From positions 18,724,001 to 18,788,000 of the forward strand of contig CM106586.1 in assembly GCA_048013815.1 (NCBI GenBank): a DNA stretch of 64,000 nucleotides, read 5' to 3'. The translations under genes and the position numbers were made by a program. Below, in pieces: positions 1-64,000 of this stretch (position 1 is its first letter; each line of letters starts with the position of its first letter). The notes under the pieces were generated by a model. The model saw only the letters and a list, made by a program, of their open reading frames with translations, was not told where the DNA came from and made no database searches. Source of the stretch: Setoptus koraiensis (Eukaryota; Animalia; Arthropoda).

Positions 1-3000
1 TTTTTAAAGAAAAGTTACATATCAATTCGTGTAAGTTACTCGGTGGCACTCTCATGTCTATGGGGTTCTTATGTGCCGCCAACAAACTTGTCATCCCTAT
101 TAATGTGTGCGAAAGAGAGCCATCAGTTTGCAAACAAGTAAGTCGATTCGACAGATAAACTAACCGTCTTTTTCTCAGAGCCGAATTTAGTTCAACTACT
201 TGTCGAGCTATTTTATGACATTGCACTGCGCCTGCAATCATTCCCTTTGGAATGAAAGTAAGTAGCGGAAGATTAGCATATTGTGCTCTATTTTTGCATG
301 GAGGTTCCCTCGCCATGGCTGCTGCTAAATCAATTTGAAACCAATGGCTCCTAGTCAATTGACAGAGCGCACTGTCTACTGGCTTAGATTGGTTGTGATG
401 CAGCATGACGGTTTTCGTTAGCGATAAGCTCAATCAAATTACCAAAGAATCGCCGTGAGGATAGTTGTGAAAAAGATGCGATTGGCCTCTTTTATTTTAT
501 GCTACTTCTTGAGTAGTGAGTCGTTGGATGGAGTCATTTTAACACACATGGTTGAATAGTAATAATAGTCTATAAAGACGTTGGCATTTTGAGAATGGTC
601 CAAGGAGCGAATAAGAAAAAGTCGTTCGCTCGTCGTCCGATGCGCCGACAAGTGGACAAATCGCGACAATCAGCTTGAAACAAACAACAATACTAATCAA
701 CTATGCACATCGATGAGTGAGTGTCGTCGATAAATATTCACGTGGTCTCATGTAATTTAGTATTTGTCGTCTCAAGTGGAATCATTTACTGGAGAGTGGC
801 CGACACAAGAGTAAACAGAAAGGCTCTTCTTCACCGCCGGCCCCGGCCCCGTCCACTCAATTTCCATTCCATGAGCCGAGACCATTCGCTAGAGTGACCA
901 GCAGCAAAATAACTGAGCCGAGCTACTTCGTCACAACGGGCAATAGCATTGGTAGGGAGGAGTTACAACGACAACGACAACGATGACGATATTAGATTAG
1001 CGGCTGGCGCACAAACGGCAGCGTTCAACATTGGCGCGGGCGGGGGATAAATTAAATAGAAACGAGCGCACAAATGATCTGAGGTCATTTATTCCCACGA
1101 TAATGTCAAAATAAGAATAAAAGAACCGGTGGTCTCGATATTAACTCGATGTGGCAGAGTAAAGAAAGGCAAGAGCCGGTCACCATTCGTCGCCAATAAC
1201 AAATAGAATAGAGGCCGAGAGGGAGAGAGCGAGAGTGACAGAGAATGCAAAGAAGAAATTGTTTAGCAACATCAAGATAAACACAGCGTAAAGAAGCCAT
1301 TTTACAGTTGCGCGACTCGGATGGCCTTGTTACAACACGAAAAGCTTCGCTCTCAATGTGGGCCGGCCCGAAACAGGGGCCAACACACTCTGACAGTCAC
1401 AACATTTGCCGCATGCGGCATCTATCTATCCGTTTGTATTATTGGGGTATTATTCTTTTTTATTCGCTGTCTTTCCAGCGAAGGAAAGCAACTCTAAAGT
1501 GAGCACAGCAAATCCGCGCGCGCGATCTAATATACAACGACAAGATTTATATAATATGTCTGATGCGGCGGCCGGCACGGCGGCAAGCTCGATCATCCGC
1601 ACAGATAGGCGACTTGCTAATGTCTCGGCGCTCGTCCCGTCAGCGCCCTCCCGCGCGATTCTTTGTTGTCTCGTTGTCTTGTAGTGGGATCAAAAATTAG
1701 AGATACATGCCAGAGATAAATAGTTGGCTCCCTCGGTGTCGTTAAGGAAATTTGGTTAAGCTGGTAGTTGCAGTTGCACATAATGCTGTTGTTTCAGTTT
1801 TTATAAAATAACAACAACAACAACAACAACTAAAACAACCGGTTGGGCCCCAATTGCGAGCAACTGCACACAACTGTCACGAGGTAGCGCAATTATAAAA
1901 GCTATAAAGTCTAGATTGGTGGCCTTCACATTTTGTGACTGCACTAGTGAAAAATGACATCATAAATGGGATGAATGAGAGATTAGAACAACAAACATGT
2001 TGGCTCTAAATCATCAGTTGTGGTGGCAGCCATAAATATGCCACTTGGCGAGACTTGACTTGTCGCTGGCGCGTTCAACGAGATAGACCGACGCAGAGGG
2101 AGAAAGAGCGAGGGAGAGGGAGAAAGAGCGAGGGAGCAAGAGAGGCGCTGTTATGCGAAAACAAACATTATGTAACGGTAGATGTATAAACACAAATTTC
2201 TGTACTACTGCTGTGTCAGGCAATTCTACTAGTGTTAACTTATACACGTGCAGCGAACCTTTTATGCTAATGAGTACACCTATCTTGGCTGTGACGGCAA
2301 AATTGCAGCCACCAATATAATTGGTACAACACTAAAAATTATGAATGACGCAACTGGACGACTGGCATACATCCACTTAATCAGTTTAGTTAGACCCCTG
2401 AATCGCATGCTAATAGGTGTAGGAGGCACTGTTTAATGATAACTAGCTAGACGGAATGTCGGAATGGGATGTGCGCTAGGCTGATCGAGTGGACAACAAT
2501 TTTTTTTTGCAGGCCCATTGGGCTATTTGCTGGCAATTTGTATCAGTTTGTGCCAGTGTGTGTGTGGCCTCGGGGGCTTTTCCGATTTCTCAGGAATACC
2601 ATCAACACATGCGCCATGTCACATAATAGAGACATTAGCAATAGAGAATTGCAATAATTCATCTTGGATCGCCATTGTTGGGTGAATATATTGGTCGTTT
2701 TATTTACTCAACGTTTCCAGCTAACCCGGCGCAAACAATTAGATCTGAGTGGCTTCAAAGAAACTTTTGAAAGTTATGCCAATTACTGACAGCCATTATT
2801 GTGCCCGCCACCAAAATAGAAACTCATTAGCATGAGAGCTGGATAAAGCCAGCTAATATACTCCGACAGTTATAACAGTTCAGTTGTGCAACCTTTAATT
2901 AATGCTCTGCAATCCACAGTCGGCCGTTTATTGCGTATGCACTGCCGTCAATTTCTCATGGTCTCACAATGGCTGCTATTCGATGACATCTTACCTTGCC

Positions 3001-4375
3001 GGCTGATCAGCCGGCATCACCTCATCAATGGAGACTGTCTGGGATCTCTTGTCGGTCAGACGATCGGGCTTAGTTTTGCAACAATATTTATAGAGAGAAT
3101 GTACACACAGCCATGTTTGTGGCACAAGGGACCCGCTTACCATTTGTATTTTTTGCCGCAATTCTGTGTCAGTTATGCATCTTCTTGTGGACTCACAATT
3201 GTAATTTGCATGTTACCAAGTTTGGTTTGTTCAGTTGGGATCGTAAAAGTTTCGAGAATGGAGACGCCAAGTTAATTGGTGTTTTAGGGTCCAACCAAAA
3301 CCCGTTTGTTCAGGCGAAAATGATATGGTCGAGCCACCGGGCCCCTCTGCAATGGCTGGCGCGCCGCCTTGAGGCCAGAGAAGAAAACAAATTTTTGAAA
3401 CTATTGTGGCAACCAGTAGCGTCTCTCATGCACCAACCGACGGCATTTTGTTTGTTGACGCGCAAGCGCAACAATAACGTTTCTGAAAACGTGCTCTCTC
3501 TACATTCCACTCTATTGCATTCCACTGGTGAATATTGGGCAAAAACTGGTACTGGTAATATTGCGACCACCGATGATGGCCCCTAATTAATCGCATCTAA
3601 TTAAATTGAGACAGTTATTTACATTAGTTAACAACGATCGGCATAATTATTCAGAATCGGAATCGTTGCTGGCCATCATCACTGGATGGAGTCCCAGAGA
3701 CAATCGACAGTCGGCTAGAGGAGAAACTCACATCAAAACTGGACAGGATCAATCATTTCTCTGCAGATAGAGGAGACTCTTTTGCCCTTGCATCGCCGAG
3801 ATAATTCAGCATCTCGGTGCTTTGTCACACAATAATAAACAGTAATCAAATAAGATGATTGATTGCTACTTAATTGCGCTACTTGCATCATGGGCTCCAT
3901 GAATATCATGGACGATTTTGTCGGGACACATGCCGGCCGCTTACAACAAAAAGAAGCTACTGGACAAATTTTACGAATGGCATTCAAGCAGTTGGAGGGT
4001 GTCACAGCTGAGGCGCCGACACCAGACAATAGACTAGACAGGTTGGACAAGGACAATACTTGCCTGAATAAGTCGGATCGAAAAGCAGAATTGACACACT
4101 GGTCCAATCTGCTACAAAGGGAAATGGAGCCAACTTTTGGGACACAGACTTCGAAATACGCAATCCAACAGGCAGAGACAAACCATTTGCCAGAATGTTG
4201 GGTGTTGAATTTCCGTCCGGCACCAGTTACCTTGTTTGTTCAACGAAAAACAATGCTGGTAATAACAAATGTTGCTCAAAAAGCAAACCAGTAGAACAGC
4301 AGACAACTCGGCAGAGTAGATAACAGAATTGTAACGACACTGACAATCGTTGAGCGCTTAACTCACCCGCTCTAG

Positions 4376-4626
4376 CAACATCATCATCCAAAGATGGACA
4401 GCAACTTTTGAAAAAGAAACGATTAACTCAATTGCAACAAGAGCTAAACAGTCTCTATAAAACCGAACAATCTATTCGCTCGGCAATGGATGCCATTCTA
4501 TCTGCGAAACCAATCAATTACGAGCTCCGATGGCGCAAATGGAAACAGTTGCGGCGGATGCAAGACAAGCAATCCAAAGTTTTGCGAGAATGTGTGACAA
4601 TATTACTCAGCTTGCTCAAGGACTAA
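4376..4626 (+). CDS. Possible terminal exon of an unidentified gene (coiled-coil-like peptide), convergent on Dok
   Basis: A pyrimidine-rich acceptor (cccgctctag, 4375) is followed by an open frame ...KRLTQLQQELNSLYKTEQSIRSAMDAIL...LLSLLKD* with heptad-like character. Upstream ORFs 3113-3586 and 3863-4294 have non-repetitive composition, but I recognise no family and could not build a consistent splice model. Confidence 0.3.
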
Positions 4627-4804
4627 CTGAATTTCAATGTGATGTCGCCATCATTGCGATTCATTACATGACAGACTATGTGTTTTAATTACGATCAACG
4701 TCATAATCTTTATTTGATAACTATTACCTCTCATTACTACTGTCAAGCTGTTACTGACATGAACTACTTCTATCCGTCTATTGAACAATCACATCGATGA
4801 ACTA

Positions 4805-7800
4805 TCATAGGCATGATTCGTATCTCATGCCAAATGGATTTTTTGATATCTTAGCATATTGCACATCATTTATCAGATAGTGACCAGGCAATTTGTTGAT
4901 ATTTGCACCGCTACCATGTATCCGATTTAATTGATTCAATTGATCTGAATAGGACTGTGACGAACCAAAATGCTGGATATTAGATGTTACCGACGATGGC
5001 GAGATAATTCTATCCTTCCGATGGCCGTTATATATTGGTGCCTTTGGCCCTGAATGTGGTATAGCGTCAAAGCTAGAATGTGAATCATCTTTTTTATGTA
5101 ATTTGTTGTTGTGATGGTGGTCTATGATGCCTTGGATATTAGAATCAACGGAATGGGTTGGGCCCGTCATTATTAGTTGACGATTGTGATGAGTTCTCAA
5201 TGGAGCCTCTTTTGTGTTTTCCTGATTACCGTTGAAAATAGGTCTGCAGGTGAGCATATTCAAATGTCTAACATTTGTGTTACTGCTACTACTATCATTG
5301 GAAGATATACTAGCATACGTGTGAATATCTGAGGAATCTCTACCAAAAACGCTTGATGGATGATCGTTCAAGTGATCATGAATACCCTTGTTGTCCAGGT
5401 CGTCAGTATTATCAGCAGACGGACTGATGTTTTGGTCATATTTTCTCATCTTGGCACAATTATCGCTGCGTTGTTGGCCCAGTGCTGATTGATTGACGGT
5501 GACACCCAAACCAGAATCATTGGCACAATTATCACTATTTGTATCGGACAAGGATAAATTATCACACGGGGACAATTCATTTGAATTGTTTGTTAATGTA
5601 ATCGTTTGGTGTGTCCTTTGAATGTCTCCAATATTATTATTGCTGTTATTATTATTATTGCTATTATTATTATTACTATTACTATTGTTGTTATTATTGT
5701 GAGCGCCGCTGGTAGTGAAGGCAAATGTGGCGTGTAATTTAGTTATTTCACTGTAGACCTCTTTGATGAGATTGGTCTCGAAATCGTCGGTGGATGAATA
5801 TGAAGAGTGAGGGTCATCATTGAGTGAGTTTACAGAGGACTTCATAGATTTTATATGATCAACCACTCTGGAAAGATTTCTGCCCGTACCACTAAACATT
5901 CTAGGAAACTGTTCCTGTTGCTGGCTGGAATTGTTTTTGGTTTGCTCTTGCTGCTGCTGCTTCGTCCTGGCATTAGCGCCTTCGCAGTGCAATTGATTGT
6001 GAGATTCAGTTAGATTGATCTGTTTGTTGTGATTGAAATTATCTAAACTATTAGCATTGTTGTTGCCCATACTTTTGGTGGTGTTCTTGTCCGGAGGTGC
6101 CAACGTTAGCTGCAATCTACCGCTATCTTGAACTGACGAACTACTATTTGGCGATACATCAGACGACTGTTTTCCCATTAATCTGTTATCATTATCCGAG
6201 CATCTACTCTGACTAGTTATAGAATCGTCGACACTATCCTCGCCCTGATCATAGCCGCTCTCGTCGGTCAGATCGTCGGAATTGGCCGACGACGAGTTGC
6301 TGCAATTCTGCTTCCGGTTGACTTGCAAAGAATTTGCAACGCTATTACTGGGAATGCCACCTGCCGGCGGTTCCATGCGGCCCAAATGTTTTCTTTCTAG
6401 CGCCTTAAAGAAAGTCTCTTGGCTTTTGTTGATGGCATCGTGCTGTAGATTATCGTGTGGCGTTTTGGCCGGGGGCGCCGCCAGCGCCGCCGAACCCGTC
6501 GGCGACCAAACAATTGGTATCATTGTGGCATTGGTTTCGGTGGACGACGGTTGCAGGTCGCAACTGTTGCCGCTGTTGCTCATGGCCAGCGCGATATGAT
6601 GATGATTGTTAGATTCGCCTCTGTGTTCTGTAATGAGATGACCAGTGGTGGTGGCCATTAAGTTTCGATTGGCCTTCTGATTGATGGACGGTGGTGACAA
6701 TTCTTTGGCTGCATTGCTGTTATCGCTAATAGTTGATCGTTGTGGTTGCTGTTGTTGTTGCTGTTGTTGTTGTTGTTGTTGTTGTGACGCAATTGCGCTG
6801 CTAATTTGATGATTGATAGGATGACTGGGAGCTGTCAGATTGGCTTGGGGTTGCGCTGGCTGCTGCTGCTGGTCAGATTGCAATCTGATTGCGTTCACAA
6901 AATTAACAACGTCCTGATAGATGCTGTGAGCTTTGGGCGTCTGCACTATGAATTGTCCCGGGCCCGAGGTGCATTTTCTGCCCGCCTCAAACATGAAACA
7001 ATTGTCCTTGTCGAAACCGTACCGTCTGATGCACTGGTACGGCCACGACCACAATCCCGAGCTGCTGTTGGCCGCTTGCTGTTGCGGACTCAACTGGAGC
7101 GAGTAATCGTTGAGCAGAGTCAACTCTTGCGGGCCCACAATAAGCTGATAGAAAGTTATGGGGCCCGCGAAAAGTGTCTCACTGTTGTTGTTGTTTCGGC
7201 CGCTTGGCGCCATCTGTTCCGCCGCAGTGTGACTAGTGGTGGCAACGGCTTTGGTCGTTGCGCTGGCCGAAATGTCAGTGTTGCTTGCCTGTTCCACTAA
7301 TTGGCCACTCACCGGAAATGGCGAACCGGAAGCGCTCGCCATTGTTGTTGTTAGTGATGATTTTGACGATATTAGATCATATTGTTGGCATATGTTTGAG
7401 GGCGTTGTCAGCTTGTAACATTTCAATTGACATCTCATAGATAGCTCTGTCTCGATGATCTTGACACGATAATTGTGCTCAGAGGGATTGTCCTCGATGG
7501 AGCAGTACAACATGTTTTCTTCTTCCTCATCCAAAGTGGTGACAATGGCCACCGATTTATTTGGTGCCGACTTGGCGTTGGCGTTGTTGACGGGCAACCG
7601 AAGCTGCTGATTGGTGGCCGCGTTGTTGGTCGCTGTCGCCACCTCTCGGGCCGCCATCAACAATTGACCTCTCACTGTTGGTGTCATAGTTTCAAATTCT
7701 AACAATTTATCTGCACAAAATTTATTATTAGAGCCGGCGCTGTTTGGGTTGGCCGGTTTCAAGAAGGGCGAATCTACGGGCGGTTGCGGCTTCTGGCTTG

Positions 7801-10800
7801 AGGGTCCCATCAGGCTGGGTTGCCTCTGGCGCGGTCTGGTGGGCGGCGGCAACAGAGGCGCCTCGCTCACCATGTGATTGTTGGTGGTTAAATGGGTCAA
7901 TTTGCGATTCTGCAATGACGCATCCGTTGCCATAACAAGGCAAGAGGCGCCCCCGACAGGTGAATTGAGCTGCTGTCTCAGTTGTGAGGTGGCCGATCTG
8001 TTAGCGGCCGTGGCTGCAGCCGCTGCCACAGCCAGCGCCTTTGGTCCGCCACCGATGGCCGAAACGATTTCTTGGCCAACAACAATTGACCTAGAAGTGT
8101 CGTTACAACTGGACTGTTGTTGTTGTTGTTGTTGTTGTTGTTGTCGCATGACACAAGACGACATTGCGTGCATTCGTTGTTGTTGTTGTTCCATTAGTGA
8201 GATCCCGTTAATTATTTGCTTTTGTTTGGCCGCGTTGAGACCCATGTGATGGTCAGTGGGCGCTAGTCTAGTTTTAGTTGTTGCATTGGCAGTAGTTGAA
8301 GTAGTTGTTGTGTTATTAGTGTTGTTGTTAGTTGTTGTAGCCGGCACTGTTGTTGAGTGGCTGCCGGTGGCGTCCGTAGTTTGGCCTTGGCAATTAGTTG
8401 TGCCTGTTGCACTGTTAGGTGGCGTTGGTGTTGTTGTTGGCGATGACACATTAGTGGGCCTGCTCTGATTAAAGGCCACCAATCTGAGACAATTGACCCA
8501 ATCGTTCATGTCTTGATACGATTGTGCCGCAAATAGATGCAAATGTTCCTTGGTTCTCACCTATTGTTGTCAAGTGTAATTATGCCGTCATTTGCGTACG
8601 TTCGTTTGCCATCGTTGATGATCCGTCAGTCCGTTTGTAGGTCCGTTTGCAGGTCCGTTTGTAGGTCCGTTTGTTGGTCAGTCCGTTTGTTGGTCAGCGC
8701 CAGCAGCGGCAATTGGCGGCGTAACGAGACGCACAGATTGAGACACAGATAGTTGGTTATATAATTATATAATGTAATAATATAATGATATTAAGATAAT
8801 GAGAGTTGCCATAGCAGTTGGCCGGAATGGCCGCATTGTGCATGCGGACACTTGCGCGACGAGTAATGAGTGCAATGGGGGCTATAATGTAATCATGATC
8901 ATCGTTCCAACGCCCTCGACGAGCGCCAGCGAGCCGGCCGCTCACTTAGCCGGCTGGCCAGACAGCCAGTTAGCCGATTGGCCAGTTATCCCGTTGGCCA
9001 GTTATCCCGTTGGCCAGTTATCCCGTTGGCCGGCAAGCGAGCCGGCCTGCGAGCCAGCCAGCCTGCGAGCCAGCCAGCGAGCGGCACAAAAGAATAACGA
9101 GATCTCGTTGTGGCGTTATTCTTCTCCGCTGCAATTGAATGGCTCCTTTATATTTTTACGCTCGCCTCTCTGGGCTGTTGCGCGCTGATGATTCCAACTA
9201 AAATTATATGCAAATATAATCGCCGTTCGTCAGACATCGCTCACAAAAGCGGCCGGCAACAAATTTGATGAGCGCTCTTTGTTGATAGTGGCCCGCAAAG
9301 GCAAGCGATAAGAAAGCAAAAATAGACTCAATCATAGGGGATTATTAACATGACGACACACACACACACACACACGGATGAAGGGATAAAATAGATTCCG
9401 AGCGAGACGCTCTTTTTGTTGGTTAGTCACGCATGGCCAAGACAACAAGTTGTCGGTTTCGGCCAGTTCGACTCATTCATAGATTGACTCATTAAAGAGC
9501 CGGACAGCCGGACAGCGGCCCAATTGGTCTTGTGACTCACACAGGCTGTGAGTTAAGCGACAGAAACGAGAATAACATTACATCATCGTTCTCACAACTT
9601 AACAGATTTGCACTGTGTCAATCTGTTAAGTTGTGTCACTACTCGGCCATTTGTATGCTCATCATCGGAATATCCGATGATGAATTCTCTGACAATTCAG
9701 TTCTCAGACGGCGGCTCTTCGTTGCCAAGACACCATGCTATTCGCACCAAGACACTGTTCGCGACGACCAATTTGCCCCATCCTCGGGCCAGGATGACAA
9801 AACAGATGGTGGACACACACACACGCCGTGATTATTCATACAATTGACGGCTAAATAATCAACATCCTGTCCCGTGCGAATCTCTCGATGCGAACATGTC
9901 AGTGCGAGTCTCTCGATGCGAACATCTCTTTGTGCGAATATCTCTCTCGAATCAAGAGTCTTGGTATCGGCGCAACAGCCAGACGGCGAGACAGTGCGTC
10001 GAAGCGGCCATTCATCATCAGTTTATCGTTTATCGCTGTCGACTCTGGCAGACTGCAGCGACCAGACTCCGGCGACCAGACTCCGGCGACTAGACTTTGG
10101 CGACTAGACTCTGGCCACTTGAGTGATAAATACCGGCGACCAGCTGACATGGGCCCACAAAGACACACACACACACACACAAGATGAAAAGGCTGGAGAG
10201 ATGATGAGGCAATTGGCATGAGAGAAACACACATGACGATGAGAATTATTCCAACGGAATCATCGTCATTTCCTAGATCGATGCTGGCTTGGTGAGACGC
10301 GCAACATCTCATTCAATCTTATCTAATCTTATTCAATTGGTATCTTATTGGCGGTTGGGCCGTGGCCGCGGCCGCGGCCGCGCAAGTTTGCGATAGGCAA
10401 CGATTGTTGTTGCTGCTGTCACATTGTATCGCTGTCACATTGTTGCTGAGCCGCATTGCGCTGCGAATCAGCGATAACAACGATACCCGTTTGCCCATAA
10501 TGAGCGCGCAGTAACGGAAGTGAAAAAGTGAAGCCTTGTCAGCCGTGCCAGATAGTTAGCAAATGGTCAAAATTAGACTGTCCGGCAACGAATTGTTTCG
10601 ATCGTGCGCCCCTGATGAGCCACTTGTGACTCGCATTTTGTGAGAACTAACAAGTGCCTGTAACTCACAAGTTGTAACTTACAAGCTGTAACTTACAAGC
10701 TGTGTAACTCATAAGCAAGTGAACCAAAAACTGACTAGAACAAACTCGATCTTGATTACGTAGCGTGGCCATAAAACACACACAAGTTGCCATTGTTACA

Positions 10801-11165
10801 CTTGATCTAGTTGGCGGCGCCACCAGCTCGCTGAAACTAACTGAACCGTAAAACTAATGGCGCCACAACTAATGGCGAGATAATCACAAAATAATAGATA
10901 GTTCGTGCTGGTAATAGCCGTTCATGGTGGCACCAATGGCAGCATATGGCAGCCAGTGGTTATGCCATTACTTTGTATGAGTGCACACATTGCAAATCGA
11001 CAGAGTTGTTTGTATGTGATTGCGAGTGAACAATCTTGCCACACTGATCTTGCCAAACGCCAATTGATATGTGAGCGATCGCAATTCAACTTTCATGCTC
11101 AACTTTCAATCTCGGTCCGATTGCGACAGCCAAAACAACAGCCAAAACAACAACCAACAACAACC

Positions 11166-11240
<75 letters not shown>

Positions 11241-11898
11241 CAATAACAAACAACAACCAATAACAACAAACAACCAACAACAACAACAACAACGCACAAC
11301 AACAAATTGCTCATCGAGGAAGAAGCCAGCCCCAGGCGAGGCCAATGAGCCGGCCGCTGTCATTGGTTATCGGCCGGGGCGATTGGTGTTGGCAAGCTAG
11401 CGGTGCCACGCATCTGCATATTAATTAGCATGGATAAACTGGCAACTTGTTGCACACAATCGTTGCCAGCAATAAACAGCGTTGGCAAACAATCAATGAT
11501 TTGTCATTAATTACGGTCGTCAATGCAATTGTTGTCGTGATCGGTGCCGCTATTCATTTGCCTTGCCAACCAAAGTCTCGTCTAATTGGGATGCGAGACA
11601 AGCATGCGAAACAATGCAGCCGATCAACTGATGCGGTCCCCTGTTCCAGATTGCGTCGCTTTCTCGAGTCGCTTTCTCGAGTCGCGAGTCGCGAGTCGCG
11701 AGTCTCGAGTCGCTCGACGGTCGCCCTGGCGAAGGTCAGTCGATTCGCCGATTTGGAAATTAATGATTACTTTTGGACTTTGCCAATATTACTTTGTATG
11801 GCACGCCAAGCTCGGCGTTACAAGTTTGCCCGACTTGTACTAACGCTCGCAAGTTCACTATGAGACAGGTGCATAATTTGTTTTTGTTTATTATTTAT

Positions 11899-11935
<37 letters not shown>

Positions 11936-14900
11936 ATCATTCGCATGCTGGCTTTGCTGACAGAGCCGCTCGCGGCTCGAAACGAGCGACTTTGACTTTA
12001 TTAATGAGGCTACAGTGATGGCCAAATCGCTAGTTAGCCTCATTAGAGAGCATCATTTTTGTTGATCGCATCGCTCTCTATTCATGAGGTGTCCATGTCA
12101 GAGGATTATCATTAAAATAGCATTAATTTGCGGCCAGTCGCAACTGGTCGCACACACACTGTTACTGTTAGTTACGTAACAACACACACTGTTACTGTTA
12201 GTTGCGTAACAACACACACACAGTTGGCTATCGCATATCGCCTGTCAGTTGCTGTTGTTCGTGACGATTTATTTGCGGACCAAACAAGACAACGAAGGCG
12301 ATAGATTTAAACACGAATAAACACTAATAAACAATGTGTACAAAGTGAACGGTGAATGCCAATGAACGGCAGCGCCACATTAAAATTTAGGCCACCGCAC
12401 TAACAACTTGTAAGCTCGCTCGCCGAGATGTTATCTTGCGTAACAGCAACAGCGGCGCCGCAACAGCGACAGGTAAAGTCGTCATCGCGTTTGAATTTAA
12501 ATTTAAACGAAAATTTAAATGAAAATGAAAATTAAATTCGTACCAAATTAGAATACGAAACGGCTCATCAAGAGCCACGCCAAATCAGCCGGCCACGGCG
12601 ATGGCCAACGTTGGCCGGGCCATTCACGAGCCATGCATAAATGGTCAAGTGAATCAGTGAGATTGCGCAGCGTTCGTGCACTCGTTGTCACTGGCTCCGC
12701 TGACCACAACAACTGACCAAAACAAATTTGCGCCGCATCACACACAATTGGCCGGCACAAACGGCACAAACGGCACAAACGGCACAAACGGCACAGATTA
12801 AGCGAGATTATTATTACATGACATCATAATAAACAAAGTGCATCAACAAACAAGCAAGAGCGCGATAACTGTGACGTAATCAAGGCAAATGTTGCTGAGA
12901 GAAAGTATTTAGTGTCTCGTATTTAGTGTATGTATCGCTTAGTTAGCCGCTGCCGCCAGTCGGCTCACAATTGAGCTGTTGAATGGCGGCCGAAAAGCGT
13001 GCCTTCCTAATGCAATAATGTGAGTCGCAGCTTGTCCAATGGCCCTATTACGTCAGCCGCGGTGTGATGGAGATACAATTATGCTGGCGAAAGTAAAGGT
13101 AGTTCGTGAAGGCACAAATTGGGGCGACTGCGGTGTGTCGGACTGCGTTGAACGTAACGCCGCCTCGCACTTACAAAGTGCACCGTCGGATATCTCCGGC
13201 CGGCTGACCGCATCAGCATGAATATTCATGACACCGGCAGTGTGACAGCACCGACAGTTGTTGTTGTAGCTGTTGATGTTGTTGTTGCTGTTGTAGCTTT
13301 TCATGTTGCAGTTGTTGTAGCTGCCGAGGTTGTTGTGTTGCGGTCAGCTGACAGTTGTCAGTCACTTGGCCGCCACATAACGGCCCCCATCGATTTGTGA
13401 CGTGTCCGCACAGCTGATTGCCGATCATGCCATGACTGACAGTAGTAATTTGACAGTTACAGATCGACCAGCCGACGACAAGCCGGCACAGCTGATCGGC
13501 CGGCACAGCTGACTGGACAGCCGTCACATCTGACACACGCTCATACAGCCAATGTGCAACAGACGTAACAAATAGCGAACCTGGCGGCCAACAACAACAA
13601 CATCTCAATCAATTCAATCATGCGGCCGTCATCGGCTCCACTCAGGTGTCAGCTGCAGGCAACAAGTGCACAAAGCAACAAGTGTGTATGTTGCTAATTT
13701 GCAACTATCCACCATCGAGATCGGGCCGGCCGGCCGACCGACCGACCGACCGACCGACCGACCGACCGACCGACCGACTGGCCGAGATCTGGCCGGCCGG
13801 GCTTGGCTAGATCTGATTGTGCGCGCAAAGTCCATTGTGAGACACGAGGCGAGGTGTCGACGGGTCGGGCCGGCAGTGCGCGGCGGCGGCTGCGGCTGCA
13901 CAATTGATCGGGCCCGATCAATTGTGTGCGCCAACACACGGGCTAATTGGCATGCGAGCCCAGTCATCAATTTCAATTTCAAGTGGTCAGTCTGTCTTTG
14001 TTGTTGCTGGCAGCGTCGGTGCGCCTCTCGCTGCTTGTAATCGCTGCCCGATCACTATCACCTATGCGCTTGCCTGTAGACAGACAAGGTTATTACGCAA
14101 TCGTTATTATTGTTATTGTGGCGTGTGTGTTAACAGCGACAACAATAGACTGACAGGCGGCAGCGGCGGCGCTTGCACAATACACTTGTTATATAACTTG
14201 CTAGCAACTTGTTATATTACAATACTTGTTATATAACAAGTCACAATACTCTAACTGTACAATACAGCATAAACAGTGTGTGATGAATATATACGGTGAG
14301 TGCAAGTGCCAAAAAAAGACAACATCAATTGTATCCGGCAATTGGTCGCTCTCACACTCTCATACAACACAACTGCTCATGCTGGCCAGCGATTTCATTC
14401 AATTCAATTGGCAATTTCGATCGGCCAATCAACGTAAACAATAGCAACAATAATGATGATATCAGCCGATCCAATCAACGCCAACTCCGCTCAACAGTTG
14501 GCCGGCCAGCGCCCATTGTGTGTGTGTGTGTCGACAACAAGTGGCTGGCCACTTTGTTTATGCTTTTGTTTGCCTGTCGTCGGTGTGTGTCGATGCAATT
14601 ATTACGGCATTATTAATGGCGCAACTGCAATTAAACAACACACACACACACACAAATCACGACAATCAGCGATTCTTCCTGCCCACAATGTACGATGCAA
14701 TAAAGAATAAATATATATTTATTTATATATTGAGACGGTTGAGCGGCGCCACTGGCCGCATATTCGCTTGGCCGAGCCGACGGCGACAGCACCAACACAA
14801 GCACGGTCGCAGTGTCCAGTAATTGGCTCGCTGTCCATCGATACATCGATGCGTTGGTGGCTGTGAGACAGTGCAAAGAAAAAGAAAATCCAACACTGGT

Positions 14901-16961
14901 CAGCCGATCAGCCGATCAGCTGATCAGCTGGTCAGCTGGGCGACGAGAGTATTATGTGTATTATTGTGTCGTTGCGCAATCGCTGTGATTTGATTGGAGA
15001 GCGTGATTTGGCCGATCACGGTCGATCACCGTTGCTCGCCGTTGCTCGCTGTTGCAGTCGCTGCCCATAGGAGAAAGTGAGGCCCAGACACACACACACA
15101 ATTGTTGTTGCGTAATAGCTGCATAATTTGCAGCCTATTGTATGTAACTGTATGCGCTTGCACACTGGCCCAAATGATTATTGCACCAGCCTGTCTGGTA
15201 TTAACTGGTTGTGCATGTAGCTAACTGTAACATGTATTTGTTGCCTATTAGACGGGCGCCTCTAGCGGACCTTGCGAGCACCATTTTTGGTGTGGCCCAT
15301 GTTTATGAGCGACTGACGCAACAGCGCCAAAGCGACTGACGCAACAGCGCCAAAGCGACTGACGCAACAGCGCCAAAGCGACAGAGAGCGACAGTCTTGT
15401 CGCCAAGACCGCTGTTACGTCACAGTTGGCTGGCATTGTGGCAGCGGCGAGAGTATTGCACACAGCGAACAGCGACAAACGGGCGAGCCACTTGTGTTCG
15501 TATTCTTTTGGCGAGACTCTGTCAACCAGAAGTGAAGCTGACCAACGACTGACCACTTGTTGTGGCAGCAACAAAGAACTGGACGAACGCATTGTGTCGG
15601 TGGCCAATTGTTGGCCCGTTGTTGCCCGCGATTGGCTTGTGCGGCCGGCCGGCCGGCCGCATTGGCGCGCAATCGAATGCGGCCACTGGCTGATCTCATC
15701 TTGGCAAAAAGATGAGATTTTATCATTACTTTATCTTTATTTTTACTTTCGTGTTCACTGCGACCGTTCGGGCCGCAGAACGATGAAACATCTTTCTGAA
15801 ATGTGTGTGAACGTTGCTCGATGGCCGTCCGATGACCGTCCGATGGCCGCCCGATGGCCGCCCGATGATTGGCGGCCGGAGCGTGCCACAAGCCGCCCTG
15901 TACGGGGCACACTTGTTGCATGCGCCAACACACAATTTTGTATCAAACGGCGGCAGCATCATTATAAAAGGGAACGGCATCATTTGGTGGCAGTGCCTTC
16001 CCGAATTGGCAAATAATAATGCGATTCCCCGATAATGCGATTCCCTAATAATGCAATTGCCGTTGCAGCCAGTTTACAGCAAACAGAGGCGAGACAAGAG
16101 CGACGGCGCAACTTGGCCAACGCACACCAAGCCAAACTTCCCGAACAACAAAATCCCCGCAACCAAAAGGGGAACAATGGCAGCCCGATTGGCGCCAACA
16201 ACAATTAGATTAATGATGATGCAACAATCTATGTTTGGTCAGTGGCAGTTTGAGCGCTACAAACTGCGCTTCTGACGCAACAATCACAATGCTGTCGTCG
16301 TTGTTGTTGTTGTTGCTGTTGTTGCTGTTGTTGCTGTCGCTGTTGTTGTTGTCGCTGTTGTTGCTGTTGTTGCTGTTGTGGGCAGATCGGCAGCAAAGGG
16401 GATGCGCTGGCCATTGGAGATGGTCGCTGTCATTTAGTGGCCGCTTTCGGCAATAATTTGTGCAGTTTGCGGCAGCCATTGGCCACTAGCGACCAAACAC
16501 AAATGCATATTGCAGTCGATGATGATATAAAGTGTAATGTACAAAATACAACAACAACCACAACAGCAACAACAGCAACAACAGCAACAGAACTAATTAA
16601 CTATGCATAGATATTGTGCGCGTCACGAACTGTGCGCTAACAAGACCCACCGACACAATGCCGCCGACAGCACAGACTTTTTTGGCCAGCTCGCCGCCGC
16701 TGCGAATAACGGCCGCAACGGGCATTGCGCAACAAGCAACGGGCAACAGGTAACGGGTGACGGGTAGAGGGTGACGTCACTTAGGTAACCGTTAGCAGTG
16801 GCCAGTTACATAACCGTTGGTAGTGGCCAGTTGCATGGCTGTTGGCAGTGGTCAGTGGCGTCACTAACGGTGCGGTGTAGTTGTGTGCGTGAATTAATAG
16901 CGCGCGAATAGCGACTGAACACCATTAATCACAACGTCATTTGTTGTTGCTGGCGTTGTTC

Positions 16962-17025
<64 letters not shown>

Positions 17026-19503
17026 CTGCTGCTGCCGCAGTAACTAATATTGTTGTTGTTGTTACATAACTTTTATAACAATTTGTTATTAGTAACAAAC
17101 ACAACAAAACAAATGGCTGTTGCTGTTGCCCAGTTGCTCACACAACACAACTTATTACGTAAGCAGTGCGGCCAGGTGAGCGGTGGCCGTTGCGTAGGCG
17201 CTTGCGGTATCCATATTGGCATCAGCTGTTGAGCCATCAACAGCAGCTATCAACAGCAGCTATCAACAACAACAACAACAGCAACAACAACAACAACAAC
17301 AACACTGGATTAGCTCAGGTGAGAGACCCAATATGGCGGCTCATTGGTACCCACACGTTGCGACGCCCACCGTTGTTGTATGGGCAAGCGTTGAACCAAT
17401 TTGCAGATTGTTAGCTGCAGATTAACAGCGCACAGTGCAGCGCGGTAATTAATGAATGATATACGGATGTTTGGGCACGAATTACATCGCATAAATAACA
17501 ACAGTAGTTACATAACGCATGCCCATGACACACACACACACACAAACGGGCAATTTGTTACCTGAGACACACAACAACCCGTTACGCAAACAGATTGGCT
17601 GACAAACTAATGAACACACTCTGGTGTGTTATGTAATGTCCATCAATGCCATGCCTATTGCTGACGCTGCTTTGAGCGCGTCCAGTGGACACTTGAGCCT
17701 GTTACGTAACACACTCTTGCGCAACACACTCTTGGGTTACACACACGACAAAACATGGAGATAAAACGTGCGACCAGACTTGTGGGGACACTCACACACA
17801 CACACACAAATGTGAGCCCGCTGGCCGGTGCCCGAGAGCTGGGCACACAGCTATCATCGCAACGGTCTTGCCAGCGAAAATTCCCTGGCAAGACGCTGTG
17901 TGATTGCGCAATGGCCGGCCCAAGGGACGGCTCGTCGGTTCATTGGTCACTCGCACTCATCGCAGGCTGTTGGCGGCGCGCAAACGGCCGCCAACAGCCG
18001 AACGCCATAGCCGGCGGGACTATTAATGGTCGTCGGCGTTATTAGCCAATTGCGCTGCCAGGCGCCGTCGGACGCTGTCGGGGATGCTTGTGTGTTTGTT
18101 TGTATAATCATAATACATTATGTAATGTTTATGCATGCAAAATAGGCAAATCGTCATCACGACGACACACCAACGAATTAGCGCACAAATTATAGCGCAC
18201 ATAACGGCAACGTCACGATTGAGCCGATCCAATTCTCTCACCAATAAACAAATCCACTGACCACTGGCCCTTTTCACACTGACCGCTCGCCGCTTGCATG
18301 CTGACCACTGGGCCGGCGTACTGGCCGGCGGCACGGTATCGAGCAGCCGGCAAACAACGAGACAGTTGTCATGCTTTTTGTCGTCGGTTGACACACACCA
18401 TTGTCGCAACAATGGCCACTAAATTGGGCGATCGCTGCAGCAAGCAACTAGGAAATGGCGCACACAAAGCTCATGATTCATCACAGATTGATCGCAATCA
18501 ACGACAGTCCGCCCCAACCATACGGCACGCTCGATTGGCAAGCTCGATCGGCAAGCTCGATCGGCAAGACCGATTGGCAAGACCGATTGGCAAGACCGAT
18601 TGGCAAGCTAAACTGGCGAGCCGCGGCCAGTGCAGCCGCGGAACAATGGCCATGGAAATATCGACAATGGAAACATCGACAATGGCAATTGCGAGAGTGG
18701 AAACATCGACAATGACAATTGCGACGGGGAAAACATCGACAATCGAATACTCACCTCAAATGTGTAGGTCTTGTGACGCTGACAGGTGACCACTCGTATG
18801 CAATCGACTAGCGATATTATTTTGGCAGGTATTTGTTTCTTGTATTTCATTTCGGTGTCGAACAGCTCCAGCCGCTGGATGCCCGATTTGCTGCCGTCAT
18901 ATAGCACCAGGTACTTCCTGTGCCATTTCTGTTGGCGCGTTTCCGGTTGATACATTGATGATTGCGTCATGTCGTTCAGTTTGTTTGATGTGGCGGAATG
19001 TGTCGGTGTTGTTCGATGTGGTGGCATGTGTCGGTGTGGTGGAATGTGTCGATGTTGTAGATTTTGTCGATGCGGTTCATTTTGTCGATGTTGTGAGCCG
19101 TTGCAGGTCGAGTTGTTTGGTGGGCGACATGCACATTTGGGTTGATTGATTTTTTGCAAGCAGCGTCAAATCGATCATCGTTCGCGAATAACACAAAGAA
19201 ACAGATAAATTGGTTAGTTTGCAGTTGCATCAAATTGAGCTGACAATGAGACATTGGGGGCCGATGTTTTGCGCGCCAGCCACAACTGAGCCAACGAGCG
19301 GTCGCACTGGGCCGCATCGGGCCGCATCGGGCCTCACTGGGCCGCATCGGGCCGCTTTGGGGCCCGTTCGCCAGCCACTGGCCTCAAAATGATCCCGTTC
19401 AAAAGCGTGCAAAACAAAGATAGAGATAACTCACCCTGAAGAAGCCGCTCGACGATTGCATGGACAAATTTCCACACTTCACGATGCGCTGAGTGTCGTC
19501 CAT
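4805..19503 (-). CDS. Dok: Docking protein (Dok family; PH + IRS-type PTB adaptor), 3 exons, ~1332 aa
   Basis: Exon 1 is 19503-19435 (MDDTQRIVKCGNLSMQSSSGFFR, donor gtgagt). Exon 2 is 18928-18755 (KWHRKYLVLYDGSKSGIQRLELFD...TYTFE, caacag/gtgagt). Exon 3 is 8560-4805 (acceptor caatag; VRTKEHLHLFAAQSYQDMNDWVNCLR completes the PH domain). All introns are phase 0. IRS-PTB signature: WSWPYQCIRRYGFDKDNCFMFEAGRKCTSGPGQF. The tail is long, low-complexity and Tyr-containing. Confidence 0.88.
11165..11239. repeat. (CAA)n microsatellite in Dok intron 2
   Basis: About 25 uninterrupted CAA units seen directly; source of several spurious poly-N/T/C/V ORFs. Confidence 0.95.
15311..15382. repeat. 23-bp minisatellite x3 (gactgacgcaacagcgccaaagc)
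   Basis: Three exact tandem copies starting at 15311, 15334 and 15357. Confidence 0.9.
16963..17022. repeat. (CA)n microsatellite
   Basis: About 30 CA units. Confidence 0.95.
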
Positions 19504-19895
19504 TTGGCCGGTGTTTAGTTGATTGGTGTTTCGTTGAGTGTCTCTTGACTTGTTGTCTTGTATAAATATTATATAACGTCTACGTGACGTGTGTGCTGAA
19601 AATTATTGAAATTATCTGTTTAAACTTTATTGAAAGTTCAGTCTGTCGGTTGTCATTCACTTGGCGTATCTGAATTGTTCATGAGTGTTGTGCTGTTTCA
19701 ACGGTGTGGCTTGTTGGTCGGATCTGTGAGCTGTTGGTACAATCGTTCACCGTGATCATCAGTAATTAATGTGCCAAGGCAAATATCATTCAATTTTAAG
19801 CAACAATTGTGGCTTCGTTGAGTGTGTCGCTTGCGCCAGGGGTCATTGTCTCACTGACCACTGTCCACTTTCATGTTGTTACGTGTGTTGTTGTA

Positions 19896-19896
19896 G

Positions 19897-19964
<68 letters not shown>

Positions 19965-19965
19965 G
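19896..19965. repeat. (GTT)n microsatellite upstream of Dok
   Basis: About 23 uninterrupted GTT units. Confidence 0.95.
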
Positions 19966-22586
19966 CTGTTGCTGTTGTTGTGCGCGCAATGTTGTTGTTG
20001 CCAAATTTTTTGGATGATGATGTCACATAAGTGTGTCACGTCACGTGCTAGAAAAAGATGATGCAAACAATGAAAACATATGACAGGCACAATGAGAAAT
20101 GATGATACCGTCAGTGTTGTTGTTGTTTCTTGTTTAGCAATCTCGTCACGAATGATGAGTGAAAGCGATTCGAGAATTGTTGTCTAAACTTGGCTGGACT
20201 ACCATTGATTGAAGCAGCAGCAACAACAACAACAGCACACTTACAAAGCTGCGGCAAAACTGACAGCGAGCAACAGCAACCTGTTGCTGCCGTCGTCGTC
20301 GTTGTTGCTGTTGTTGTTGCTGTTGTTGTTGTAGCTGTTACTACCTGTTGTTGGCACTAACTGCTAATGCAATTCACAGTTAGACTCATTCGCCTAGACG
20401 CCGCCTAGCTCGTCGCTGGCGAGACCGCCCTCTGTCTCTCACTGTGTGCAACTATCTGGCGAGCTTCGCCTGACAGTTGGCTGCTCAAATGCCGAGAGAG
20501 CTTGCTTCTCGCGGCTTGTGTGTGCAATCGTGAGACACAAATGCAAATATTGGCAGTTTAATTTAAATAAATAAGCTTCGCATTGATAGAGAGATGCCAA
20601 TGAAACAAATCGATTGCTCGCCGACCAACAAAAAGATCCACTTGCTATAATTGTACAAGCTCTCTCGACATTGGGCACCGTGCTTTACCTGTGCCGGTGT
20701 GCAATATAACACAGTGATATATAGCATAGTGCAATATAACGCTTTTCATGGTCAACACATCCGCTTCTTGGGGGCCGCTGCTGGCTCGCCCTGTCGCACA
20801 AATTGTGCATTACAAATTACATTACTTCTTGGTGGTATTTTAGTTTGAGGGTATTTTGAAGGTATTTCATTTTGAAGGTACTTTATTTCAGAGGTATCAA
20901 CCATTGAGACAGCTATTAATACGACAGAGCTAACAGGCAGAGATTTGTCACAGGCACAAAACGGGCCTGTCCGAGGCGCACCGTCCAACGGGCGATCTCG
21001 GCATATCAATAGTAAGCAAACGATTGGCCGACGGGTGCCGACAGGCCCGTGGAAACAAGGGCGCTCGAAAGGGCAAAGAACTCGGCTTTTTTCGGTGGCA
21101 TTTCGGACATTCTCACTCGCTGGCCAGTGACAACTGACCAGTCAATCTGGCCTATCACTGATATGATATCAGTGCATGGGAAACGAGCGATAGAGTTCCC
21201 ATAGAATATTGATATCGTATTAAATACAATTCATTAGTATTCATTAGCGGCTGGCCAGCTGGCAACCACCGACAAACCAAGCTCAATTTGCTCACCGGCA
21301 GAAGCTCAATTTGGGCGACCAGTCAACACTTTTGGCCGCCATTCGGCCCCGTTTGACCCGGGCCGTCGCTGGCCAGACGGTCGCTGGCGAGACGGCGCCA
21401 GCAGACTGGCTGGCCAAACAAAGATGGAAGCGCCAAGATCGGCCAGTTCGAGACGCCAAGATCGGCCGGTTGGAAGCGGGGCTCAATTGTCAATTTTTGG
21501 CCGACAATTGAGCTTTCGCTTCGTGTACCTGTGGTTTCGCTTGTCGCTCGACGAGCACTCTCGATATCGCCACCGCTGTGGCTACTTCGACAGGTGCTTT
21601 CGCTGGCTCGTTTCCACTGGCCGCACTGGCTGTCCAGTGTCCAGTGGCCGCTGTCCAGTGTCCGGTGGCCGCTGTCCAGTGGCTATCGATTGTTGTTGTC
21701 GTTGTATCGTGAGTAAATAGACCAGTTACAGTGTCGAGCAATCGACCAACTCAAACACTCATTGACCAGTGACTGGAGAGCAATTTTTTGCCGCTTCTTG
21801 TTGTGCGTTTCGCCACCATTGGCCTTTTGGCTCTTTTGGACCCTGTTGGACTGTTTAGTTTTGCGCCGTTATAAGCACGCAATTATCCGTTTAATGTGCC
21901 CGTCGCTCTATTGGCCCTGCTCGCCGATAGCCAAACAAATCCATCTCAAATGGATTTATCCGCCAACAAACACAAGTGAAGCGAGTGAGTCAACCCACAA
22001 TGGCCAGCAACAATGCATAATGGGAGCACTCGATGTTACCAACTCGATGCTATCAACTCGATGTTACCAACTTGACAGTGTCCAGTTGATACTATCAACT
22101 CGATACGACAGCGACAATTTTGCCCGAGTAACATTGGCCCGGCTCAGCTCCAATGTGGACCCACTCTGGCCAGCGCAAGCGCTCTTTGGCCGCGTTGCAA
22201 GCTGGTCGGACGTGAGCCAGTTGTCGCCACTTTTATTTGGCCCTTTTCTATTGTTGGCTCCCGTTGGTCAGCTCACGTTTGATAGGCATGCCCGGTGCTG
22301 GACGACACCCGCTGACGGTGCCCATTATCGCCTCGGCGAGCATATAAATATAAGAGTTAATTTTAATGAAAATATTTGCCCAAAATAACTGGAAAAAGTG
22401 AGTGAGTTTGGCCATTATCGGCCAAACAAACACACAGTTTAACGCCACGGCGAAGTGGCCAAAAACAACCAGCGCCACTTGCCGATTGTGTTAACAGCCA
22501 GCCAGATACACAATATACTATAATAATCAATTGGCGAGCCAAGTGCCAGCGGCAGCCGCTCACACTCGCACCAACGGCAACCGACG

Positions 22587-22660
22587 GGCAACCGACAAGC
22601 GACCGGCAGGCAACCGACAAGCGACCGGCAGGCAACCGACAAGCGACCGGCAGGCGACCG
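22587..22660. repeat. 22-bp minisatellite x3 (ggcaaccgacaagcgaccggca)
   Basis: Three exact tandem copies plus a partial fourth. Confidence 0.9.
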
Positions 22661-24765
22661 AAGGCAGCAGCAAATAAACGGCAACCGAAGGCAACCGATA
22701 AAGCCGATTAGGCCGAAATTGTTATGTCCGAATCTGTGCGATAATCCGGCCCGTCGCGCCTGTGTCAGCCAGTCTGGGCAAACAATCCGATGCGTCGTGT
22801 CTAAAAATAAATAAATATCCGCGCGCTTGTTTGGATTGGACAGCGAGCAAGTTTTGGCTGGCACGATCTTATCTTGAGTTACAATTGTTAGGCAGGCGAT
22901 TTATTCAAAATGTGCAAGCTTTTGTCGCCGGCAATCAATCCATCAATCGCTCATCATCGATCATGATCGATGATTGTGTCAGTGGACACATCAACACAGC
23001 AGATATTTTGATATTTTGATATTTTGATTTGATTTTGGTCGCTCGGCGCGATCTTGGCAAGCGATGGCGCATCAGCCAAGACCAAGCGAGAGTGAAAACG
23101 AGTGAAAGCCCGCCAGCGCTAATCCACATCCAATCCAGCGGACATAATCTGTCAATCGCCACTCATTGATGACTACTCATCAATGATGGCTCATCCAATG
23201 ATGAGACGCGCTCGCTTGACCGGAAGCGAGCATGGACGCTGGCGGCAGTGAGCGCCTATGCTCGCTTCCGGTCAAGCGATGGAACTGGCAATTGAGTGAG
23301 CTGCGCGCAGTGTCGCCGGCCATGCTCCGGCGATTGTTGTGACAGTGGCAACAGTGACAGTGGCAACACGGTGACACAACACGCTGACAGAGCGCACAAT
23401 AGGTGCCATATATCTGGCCACTTGTTACGCAAGCGGCCAGACGGTTCTGTCGAGCTGTGAGCTGTGCGCTGTGCGATTTGCATGGCACAACGCGACCCAT
23501 AATGCGATATACACATGATACAGTCACCTTGGCGCACACACACAAACCGTTATGACAAGAGATTTGACAACAATTTGTTGTCGCTGTTTACGACCAGCCA
23601 TGTACGACCGGCCGTCACATGGCTGGCAAGCGACGGTTGTAAACAATAACTAGAGAGAGCAAATAACTCAATAACCAGATGACTGAACAACCAAACGACT
23701 GCTAATGACTGGACAACCGAACGGCCGAACAACCAGATAACAGACTGACTGACCAGATAACCAAATCACTGAATGACCAGATAACCAAATCACTGAAATA
23801 ACTGGATAAAGTTGCGCGCGAGTGGCGCGCTCACACACAATTAATTAGCATTGTGTGTCGCGCAGATATTAATTTTCGATGGCTATTGGCAAGCTTGGCC
23901 GGCCGGCCGGACACAGCACACACAGTTTGGCACAATTTGCACAAAAACGCCCGACGCACACGCACACCTAATGATTGATGGTCATGAACGAGCGTTGCGT
24001 TACGCAACTGACTGGCGTTTCATTGTTTGCATAACACAACCCGTTGCTTGCTTTATGTTTATCTCGCAACAATCGCCCAATGATCGCACAACCAGCGCAC
24101 AACAATCTGCTGCTCGAGTTCAGCGAGCCGAGCCGGCCGCCAAGCAAGCAACAAGTGTGACATTGACCATCCAGTCGCTACATGTTGCGCATTGTCCGGC
24201 GCGACAATATAACATGTAACACAATCGCCTTGGCACACAGCGCCACACAGCCTTGTAACAAGCGCAGTGTCAAGCTTGTTTGTCGGAAGCGACGAGAGCT
24301 CGCAAAAACAATGACGCAACTGACAAACTGTGTGCATGGCAGTCGTTGTGCCATGACTGACCGGTGGCCACCAAGCGCACACACAACAGTGAGCGCTGTC
24401 AAAATGGGCGACAAGCCCAGTTGGTTGCGTTGTCCAGTTGGCCCGCAAACAACGGCCCTGATTAGTAGCCGAGCAACAACAACAACAACAGCAACAACAA
24501 CAACAACAACAACTGTTAGTGGCGCTCGTTGCCTGATGCCTATCACGTTGTTAGCCGGCCGTGAGCCCATATACGACTGTGATATATGTTACGTAACAGG
24601 CTCACAGGCGATTTCGGCCACAACCAGCGTCAGTGTCGCTTGACCAGCTCACAATGGCCAGTGGTCAGTGTGAGCTTGTTAGTGTCGCAAGTGGCCTAAT
24701 GAGCAATGTGCGGCCCGTCAGCGGCTCACCCAACGCTCGTCACAGCACTGCGCGTCGCCCGGCAC

Positions 24766-24850
24766 CAGGTAACCGGCGCGTCAGCTGACACAGGTAACCG
24801 GCGCGTCAGCTGACACAGGTAACTGGCGCGTCAGCTGACACAGGTAACTG
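24766..24850. repeat. 25-bp minisatellite x3.4 (caggtaac[c/t]ggcgcgtcagctgaca)
   Basis: Units start at 24766, 24791, 24816 and 24841 (partial). Confidence 0.9.
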
Positions 24851-26074
24851 TCGGAGCGCGGTCGTGCTGGGCGCGTTTACAGCTTTTTATCGAGCCTCGC
24901 ATCGAGCCGTCGCTGTCTCGTTGCGCGCACTCGTTGTAGCGAGCTCTCGTTGTTTCGAGCTCTCGATGATTCGAGCCGTCGCTGTTGCGAGCTCTCATTG
25001 CAGTGTCGAGCGTGTGATGGCCGTGCGATCGCTGTTGTGATCGCTGTTGTGATCGCCGTCGCCAACACGGCTGCTGGCTCGCTGCAAGTGTCTAGACAAG
25101 CGTCTAGACACTTGTAGCGAGCGTCTAGCTGTGCGCAGCACTTACACGATTGTCGGCGCACAATGCACACGGTGCACAAGCGGGCGAGACGAGATAATTA
25201 GCGGTGATTAACGCGCACATTCTAATAGCGGACGGGGCGCCGATGAGAGCGCGACATGAGCTCAAACAAACGCATAAATGAGCAGTAGTGAGCAGTGGTG
25301 AGCATTGGTGAGCATTGGTGAGCATTGGTGAGCGCAAATGAGCGCAAATGAGCGAGCGCCCACCGGCCCGCTCAGGCGTCAAATGATGATGAGCAGCCAA
25401 CGATGATGGCAACGAGCGAGCCCCGCTGCACAGATAAACAACTTGCGCCGGCAGCGCTCGGGCCGGCAAAGTCTGGCAAGCCGGCCAGCAAGCCAGCAGC
25501 GCCACCATTACCTGTGAATGCTAATCATGACAGGTAATGGTGGCGCACAAAGTTTGCGTATCGCCGTGTGTGTTTGTTTGTTTGTTTGTTTGTTATTGCG
25601 CAATGAGCATGTTATGTAATCAATGCTAATTTATCATGCATGCAAATTGCCGCTCAGTGGCCGCTCAACTGGCCGCTCAGCTGACTCAGGCGGCCGGTCG
25701 CTCAGCTGACCAGTGGTGGCATTAGCGGCGGCAAAAGCAGAAGCGGCAACAAACATGACGGTCGCTATGGAGACCGACTGACCGCTATCATCCTAATGTG
25801 TGTGCCGAACAACAAGTGCCGCCAATCCAGTTGATTGATCTTGTTCGAGCTTCGAGGGCCGACGGGCCGGCACGCAAGCAGCGGCCGCATGCCAACAAAC
25901 AAGGGCGAGCAGCGGCGACAAACAACGAGAGCGCATCATTGCAAGCCGGACACAAACAAACACCGGAAGTGCGCTGCGCACAGCACAAACAAGCCTGACC
26001 GAGCGGCCAAACCGAGCGGCCTTAGCTGAGGGCGACTCGCTTGCCGGTTGCAATCGAGCGCCGCTCGCGAAGCG

Positions 26075-26088
26075 GTTGCCCAGGCAAC
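26075..26088. promoter_or_regulatory. RFX X-box upstream of the TRPV (iav) gene
   Basis: GTTGCC-CA-GGCAAC fits the X-box consensus RYYNYY-N1-3-RRNRAC and lies ~670 bp 5' of the first iav coding exon. RFX is an established regulator of ciliated-sensory-neuron genes, including Drosophila iav/nan. Confidence 0.55.
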
Positions 26089-26643
26089 CGATTCTCTCGT
26101 TGGTGGCCATAATTGATTACAGGCGACAACAATACATGCAACGCTTTTGTTCAGCTGTTCGGTTGTTGGTTAGACCGTTGTTAGGCCGATACGCACTGGG
26201 CAGCGATTGCGCAACACTAGTGGCTGCTGGCTGCCGATCCGTTACGTCTGGCTGTCGCTGTTACCTGTGGCCGGTGCGTCTGCGCGCAATCTGAGCGTTT
26301 TATAACGTTACAACAATTGAAAACAATTGATTTGCCGGACAAATTGACTGGCGCGGCCCGCGCTCGAGCCACAGCCACCGTCGTCCATAGATGACACAGC
26401 AAGACGGCCGATGAGGCCAGCAATTGAGACGAAGCCGCCGAGACCAAACCTTCGAGACAACAAAGCAAATACAATGCGATGAGTGACAGCCAGCGCACAA
26501 GTCAAGACCAATCGCCAATTTCACTCGGCCAGCGCCTAGTCAGCTGACTGCCGGCCGGCCGGTCAGTCAGTGTTGCTGTTGTTGTATATTGAGACATAAA
26601 GTTAATTAATGCTGCTCATTGTTGCCACTCTCACCTGTGTACG

Positions 26644-26739
26644 AGATCACCCGAGCAAGATCACCTGTGCAAGATCACCTGTGCAAGATCACCTGTGCAA
26701 GATCAGCTGAGCAAGATCAGCTGAGCAAGATCAGCTGAC
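26644..26739. repeat. 14-bp tandem repeat x~7 (agatca[c/g]ctg[t/a]gca) carrying E-boxes
   Basis: Seen directly, immediately 5' of the iav first coding exon. Six units contain CACCTG or CAGCTG. Confidence 0.85.
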
Positions 26740-26761
26740 AGCGAGCAGCAACGTGAGCAAG

Positions 26762-29700
26762 ATGAACATCGAGAGCAGCAGCCAACGGCTTATCGCAAAC
26801 ACTAATTGGCCCATATACACACTGGCCGATTACAACAATGGCGGCAAGCTAATCAATCTGGCTAGACAGGTTTATTTGCCTGCTGGCCAGCAGTTGACGC
26901 AAGCGCCGCCGAGCAAGCAACGCCAACGCCGTGTCGCCGGCCCCAACCAACGGCCGGAAATTGGCAGTTTCGACGATGCGACAACCTGCGACAACCGCGC
27001 CGCCGGCCAATACGCCGACAACTGTCGCCCCAGCGGCAAGTTTCAGCAAGTTGTCAACAATATGTCAACAAGCGTCCATGAGGCCGCCATAACGACGCAA
27101 TGCGACGCAAAGAAAACGTCGCCCGATTGGGCCCCAATATACACAGCGGCAGCCTGTTTGCCGCAGCCGATCAGTGGCGCCACCAGCGGCGCGCCGGTTA
27201 AATCGCAACGGCCGAGCCAACTGAAGGCGCGCATCGGTCAGCTTCTCAAGTGAGTACCCCGTTCAAAATTCAAAATCGAATGACGCCACAAAAGATAATT
27301 CCAACTTCAAATTTCGAAGGGCTAATTCGAGCGAGCGCGAGACTCTCGCCACGAGAGGGCCAGAGAATAACGGACACAAAAGAGACGCACAATGCGAGAT
27401 ACAACTTTGCTTTTGGCGCGCTTTTCGGCTGGCAAACTTGACCAGCGGTCAAGGTTGTCGCAAGTGGCGCCAGTTGCAAGTGGCGCCAGTTGCAAGTGGC
27501 GCCAGTTGCGCAAAGTGCTACACAAATGGAAGTCAGACAAACTTGAAATATTCGCCTTGCCTGTCGGCGCGACTCGATGTGTCAGTTGCGCGATTCAAGT
27601 GACTGCCAGCCAGCCAGCCAGTGAAACAAGCCCAAAAACAGCCCAAAAGCCGGCGACAGTGCAAACTATTACGTAATTGGCGCGCCTAGCCAATGTCTGG
27701 CCCGGCGACGTCTGGCAATGGCGAGTGGCGAGCGGTGAGCGGTGAGACAATTGCCAGTGTGAGACGGCACTTGTGGCAATGATCATGATAAGTGTAAATT
27801 AGACATTAAATATTCATGAAATATTCATTCTGCACAGTTTTACATTAGCTCGAGAGCTAGTTTGGTCAAGCGCCGCTCGGCCACTTGCCGGCTACCTGTT
27901 GAGTTGTTGATGATCCAGTTAAACGGGCTGCGTGTGTGTAACACGAGTAGAGATTTTTGGCTAATTGTTGTTGTCTTGTGTGTTGTCAACGGAGCCGTAA
28001 TAGTTGCTGTTATGGCAAGTTGTTTGGACAAAGAGATTTGAATTTGCAGCGCCACTTGAATTAGCAGTCATTTTTTGTTTCGCCGCCGCCGCCAATAGCG
28101 ACTGATAACTGATACAATGGCACTTGTTGCCGTTGTTGTTTCGGGCCGGACCGGGCCGAACCGGGCCGGATCGGGCTGGATCGGGCTGGATCGGGCTGGA
28201 TTTGGGCCAGGTTTGGGCCAGGTTTGGGCTAGCCGAGCGAGACAGAGCGAGCGAGCGACAGAGCGACAGCGACAGAGAGCGACAGAGAGCGACAGAGAGC
28301 AAGAAAGAGCGAGAAAGAGCGAAATTGTAATTAGTATCAAGTTATTAGTGGCATGAATCATGATCACTCATGAGCGCGCATTCATGATTCACGAACATGA
28401 CATGGTTAGCCGTGATTATTGTCATTATTACCGTTATTATTATTTGTAACCGTTATAGCAGCAAGTGGGCATTGTAGAGACACAACTAGCACACGAGCTG
28501 ATAGGTGTCGATATGAGTTTGTTGACTGTTGAATTTGTTGGTTTTGTCGATTGGGACGAGCAGCCAACAGAGCGAGCCCACAAACGCGAGCCCACAAAAG
28601 CGAGCCAGCTCACCTGTGCTGAGCCCACTGTCCTCACCTGTCCTTGATGCGCCCAACTTGGCGCAACAGTGTCGAGTTTATCTCACTCAAAGGCTCGACA
28701 CAATCGGACAGCTCGAGCCAAATCGCTTGAGTCGGTGAGCCGCCAGAGCTCGCTGCGGGCAGGCCACTGTTGTTGATAATTATTGGTATTGGCAGCCGAT
28801 CGCTTGCGATTGTTTGCTGGCGCTGTCGTCGCGGTTGCTGTTATTGTTGTTGCTGTTGTTGCGGTTGTTTGTATTAATAATAGCAGTTTTGAGTAGTTAC
28901 ACCAACTAACTAACTAGTGCTAACTGTTGAAAAAAAGCCAGCTCACAATTCACTCCGCAGCCAGCAGCCAGCAGCCAGCAAACGTCAGAAGCCGAAAGCT
29001 TTTGGGGGCCGGAACAGCCTTGAATTGGATCTGTCCATCCCATGCAACTGGTCGGCCGAAAGACAATGCGCACGAGACGACCGCAAACAGCAACAACAAC
29101 AACAACAACAACATCACACAAACAACACGCACACTCTGTTGGAATATGCACACACAAACAGTCATCACTAACGGTCTAGCCAGAAATATCTATTTCTGGC
29201 TAGACCGTTTGTGCTCGTTGCTTGTTGCGTGCCCGCCATCGCATAACAATCAATTCTGAGATTGTCCGTATCCACGGACAACGGCAACGGCTCTCGGCGA
29301 CAACGGCAACAGGTTGCTCTGGTTGTCGCGAGCCGCGTTGTTGTGTTGTTTTGTTGCACAACAGTCTGATGGCAACAACAACAGCATAAACAACAACGGC
29401 AACAACAGCAACACAAAAAACAACAACAACAATCTCGCTCTCCTTGGCGCCGGACAGGCAATCTGTTCCCCTGCCGGTGTCACAATAACACTGCTACTGG
29501 CTAATTAGCAATCGCTAATCCACTAATTAACTGTTACACTTGCTGTTATACTTTTCGCTGCTGTCACGCGCACAAGTCCCTATTTCGAGCTCAATTTGAA
29601 CAACAACAGCAACAACAATGGCCAGCACGACTATGGCCATGATGACAGAGGGGCGACACCTAGGGGCAAACTATCGCGAGCCACTCTAAATAGAATGGCC

Positions 29701-32700
29701 AAACGACAGGCCAGCGGCACCAACTGCCACTCGCCTCCGACAAGCAACGACAACAACTCTGGCGAGCCGCTCAAAATAGCCGCCAAATGGAGAGATGGGG
29801 CCAAATTCAGGGGACAATATGGCGAAACTCTGGCCCACATACTAATAATAAACAATACAATAGTTCACACTAATCTGCTATTAGAGCATTTGTTTGTCGA
29901 CTATCCGAATGTTGTTGACGACATCATGACAGGCGAACATTTCTACGGGGTCACCTGTCTCCATTTGGCCATTGCCTATTCAAACAGGCGCCTCATTGAC
30001 GCAATACTCCAAATGGGCACCAATAGAATCAATCAGCGAGCCACAGGAACATTCTTTTTGTCTAGCGGACACACGATGAGCGACAACGATGATCTTGTGC
30101 TGGCAGCGAATACCGTCCACAAGGGGGCACTGGCACAACCGGAAGTGCAGGACAACATGCTCACAGACAGCTCATCTGGGGGCCGCGGCGAACAGAGAAC
30201 AGGGGGCGCTGCAAGGCGATCGGCCAGGCCGGATATGAACGAGACGACACATTACTATGGCGAGTATCCGTTGGCATGGTGCGTCTGCTTTGACGACAAG
30301 GTGACCTATCAGCGACTGTTGCAGTTCGACGCCGACCCCAACTTGCACGACGGCGCCTACGGAAACACGTGCTTGCATCTGATCGTTCTGAAGAACCGAC
30401 ACGTAAGTTTTCCGGGCACACTTCCGGTACTGAATGCTCACCTTTCCCCCACACTAACATCGACTTTGTTTTCAACTTTGGTGTCCACGCAAACAACGCG
30501 AAAATGCCCGAAAATGCGCGAAATGGCCGAAATGGCCGGAATTTCCGAAATTTTCGAAATTGCCGAAACTCTCGAAATTTCTGAAATTTCCGAAATGGCC
30601 GAAATTCCCGAAATGGACGACAAACCCCGAAAATCGCCGCCGATCGCCGGAAATCGCCTACATGTTGAACGCGAAAATTGTGTGAAAATCGCGCCAATCA
30701 GAACTGGTGCAATTTCGCGGTCAAGAACTGCCCAGAGCGGCCGGCCAACATCTACGGCACCAACGGGGGCGGCCTGACGCCATTTCAGCTGGCCTGCTCG
30801 CTGGGCAACACTGGCCTGTTCGAAGAATTGATACAGCTGTTGTCGGTGGAATTTTGGACCTATTCGTCTATTACGTGTTGCGCCTATCCGCTCGATTCCA
30901 TAGATTCGCTGATGATGCGAAACGACTGCCGACAGGCGTCGGCGCTGCAAATAATATTGCAATCTCGCCAATCAAACCAGGAACAAAAGGCACAACTGTT
31001 GTGCAGCGAAGTCATGCGAAAATTGCTCGAAGAAAAATGGAATGTGTTCGCGAGGCGCCAATTTATGTGGCGAATCGCATTTATCATGACCTATTTAAGT
31101 TGCATGAGCGTGGCCATTTATCTGAGGCGACACCATGTTGATGAGCGCGACGACCCGGTCACGACGACGGCCGGCCCAAGGGCCGGCGCCCATCACTCGG
31201 TGATTATGCGATTATATAATAATCACATCTATATCTGAATGCTACATACGTGTGTTACGTAACAACCACTCGTTACGTATGATAACGGTATGACGATGGT
31301 ATGATAAACATCACTTACACATGCACTCGCACACTCTCGCCGCTCTCTCCATGCCAATAAATCATCTAGACACAGGTAAGGTACTTGCTGGAGGCTCTGG
31401 CGCTGGTCATGTCCTGTGCGCAGTTAATTAGGTTCTTGCGCGAAGCCACAAGCCACAATGATCTAATTAGCCACTTGGTAAGTGATTATTCGCGCGCACA
31501 CTATTTATGTTTATTAAAACGCACGCATTAAACACTCAATTTTGCAAATTTTGCTACTCGAGTCGAGTCGACGAGCCGCGCTTTTTATTTTATTTTATTT
31601 TATATTTTTCATTAATTTGTAATTTATTGCACGCACGCCATAACGACACCAAACAATTGGCGTGCCAATTATTTGCATCGCATTATTTGCGAAAAGATTA
31701 TTTTTTCTAAATTGTTTCCATGAATGAGCAGGCCATTTTGAGAAGTGTGTCTGGCCGGCGGGAGCGCGGCCACAATCTGGCGCCAGTCACCAGATTGGCC
31801 AGAGAGAGAGAGAGAGAGTTTAATCAAGCCGAGCGATCGGCCGAATCTCGTCACTGCAAAGCGATAAAGTTTTCTAAAGTTAGCCAGCGACAGAGAGATA
31901 ATCAAAAAATGATTCAATGGCCGGCGGAAGCGACGTCGTTTTGATTTAGTGTTACTGGCGGCAAGCGACGGCTGGTGATGATGGCCAGCAGTTAATTAGC
32001 CGGCCACATCCATCCATGGCAAGGTGAGCAGTGCAAAGGCAAGGCGAAGAGAGAGAGAGGGCAAAGAGAAAGCGAGCAATCAGGAGAAAGTGCTGGCGGA
32101 TTAATTAATTTTCGTGCCGGCCGCCTGTTCAAATGGGCGCAATTTGCGCGCAACTGGCGGCCAATTGAATTGAAAATTGAAGCCGCTGCCAAAAAGACAA
32201 TCACATCACAATGTGTGTGCCGTTAGTGGCGACCCTGAATGGATGATCTTGAAAAAAGTATCTCTCTGTGCAACAGAGTGTTGTTGTCGGTGTAGCCGGG
32301 CAGCAATTATGTAACATACACTCTTGTCAAACTGAGACCAATGAGAAATTAATTGTTGCCGTTCATTGATGATTTGGCGTCGGCTGCATAGTTTGTTGAC
32401 CCTATCTATCAAGAGCTGAACGGGATGAAAGGCTCGCGTGGTTGTTGTTGCTGCTGTTGTTGTTGCCGTCGCTGTTGCTGCTGCTGTTGTTGTTGTCGCT
32501 GTTGCCGTTGTGATACAGCGGTTGTATCAATCAAGTAGCTGTTTGCTTTTCAGCTTGCCCACTAAAGACCCAGTGACTGAGCTGTTGTTTAACTGAATTA
32601 ACTGCTGTTTTGTTGCCAGCAACTCGCCACTTGTTTGTGTCCAAACTGGCCGGCCAATGCCAGCTATTTGCTTTATTTCGCCTTATTTCGCTTCAATTTG

Positions 32701-35249
32701 CTTTATGGCCGCTGCCGCTGCAGCCAACTATGACCAATCAATCAAACGTTTTGTTTTCCATCTATTGCGCCATCAATCATGCGTGTGGCCGCTTGTCTAG
32801 CCACCGGTTTGTAGCCAGCGTGTTTGCACTTGATTCGGCCAATTGGAGATTGAGTTTGCGATCGCTGGCGATCAAACGCGATCGTAATTGAAGTTGAAGT
32901 TGAAGTTGGAGCCGAAATCGAAATTAAAATTAAAATTGAGAGAATTAAAATTAAAATTAAAATCAAAGTCAAAATTTAAAATCAAAATCTAAATAAGTAT
33001 TGGCAAGTGGCCAGTCCCAATCAACACTGTTGTCGGCGCTAGTATCGCGCCTATCAAACAACAAACAAATAATCAATAAAATGCAACCCAATCACTGGCC
33101 AGCAGCCATTGAGTTACTCAATTTTAGTAGCAGCCATTTTGTTAGTGAGCCATCAGCTAACAACAAGCGCTGCATTAGTTTGCACCAGGGCCAAACCAAT
33201 TGGCCGATAAGCCAAATGGGCAATCAACACCAATTGTTCATTATCGGCTCTTATGTGTGCGACACAACAATTGATTAGTTAACAATTAATTAATTAATAT
33301 TCTAGCTGCAATGATAAAAACAGCTCGCAATTGGACTGTCTGTGCGACTCACAACTTGCGATAACTGCCCATGATTGCGACTCTCTCGTCGCAAACACCA
33401 GCGAGTTGGATCATCAGCCCGCTTCCATTTGCTTCCATTTGGCTCTAGTCGCTTGTACCGTAACTCTTGCTGGGCGCTCGGTCAGCCCGAGGTGCTAATC
33501 GAGCAAAATATCATTATTATATTATCATGGCAAGCTCGTGATTGGCGTTAAATTTGAGCGTCACCGTCAACTCAAATTTAGCCAACAAAACTCACGACAT
33601 TCACTCATCTGATCGTCTATTTATCTGTGCGCATTGGCCAACTAACACGATCATTCATTTCAATGTCTTCCCACTGTCCGTGTTTGTTGGCCGGCGCCCA
33701 CTCTTTGCTCGCTGTACCCGCCATAAAACGATAAAATGATAAAATGGTAACATAATGAAATGATAAAATCAAATCAAATCATCCGGCCTCAATCGATGCG
33801 GGCCAGGGTGACAACGTGTCCGAGGCGGCCTTTGTTCTGGCCAACATCATGATCGTTTTGAGCGGTCTAGCCAGGAGTCTGTCGGGCACTATCGGCACGC
33901 CAGCCAGCCGCACAATAGAGGAGATGTTAATCGCGCTGGCTCAGCCGCTCGCCTGGAACCATTTGCTTTTCTTCGCCTCGTTAGTATAACAAACAAACAA
34001 ACAAACAAACAAACAACTGGAACGGATATTACGATTAATTGGCACATTGGCCAGCCATCAATCAATCCGCTGAGCTCAGCTGATCGCACTAACCAACTAC
34101 TGGCCTACTGGCGCCCCTATTTCGCTTTGTGCCCATTCTGCTCACTTCCGTTTGACAACACAATGACTTGTAGGGCATTCAAATTAACGGGACCTTTCGT
34201 GGCCATGATCCGTTACATGGTGGTGCGCGACGTGCGCCAATTCAGCATCATATACATTGTGTTCGTGTACGGCTTCTCCCAATGTAAGTTGGCCCCAGCT
34301 AGCAACTTGGCAGTTTGCGACAGCTCAAGTTTGAGGCCGAAAAACTATCCAGTTCCATTGAGCCTTGGAGCACAGCAAAAAGTGACCCAATCGTTGTCGT
34401 TTGCCTGCCCCATCAGCGCTCTTCTATTTGACCAGGAATTCCGACAACCGACAACCGGAAGAGCGTCGCTTCTCCATGGATCGCTACCTGGCCTCGTGGA
34501 TGGAGCTCATAAAGATGACGCTGGGCGTGCACGAGGTGAGTCACCCTTAATCAACATCCACATATCCACCTATAATATCCACATGTGCACGCATAATATC
34601 CACATATGCACGCATAATATCCACATGGCATGCGAATTCCGCCGGCCAAATATCCATCTCACAACACTGCTATAAACACTGATAAAAACACTGATAAAAA
34701 CACTGATAAAAATAAATCTGTATAAATCTGGCCTGGCGCTGCTGTTGTGTGCAACCGCAACTTCCTCCTTCGAAACAACAACACATCGCCTTGAATTGGA
34801 AACGAATGCGAAAACGCACAATTGCCAACAAAAACACGCCGTGGCCTTCTAATCGCGCCCGAACACCAATCTGACAAATGAATATATCTGGCATCGGAGA
34901 GATAATCTGCGCTTGATCTGCATCGATTTTTTGATATCGCGTCCAACAAACAAACAAACAACTTACACACAACAACACACTTATTACCCCGCCACAATAG
35001 CTGGATCAATTTCGTTTATCCTATCTGAGCCAATTGTTGTTTGTATTGTTCATGATACTTATACCGATACTGCTGCTTAACATGTAAGTTTATCACTGCA
35101 CCACTCAATTCAAACTTGAGCTCAAACTTTTTAATTTTTTCTTTTATCTCTCCAGCTTCATCGCCGGCCGACCGACTGGCTCGGCCAGATGGGCTGTCTG
35201 CGTTTCTGTGGGTCGGACGGTGTGATATTTGCCTGGCTGAGTCATGAAA

Positions 35250-35280
<31 letters not shown>

Positions 35281-38200
35281 AAATCGCATTCAACGCAGCC
35301 AGCCGAAAATCCGACAATCTGACATAATGATGTTGATTCAAACTGACGTTATGGAAACTCCATGACACGAGCGCTCCGTCTCGCCGTCCTTTAGTCCCCA
35401 GTGGAGAGCTCGAGTCGCTCGAGAACTGGAACGGGACAGATAAGAATGAATGAATTCAACACGGATTTCTCTTTTCAGCTATCGAACGGCTATCTACATA
35501 AATAGCTATTATTGATATGTTGTTCTTCGGTTGTTGTTTGGTTGTTGTTGCTGCTGCTGCCGCTGATTGTGAAAATGTTAGTTAACTAAACTGAGCGGCA
35601 ACCGAAGCCAGACAGTAAGGAGCTAACTTTAGATACTACCTGTCGTGTATGATTATGATTATTATTAGCTCAAATGATAGCAGCGGCGGTGCGGCTTACA
35701 AATGCTGGCTAATGCTCTCTCTCTCTCGCACAATTGGAGTTGAGAATTCGAGATTAAGAAAGACTAAAAACAAATCTCAATAGCGAGAGGCACGGTCAAA
35801 ATTAGCTCACGTCGGGTAGTGACTAATATCAGCGACGACGACGACGACGACGAGCAAAAACGCAAAAATAAATTTGTTTTTGTGTGTGTTATAATTATTT
35901 CTGGTTGGGCACACAGAGGGCACCATTCTGTAAAACGATCTCTCCTTTTATCTCATTTGCGAGCTAGCAATTGGTTTGATAAAATGAAGCTCATGAATAC
36001 TATTCATTGGCTTCAGTGCGTTGTCGTATCGACTTTCGGCAGCAAACTCTTTCAGCAGTCGCTAGTTACGTAAACAACAGCAACAATTATGATAATTCCC
36101 TGTGAGCACACAAACAACAAACATTGGGCCATCTAATTGGAGCGTGCACTGATTATTATATTAATAGATTGCCGGTCAACTTTCAGCGCTCGTTGCGAGT
36201 TGTCGAAGAGGGCCGACTGCTGAAGGTCGCGCCGATCGCCACATCGGACAGCTTCAATGACAACCTTGATATTGATGGTGACTGACACTAATGCTGTGCT
36301 GTATTCACAAAGGGCCCAAATGGGCGCGCTCGGCTTGCCGGCCACTCGAATGGAAATGTCTCGAAATATCGCTTGATATCTCTTGATATCTCGACTTAAT
36401 ATCGAGTGTGATATTGTGAAAATGTCAGATTTGGGGCCATCTCTGGACGGATTAGCGACTGGATTTGAGAGCAGCGACAGACGAGCATTGTTCGGGTGTC
36501 GCGTTTGCGCGAAAGGGGCAACCGCATGCAACGCGATATCTGATACAGCCCACATTTGAGCCACTTGCAGCGGCTGATTGTGTCGGCAGCGGCAACAAAT
36601 TAATTAGAGCGCTCGCATCGCCGGGGGCCAATCGCCAATCGGTGTGTCGGGCGATCGCTCTCACTGGGCTGGCTCACTCAAAACGCTGGCACTGTCGGCG
36701 CAACGAGCGGCGTCATGCCGTTAATTGAAATAACAACTTTATTGAAACAAAAACACACAACAAAACTAATTGAGGGCCAGCGCGAGAACAGCGCGAAGGC
36801 TAATCCCTTCATTGGGCAACCTATTGGCACTTGTTGGATGGCGCGCACTTGTAACAAGTGCGCGCGATAAGTGTGCTGCTAATCAATGAAAATGCCTATC
36901 ACAATGCTTAATCACCTGATTAATTAGCGATAGCAGCGACAATTACAAGATTAGCGCCACGCAGGGCGTTTGCTTGTTGCGTAATGCGTCCAATTACAGT
37001 GGCCAACAGTGTTGCGCGCTGACCTACTGGCGGGCCATTAATCAAGCCGCCCAATGAGCCGCCCAATGAGCCGGCCGGTGAGACGGCCAACGAGACGGCG
37101 CACATCGCGATAATCGAACGAGACACGGGATAGATTGAGAGCCAATTGATTAGGGTCTCAATCAATTATAGACACAAGCGTCAATTGAGAGCGATGTGAT
37201 TTATATGTTGCACGCTGATCATCACTCGCTCAATGTTGGCAATTTGTGCCAGTGCACTTGACTGGCGTCGTTGTTGGCGTCGTTGTTGGCGTTGTTGTTG
37301 TTGCCGCTGTTGGCCAGACAACAAAACAAACAAACAAAACGTGATCGCTGATCATATTTTTGCATAACTGCGCTCAATGCTGTTTTTGGCAGCGCCAGCC
37401 AGTTCAACAACGATAGTCCCAATGTAATGAGTGTACTAATTAGATAAACACAACTGGCACGATTACATGCATAAACAGGCCGATGTTAATGAATTTTAAC
37501 GGAATTAATTAGATAGGATCAATGGATAGATTGCATCGCATGTGCTGTTCGGACCAGAAGGGGGCCACGATCATTAGCCACTTACAGTTGCGCTTGTTAG
37601 AGGCTTGTTGTATTAAGTCTGGCTAATTGAATAGCCGGATTCATGCTTGCGATTGCGCATTTGGTCGGGTGCCTGTGATCACTGGCTAGCCCCATTTGGC
37701 TCCGTTCGGCTGGCTCCGTTCGGCTGGCTCCATTTAGCCGGATCGAGCCAGCCCAAGCGAGCCAGCCCAAGCGAGCCGGCCCAAGCGAGCCGGCTGAATC
37801 GACGGCAAGCGAGCGGCGAGCGGTACCGGCCGAGTGGACAACATGGAGCTCAGGGTATTCATTGGTGCTATCAGTTTGTCAGCTTACACATGTACAAATA
37901 CAAATATAAATCGAAATATCCACCTAAATGCATGTTATTTGTGTGTGTGTGTGTCCGCAAATAGAAACGGCGCCTTGTCGGGCTCATTGTAATAATTGTT
38001 GAAACAGCAACAAGTGAGCGATGGTATGCGAGCGATAAACCCAAAACCAGTTACGGGCTTGATCTGGAAAATCATCGTTTCATGGTCATCGTCGTCAGCG
38101 CAACAGCAGCAGCTCGTATGATTGATTGCAACAACAATAATAGAAATGAGTGAATATCCGTGCATTGGCGTCATGTCAAACCAAGCGAAATCAAATCGGA

Positions 38201-40094
38201 TTTGCGCTTCACATTACACACTCTCAAGCGCACTCTTAAATCATTTGCGTTTAATGTAATGCGAAGCGAGCTCTTGGCGAGCTCTTAGCGAGCGAGCCAA
38301 TTGACTCAATTGAATTGAATAATGAAAACTAAGGCGCAAACTCGAGCAGCGCCGACACGCCGAGCTACAACGGCTACAACGGCGCTAAGACGGCGCCAAA
38401 CAAAAACAATTTCTAAACATCACCGATCAAACTGGTAAGTGCCTGTGACTAGCATTTGATTTTGACACAACTCGCGTGATACGACTTGTATCACACGGCC
38501 GCTCGTTGCGTTCGCGCCAACTATCGCAGCAGCAACAACAGCGACAACAACAGCAACAGCCGTATCACAGCGACGTATCATTAGAGCGAGAGTCATTTGC
38601 GGTCGCAACACGCCAACAGCGACTATAAATAAAACGCTCTCCAAATATCCGAATATCTCGCCAGTATCTCGCCAGTATCTCGCCCGTATCTCGCCAATAT
38701 CTCGCCTAATATCGCGCCGAATGTCTCGCATCGGCAATGACACGCCGCTGGATGGGCTGCAAGTCGCTGGCAAGCTCGCCGGCCGGCCGACCGCCTGGCT
38801 GGCTTGCCAAAAATCGAGCGGCTGGCTTGCCGAAATCGAGCGGCTGGCTTGTGCCAAAATCAACCGGCTGGCGGAATGAGCGACTCGAGAAACAATCGAT
38901 CAAATTGAAACAATCAATCATCACCTGTGCATGAGTGTGTGTGTGTGTGTGTGAATTCAAATTAGTGTTGATAATGGTATTGTTTACATCTCTGGCAATT
39001 AATCTATTAATGGAAATGAGGCTATTGAAAGATCGGCGCCTGTTGAAAAATCGGCGCTCGCGAAAAAAGCGGCGCTCGCGAAAAAATCGGCGCTTGCAAA
39101 AAATCGGCGCCTGTTGAAAAATCGGAGGCGAGCGACGGAGCAACTTTTTACGCTTGAGCTAACTCATTGGATGGCCGTTAATCGCTTCATCGTTCAGGGT
39201 CTCGCTCTTTTTATTTATTATTTATTATTGTGTGTTTATATCACCGGCGCCGGCGCGGCCGGCTGATATAAACACTTATAAACAGCTTGTCGATGATGCT
39301 TAACGCAAATGACCAATGATTGCATTTATTTTGCATTTTGCTAATCTAATGCCACTAATGGCGATACTAATAGGCTCATTGCCATGATGAACAACACCTA
39401 CAGTCTGATTATATCGCAATCGGAACGCGAATGGACATTGCAATGGGCAAAGACACTGCTAACATTGGAAAGAAGTTTGACCAACAAAGAGAAAAAACAC
39501 TATTTGAGCAAGTACTCAATCAATATCGCATCGCCGTTGCCCAATCAGCAGCCCAACACCGAAGCTGACCGTAATAGCGCTAATAATACTAATCGCAATA
39601 ACACCAATCGCACTAATACTAATCGTAGTAATACCAATCGCAATAATACTGATCGTAGTAATACTAATCGTAGTAATACCAATCGTAATAATACTAATGA
39701 GGGCGCCAACACCCAACAAAAGCAGACTGCTCAAACTGGCTGGTCGTCTACTGACAATGACGCGTCTGGCGATGGCGATAACAACAACAGCGACGTAATA
39801 GCGCCAACCGTAAATGCAATTGGCCCATCAACGGTCACTGATGACGTAATTGGTGGCCGGCAAACGGCACCAATTGCACTTGAAACAACGACAACGACAA
39901 CAACAACAACAGCGACCGACAAACAACAAGCGGCCATTGTTGTGGTAGAAATGGACACTGCAAGCGCTACAAAAACAGATACAAAAGACGCTGCTGCTGG
40001 CGCTGCCGGTGCCACCGTGCCGGCCATTCTCATTATCAAGCGAATGGACATAACTAAGGCGAAAAAGCGACAGCAAGCTATCGACAATTGGCAC
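26762..40094 (+). CDS. iav: TRPV cation channel, Inactive/OSM-9-like (ankyrin repeats + 6 TM); at least 9 exons, 3' end unresolved
   Basis: Phase-consistent GT-AG exons: 26762-27249, 29577-30402, 30702-31199, 31370-31477, 33807-33979, 34174-34283, 34417-34535, 35001-35083 and 39374-40094. Motifs: IYTLADYNNGGKLI (Iav-type N-terminus), GETLAHILI, GVTCLHLAIAY, YYGEYPLA, GNTCLHL, GLTPFQLA, EFWTYSSITCCAYPL (Iav/OSM-9 type rather than Nanchung), LTGPFVAMI, LLLNMLIAMMNNTY and TRP-box region SEREWTLQWAK. The true start codon and terminal exon are uncertain. Confidence 0.88.
39582..39698 (+). repeat. Coding 15-bp tandem repeat (NTNR[N/S/T] pentapeptide, ~7-8 units) in the iav C-terminus
   Basis: Translates to NNTNRNNTNRTNTNRSNTNRNNTDRSNTNRSNTNRNNTN within exon 9. 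Confidence 0.85.
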
Positions 40095-42482
40095 GTAAGT
40101 ACGACACGATCATTCACAAATCACCCGACAGTGCGCATCTAGCCACATCTAGAGCGACGCCAAACAACAACAACAACAGCAACAACAACCCCTGTCACTG
40201 TCATCTGCCTGCACCTGTCTGCACTTGCACCCCACAGCGTCACTGCAAGCTGTCGCTGTTGCCTCACCTGCCCGATAGGTGCCTCACCTGTCCGATAGGT
40301 CACCGTAACAGCAGCACGGTAACAAACACAGTTATCGATACACTTGCGCTTGTGCAATTATAATATGCACCCGGTTACCTGGTCAATTGGTGGAAACAAA
40401 ACAGTTGATTGACTTGAGAGAAATTATTGCCACTATTAACAAGCAAATTATATCTTCTCATCAGCGCGATTGACGCGTCGTTGCACACACACACTCGCAA
40501 CAACCACTATTATGTAACTGTAATTTTGCAGTAACACAATTTGTTGCTCGCTTGGCTCAACACTAACACTAATCACTGATCATGTAATAACAAGAGTGAC
40601 TTTTTATCAGTCGATAGTCACAGTTACTCTACTACAACACAGTTTTTCTTGCTATGATAACAGCAGCAAAATGTGCCAAACGAGACCACTAAATCGTCGA
40701 GTGACCTGACCACCAATTGGCGTCTCTCTATGACGTGTACGCGCCTAAATTGAATTGTCAGAATGATAAATGTGATGACAGCCGATGATTTAATGAGCCA
40801 CTCTAATTGTCATATTTTACATTTTGAATGAATCACTCGGCTTGGCACTGACATCGTCGGCGCTTGCCAGTGCCAAGCACATCGTGCAGTCATAATGTGA
40901 AACTCAGTGAACTCGTTCGAGGTTCTTGCCGGTCACTTACTGTTATACTGGTATATAAGTCATCTATGTCATATATTATTACGTAAGTTATTACAGTCGA
41001 CACACAACTAACGCACTTTGGCCGGTTGTATCACATGGCCATATAAAGTGTATCTATCCGATGGATACACTCGTTGAGCCGTTAGTGCCGTGGCAAATCA
41101 ATTCGAGAGCCAATTCAACAAAAATATTGACTTAGATTGTGATTTTTTTCAGCAGCGACAGCAGCCACAAACCAAGAGCTCTCACAAAAAGCCAGCCATT
41201 ATGGTTGCATTTTGACTTTCCATCAAAGGTTAGCAGTTCATACTACAGAGTATGCTCTATGATTGATCATTAAACATCAACATCGTTCAACAGTGATGAT
41301 GAATAATGTCACTCCATGTATAGCTAGATTAACTAGTGGCTAGGGGGTTTTTCAGCAAACACTTTTGTTTTATTAGTTATTGTACTTGCCGGGTAGTTGC
41401 ATCATTTTTGTTGTTTTTCATCACTCTCGTGTAATCATTTCAGCAAATTTCATAAGGTGCCCATAAATTGTCGTTTTAGGGTTTTGCTTTGTTTGTGTGT
41501 CTGATACAGTCATACGGCAACAAGAGTCAGATATGCACTTGTTGCCTGTTGTCTGTCTGTTTGTGTTTGTATCGCATAACGATATACATGTAATATATTA
41601 TATTAAATGTATACTAATAATATACTAATGGGCTGCTATTGTCGCTGCAACTACGCATTAATGCGCCATTACTGTGATTTGTTTGTTTGTCTGACGATGT
41701 ATCATTATCATGCTATTACAGTGTCGTTGATGTGTCGTCCTTGTCCCATCATTAATGCTAATAGAAGAAAACGATGATAATAATGTTGTTATCATCGTGA
41801 TGGTTGTCGTTGTCGTCTCAACTATTGAACACTATCATCGAGTCTCAACTATTATCGTAGCTACTTCACACATTACAAATTGCATGCACCAATACGGAGT
41901 TGTTATATAATCCAATTTATGCCAGTACAGTAAATTAGTTACTGCAACATGGAAGTGTTGTTATATTGGCGCTCAGGCAACAGCATCAACTCGTGATTAT
42001 TATTCTTACTGATACTGGTATAAACAATTATGTTCATTGCAGACAATCATTTTATTTTATCATTATTATCATACCAACAATTACAAATATTGCACCTAGG
42101 CCACAATGAGGACACTGTTATCAAGATGATGCTGATTTATCACGGTTAGAATCTCATTTTGTGAACATTGGCCAACCGACCAGGAGCTCGGCGGCAGCAG
42201 TTAATTTCCGATTGTCGATATGACAAATCTTTTTACCATTATTACCCATATTATTGTTGTTATTGCACCATAAGCGAATATTATTGTTATCATCGCAACA
42301 AAAGCGAATATCATTGGCGTCATCAAGCGCAGCAACATTTTTATTATTGGATCAGGACGCAACGAGACTTGGCCATTGAGCAAAAAATAAATCAATCGAA
42401 ATACACATTCAATTAGTGGCCTCGTTTATCGATTAATTGACCCTCTTTCTGTTCTCATTAATCACAAACTACCGTCTCAACC

Positions 42483-45400
42483 ATGGCGACAGTGTTGGCG
42501 TCTTCAATAATAAGAGAGAGCTCGGATATTGAGAGTTTGCTGTCTCTAAATCCAAAGTCGCGCGGCTATGCAAGTGTTGTGCCCACCGTTCAGACTAAAG
42601 TGGCTAAAAAACATTGGAAAAGAAACCAGGACAAGGGCTCAAGCGTTGTGAAAAAAGAGTTAATTGTAGCAAATTTTGACGATATAAAACATTCGACATT
42701 GAGCGAGCGAGCCGCTCTCAAGGAGGCGTCTAGGTGCCTGAAATGTGCCGATGCACCGTGCTCTAAAAGTTGTCCCACCCAAATAGACGTAAAAGCATTT
42801 ATAAGCATGATATCTAGCAAAAATTACTATGGCGCCGCAAAGATTATTCTCTCAGATAATCCGCTCGGTTTAACCTGTGGAATGGTGTGTCCCACTAGCG
42901 ATTTATGCGTCGGTGGCTGTAATTTGTATGCAAGCGAGGAGGGACCAATCAATATTGGCGGCTTGCAACAATTTGCAGTAGAGATGTTCAAGCTAATGAA
43001 TTTGCCCCAGGTGAGATCGCCTCAGGTGCAGGCTCTGGTGGACGGGGGACCCGAAGAATTGAGACAAGCCTTCGCGGCGCCCATTGCCCTGTTGGGCTGC
43101 GGTCCGGCCAGCATAAGTTGCGCCACTTTTCTGGCGCGACTAGGCTACCAAAACCTGACCATATATGAGAAGAATGCCTTTGGTGGCGGCCTGTCGCTCA
43201 CCGAGATACCCCAGTACCGGTTGCCCTATAATGTGGTGGATTTCGAGATACAATTCATGCAGGATCTGGGCGTTCAAATTAAATACAACAGCCCATTGAG
43301 TGCCAAGTCGCAATTGACAATAGACAATCTGCTCCACAGAGACAAATATGAGGCCGTGTTTGTGGGAGTGGGCAAGCCCCAACCGAAGATAGCCTCGATA
43401 TTTCGCCATCTCACTAAAGAGAACAGATTTTTCACCTCCAAAGAGTTTCTGCCTTTGGTGTCACAAGCGAGCAAGTCAAATTTCGAGCTTCGCACGGCCA
43501 GCTCGGCATGCAGCGCCAGAAAACAAAACGGCGCCGGCTGCTGTAAATCGTCGTCGCCGTCATCGTCGGCAGCAACAGGTTGTTGTTGCGCTGCGATAAA
43601 GGTCAATGTCAATGTGAATCAATTGCCAAAATTGCACGGCCGAGTCATAGTGCTGGGCTGTGGCGACACAGCCTTCGATTGTGCCACCTCGGCCATTAGA
43701 TGCGGCGCCACCAAGGTTTTTGTCTGCTTCCGGCGCGGATTCAGCCACATACGGGCCGTGCCAGAGGAAATGAGTTTGGCCATTGATGAGAAGTGCGAAT
43801 TCATGCCTTTCATGACGCCCAAAGAGGTTATTTTGGCTGGTGACGGCAAAATTGTCGCAATGGACTTTTACAAGACAGAGCTGACGGACGATGCGTCGGA
43901 CAGAGTGATAATTGACGAAAATCAAATTATTAGATTGCGCGTTGACTTTATAATATCGGCCTTCGGGTCGCAATTGGACGATCCCGACATGTTGGCCGCA
44001 CTGAAGCCCATCAAGCTCAACGATGAAACGGGCATTCCCATTATAGACGCGCACACAATGATGAGCTCGCAGCCGGGCGTCTTTTGCGGCGGCGACCTGT
44101 CTGGGCACACCGAGACCACCGTTGAGGCCGTCAACGACGGCAAGACGGCCGCTTGGAATATCCACAAGTATATCCAGGCCAAACGTCAGGTGAGGTTGCC
44201 GCTGGAGGTGGCCAACTTGATGCCGCAATCGTTGCCCATCATGTACACGCCCGTTGACATGATTGACATAAGCGTTGAGGTGTGCGGCATAAAATTTGAG
44301 AATCCATTCGGTCTGGCGAGCGCGCCGCCAACCACTAGCTCGGCAATGATTAGGCGCGCCTTTGAGGCGGGCTGGGGCTTTGCCGTAACGAAAACGTTTG
44401 CCCTAGACAAGGACAATGTCACCAATGTGTCGCCGCGCATTGTGCGCGGCACCACCTCGGGCCACAGCTACGGGCCGGGTCAGGGTAGCTTCTTAAACAT
44501 AGAGCTTATTAGCGAAAAATCCTGCCAATATTGGCTGACCAGCATCAGAGAACTGAAGAAGGTGCACCCGACAAAGGTGCTCATAGCGAGCATTATGTGT
44601 GGCTTCGTGGAACAGGACTGGAAAGAATTGGCCCGGCGGGCCCAAGAGTCGGGCGCCGACGCCCTAGAATTGAATCTGTCGTGTCCGCACGGAATGGGCG
44701 AAAAGGGCATGGGTCTGGCCTGCGGTCAAAAGCCCGAGCTAGTGCAACAGATATGCGCCTGGGTGCGCACTGTCACCACGATACCCTTCTTTGCCAAGCT
44801 TACGCCAAATGTCACCAACATCGACACTATTGCCCGGGCGGCTTATGAGGGCAAAGCCGACGGTGTCACGGCCATCAACACAGTGTCGGGCCTCATGACA
44901 ATAGGCGCCGACGGACGCCCTTGGCCAGCGGTGGGCCACGAGGCCAAAACTACATACGGCGGCGTCTCAGGTAATGCCATTAGACCGCTGGCGCTCAGGG
45001 GTGTTGCCTCGGTGGCCAAGGCACTGCCCGGATTTCCTATTCTGGCTACGGGCGGCATTGATTCGGCCGAGACTGCGCTCCAGTTTATATATGCGGGCGC
45101 CAGTTGTGTTCAAGTGTGCAGCGCTGTCCAAAATCAAGATTTTTCCGTCATTAGCGATTACATTTCCGGTTTGAAGGCGCTATTGTATTTGCGCGCTTCA
45201 AAGCAATCACACAAGTGGCTCGGACAGTCGCTGAGCAAACTGCCCAAACATCAGAAGGGGCACCCTGTGTTGTCGGTAGAGGGCGACCTGCCCTTCTTTG
45301 GTCACTACAAGGAACAGCGTGAATTGTTAATGATGGAGGCTCGCAAGAGACAACTAGATACAACTGAAGCATCGACGCCCGCAAACGATGAACAAAACAT

Positions 45401-45755
45401 TGAGCCCGTGAATACGTTGGTAGAAAATAAGCGCCTCAAGGATTATATTGGCCAGAGCAATAGTCGCATTGGACCTTATAAGGATCTAGACAATCGCCAG
45501 CAAGTGGTGGCAGTGATAGATAACGATATGTGTATCAATTGTGGCAAATGCTACATGACTTGTAACGATTCCGGCTATCAAGCGATCGAGTTCAATTCGC
45601 AGACCCACATACCTAAGGTGAACGACGATCATTGTACTGGTTGCACCTTGTGTGTATCTGTTTGTCCCATAATTGATTGTATTCAAATGGTTGAGAGGAG
45701 TGGGCCTCTGTATGAGCCTAACAGAGTGAAAATTATTGTTGACGACTGCAAATAA
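42483..45755 (+). CDS. DPYD: Dihydropyrimidine dehydrogenase [NADP+], single exon, 1090 aa
   Basis: N-terminal Fe-S motifs [15 protein letters not shown] and [15 protein letters not shown]; FAD and NADPH motifs GCGPAS and [10 protein letters not shown]; FMN-domain motif [13 protein letters not shown]; active-site loop [20 protein letters not shown]; C-terminal 2x[4Fe-4S] motifs [11 protein letters not shown] and [12 protein letters not shown]. Confidence 0.97.
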
Positions 45756-46365
45756 TAGTAACAACATTTACATCCCTATGTACATTGTTGGTCGAATGAA
45801 TGGTGAACTCGTTCGCAACTAACACCAATGGCTACTTCATGAGTTTGAATTTTGATTTGTTTTTCAAATTAACGAGCTTCTCGATAATATCTAGTATGAT
45901 TGAATCATTTCTTCTCAGGTGATGTAACGGTGTGGTCCCGATTATGCAGGCAAGCACATTGTGTCTTTGGATGTCTTCTACATCTCCAAATGAATCTTCG
46001 AACGGGTTCCTTGATAAACGACACTTGATGACGACGACTGCATCGTGATGCAATTCACTTGGTTCGTTTGCTAGATACGTCTGGAGCTGCATAGCCCAAC
46101 TTGCAATAGTGGGCGAATAGACCGAGCGTTTCGAACAGCGCTGACGCAAGTCAGATAGTCACCGGAAATGGAGAAATGTAGAGCAGGGAGATATCAGGGT
46201 CCCCCGTTCTTCTAATTAATGAAGACAACAAAGGGACGCTTCTCTGGTACAATACCGCCGTAAAGCTCCGAAAGTTTCTATTCAGACGGGGCGGGACATC
46301 ACCCGAAAGGTGGCGGGCCGGTATCCGGCCACCATGGGAGCGCCACCGATCGGCTAACTGCAACA

Positions 46366-46400
46366 GAAAAACTGAATCAGTTAAACTGATTCAGTTTTTC
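46366..46400. repeat. Perfect 15-bp inverted repeat (hairpin)
   Basis: gaaaaactgaatcag-ttaaa-ctgattcagtttttc; the arms are exact reverse complements. Confidence 0.9.
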
Positions 46401-47923
46401 CCTTTTGAATCGGGCGCCATAAATTTGCGGTTGTGCGTCTGTTGTGTCAGTGCTAATATTCACCTAGTCCTGTTTGTGTGTCCGTTTGTAAGCATTGGGT
46501 GTTAAATCACTTCTTGAGAGCACGGTTTCTGTGCAGACCGCACAAGAACGTGTTTTAGATCTCTCATGTGCACATTTGAAAACTAATTCCTTCAATATCT
46601 ACGGCATATTTTACGCGCGGCTGTGTCTGGCCGCACACATTTACGCTCAGAAAAAAAGCAACCCTTGCCTGTGGAAAATACTGCACAGAACATTAAAAGA
46701 AGTGAATTAACACTGAAAATGTTCGCATCCCAATATGTATACTGCTAACAAGCTTACGTTATTGCAACTACACTGTTCATATGAATGCGCTCTAATTTTG
46801 TGTTTGTTTGTATGGTTGTGGTGTTGTTGTTGTTGTTATTGCTGATGATTACTTCTGATGTACCAGTATCATTTACCAAGGGTACCAGAGATATTTATTC
46901 ATAATCACGCTATCAGGCCGTTGTTGATGTAGCCTTATCATTAATAATATTATTAGCAAAAAGGGTAATCATGTTATCATCGCAATCGCTGACATCGTCT
47001 TGCCTTACCTAGGCCAAGCTCCACTCCTGAACGTTATCATCGTCATAATAATTATCATTATTATCATTATAAATTAGTATTTGGAATTTAGGGATAACAT
47101 TGGCAGTGTAGCAACAGCATCGGCACACTACCATTATCATTATTACAGGCAACAAGAGTAATAATTATCGCACACAATTATTACAAGTATTTTTTGTTAT
47201 CATTATTTTCATTATTGAATTTAATATTCACATACTTACAATATATTTATTTATATTTATATTAGTAATAGATGGTTATAAGAGCAACACTACAACAAAA
47301 CAATAGTAATAATATTTCATGGTAACTGACAACTTTCACCGACTCACCTCACACAATTCACAATATTCAAGCAAACAACCACTAACATTGCCACCATGAG
47401 GAGACTGTTATCAAGATGATGCTGATTCTCACTATGATTGGGACAAGCAAGCGATTAAATTATTTCTTTCAAACCAATAATAAGTCAGGCAAACAACCAC
47501 TATTAGCAGATCGGCGAACCAACCAGGAGCTTATCATTACTTGATTAATTACGATTATTATTATTATTATTTATATAATTCTTGGTAGCAGTGGTACAAG
47601 TATTTATATTCTTTATATCAAAATACTGCCAGTGATACTGCAACACGGCAACAACATCGGAAACAAAATCAAAAATAATAATAACATTCGTTGGTCAAGG
47701 CACAACATGGCAAACTGTTGGATTGATTTAGCTCACAAGAAATAGCAATCTAGCTTACGAGAGACACACACACTAATAAACAACTTTATGATATCTTTTT
47801 TACATCACACCGCTGAACCCATTCGAATCTGATGACATATCATCAATAATACTACAACCATATATATATGTATGTTTAGATATATATATACCACAACCAC
47901 CATCGAGGGAATTTTCGTCTGTT

Positions 47924-49884
47924 ATGGCCGCCAGGAAGGGCATTCTATTCAAATGGACCAATTATGTGCATGGGTGGCAATCAAGATTTTTCGTTGTTAA
48001 AAACGGCATTCTCATGTACTATAGATCAGAGCAAGAGACCTCATTTGGGTGCCGTGGCGCAATATCAATAATGGCCTCAACGTTGACACTACACGAATTT
48101 GATTGTTGCCGATTCGATGTGGGCGTCAGTGATTATGTCTGGTATCTACGTGCCTCGTCAAAGGATGAACGTGATGAATGGCTACAAGTATTGAATCTTC
48201 AGGCTAAAGAGCAACAGCAACAATTGATTGGACTAAACATCACAAACGATGGACTAGAGCTGTCCTTGAACCAACACCAGACAACAGTAACGGATACGCC
48301 ATTCATTGAGTCATCTATTATTCCACTATTGAATGCAATTTCCTGCCAAAATAATGATTCAAAGAAATATCACAACCACTCCCCGTCGCTTATATCTTCC
48401 GATGAATCAGCAACCTTACAAAATCAACAAGATGAACCTAGTGAGTTTTTTGATGCCATAGATGATCAGATTTTGATAGAGAATTCTGAAAATTCAGCAG
48501 CCACTATCCTTAGCAACAATTCTGTTTTACATACATCAGTCAAGATTGGCCATCATGGTTATCACTCCGCTGAAAATGGTGATCAACCAGACAGAGATTC
48601 ACAGACACTTTTAGCAAAAACCCCAAATCACATTAATAGCATAGACAACAATGAAAACAATAATTTAAAATGTTCAAGAAACACTACTACTACTACAGTC
48701 ACAACTACTAGCAACAACTACAAAACCCCCTCGATGCAGTCTATTCAGCATCCATTGTGGTCCAAAATTGACCTCATCACTTCCGAGCAGTTATTCTATG
48801 CTCAAATGGGCCTAGGACAACAAGGAACGCATGAAGGCTGGCAATTATTCGCAGAGGATGGCCAAATGAGAATGTATACACGCGAAATGGAAATCGACGG
48901 GCTTGTTTGTGATCCCCTAAAAGCGGTCCATGTTGTCAAGGGTATAACTGGATTCGAAATGTGCCATAGATTCTTCAGTCCAGATCTAAGATTTGAATGG
49001 GAACAAACTCTCGAATCCATGAAGGTTGTGGAAGAGATTGATAAAAACACACAAATATTTCACCAGATACACAAAAGAGTCTGGCCAGCCGCTCAGAGAG
49101 ATGCAGTATTCTGGTCCCATATAAGGCAAGTGGCTGAACCACAGGCTAGTTGTCTATCCCCCGATGATGACTACCCGAAAAATCGTCCAGATTTAAAGTT
49201 GCACAGCGTTTGGATTGTATGCAACAATTCTGCTGATAAGCCAGATATTCCAGTAAGTACTAGGACATTTACACTAATTGTTGACACTTATGCTTGATTG
49301 TCATTAATTCAATTATTTGTCATATTCTTTGACCTTAAACTATCTCACACACACACAGTTGGATAGATGCGTTCGTGTTAGATTGACTGTGAGCCTAGTC
49401 TGTGAGACATATATAAGTGCTAATTTAGATTCCAATCTACAAGGAATAACACGGGACGATTTAACGTGCAAAATAATTTATTCATCTACAAGTAAGTATA
49501 CTTAAGTGAGCTATTTCTTCCTCGTCTTAGATCGAGTGAAATAAGAATCCAAAGAGCACACGTCATTCACATAACTATGTCAGTGCCATCAATCACCAAT
49601 GTTACCTCTTGTTGGTTGTGCATTGAGTTGCATAAATCTACCTTAATTAACAGTGTCCTAACTTTTTCTACCAGCACGATTCAACAATCTAGCTAACCTT
49701 CGACTAATTAATTAATCCTTATATTTTACTCATGTCATGTGATGTTATTACAGTAAATCCAGGTGGTTGGGCTCCGGCTTCAGTGTTGCGTACCTTGTAC
49801 AAGAGAGAGTATCCTCGATTCTTGAAAAACTTCGCCAATTATGTCATAAGCTCTACGAAGAATAAAGCTATAATTTTTGAGTAA
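47924..49884 (+). CDS. CERT1: Ceramide transfer protein (PH-FFAT-START), 3 exons, ~530 aa
   Basis: Exons 47924-49252, 49359-49491 and 49754-49884 (gtaagt donors, cag acceptors, phases 0 and 1). PH motif [12 protein letters not shown]; FFAT motif EFFDAID; START motifs [23 protein letters not shown] and [24 protein letters not shown]. Confidence 0.93.
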
Positions 49885-50111
49885 TGCAAAGTGGAGATAA
49901 CATCATTTATTAAACTTGAACACACAGATAACATTTGATATATTTATTATTATCTACGTATTCCTTTTGGGATGTATTTGTTTGTTTGTGTGAGTTGATT
50001 TTGGGTAAATCGACTTTTTCTTTTAAACAGGTTCCTAATAATTGTCTTGAACTAAAACTATACAACAACAACAATATTTATAACGAAATTATTAACTAAT
50101 TTACAAATTTA

Positions 50112-50115
<4 letters not shown>

Positions 50116-50186
<71 letters not shown>
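50116..50186. repeat. (CT)n microsatellite in the left arm
   Basis: About 35 CT units; the equivalent right-arm position (~60360-60425) is only a degenerate GA-rich tract. Confidence 0.92.
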
Positions 50187-50188
<2 letters not shown>

Positions 50189-50326
50189 ATCTTCGTCTCA
50201 TTAACTTCGTCTCTATCGTTTCTGTCGCTCTTGCCTACCATTTCCTGTTACTTTCGGTATAATTATATATCATCTATAATCACACTGTATCTATCCATAT
50301 ATCTATCTCCTTATTTACACTGACAG

Positions 50327-50913
50327 TGCTTACCACAAACTTGGTTAGTTTGTGTGGAATTACAATTGATATTGTTGACAGTTCCAATAATTTACTTTCT
50401 GAACAAAAACTATGAATATCAAAAGGGGGAATACAGTTGGAAGACTGCTCCAAGTGTACTATTACTAGGCGCTATACTCATTGGGGCTTGTTACAATTTT
50501 TACAATGTCTACATGAATCAGCTTCCACCTGCTTGGTCTTATAGGATGGCAGATCCAGATGGTAAAGCCATTTATTTTAGCCAACACATGTTTACCATAT
50601 TTCTGTACCAGATGAGGATAGGAAATTCACTTGTCTATCTAGGTTACTTGCGCATCCAATATTTGTTGCATTTGGCAAACTATCATTTTTGGCTTATATC
50701 ATTCATCCTATTGTTCACATGAGCGTTTTGGCCATACAAGAGCAACCAATATTCTCTAGTTGGCTCATGCTATTTCATGTATTTAGTGGAAATATCATAT
50801 TGACTATCGGACTATCGTTGTTAATATCGATATTTGTTGAGATGCCTATTAGAAATTTATTCAGACGAAGCCGCACTTGTATGCTTCTGGGCAGCACCAG
50901 GTACATTCAATGA
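50327..50913 (+). pseudogene. Orphan duplicate of the last exon of the NRF-6/acyltransferase-3 gene, with a net 271-nt frameshifting deletion
   Basis: Inverted copy of 60266-59409 that keeps its tgacag acceptor. It is 587 nt versus 858 nt; the deletion joins ...FSQHMF to the ...VPDEDRKF region near 50592. Upstream exons were not duplicated because the breakpoint lies in intron 3. Confidence 0.85.
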
Positions 50914-52431
50914 GGACCTATTATGCTTCATGTGTGATCTAACTAATGTTCCCTCAGCCAAAGCGGCCAATAAAGATAACTCGCCCGCCAATACAGAGGC
51001 ACAAACAATCCTGGCAAATTTCTCTGCGTTATAGCCCGGCTTATATGGGGGTAGCGATGATCCATTGATTCCCATCATTTTGAGACAATTACTTTGAGCC
51101 TCTAGTATAGTTCCGCCGCCCACCGTACCACATTCAATTGATGGCATCGTACAATGTACTACCAACGAGCCATTTTCGCGATCTTGACTCATGCTAATTA
51201 TACAATTCGAGCTAGTTACATTCTGAGCGGGATCTTGGCCACAAGCAATATATAACGCCGTCACAATATTGGCCGCCTGAGAATTAAATCCACCTATGCT
51301 TCCAGCCAGAGCTGACCCAATCATTACTTTATCCCTCCATAGGTCCACCATTTTCTCAACGGACACCTTCAGTACAGATTGTACTATTTCCTTTGGTAAG
51401 GTTGCTTCGCATTGGACGTCCTTGCCGCGTCCATTTATCCAATTCACTGCAGCCGGCTTTTTATCTGTACAATAGTTACTACTCAAACTAACCACCTCCA
51501 TTGAGGGAAATGCTTTTTTTATCTCTTCTAAGGCTCTTTCTGTTCCTTTAGACAACATATTCATGCCCATTGCGTCACCGGTGGTAGCCATAAATCTTAT
51601 GTACAATAGATGGCCTTGCCGCTTGATTGTATAATCTTCTAATTTGGCATATTTAGATGTCGAATCAAATGCTGTGATTAATTTCTCCTTATTGTGTCTA
51701 TCCTCGAGCCACAGCATGGCCTCTTCGACTTCTTCAAGATTTCGCAGCTTTACACAGGGAGCTCGTGTCATGAAATTTTTCGCACAATGACTCTTGACAC
51801 CGCCGCTTTTGGTTAGTGCAGAAAAGGCACGGTTTGTACTGGCAACCAAACAACCTTCTGTGGTTGCCATTGGAACATATAACTCTTCATTATCCAACAA
51901 TAATGGTCCGGCCACCCCCACTGGTACTTGAACATAACCAATAACATTTTCACAACAGGCACCGACCACCCTGCCATAATCAAAATTGTCCACGGGCAAA
52001 TTTTTTATACCTTCAGCACGATCGTAAGGTAGCTTCTGTGAATAGAATAACCTCCTCACTCTGACGCTTCTGTCTGGATTGCCGATGTATGTCTCCAATT
52101 TGTGGACCGCAATGAGCTTTTGATTGAGAAGTTCTATTAATACGCGATCATCTAGCTGTGATGCATCGAAGCTACCATCTAGGATCTGTTTTTTATAAAA
52201 ATCAATATTACAATTATTTACATTTTGTTGTTGCTGTTGTTGTTGTTGTTGTTGCTGTTGTTGTAGTTGCTGCTGTTGCGATTTACCGCTGCTCTGTGTC
52301 TGAACAGCGGCAGCTAGGTGCTGTTTTGGCGGGTGATTGTTATTAAAATAGAGGTTAGTGTGAAAATCTGACTGATTGACTTGCAACTGGGGAGCTTGAA
52401 CGTGAACTCCATTACCATATTCGGAACACAT
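50857..52431 (-). CDS. HMGCR: HMG-CoA reductase, class I catalytic domain, copy L (524 aa, no membrane domain seen)
   Basis: Motifs ENVIGY, PMATTEGCLVASTNR, TGDAMGMNMLSKG, cis-loop NYCTDKKP, ACGQDPAQN, GTVGGGT and C-terminal HMKHNRS (catalytic His and AMPK-site Ser); uninterrupted ORF. Confidence 0.95.
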   Translation of the reverse strand: MCSEYGNGVHVQAPQLQVNQSDFHTNLYFNNNHPPKQHLAAAVQTQSSGKSQQQQLQQQQQQQQQQQQQNVNNCNIDFYKKQILDGSFDASQLDDRVLIELLNQKLIAVHKLETYIGNPDRSVRVRRLFYSQKLPYDRAEGIKNLPVDNFDYGRVVGACCENVIGYVQVPVGVAGPLLLDNEELYVPMATTEGCLVASTNRAFSALTKSGGVKSHCAKNFMTRAPCVKLRNLEEVEEAMLWLEDRHNKEKLITAFDSTSKYAKLEDYTIKRQGHLLYIRFMATTGDAMGMNMLSKGTERALEEIKKAFPSMEVVSLSSNYCTDKKPAAVNWINGRGKDVQCEATLPKEIVQSVLKVSVEKMVDLWRDKVMIGSALAGSIGGFNSQAANIVTALYIACGQDPAQNVTSSNCIISMSQDRENGSLVVHCTMPSIECGTVGGGTILEAQSNCLKMMGINGSSLPPYKPGYNAEKFARIVCASVLAGELSLLAALAEGTLVRSHMKHNRSSLNVPGAAQKHTSAASSE

Positions 52432-54361
52432 AACAATAGTGGTTTGGGGGGTGGCTGGCTGGCTATAAGTAGTAAATGGTGGTGGTGGTGGTAGTGGTGG
52501 TAGTGGTGGTAGTAATAATAATTAAGATTGCTATTGCTAATTGATTGATCGTTGTTGATTGGGCTAACAGGCTGTTGTCAATGTCGTTGTCTTGGTGATA
52601 GTGATAGACACAATTGCGGTAACAATGCTAATACACAAATAACAATAACGGATATTGATATATTATTACTATTATTATTATTATTATTATTATTATTGGT
52701 AATACTAGAGTCGTCCGTGTTGATGGTGTGACAGTTGTGGATGACTTGATGCAATAATGTTGTTAGGAAGGAAATAAATCACCATATATAGCAACATTAT
52801 CTCTTGCCCTTGCTGTGATCAATCAATTGATGCCTACTGTTGAAGGTACGACGCTGATGCAACGATGATAGTATTTTGATATGAAATGATATGATGTGAT
52901 ATGATGTGATATGATATGATGTATGAATATTAAGATGATAATGATATTATGACTCGAGACGTTGTATGACTTTTGCAAGAAGACGACGAAGAAGAAAAAG
53001 AATAAGTCGTTGTTCTGTAGGGCAATCACGATTTGTCGGCGTTCTTCAGCGACCATATAATGTTGTGGTCTGTAAAGGGCACATAGAGTCTTAGAGTGTG
53101 TGTGTAGCGTATATCGTGGTGGTGCGAATATCCTCACCGAGTTGTTAAAAGATCTGTATTAATCAAATGGTGTGTTACTCAATGTTTTTTGTATATGCGA
53201 AAATATTTGTTGGCCTGGTGATGGGTGTTTTTGTGCATTAATTTAATCAGGTGTATGTGTGCATGACATATGATATGCGTTATGTTGGTAGACGATGATG
53301 ATAGGCGATTTTAGTTTTGATGTTGATGTGAAAGTCTTTATGGTTCAAGAGTATACGGCCAAAGAGTACAGTAGTGCTAGTGTCTAGTATTGGCCCGACG
53401 ATGTCTGACGTTACGTTAAAAGACGGCGATCTTTATCTCATCATCATTCATTTATTTAATTTTCCTTTCCTTTCCCTTCTTGTCCCTCTGTTGTGTTCTG
53501 TTGTGCTCTCTTCTTCTTCTTTTCTATGTTATTCTATTGCTGACTATTGCCTATTGCACTGTCTTGGTGTGAGCTGAAACGAAGCAACGAACAGAAAGAA
53601 TTAGGTCAACGAAACTAAATAGAGTGGGCATCATCATCATCATGACGCTGATGCCAAGCAACAGGTTGCAACAACAACAATAACGGGCTCATGATGTAGG
53701 CTGATAGATAAAGCTGAAGACTCTTCAGCTTTATCCATCAGCGCCGCCAAGCCGCCGACAGCAGCGTCTTCGTCGTCGTCCTATCAATGAGTTAGCAGCC
53801 TCAGCTAATCAACATTTATGCTATATCATGCTGACGCTTACCTGACTGGTGGCCGACTGAGCTTTTTGCGAGATACAGTCAAGCATCGCAATATCAGCTC
53901 AGCGGCACATTGTTGAGCTGTCTGGCATAATTCTCATTGATGATAGCGTCAGCAGAATCACTTTTTGTCGGTTTGGCCAATTTCGTCGTCTGGCGATTTC
54001 TCTCTCTCGCTCTCCCGTCTGTTTTATTCATCAACTGCGCTCATTCGCCTACCTTCCCACAACTTCAACCTGATGCCATTAGATTTGTAGTACTGCAACT
54101 TTTGTTGGTGGTTGTGTCCACTCTGACAGGACAACTTGTCGTTTGCTGGTTGTGTTGGTGCCGCTGATTACGCCGACTCGCCCAGTCCGGCTGACCACTG
54201 CTGTCAACCGCCAGAGCAGGGCCTTTTTGTTTTCAGCCATTTTTACTCGTGAGTGGCAATGGCATTAACTGTGCATTGTCAACAGTGAAACTGTTATGCC
54301 TAACCAATCACAGTTAATTTTGCAGTTAATGCCATTGCCACTCACTAGTAAAAATGGCTGA

Positions 54362-54394
<33 letters not shown>

Positions 54395-56229
54395 AAAGCC
54401 TCTGCTCTGGCGGTTGACAGCAGCGTAATCAGCGGCGCCAAGACAAGAAGCAACGACGAGTTGTCCTGTCAGAGTGGACACAACCACCAACAAAAGTTGC
54501 AGCACTACAAATCTAACGGCATCAGGTTGAAGTTGTGGGAAGGTAGGCGAATGAGCGCAGTTGATGAATAAAATAAGCGTTCGCAAGAACTCGCAAAGAA
54601 TGCTGGACGTAGCTTGATAAATAGGAGATAGAGAGGGGAGACAGAGGGCGAGGGGAGAGGGAGAGGGAGAGAGACCGGGAGACAGAGAGACAGAGAGCGA
54701 GGGGAGAGGGAGAGAGAGAGACATAGAGAAATAAAATAATTTGAAAGGGCCCGAATTTCTATCTCGTCTCTATTTTTTATTTTATAAAATAAAAAATTAG
54801 CGTAACTTTGCTTAACACTTGTTTACTTTTCGTCACTGACTCCCATCTCCCATGGCACACGCCCCCTCCCTCCCGTGTCCCCACAAAAGCCGTGACTCCC
54901 TTGGAAGTCACTTCCGTGACACGAAGAAAATAAATTTATTCTTCTTTTTTCGCAAGGGGAAAACTCTATGGGATTTTTACACGTAAAGGGGGGATCGCGC
55001 CTTTTTCACTGTGTCTACCACAAAGGCCCAGAGACATTGGCAGACATTTACGCACGGCACACTCACACGATTTGTGCGCTCGCGCACCGAGAAAGAGGGG
55101 AAAGCCGAATAGAATTTTAACACACAAAAGGGGGACACGTTCTTTTACTGTATTCATCCCTAAGGTAATATCCCGACCCAACAGATAGGAGAGAGAGAGA
55201 GCGAGAAATCGCCAGACGACGACAAAAAGTGATTCTGCTGACGTTACGTTGTATCATCAATGAGAATTATGCCAGACAGCTCGGCCGGCTAGCATTTAGG
55301 TAAGCATTCAGTGAGCATGATAGCATAAATGTTGTTGATTAGCTGAGGCTGCTAACTCATTGATAATACGACGACCAAGATGCTGCTGTCGGCCGCTGAT
55401 GGATAAAGCCGCTGAAGCTTTATCTATCAGCAGCCTACATCATGAGCCCGTTATTGTTGGTGCAACCTGTTGCTTGGCGTCAGCGTCATGACGACGACGA
55501 TGCCCACTCTATTTAGTTTCGTTGACCTAATTCTTTCTGTTCGTTGTTCGTTTGGTGGCAACTCTGTGCCAGTTACCGCCACAATCACACTCACAGCTGT
55601 GTTGGCTTGTCAGCTGTTGTGCCTGGAAAGAAGCTGGCCCGTTGTAAAGAAGCGCACGCTAATCAGTTGGGCACAGTTGAGGCATCGTAAGTAGACTTAC
55701 GCGCGTCTTACAGTTGTGCGCCGCATACAGTTGGTCACTGACGCTGGCAAGCTAGCCAGTCATTTGGCTAGCCAGCCATTCGGCTGGGCAGCCATTGAGC
55801 CCGGTTTCACTCAACGGCGTTGAGTGAGTTGCCGCCAGAGTACATGTAATGTAATGGCGTTGAGTACATCACACTCGCTCACAGTCGGTGCTGGGGGCAG
55901 ACGGCTCGTTCATTGGGCAGGCACATGCGCACCGATGGGCGGCTGTCCGCTGCCCCTGTGCAGCGCACGGGCATGCCCCGCCGCCCATAGGCGGCGAACT
56001 GCTGGGCAGTCGCTGCCCATGCAGCCGCCCCTGCCCCCAGCATTATTTACTGAGTGAGTGCATGCTGAGAGATAGAGCATTTCTCACAAGTCAGATAGAG
56101 CCGTCGTCGACGTCGTTCCTCACAAAACTGGATTGTTACCCTTTCTCTGTTAATTTTCGTCTTGTCGTCGCTACTACTGCTATTGCATCATCAACAATTT
56201 GTTTGCCATCAATTTGCGGTTACTAAATA

Positions 56230-56438
56230 CAGGGTGAGTCAAATTCAACTGGCTAACTTTGGAATGGAATATCTCAAGAACTAGACGCCAAGGGGCGTTC
56301 AAATTGTGTTCACTATGGAAGGGGATCGAAGGTATTGGTTGACCTCGGTTTCGTAATGGAAGAAAATGAGCGCGCTCTGGCGTCTAGTTCTCGAGATATT
56401 CCAATTCAAAGTTGGCCAGTTTAATTTGACTCACTCTG
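56230..56438. mobile_element. 209-bp MITE, Tc1/mariner type
   Basis: Imperfect ~61-bp terminal inverted repeats (cagggtgagtcaaattcaactggctaactttgg... versus reverse complement cagagtgagtcaaattaaactggccaactttga...). TA dinucleotides flank both ends (56228-29, 56439-40). No coding capacity. Confidence 0.85.
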
Positions 56439-57202
56439 TATTTGTTGTATACGCTCACTATTATATTTATAATAATATTAATAATAATAATATCAGCTAT
56501 ATATACATTTGGAGTATTGTGATTGTATTCAACGGCAACTATAAATATTCCTGTATGTGTGTGTCTGTTTGTCTGTCTGTCTGTCTGTGTCCGTGTGTGT
56601 GTGCGTGTACGACTGCCTGGCTGTGAGCGAGTGAGCGATCGAGCGTGTGAGTGTGTGTGTCTTGGATCACATAAATACATAAATCATATTATTCGCGATA
56701 ATATTATCACTGATAACTTATTGATAGTGATATTATTAATATAATATTAATAATACACAATAAATACTGGAGATAACTGGCAATAGCAACAGTGGCAATA
56801 ATATGATATAAGAAGGACGTTATTAGCACATGGATTTTTTAGCGCACACCAAGACAGTGCAATAGGGAACAGTCAGCAATAGAATAACATAGGAAAGAAG
56901 AAGGAGATAGCACAACAGAGAAAAAAGGAAAAGGAAGGAAAATTAAATAAATGAATGATGATGAGATAAAGATCGCCGTCTTTTAACATAACGTCAGACA
57001 CCGTCGGGCCAATTCTAGACGCACCACTGTACTCTTGAACCATAAAGACTTTCACATCAACATCAAATCTCAAATCGCATATCATATGTCCTGCACACAT
57101 ACAACTGATTAAATTAATGCACAAAAACACCCGGCCAACAAATATTTTCACTCAACATTGAGCAGCACACCATTTGGTTAATACAGATCTTTTAGCAACT
57201 CG

Positions 57203-57270
57203 GTGAGGATATTTGCACAACCACGATATACGCTACACACACACTCTGAGACTCTATGTGCCCTTTACAG
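57203..57270 (+). other. Probable 68-nt GT-AG intron in the HMGCR 5' leader, conserved in both palindrome arms
   Basis: ctcg|gtgagg ... ctct(g/a)ag ... gccctttacag| is preserved in the right arm (+) and the left arm (-, ~53070-53137). Confidence 0.45.
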
Positions 57271-57890
57271 ACCACAACATTATATGGTCGCTGAAGAACG
57301 CCGACAAATCGTGATCGCCCTACAGAACAGCGAAATATTCTTCTTCGTCTTTTTGCAACAGTCTTACAAAGTCTCGAGTCCTACTATCATTATGGCATCA
57401 TTATTATCTTAGAATATTCATACATCATATCATATCGCATCATATCATTTCATATCAAAATACTATCATCGTTGCATCAGCGTCGTACCTTCAACAGTAG
57501 GCATCAATTGATTGATCACAGCAAGGGCAAGAGATAATGTTGCTATATATGGTGATTTATTTCCTTCCTAACAACATTATTGCATCAAGTCATCCACAAC
57601 TGTCACACCATCAACACGGACGACTCTAGTATTACCAATAATAATAATAATAATAATAATAGTAATAATATATCAATATCCGTTATTGTTATTTGTGTAT
57701 TAGCATTGTTACCGCAATTGTGTCTATCACTATCACCAAGACAACGACATTGACAACAGCCTATTAGCCCAATCAACAACGATCAATCAATTAGCAATAG
57801 CAATCTTAATTATTATTACTACCACCACCACCACCACCACCACCATTTACTACTTATAGCCAGCCAGCCACCCCCCAAACCACTATTGTT

Positions 57891-59465
57891 ATGTGTTCCG
57901 AATATGGTAATGGAGTTCACGTTCAAGCTCCCCAGTTGCAAGTCAATCAGTCAGATTTTCACACTAACCTCTATTTTAATAACAATCACCCGCCAAAACA
58001 GCACCTAGCTGCCGCTGTTCAGACACAGAGCAGCGGTAAATCGCAACAGCAGCAACTACAACAACAGCAACAACAACAACAACAACAGCAACAACAAAAT
58101 GTAAATAATTGTAATATTGATTTTTATAAAAAACAGATCCTAGATGGTAGCTTCGATGCATCACAGCTAGATGATCGCGTATTAATAGAACTTCTCAATC
58201 AAAAGCTCATTGCGGTCCACAAATTGGAGACATACATCGGCAATCCAGACAGAAGCGTCAGAGTGAGGAGGTTATTCTATTCACAGAAGCTACCTTACGA
58301 TCGTGCCGAAGGTATAAAAAATTTGCCCGTGGACAATTTTGATTATGGCAGGGTGGTCGGTGCCTGTTGTGAAAATGTTATTGGTTATGTTCAAGTACCA
58401 GTGGGGGTGGCCGGACCATTATTGTTGGATAATGAAGAGTTATATGTTCCAATGGCAACCACAGAAGGTTGTTTGGTTGCCAGTACAAACCGTGCCTTTT
58501 CTGCACTAACCAAAAGTGGCGGTGTCAAGAGTCATTGTGCGCAAAATACGATGACACGAGCTCCCTGTGTGAGCTTGCGAAATCTCGATGAACTCAAAGA
58601 GGTCATGCAGTGGCTCAAGGATACACACAATAAGGAAAAATTAACCACAGCATTTAATTCGACATCTAATTATGCTAAATTAGAAGATTATACAATCAAG
58701 CGGCAAGGCCATCTATTGTACATAAGATTTAGTGCTATCACTGGCGACGCAATGGGTATGAATATGTTGTCTAAAGGAGCAGAGAGAGCCTTAGATGAGA
58801 TAAAAAAGGCATTTCCCTCAATGGAGGTGGTTAGTTTGAGTAGTAACTATTGTACAGATAAAAAGCCGGCTGCAGTGAATTGGATAAATGGACGTGGCAA
58901 GGACGTCCAATGCGAAGCAACCTTACCAAAGGAAATAGTACAATCTGTACTGAAGGTGTCCGTTGAGGAAATGGTGGATCTATGGAGTAGTAAAGTAATG
59001 ATTGGGTCAGCTCTGGCTGGAAGCATAGGTGGATTTAATTCTCAGGCGGCCAATATTGTGACGGCGTTATATATTGCTTGTGGCCAAGATCCCGCTCAGA
59101 ATGTAACTAGCTCGAATTGTATAATTAGCATGAAACAAGATCGCGAAAATGGCTCGTTGATAGTATATTGTACGATGCCATCAATTGAATGTGGTACGGT
59201 GGGCGGCGGAACTATACTAGAGGCTCAAAGTAATTGTCTCAAAATGATGGGAATCAATGGATCATCGCTATCCCCATATAAGCCAGGCTATAACGCAGAG
59301 AAATTTGCCAGGATTGTTTGTGCCTCTGTATTGGCGGGCGAGTTATCTTTATTGGCCGCTTTGGCTGAGGGAACATTAGTTAGATCACACATGAAGCATA
59401 ATAGGTCCTCATTGAATGTACCTGGTGCTGCCCAGAAGCATACAAGTGCGGCTTCGTCTGAATAA
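57891..59465 (+). CDS. HMGCR: HMG-CoA reductase, class I catalytic domain, copy R (524 aa, no membrane domain seen)
   Basis: Same catalytic motifs as copy L; 24 amino-acid differences from copy L by manual comparison. Confidence 0.95.
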   Translation: MCSEYGNGVHVQAPQLQVNQSDFHTNLYFNNNHPPKQHLAAAVQTQSSGKSQQQQLQQQQQQQQQQQQQNVNNCNIDFYKKQILDGSFDASQLDDRVLIELLNQKLIAVHKLETYIGNPDRSVRVRRLFYSQKLPYDRAEGIKNLPVDNFDYGRVVGACCENVIGYVQVPVGVAGPLLLDNEELYVPMATTEGCLVASTNRAFSALTKSGGVKSHCAQNTMTRAPCVSLRNLDELKEVMQWLKDTHNKEKLTTAFNSTSNYAKLEDYTIKRQGHLLYIRFSAITGDAMGMNMLSKGAERALDEIKKAFPSMEVVSLSSNYCTDKKPAAVNWINGRGKDVQCEATLPKEIVQSVLKVSVEEMVDLWSSKVMIGSALAGSIGGFNSQAANIVTALYIACGQDPAQNVTSSNCIISMKQDRENGSLIVYCTMPSIECGTVGGGTILEAQSNCLKMMGINGSSLSPYKPGYNAEKFARIVCASVLAGELSLLAALAEGTLVRSHMKHNRSSLNVPGAAQKHTSAASSE

Positions 59466-62400
59466 ATTTCTAATAGGCATCTCAACAAATATCGATATTA
59501 ACAACGATAGTCCGATAGTCAATATGATATTTCCACTAAATACATGAAATAGCATGAGCCAACTAGAGAATATTGGTTGCTCTTGTATGGCCAAAACGCT
59601 CATGTGAACAATAGGATGAATGATATAAGCCAAAAATGATAGTTTGCCAAATGCAACAAATATTGGATGCGCAAGTAACCTAGATAGACAAGTGAATTTC
59701 CTATCCTCATCTGGTACAGAAATGTGGTATAAGAACCAAGTTAAACTTAATGACCACAATATCCTAGAACTGGCATTATAAATACCGGCTATTGTTGGCG
59801 ATGGTAGATCACCTGTCGACCAATCATGTGTTGAAAATATAATCACCAACATTACACAACAGGCCGTTATACCTGCGATAAAGTCCAACATGATTCGACC
59901 ACAATTGCCACTATTCGATGAGAACTTTCTCGTCCTAATCCTGCACTTATGACCAGCTATTACACCAATTGCAAAAACTGATATATGTGTCCATGTCTTG
60001 AACATATGTTGGCTGAAATAAATGGCTTTACTATCTGGATCTGCCATCGTATAAAACCAAGCAGGTGGAAGCTGATTCATGTAGACATTGTAAAAATTGT
60101 AACAAGCCCCAATAAGTATAGCACCTAGTAATAGTACACTTGGAGCAGTCTTCCAACTGTATTCCCCCTTTTGATATTCATAGTTTTTGTTTAGGAAGTA
60201 AATTATTGGAACTGTCAACAATATCAATTGTAATTCCACACAAACTAACCAAGTTTGTGGTAAGCACTGTCAATGTAAATAGGGAGATAGATATATGGAT
60301 AGATACAGTGTGATTATAGATGATAAATAATTATACCGAAAGTAGCAGGAAATGGTAGGCAAAGAGACAGAGACGACGGGATACGATAAAGACAGAGTTG
60401 AGGAGAAGAAGATGTAGAGAGGGATACATAAATTTGTAAATAAGTAGATAATTTCGTTATAAATAATGTTGTTGTTATATAGTTTTAGTTCATGACAATT
60501 ATTAGGAACCTGTTTAAAAGAAAAGTCGATTTACCCAAAATCAACTCACACAAACAAACAAATACATCCCAAAAGGAATACTTAGATAATAATAAATATA
60601 AAAGAATGTATTATATCACCGTTCATGTATCACACACTCGAATCGCTTCGAATTCTTTCAGATTTTCCATGAAGTCACTTGTAGTTCCTCGAGCTCTGTT
60701 TAGATTAGAGCAATCGCTACACTTACCATTTTTCCATAGGGCAAAAGGTTTTGTATGAAGAAGGCATTGATCCAGCCGTTCTGTTGACACACTTCCGATT
60801 GGCTTACAACGTAATCATTCCAAACGGGGCCCTTGTAGGCCAGTGGCAATAAAATGACAAGAGCCGTCACAACCATTACAGAGGGCATTAAACGGGCGTA
60901 TTTGTCGACAGTGTATTTGACTAATGTCTTCATATTTGAGTCGATATTTTGATAGGCCAGCGTGAAGGCCGTCAGTAATATGAGTGAGTCATATTGTAGA
61001 GTACTATTGATGATGAACTCCACTGGCCACCAATTAATGAGATCCTTTAATAACATCAATTCGCGTAAATATTCAAATTTGAGATTAACAGTTGATTCAA
61101 CAATGATGAACCACATGACGAATAGAAATTTCAATCCGTATAAAGCTAATGGTTTCTGATCGGACAATTGTTCATAATCTACTTTCGTGTGACACTCTAT
61201 AGATCGTCGCAACGACAACGATTTCAATATAGATTTAATTGCATGCGGCTTCTCCGTTTCCTGCAGTAACGAAATGGTCAGCACAGAGGCCAACAAAACT
61301 ATCGTGACCAGAACAATAGGTAATAGAGCCCAACCAATTTGAAATATGTCATACCGTCTGTCCATGGCATCTATCTCTTGTTCGCATCTTAACACTTTGA
61401 TTTTGAGATCAATTCTTTCTGATAGGTAACTGGCCGCCTTTTGAATGTCCTGGGGTGGACACAACGAGGGCACACAAACATCGAATCTGATATTGACATA
61501 GTTGAAGGCCAGCGCCAATTCGGACATCTCGTCGGAAATTGTTTTCTCGTACCATTCATTCTCCGATCCGCTCATTAAGGCCGCCAGTTTGGTGTTGAAA
61601 TTGTAGAAACGTTGTTTCTCCGGCAGCCATGGTTTCACTTGAAGCACACAATATTGTCCCCGGAAATACTCACTAAATTCGCCTGTAAACTCAATTTCGT
61701 CATCATCGGGCGCTCTAACTTTGAGACACTGGCGATAATTGCCAAACATGGTCATGGAGCCCTCTAGAATTCCCGCGCCAGGCTTGCCGGAGGCGTCCAA
61801 CACTGGAGGTAGAGATAATTTAATTGAGACAGTTATTTCAATCAACTTCAACTAACGAGTTAGCTATCGATTGTGGTCAACTTTTTGCAAGTCGGATTGA
61901 TAGTGGCAGTGATGAGTGGATGACTTACTTCGTAGCGACCAGCTCTTCAATTGATTCATGCCCAGGATCCACTTGAGTAGCGCACCCGAACAGTTACTAC
62001 TAATTTTGGCCTCTCTAGATAGATTCAGTGCCAGTGGTACAATGCTGCCTATTGCACTTTGGATACCTAAAACAAGAATAGTTATGCAACAAATAAACAC
62101 GACAATGTTGAGGTTACATACAGTTTAAGTATATTCTGGCCACTCAGATGCCACTTACCCTTTTTCATTCTTTTCTCCATTTTACTCCAAATTTCAATAA
62201 CTTCCTCTTCTGGCTTGAACGAGGAATATACTTCATTTATTTTAGTCATGTTGATTGAATTGTAGTCGAAGGCAGGCACCGATTTCACTGGTTCTATTTG
62301 GGGCTCTGCACGATCACTAACACTTGGCACGGTGGTGGTATCAGATGGGTCGGTCTGCTGATCAGATGCAGCCGATGTGTCGATACGCCGGGGCAGCAAA

Positions 62401-63494
62401 TCAGCAGCCGATAGAGTGCTTGCCGGATCACCGGATGAGCTGCTGTTTGAGGGGCTGCTGAGATCGTCGCTGTCGTTTTCATTGTCGTCGGGCTCTTTGG
62501 TCGAGCCGATTAGTTCGTCCTCGCCAAGAACGGAGTCTGTTGTTGATGTCAACGAAGAATCGTCGCCTGCAGATGGATCTGGCAGGCTGCTGCTGCTGCT
62601 GCTAGATGTTGCGTCACTATTAGTTGCCGAAGCGGCGGTGGTGCTAGTGTGCACTTGTCTCTTGTGCCGTCTTGTTCGCTGATAGGTATGCCGCTGTTGG
62701 TTCTCGTATTCTTCTTCCGGTTCGTCTGGCAGCAACTCAATGGTGACGGCCCCGCTGCGATTTGAATCGTCGGCATGCTGCGATCGTTGCTGCAAGCGAC
62801 CGTTTATTTGTCTGCCATGCGAGCGTTGTCCAACATTGTGATCTGTCTCTATTTTGTCTATGTCATCCTGTTTGGGCGAGTTCCTCTCATCAATGGGCAG
62901 ATTGCATAGGCTATCGTCGTAGTCATGGTCTGGCGTGCGATCGTCGCCTACTCTAAGTCTCGATTGAAAATCTCGTCCCTCGCTGACAGACGAAACCTTT
63001 TTCATTGTTGGCTTGCTACGCACCGACTGCCTTGACTGGCCATCATTGTTGTCTCGATAAAAGTCTCGCTGGCCTGCCGATAAATGGCCCTCATCTCGCT
63101 GGCCCTCATATTCTATCTTGACGAAATGTTCTGTGGGTCGCTTGTCGACAGTGCGCGCTCGTTGATAGTTGTCATCGTCATTGGAAACACTAACGCGTGC
63201 TCCAATTTCTAGATCTGACACGGGCGGTGCCGAGTGTGACTTATGTTGTCGTGTATTTTTTCTCACTATCTCACTGACTTGTCGCTGATAGTTATCATCG
63301 TGATCATTGTAGTGCTCTAGTTGATATTGCTGTCGTTGTTGTTGCTGATGGTCTGATTGTTGTCGATTGTAAATGAGGCCGGCTTGCGCGATCATTGCGC
63401 TTAGGCACAATAGGCCCACAAACACTATTAGAGACGGACAGAAAGATTTGATTGAATTCATTGTGACAATTTTCACTTTGTCATGTGTTGCCAA
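59409..63494 (-). CDS. nrf-6: Nose-resistant-to-fluoxetine-6-like protein (signal peptide, long N-terminal extension, NRF domain, acyltransferase-3 membrane domain), 4 exons, ~1135 aa
   Basis: Exons 63494(or 63461)-62159, 62066-61929, 61802-60727 and 60266-59409 with gtaagt donors and consistent phases 1/1/0. NRF motifs SNCSGALLKW, MLDASGKPGAGILEG, FGNYRQCL and FRGQYC. AT3-type segments KYARLMP, GPVWNDY, CQQNGWIN, GKLSFLAYIIHP and FVEMP. The symbol denotes the family, not strict orthology. Confidence 0.85.
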
Positions 63495-63861
63495 TAAGAT
63501 TACTGTGTGTGTATATGAGTATTATGTAAGATAGGTGTTGCGTTAATTAACTATTTATGTTGGTGTCGCATACGATTTGTCGATGCGTTTTGTGTTGTAT
63601 GCAGTGTGATCAGTGTGATGCAAATATATATATATATATATGCGTTCACATATAATATAAAATTTTATTATACGCTTCAGGAATGCGATTCAATTAGAAT
63701 GTGTCGATATGTGTTGCTGCTGCTGCCGCCGCCGCCAACGAACTAACTCATGCGAAATGAATATTGGCAATGAATTCTTTTATTTATATGATTGCTATGC
63801 TGTTGCATAAGACGTTGCGCGGGTCGCGGGTTGTTTGTTCGCTTGATATGCAGACGCTATG

Positions 63862-63875
63862 GTAACTATGGCAAC
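63862..63875. promoter_or_regulatory. RFX X-box upstream of the NRF-6-like gene
   Basis: GTAACT-AT-GGCAAC is an exact fit to GTHNYY-AT-RRNAAC, ~370 bp upstream of the first ATG. It could instead serve a gene beyond the window edge. Confidence 0.45.
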
Positions 63876-64000
63876 AACTCTTTTGCCGGGAATATTTGTG
63901 ATGCGCCAAAAAAGTGCAAAACTTCATAAGGCGAATTATAATACAGTACATTGGACATTAGATGAAGTATTGATTAGCGCACACAGATACAGAAGAAAAC

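Follow-up and report, generated by a model that had tools for sequence, protein, structure and literature searches.

In the palindromes of sex chromosomes (human Y P1-P8, primate and mouse X; PMC8600007, PMC8327919), two inverted arms with a coding gene apiece are separated by a short stretch of unique sequence, and intrachromosomal conversion is the best explanation for their near-identical tracts. These arms measure from 10 kb to megabases, exceed 99% identity and harbor a testis gene family. Fold-back inverted duplications (Hermetz et al. 2014, PMC3907307) likewise set an inverted copy beside its source with a single-copy spacer between them, but there the spacer spans 0.7-70 kb and the rearrangement is terminal and accompanied by a deletion. 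Paralogue pairs of HMG-CoA reductase (HMGCR) in plants, fungi and teleosts (PMC3983158, PMC4037427) also go back to lineage-specific duplication followed by divergence, and are dispersed, tandem or whole-genome duplicates.

Here, we describe a palindrome with two HMGCR genes in a 64-kb stretch of the genome of the mite Setoptus koraiensis (the window). It has the general architecture of the sex-chromosome palindromes, including the near-identical tracts, but its arms are short (4-6 kb), unequal and a mosaic of 81-100% identity, and it carries a housekeeping metabolic gene and is absent in two related genomes. In contrast to the fold-backs of Hermetz et al., the spacer is only 51 nt long and the structure is interstitial, flanked on both sides by intact genes. 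At the left-arm/spacer junction (54271/54272) we saw no clear inverted microhomology, or any homology. Unlike the known HMGCR pairs, the mite genes are arranged head-to-head, and in the literature searched we found neither a head-to-head HMGCR palindrome with ongoing conversion nor any relevant work on mites that concerns a duplicated or a soluble HMGCR. We consider it probable that the locus is a real, lineage-specific inverted duplication whose arms have undergone conversion, with a conservative left copy and a right copy that is diverging or under relaxed constraint.

Palindrome structure and ancestral gene order

An earlier note on this DNA, made from the sequence alone, had described a palindrome of ~10.7 kb with a spacer of ~50 nt, and both the inverted arms and the spacer were recovered here (Table 1). 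The palindrome is the sole repeat of at least 150 nt in the window. The innermost 49 nt of the two arms pair with at most three mismatches, and the spacer holds an extra copy of the arm-terminal 8-mer (54311-54318). Overall arm identity is about 94% across a 3-kb core with many indels, below the >99% over whole arms of sex-chromosome palindromes; the inner 700 nt were compared via BLAST segments, a global MAFFT alignment having misplaced that part. The extra length of the right arm (6.3 kb, against 4.3 kb for the left) comes from three right-only stretches (about 54574-55179, 55554-56836 and 59730-60000), which cannot be polarized as insertions or left-arm deletions because no similarity to the window was detected in outgroup intergenic DNA. 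A transposon was rejected for the ~1,285-nt stretch, as it recurs in the genome just as scraps of 50-110 nt and its ORFs have no Pfam match. Structured RNAs were likewise not found, with no Rfam match between 49000 and 61000.

Table 1. Positions of the palindrome, its genes and its conserved and diverged segments within the window
Feature	Position	Strand	Remarks
CERT-like gene	47924..49884	+	PH and START domains; last exon to stop 49882-49884
Left arm	49939..54271	.	Derived, inserted copy; polarity from passenger exon and outgroup loci
Broken NRF-6-like last-exon copy (left arm)	50354..50913	+	271-nt frameshifting deletion at 50592/50593; 10 substitutions
Near-identical tract, putatively homogenized	50609..50908	.	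300 nt, 100% to 59414-59713; HMGCR 3' end and downstream
HMGCR-L	50857..52431	-	524-aa ORF, conservative copy
Diverged island, HMGCR-L	51514..51780	-	Codons 218-306; small NADPH-binding domain, human 585-673
Near-identical tract, putatively homogenized	51809..52870	.	1,062 nt, 99.3-100% (99.6% overall) to 57464-58513
Spacer	54272..54322	.	51 nt, unique; CCAAT motif 54304-54308
Right arm	54323..60600	.	Ancestral locus; longer through three right-only stretches
Largest right-only stretch	55554..56836	.	Multi-copy element ruled out
HMGCR-R	57891..59465	+	524-aa ORF, fast-evolving copy at ancestral position
Diverged island, HMGCR-R	58542..58808	+	33/45 nucleotide differences between ORFs
NRF-6-like intact last exon	59409..60239	-	276-aa ORF, acyltransferase-3 part
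NRF-6-like gene body	60700..62067	-	NRF domain; small intron ~61775-61900; GTAAGT donor near 60727

The two outer ends differ. The left arm begins 54 nt past the CERT stop, so that the adjacency claimed earlier stands with a longer distance than the ~40 bp given, and the sequence does run on from the right arm into an NRF-6-like gene as claimed, although the arm itself stops inside the last intron of that gene. Membership of the NRF-6 family was established exon by exon in separate searches, with a match to the NRF domain (PF20146, E = 4e-16) in the gene body and with PF01757 carried by homologues of the last exon. An in-frame stop at 61864-61866 raised the possibility of a pseudogene, which we rejected because the stop sits within the small GTAAGT...CAG intron. 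The last exon overlaps the 3' end of HMGCR-R by 57 nt; its counterpart in the left arm is broken by the frameshifting deletion, as had been described before, and its three nonsynonymous changes are all left-derived.

Related metagenome contigs provide the polarity. Two of them (L003 and L004) each carry a single HMGCR, convergent (tail-to-tail) with an NRF-6-like gene, the ORF ends overlapping by 51 and 114 nt, respectively, and neither contains an inverted self-match of at least 60 nt; in L004, CERT also lies upstream of HMGCR, at a distance of 5.4 kb. The nearest relative has its ORFs for HMGCR (P0001), NRF (P0121) and the NRF-6 last exon (P0150) on a single 7,035-nt contig. From the single, convergent HMGCR of L003 and L004 and the upstream CERT of L004, it follows that the order of CERT and HMGCR followed by a convergent NRF-6 represents the ancestral state and that the left arm was inserted, which supports the previous proposal that the right arm is the original one.

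From this ancestral order, with overlapping 3' ends of HMGCR and NRF-6, we propose that a segment with one end within the last intron of NRF-6, the other ~3.5 kb upstream of HMGCR (measured on today's sequence) and HMGCR between them was copied in reverse and inserted 54 nt downstream of the CERT stop, yielding the head-to-head pair about its 51-nt spacer. The mechanism may have been a fold-back or a replicative template switch, an origin that would be compatible with the short spacer. Owing to the 3' overlap, any complete copy of HMGCR had to bring the last exon of NRF-6 with it, and this passenger exon would afterwards have lost its 271 nt.

Two membrane-less reductases with mosaic identity and unequal divergence

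Both HMGCR copies in the 48.8-Mb assembly lie in the palindrome, and their proteins are 95% identical. Each ORF matches PF00368 over profile positions 6-368 of 368 (E = 1e-132 to 1e-134). The alignment to human HMGCR (1DQ8) spans the catalytic portion (E = 6e-139), with E192, K324, D400 and H500 invariant in both copies and equivalent to human Glu559, Lys691, Asp767 and His866. The mite enzymes thus share the class I catalytic domain of membrane-anchored animal HMGCR and are 52-57% identical to spider and horseshoe-crab orthologues, but in place of the membrane and sterol-sensing domain of those enzymes both copies have a short Gln-rich leader. Searches of the window for membrane or sterol-sensing (PF12349) exons, by tblastn with eight full-length orthologues and with a home-built profile of 73 N-termini, returned only noise. 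Nine related enzymes derived from metagenomes and SRA data also have a hydrophilic leader and no membrane domain; on the sequences compared, the membrane-less form is the normal state in this clade. The earlier description of two intact, divergently oriented HMGCR genes consequently stands for the open frames and head-to-head order, with "intact" qualified by the absence of that domain. Neither ORF contains a stop or an indel, and with open frames and catalytic residues retained in both, the two copies are most likely expressed, soluble enzymes.

Divergence between the arms is distributed unevenly. Tracts of 99-100% identity lie on both sides of the diverged island, and windows of 81-92% identity adjoin them. 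The longer tract takes in codons 1-207 together with the 439 nt that precede the ATG, the latter 99.5% identical between arms; of the 45 ORF differences, only two lie within the first 651 nt (P = 2e-8), and synonymous differences are clustered too (P = 0.0035). Such near-identity within older divergence points to arm-to-arm gene conversion, which would have homogenized most of the gene and the proximal upstream region, in putative tracts spanning about 80% of the ORF, but would have left untouched the island in the small domain that binds NADPH.

When replacements were polarized against the nearest relative as outgroup, 17 unique ones were assigned to the right copy and two to the left (P = 7e-4), with branch lengths of 18.5 and 4.5; it is thus the gene at the original site that is derived. 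Changes in the right copy hit sites fixed in the nine related enzymes (F220, basic 228, V235, A238 and basic 366), and within the island its gain in replacements would have been about four times that of the left copy. We suggest that the left copy keeps the ancestral properties and that the right one is either acquiring a different function or evolving under a weaker constraint. That the right copy is the fast-evolving one had not been foreseen in the earlier note.

Whether selection has maintained both copies, as had been proposed, finds partial support. No indel has entered the ORFs where about 6 would be expected from the noncoding arm (14 gap events per 106 substitutions; P about 0.003), which argues for selection, but overall dN/dS is 0.52, only marginally below 1, and conversion is able to keep a copy open. 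An unlikely, though credible, explanation is a real duplication without selection for two copies, in which one gene, most likely HMGCR-R in its small domain, is on its way to becoming a pseudogene and owes its open frame solely to its young age and to repeated conversion by the functional gene. The roughly fourfold longer right branch, the changed positions that are otherwise conserved in the clade, an island dN/dS of 0.58 (not significantly below 1) and the extent of the conversion tracts would all agree with such drift, and dN/dS for the right copy alone comes close to 1 under an even division of the synonymous changes, a value that incipient decay could likewise produce. Against it stand the freedom of both ORFs from stops and indels, the unconverted island included, where about 4-6 indels would be expected, the retention of every catalytic residue, and the near-identity upstream of the ATG. 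At the other extreme, and with lower probability still, the copies may have split roles: selection against conversion would keep the island, the right copy would have altered cofactor or regulatory properties, and the left copy, being free of a 3' overlap with a functional convergent NRF-6, could be expressed independently.

Age and reality of the duplication, and its significance

Long-read assemblies are known to suffer from false inverted joins, and the palindrome could in principle be such an artefact, either two haplotypes joined head-to-head or a chimeric fold-back read. If this assembly is the CLR/Flye one of a pooled sample (PMC11920263), it was built from >100,000 wild individuals, with a reported heterozygosity of 1.13%. 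We regard an artefact as very improbable at this locus. The arms are nonidentical, with their 81-100% mosaic and indels of 271, about 600 and about 1,285 nt, so a single molecule sequenced in both directions is ruled out; the flanks show no mirror symmetry, with the left arm stopping 54 nt past CERT and the right continuing into NRF-6, so that two separate false joins would be needed; and the local divergence, at 13-19%, greatly exceeds the heterozygosity of that assembly. Equally improbable is an old palindrome that preceded the split from the nearest relative, its youth an illusion of concerted evolution: an island dS of about 0.1-0.2, inner-arm identity of 81-84% beside 0-2% divergence elsewhere, and a left-right distance in the island (17/89) equal to that between the left copy and the relative (16/89) would suit it, but the relative's HMGCR, which by its place beside NRF-6 corresponds to the right copy as positional orthologue, is nearer to the left copy in the island (16 versus 24 differences), and the protein collection holds only one HMGCR ORF from that relative.

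Genomes of eriophyoid-type mites are extremely reduced, and a retained HMGCR duplicate of 4-6 kb therefore stands out. Non-sterol isoprenoids have been suggested as the use of extra HMGCR flux, and retention hints at a demand either for isoprenoid flux or for a second enzyme variant. The locus is unusually well polarized, with an ancestral order from outgroups, a co-duplicated exon as internal neutral control and a sharp divergence island, and it offers a clean, small system for the competition between conversion and functional divergence. Were the roles of the copies truly split, it would represent a compact natural case of neofunctionalization inside a converting palindrome, in a genome that ranks among the most streamlined of any animal. 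In practical terms its value is modest and concerns the annotation and counting of HMGCR in these mites, along with two natural soluble variants to compare.

Palindrome structure and ancestral gene order

The arms and the 51-nt spacer came out alike from a seed-and-extend scan and from a BLAST comparison of the left half with the reverse-complemented right half. With one ORF in each arm, lying head-to-head, this confirms the palindrome with two divergent HMG-CoA reductase (HMGCR) genes, L and R, described in the earlier note. No other repeats of at least 150 nt were found in the 64-kb window outside the palindrome, and Rfam gave no RNA families across 49000-61000. The innermost 49 nt of the arms pair with at most three mismatches, and folding of the centre as single-stranded DNA predicts a hairpin with a stem of ~45 bp (z = -11.5). 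The arms are unequal in length, with three right-arm stretches lacking a left counterpart, the largest of which is not a multi-copy element and has ORFs with no Pfam match. Within the spacer, a CCAAT motif (54304-54308) lies halfway between the divergent genes, and the 8-mer with which the right arm starts occurs a second time (54311-54318), 4 nt ahead of that arm. The NRF-6 intron sequence within the left arm contains an expanded (TC)37 microsatellite (50112-50186); the matching right-arm site carries no more than a short AG-type run, rich in purines but impure.

Features of the palindromic HMGCR locus (window positions)
Feature	Position	Strand	Remarks
Left arm	49939-54271		inverted vs right arm; scan and BLAST agree
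Spacer	54272-54322		unique, 51 nt
Right arm	54323-60600		inverted vs left arm; scan and BLAST agree
Right-only stretch	~54574-55179
Right-only stretch	~55554-56836		largest (55554-56836)
Right-only stretch	~59730-60000
HMGCR-L	50857-52431	-	ORF in left arm, 524 aa
HMGCR-R	57891-59465	+	ORF in right arm, 524 aa
Arm identity 100%	50609-50908
Arm identity 87-92%	51509-51808
Arm identity 99.3-100%	51809-52870		codons 1-207 and 439 nt upstream
Arm identity 81-95%	52871-53555
Arm identity 83-84%	further in than 53555
Arm identity 95-98%	adjoining spacer
NRF-6-like last exon	59409-60239	-	276-aa ORF; homologues with acyltransferase-3 domain PF01757
NRF-6-like small intron	61775-61900	-	~126 nt; GTAAGT...CAG, in-frame stops inside

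A profile of the NRF-6 last exon recovered two related metagenome contigs, L003 and L004, as outgroup loci. Each holds a single HMGCR convergent with NRF-6 (NRF-6> <HMGCR), and neither contains an inverted self-match of at least 60 nt. Upstream of HMGCR lies a kinesin gene in L003 and, in L004, CERT, 5.4 kb away and oriented relative to HMGCR as in the window. The nearest relative's HMGCR (P0001), NRF ORF (P0121, 92% identical) and NRF-6 last exon (P0150, 97% identical) each lie on one contig, exactly 7035 nt long in every case, and HMGCR and NRF-6 parts are linked likewise by equal sizes for four more contigs (13898, 8160, 12785 and 10394 nt). The outgroup gene orders and single HMGCR indicate that the ancestral order is CERT> HMGCR> <NRF-6 and that the left arm is an insertion, bearing out the proposal that the right arm is ancestral, for which copy number and synteny in relatives had been suggested as a check.

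It is very improbable that the palindrome is an assembly artefact: one molecule read twice predicts identical arms, whereas the two here diverge by as much as 19% and are set apart by large indels, and a head-to-head haplotype join predicts mirrored flanks, whereas CERT on one side and NRF-6 on the other would need two false joins. Fold-back or template switching characteristically leaves the copy inverted next to its source, with a short unique spacer between them (PMC3907307), and we infer that the left arm would have originated in this way; the junction (54271/54272) has no clear inverted microhomology, only the extra arm-terminal 8-mer copy within the spacer. Literature searches turned up no description of this locus.

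Mosaic identity between the arms

Arm identity was taken in 150-nt windows, with BLAST segments used for the inner part, and varies along the arms. The 45 differences between the L and R ORFs are unevenly spread: the first 651 nt hold only two (P = 2e-8), and codons 218-306 hold 33 (P = 1e-16). These codons form an island that maps via the human catalytic-portion structure 1DQ8 to human residues 585-673, essentially the small NADPH-binding domain. Synonymous differences are clustered too (P = 0.0035), so the mosaic reflects history and not protein selection alone. The simplest reading would be arm-to-arm gene conversion with one island left unconverted, resembling the arm-to-arm conversion of sex-chromosome palindromes (PMC8600007, PMC8327919).

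Flanking genes and the passenger exon

Left of the palindrome, the last exon of a CERT-like gene with PH and START domains has its stop at 49882-49884; the left arm therefore adjoins the CERT end, as had been claimed, but starts 54 nt past the stop and not ~40. The right flank holds a minus-strand NRF-6-like gene, whose exons were searched one by one by reference, with no joined gene model. Homologues of ~650 aa match 62067-60715, the alignment stopping at a GTAAGT donor near 60727; given the position of the last exon, the right arm ends within the last NRF-6 intron. An in-frame stop (61864-61866) was rejected as damage because it sits within the small intron, which is probably common to the nearest relative, whose ORF starts at the same place.

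The NRF-6 last exon overlaps the 3' end of HMGCR-R by 57 nt (59409-59465), and the corresponding convergent overlaps are 51 nt in L003 (6198-6248) and 114 nt in L004 (10457-10570), making the overlap an old and conserved trait of the clade. Any complete HMGCR copy must thus bring the NRF-6 last exon along. This left-arm passenger exon has indeed decayed, as first suggested: compared with the right exon it carries a single frameshifting 271-nt deletion (exon nt 240-510) and 10 substitutions, seven synonymous and three nonsynonymous, the latter all left-derived when polarised with P0150. The 264 nt retained downstream of the HMGCR-L stop are near-identical to the right arm and probably form the 3' untranslated region of HMGCR-L.

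Two reductases and their asymmetry

L and R, the only HMGCR copies in the whole assembly (48.8 Mb, two sequences), share 95% protein identity, align with the HMG-CoA reductase profile along its full length (E ~1e-133) and retain the catalytic Glu, Lys, Asp and His (human 559, 691, 767 and 866). A genome of about 49 Mb in two chromosomes with near-intronless genes is in keeping with an eriophyoid mite (PMC7738191, PMC11920263). Neither eight orthologues of full length nor a profile built from 73 N-termini located a membrane or sterol-sensing domain exon in the window. This absence was rejected as damage, since nine related enzymes of 535-870 aa from metagenome or SRA assemblies (P0005, P0009-P0011, P0018-P0020, P0029 and P0031) likewise lack the domain and have hydrophilic Gln/Asn-rich leaders without hydrophobic spans there; a soluble reductase seems clade-wide, not peculiar to the S. 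koraiensis genome. The genes, called intact in the earlier note, are so by the standard of their clade, with open ORFs, but do not have the canonical animal architecture. Several of the membrane-domain-less related reductases begin with a common MPTSNQ motif. Leader residues 1-45 (52297-52431 in L, 57891-58025 in R) are identical in L, R and P0001, against a 10-19% protein difference beyond codon 45, a conservation unexpected for low-complexity sequence.

Neither ORF contains a stop codon, and the 14 gap events per 106 substitutions in the non-coding arm compare with none per 45 in the ORFs, where ~5.9 would be expected (P = 0.003; R alone, P ~0.02). The two arms share 99.5% identity in the proximal upstream region. 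Overall L/R dN/dS is 0.52 (P ~0.05 for <1) and that of the island 0.58, which is not significant; the R island is near neutral if synonymous changes are split evenly. On balance both copies probably function, R being either on a diverging course or under relaxed constraint. The proposed selection for two copies is plausible from the missing indels and stops and the upstream identity, and is less well served by the dN/dS values.

With P0001 as outgroup, 17 unique replacements fall to R and two to L, five being ambiguous (P = 7e-4), and three-point branch lengths over codons 218-426 are 4.5 for L, 18.5 for R and 15.5 for the relative. R is altered at positions fixed in the nine related enzymes (F220, basic 228, V235, A238 and basic 366), all retained by L. 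P0001 adjoins NRF-6 and is thus the positional orthologue of R; despite this it is closer to L in the island (16 differences vs 24 from R), which favours a duplication younger than the split from the nearest relative, followed by acceleration of R. Codon 260 (51652-51654 in L, 58668-58670 in R), which matches human Arg627, varies across the clade and so speaks only weakly for a cofactor switch: L encodes Lys there, R has Asn and the nearest relative Thr, and among the nine other related enzymes seven have Ser and two Lys.

Follow-up and report, generated by a model that had tools for sequence, protein, structure and literature searches.

Arm-to-arm gene conversion keeps gene-bearing inverted arms similar in large palindromes, for instance on the human Y chromosome. 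Where selection acts against conversion, its signature is a peak of divergence above the neutral background, as seen in exon 5 of the red and green opsins and in the model of Teshima and Innan (PMC3924837). Islands of divergence amid conversion reportedly also occur between the GOT1 paralogues of Tigriopus copepods (PMC3728101).

The pair of 3-hydroxy-3-methylglutaryl-CoA reductase (HMGCR) genes considered here is a fresh example of this known evolutionary pattern. As in the Y-chromosome palindromes, gene-bearing inverted arms are kept similar by intrachromosomal conversion, although the present palindrome is far smaller, background divergence between its arms is much higher (5%), and conversion between them is patchy. 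Like the opsin exon and the modelled peak, the HMGCR pair has homogenised flanks and a sharply bounded coding peak above the neighbouring neutral DNA. Unlike the opsin case, dN/dS is no higher in the peak than beside it, and the HMGCR island is known from sequence alone, with no trans-specific sign of age or maintenance. With the copepod genes, the pair shares a duplicated arthropod metabolic enzyme, mosaic conversion, and persisting islands. Sampling there extended across populations and species, whereas the present comparison covers one genome, one outgroup, and contigs of two samples.

The window, that is, the whole 64-kb stretch of DNA that was analysed, contains the palindrome and one HMGCR copy on each of its arms, termed left (L) and right (R):

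49931-60637, no strand assigned: inverted duplication (palindrome) with a unique spacer, from the arm alignment
57891-59465, plus strand: R copy, predicted soluble class I HMG-CoA reductase, intact 524-codon open reading frame (Pfam PF00368, E = 1.6e-132)
50857-52431, minus strand: L copy, predicted soluble class I HMG-CoA reductase, intact 524-codon open reading frame (Pfam PF00368, E = 9.6e-134)

Both copies are predicted to be class I HMG-CoA reductases. Their scores against PF00368 (HMG-CoA_red) are 442.5 and 446.5 bits, against a curated cut-off of 27, and they match the catalytic portion of human HMGCR (1DQ8) over residues 89-511 (E = 6e-139). Class I chains, human and other eukaryotic, are matched at E = 1e-125 to 1e-139, while chains from 3qae onward, which we take to be class II, are matched at about 1e-6 or more weakly. 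The N/L/S domain layout of the human enzyme (PDB 1DQ8/1DQA) is retained. So are its catalytic residues, present in both copies as E192, K324, D400, and H500 (Glu559, Lys691, Asp767, and His866 by the 1DQ8 alignment), together with the motifs ENVIG at 161 and DAMGMN at 286 and the AMPK-site serine. Unlike the human enzyme, the copies have no membrane or sterol-sensing region: neither PF12349 nor PF02460 has a match in either 524-codon reading frame, and a poly-Q leader of about 90 residues replaces that region in both. Named full-length animal relatives mostly have PF12349 / PF02460. The gene also differs from the human one in being intronless and in occurring as two inverted copies. It is not mentioned in papers on eriophyoid mite genomes.

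The arms of the palindrome are about 4 kb long, and the spacer between them is about 3-5 kb. Open reading frames in the neighbourhood are long and intronless. The outer flanks, within one contiguous window, are unlike each other, with a PH/START gene on the left and an NRF-6-like gene on the right; DPYD (42483-45755) is a further neighbour. Protein relatives at 64-69% identity are all environmental, and mites and other chelicerates are among the named matches. In combination, the neighbours, the long intronless frames, and these matches suggest a small arthropod with few introns, perhaps an eriophyoid mite. Within the unique spacer lies a smaller inverted repeat, whose halves of 122 bases (54022-54143 and 54452-54573) are 98% complementary. 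Two features on the right bear on the history of the arms:

59409-60239, minus strand: last coding exon of the NRF-6-like gene, 276 codons, 97% identical to the outgroup protein, dN/dS 0.04
59730-60000, no strand assigned: 271-base segment present on the R arm only, missing from the L arm

The exon overlaps the stop region of HMGCR on the opposite strand, and the NRF domain lies upstream of it (60700-61851, minus strand). It is intact on the R arm only. On the L arm, the absence of the 271 bases leaves a broken copy (relic at about 50231-50592), and the junction that skips these bases is also seen in contigs of the runs X1 and X4. Because the NRF-6-like exon is conserved on R and is broken by the 271-base deletion on L, R lies in the original setting and L arose as its duplicate. 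The R copy is, moreover, syntenic with the outgroup locus.

That outgroup is the one close relative found by the protein search (P0001, 81% identical). Its gene lies on contig L001, 7 kb long, where HMGCR precedes the NRF-6-like gene just as on the right arm and the DNA is 84% identical. It was seen in one run only, whereas the sequence of the window occurs at a share of at least 0.4 in nine runs. The outgroup's run also holds a DPYD that is 90% identical to that of the window. Its restriction to one run, the DNA identity, the conserved gene order, and the accompanying DPYD together lead us to regard L001 as the orthologue in a related species. The contig crosses the whole gene unbroken, no second close HMGCR copy was found in the outgroup, and this species appears to have a single copy. 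Since, in addition, dS between R and L is 0.21 in the most diverged part of the gene as against about 1.1 to the outgroup, the duplication is placed after the species split.

Divergence between the two species is itself uneven along the gene. At four-fold degenerate sites it amounts to 26% in codons 1-208 (57891-58514) and 10% in codons 466-524 (59286-59465), versus 44-47% in codons 209-465 (compared with L001:1505-3073). The first 50 residues show no change between the species. This pattern suggests that both ends of the gene may carry extra constraint; the low-divergence 3' end overlaps the NRF-6-like exon.

A codon-by-codon comparison of R with L gives 45 base differences, distributed over 24 replacement codons and 15 codons with silent changes only. 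Codons 1-217 differ by just two silent changes (codons 139 and 209), and their poly-Q tract is identical, while codons 218-302 hold 17 of the replacements and nine of the silent-only codons. Under a uniform null, the clustering is extreme both for bases (30 of the 45 differences in 255 of 1572 bases, p = 5e-14) and for replacements (17 of 24 in 85 of 524 codons, p = 4e-9). Along the arms, this resolves into a mosaic:

57450-58516, plus strand: recently homogenised tract of 1067 bases, R arm, with 3 mismatches, spanning codons 1-208 and 441 non-coding bases before them (L equivalent 51806-52884)
58517-58810, plus strand: divergence island, R copy, 32 of 294 bases differ (10.9%)
51512-51805, minus strand: divergence island, L copy, mapped by the arm alignment
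58811-59290, plus strand: intermediate stretch, 12 of 480 bases differ (2.5%), dN/dS 0.63
59291-59729, plus strand: second homogenised tract, 0-1 mismatch in 439 bases, covering the 3' end of HMGCR and 264 bases past its stop (L equivalent 50593-51031)

The initial annotation, made from the sequence of the window, had placed the diverged interval at 58542-58810, to which the island as delimited here adds one silent site (58517). Its difference counts and its claim of an identical poly-Q tract are reproduced exactly by the codon comparison, save that about ten silent-only codons had been reported where there are nine, and the left-arm equivalent that it gave (51512-51780) agrees with the map from the arm alignment. 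It had also equated the interval with the S-domain, the small domain that binds NADPH. The human S-domain spans residues 591/592-682 (PMC7503714). With human numbering equal to query numbering plus 367 in the 1DQ8 alignment, codons 218-302 correspond to human residues 585-669, so that the island starts about seven residues before the domain and stops about 13 residues short of its end. The overlap is good but inexact.

The same annotation attributed the near-identity of the remaining sequence to gene conversion between the arms, and this is well supported. The upstream non-coding portion of the 5' tract has two differences in 441 bases, compared with 49 in 977 (5.0%), along with 14 indel events, in the clean non-coding arm. 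Purifying selection is excluded as the cause of the identity because the identity spans non-coding DNA as well as a fast-mutating CAA/CAG repeat. A Sawyer-type permutation test of condensed fragments, on 241 variable sites of the three-sequence alignment, identifies the 5' fragment at p = 0.0003. Arm-to-arm gene conversion homogenises the 5' part of the gene and its 3' end. Two apparent peaks of non-coding divergence (57350-57450 and 60350-60450) were set aside, as they reflect microsatellite length differences and not old substitutions. The repeats concerned, an (ATCAT)n-like array and a (GA)n microsatellite, differ in length from arm to arm (57380-57440, 60360-60440, and the L equivalents), the L arm having by far the longer GA run.

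Both forms of the island were recovered from two further public runs at about equal depth (141 versus 134 in X4; 3.6 versus 5.9 in X7). The R-type contig has zero differences from the R copy of the window, and the difference count of the other contig fits L. Assembly error is excluded for the island because both forms recur in these contigs. The island sequences of X4 and X7 are identical to each other and possibly come from one strain, and contigs of this kind collapse isolated variants. An RNA run (X18) labelled with the same organism as X7 yielded zero reads and probably derives from another organism, perhaps the host, so that it carries no information on the expression of R or L.

The history that we propose, and that we rate at slightly better than even, combines mosaic conversion with an R copy that is relaxed or diverging. 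The starting gene, a soluble class I HMGCR without introns, would have undergone a lineage-specific inverted duplication, after which arm-to-arm conversion would have overwritten the pair patchily, with tracts of roughly 0.4-1 kb resetting different parts at different times. Recent tracts would have reset two parts, one being the 3' end and the other the proximal promoter together with codons 1-208. The S-domain stretch would be the oldest piece, so far uncovered by any tract. In the parts of R that escaped overwriting, amino-acid change relative to silent change would have proceeded about six times faster than between species, mostly at positions that are variable in the family. Replacements would thereby accumulate in the S-domain through the longest time and the lower constraint there. 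On this history, the changes in R were probably driven by relaxation and not by adaptation, and the escape of the island may be due to chance, or to its own divergence now hindering pairing.

The pattern of substitution is consistent with such a history. The island is not only changed but also old, with a dS of 0.21 and far more difference at four-fold degenerate sites (20%) than codons 307-465 (2.8%). Between R and L, dN/dS reaches 0.53 within the island and 0.63 across codons 303-465, whereas to the outgroup it is 0.08-0.17. In a codon likelihood model with three taxa, the R and L branches have an omega of 0.65 and the outgroup branch one of 0.09 (likelihood ratio test, p = 4.5e-6); with one outgroup and saturated silent sites (dS about 1.1), this model cannot separate the omega of R from that of L, or from a longer R branch. 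An omega of 1 is not rejected in the model, and dN/dS above 1 was not seen. Within codons 218-524, replacements split 17:7, island to downstream, between R and L, versus 15:15 between species (p = 0.17). Because dN/dS is equally high downstream and because these two splits are alike, the concentration of replacements in the S-domain can be read as the age of the island, without domain-specific selection. The S-domain is apparently one of the faster-evolving parts of the enzyme, and, on the sequences compared, the pile-up of replacements within it is not evidence of selection targeted at the NADPH site.

Change has also been markedly one-sided. When polarised by the outgroup, 17 replacements fall on R and two on L, with five ambiguous. 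Non-synonymous base changes are R-derived in 23 cases versus L-derived in three (p = 9e-5), the corresponding silent counts being six versus seven. All seven replacements of the intermediate stretch are R-derived, and the L copy keeps the ancestral residue at most differing sites. Parsimony puts the omega of the R branch at about 1, with conserved sites still avoided; positive selection at variable sites of R could be masked by this avoidance. Sites with R-derived changes have a mean family entropy of 1.77, versus 1.07 for all sites (119 other HMGCRs, p = 0.001), and resemble those at which the two species differ (p = 0.15). Indels are absent from both coding sequences, where the non-coding ratio predicts about six. 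Both reading frames are thus under selection, and R is no pseudogene.

The locus is a small, clean case of an animal metabolic gene under mosaic concerted evolution, in which tract age, direction of change, and selective regime can be seen together. For now, it mainly illustrates that replacements between paralogues subject to conversion can cluster in the shape of a domain when tracts differ in age and one copy is relaxed, with no need for the functions to have diverged.

The main competing explanation, which we consider rather unlikely, is that the island is maintained by selection. R would have gained some other property of the NADPH-binding domain (cofactor affinity or preference, regulation, or stability), and haplotypes in which conversion erased the island would have been removed. 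This was the view of the initial annotation, which held that conversion spares the domain, as would be expected of functionally diverged enzymes. The part of that claim concerning an elevated peak stands: at four-fold degenerate sites the island differs at six of 30 positions (20%), compared with 5% for clean non-coding DNA of the arms (p = 0.004). The expected excess of replacement over background was likewise borne out, dN/dS on the R-L path being about 0.6 compared with 0.09 between species, and the rise over the species background being put at five-fold. The strong one-sidedness of the replacements, the changes at the equivalents of human Arg595 and Arg627, the recovery of both types at equal depth in two further samples, and the theory and precedents cited above (PMC3924837 and PMC3728101) can all be counted in favour.

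The functional part of the claim fares less well. Values of dN/dS are as high outside the island as within it and are never significantly above 1. A divergence of the two enzymes from each other is not what is observed, as change lies overwhelmingly on R. The height of the peak falls within chance expectation, since neutral mosaics of 8-13 segments reach a maximum of at least four times the mean with P = 0.14-0.21, and the extra samples, which share identical island sequences, may represent one strain. The residues involved point the same way. All listed NADPH contacts (PMC7503714) are identical in both copies save the Arg627 equivalent, the HMG and catalytic contacts are identical without exception, and 16 of the 17 island replacements lie away from the listed NADPH contacts. 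The exception, residue 260, reads N in the R copy and K in the L copy; since the only known copy of the outgroup has T there and the relative P0010 has S, this position is not conserved among these soluble HMGCRs.

Three R-derived changes do affect well-conserved positions (residues 228, 235, and 415), and residue 228, equivalent to human Arg595, is R or K in 110 of 119 relatives and S in the R copy. A more specific version of the selective account, which we hold to be more doubtful again, is that R has adaptively remodelled the surface of its NADPH domain and the 2'-phosphate region, by putting Ser in place of the Arg595 equivalent and Asn in place of that of Arg627 and by reversing several charges along the first helix of the S-domain, with selection purging the conversions that would erase them. 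Were this so, the animal would run two soluble HMGCRs that differ in cofactor handling or regulation from a shared, homogenised promoter. An island protected by selection would also provide a natural variant of the NADPH-binding domain in a major drug-target enzyme family, and a test case for the peak of divergence beyond the opsins.

It is improbable that the R island was instead imported by conversion, as a tract of about 290 bases, with an introgressed haplotype or a more distant third HMGCR elsewhere in the genome as its donor. The size would be typical of conversion, the likelihood model makes the island branch four times longer on R than on L, and loose-end contigs in X4 and X7 reveal a further HMGCR resembling another relative, P0009. 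The residues specific to R are, however, unlike those of the outgroup, P0009, P0010, and the family consensus, the R state having a frequency of 0-0.03 at most sites. Silent differences in the island are divided evenly between the branches by parsimony (three versus four), and R-derived replacements carry on downstream of the island. There is no third HMGCR copy within the 64-kb window, and no close third protein in the database search. Two candidate donors, the P0009/P0010 type and the canonical HMGCR of membranes, were rejected because neither has the R-specific states.

The loose-end contigs themselves match conserved HMGCR motifs only (59068-59122 and 58743-58777) and continue into a P0009-like enzyme (ELHIRFEAQT..., ...LILEKDSKG). 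Because they encode such an enzyme, these samples must also contain a further soluble HMGCR, a distant one (about 52% identical) that may belong to the same genome or to another organism of the sample.

Least credible of all is that the island types are alleles or the palindrome a mis-assembly: alleles would fit the equal depth as well as paralogues do, and the evidence consists of contigs, but the palindrome lies in a single contiguous window with unlike outer flanks and a unique spacer, its arms are separated by the 271-base indel, microsatellite lengths, and 5% substitutions, and the two types and the 271-base junction were found again in independent runs.

Downstream of the island, one X4 contig carries L-type letters throughout the interval 58809-59723, and conversion of R in that sample was considered as its source. 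This was dropped, since the depth of the contig (233) is nearer to that expected for collapsed single-variant bubbles (about 246) than for true homogenisation (about 275). Within the same interval, the R letters at 59271 (T) and 59285 (A), in codons 461 and 465, occur in no contig of X1, X4, or X7, where L-type letters are found throughout. Polymorphism, a further small conversion, or the collapsing of contigs could account for this.

A second outgroup contig, L003, carries DPYD and aligns with the window in that gene only. It was dropped as an informant on the palindrome in the outgroup, as no flank is common to L003 and the window. The genes downstream of DPYD on L003 are UCR_hinge and UCH, and those of the window are the PH/START gene and then the palindrome. 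Since these downstream genes differ, gene order has changed between the species beside the palindrome.
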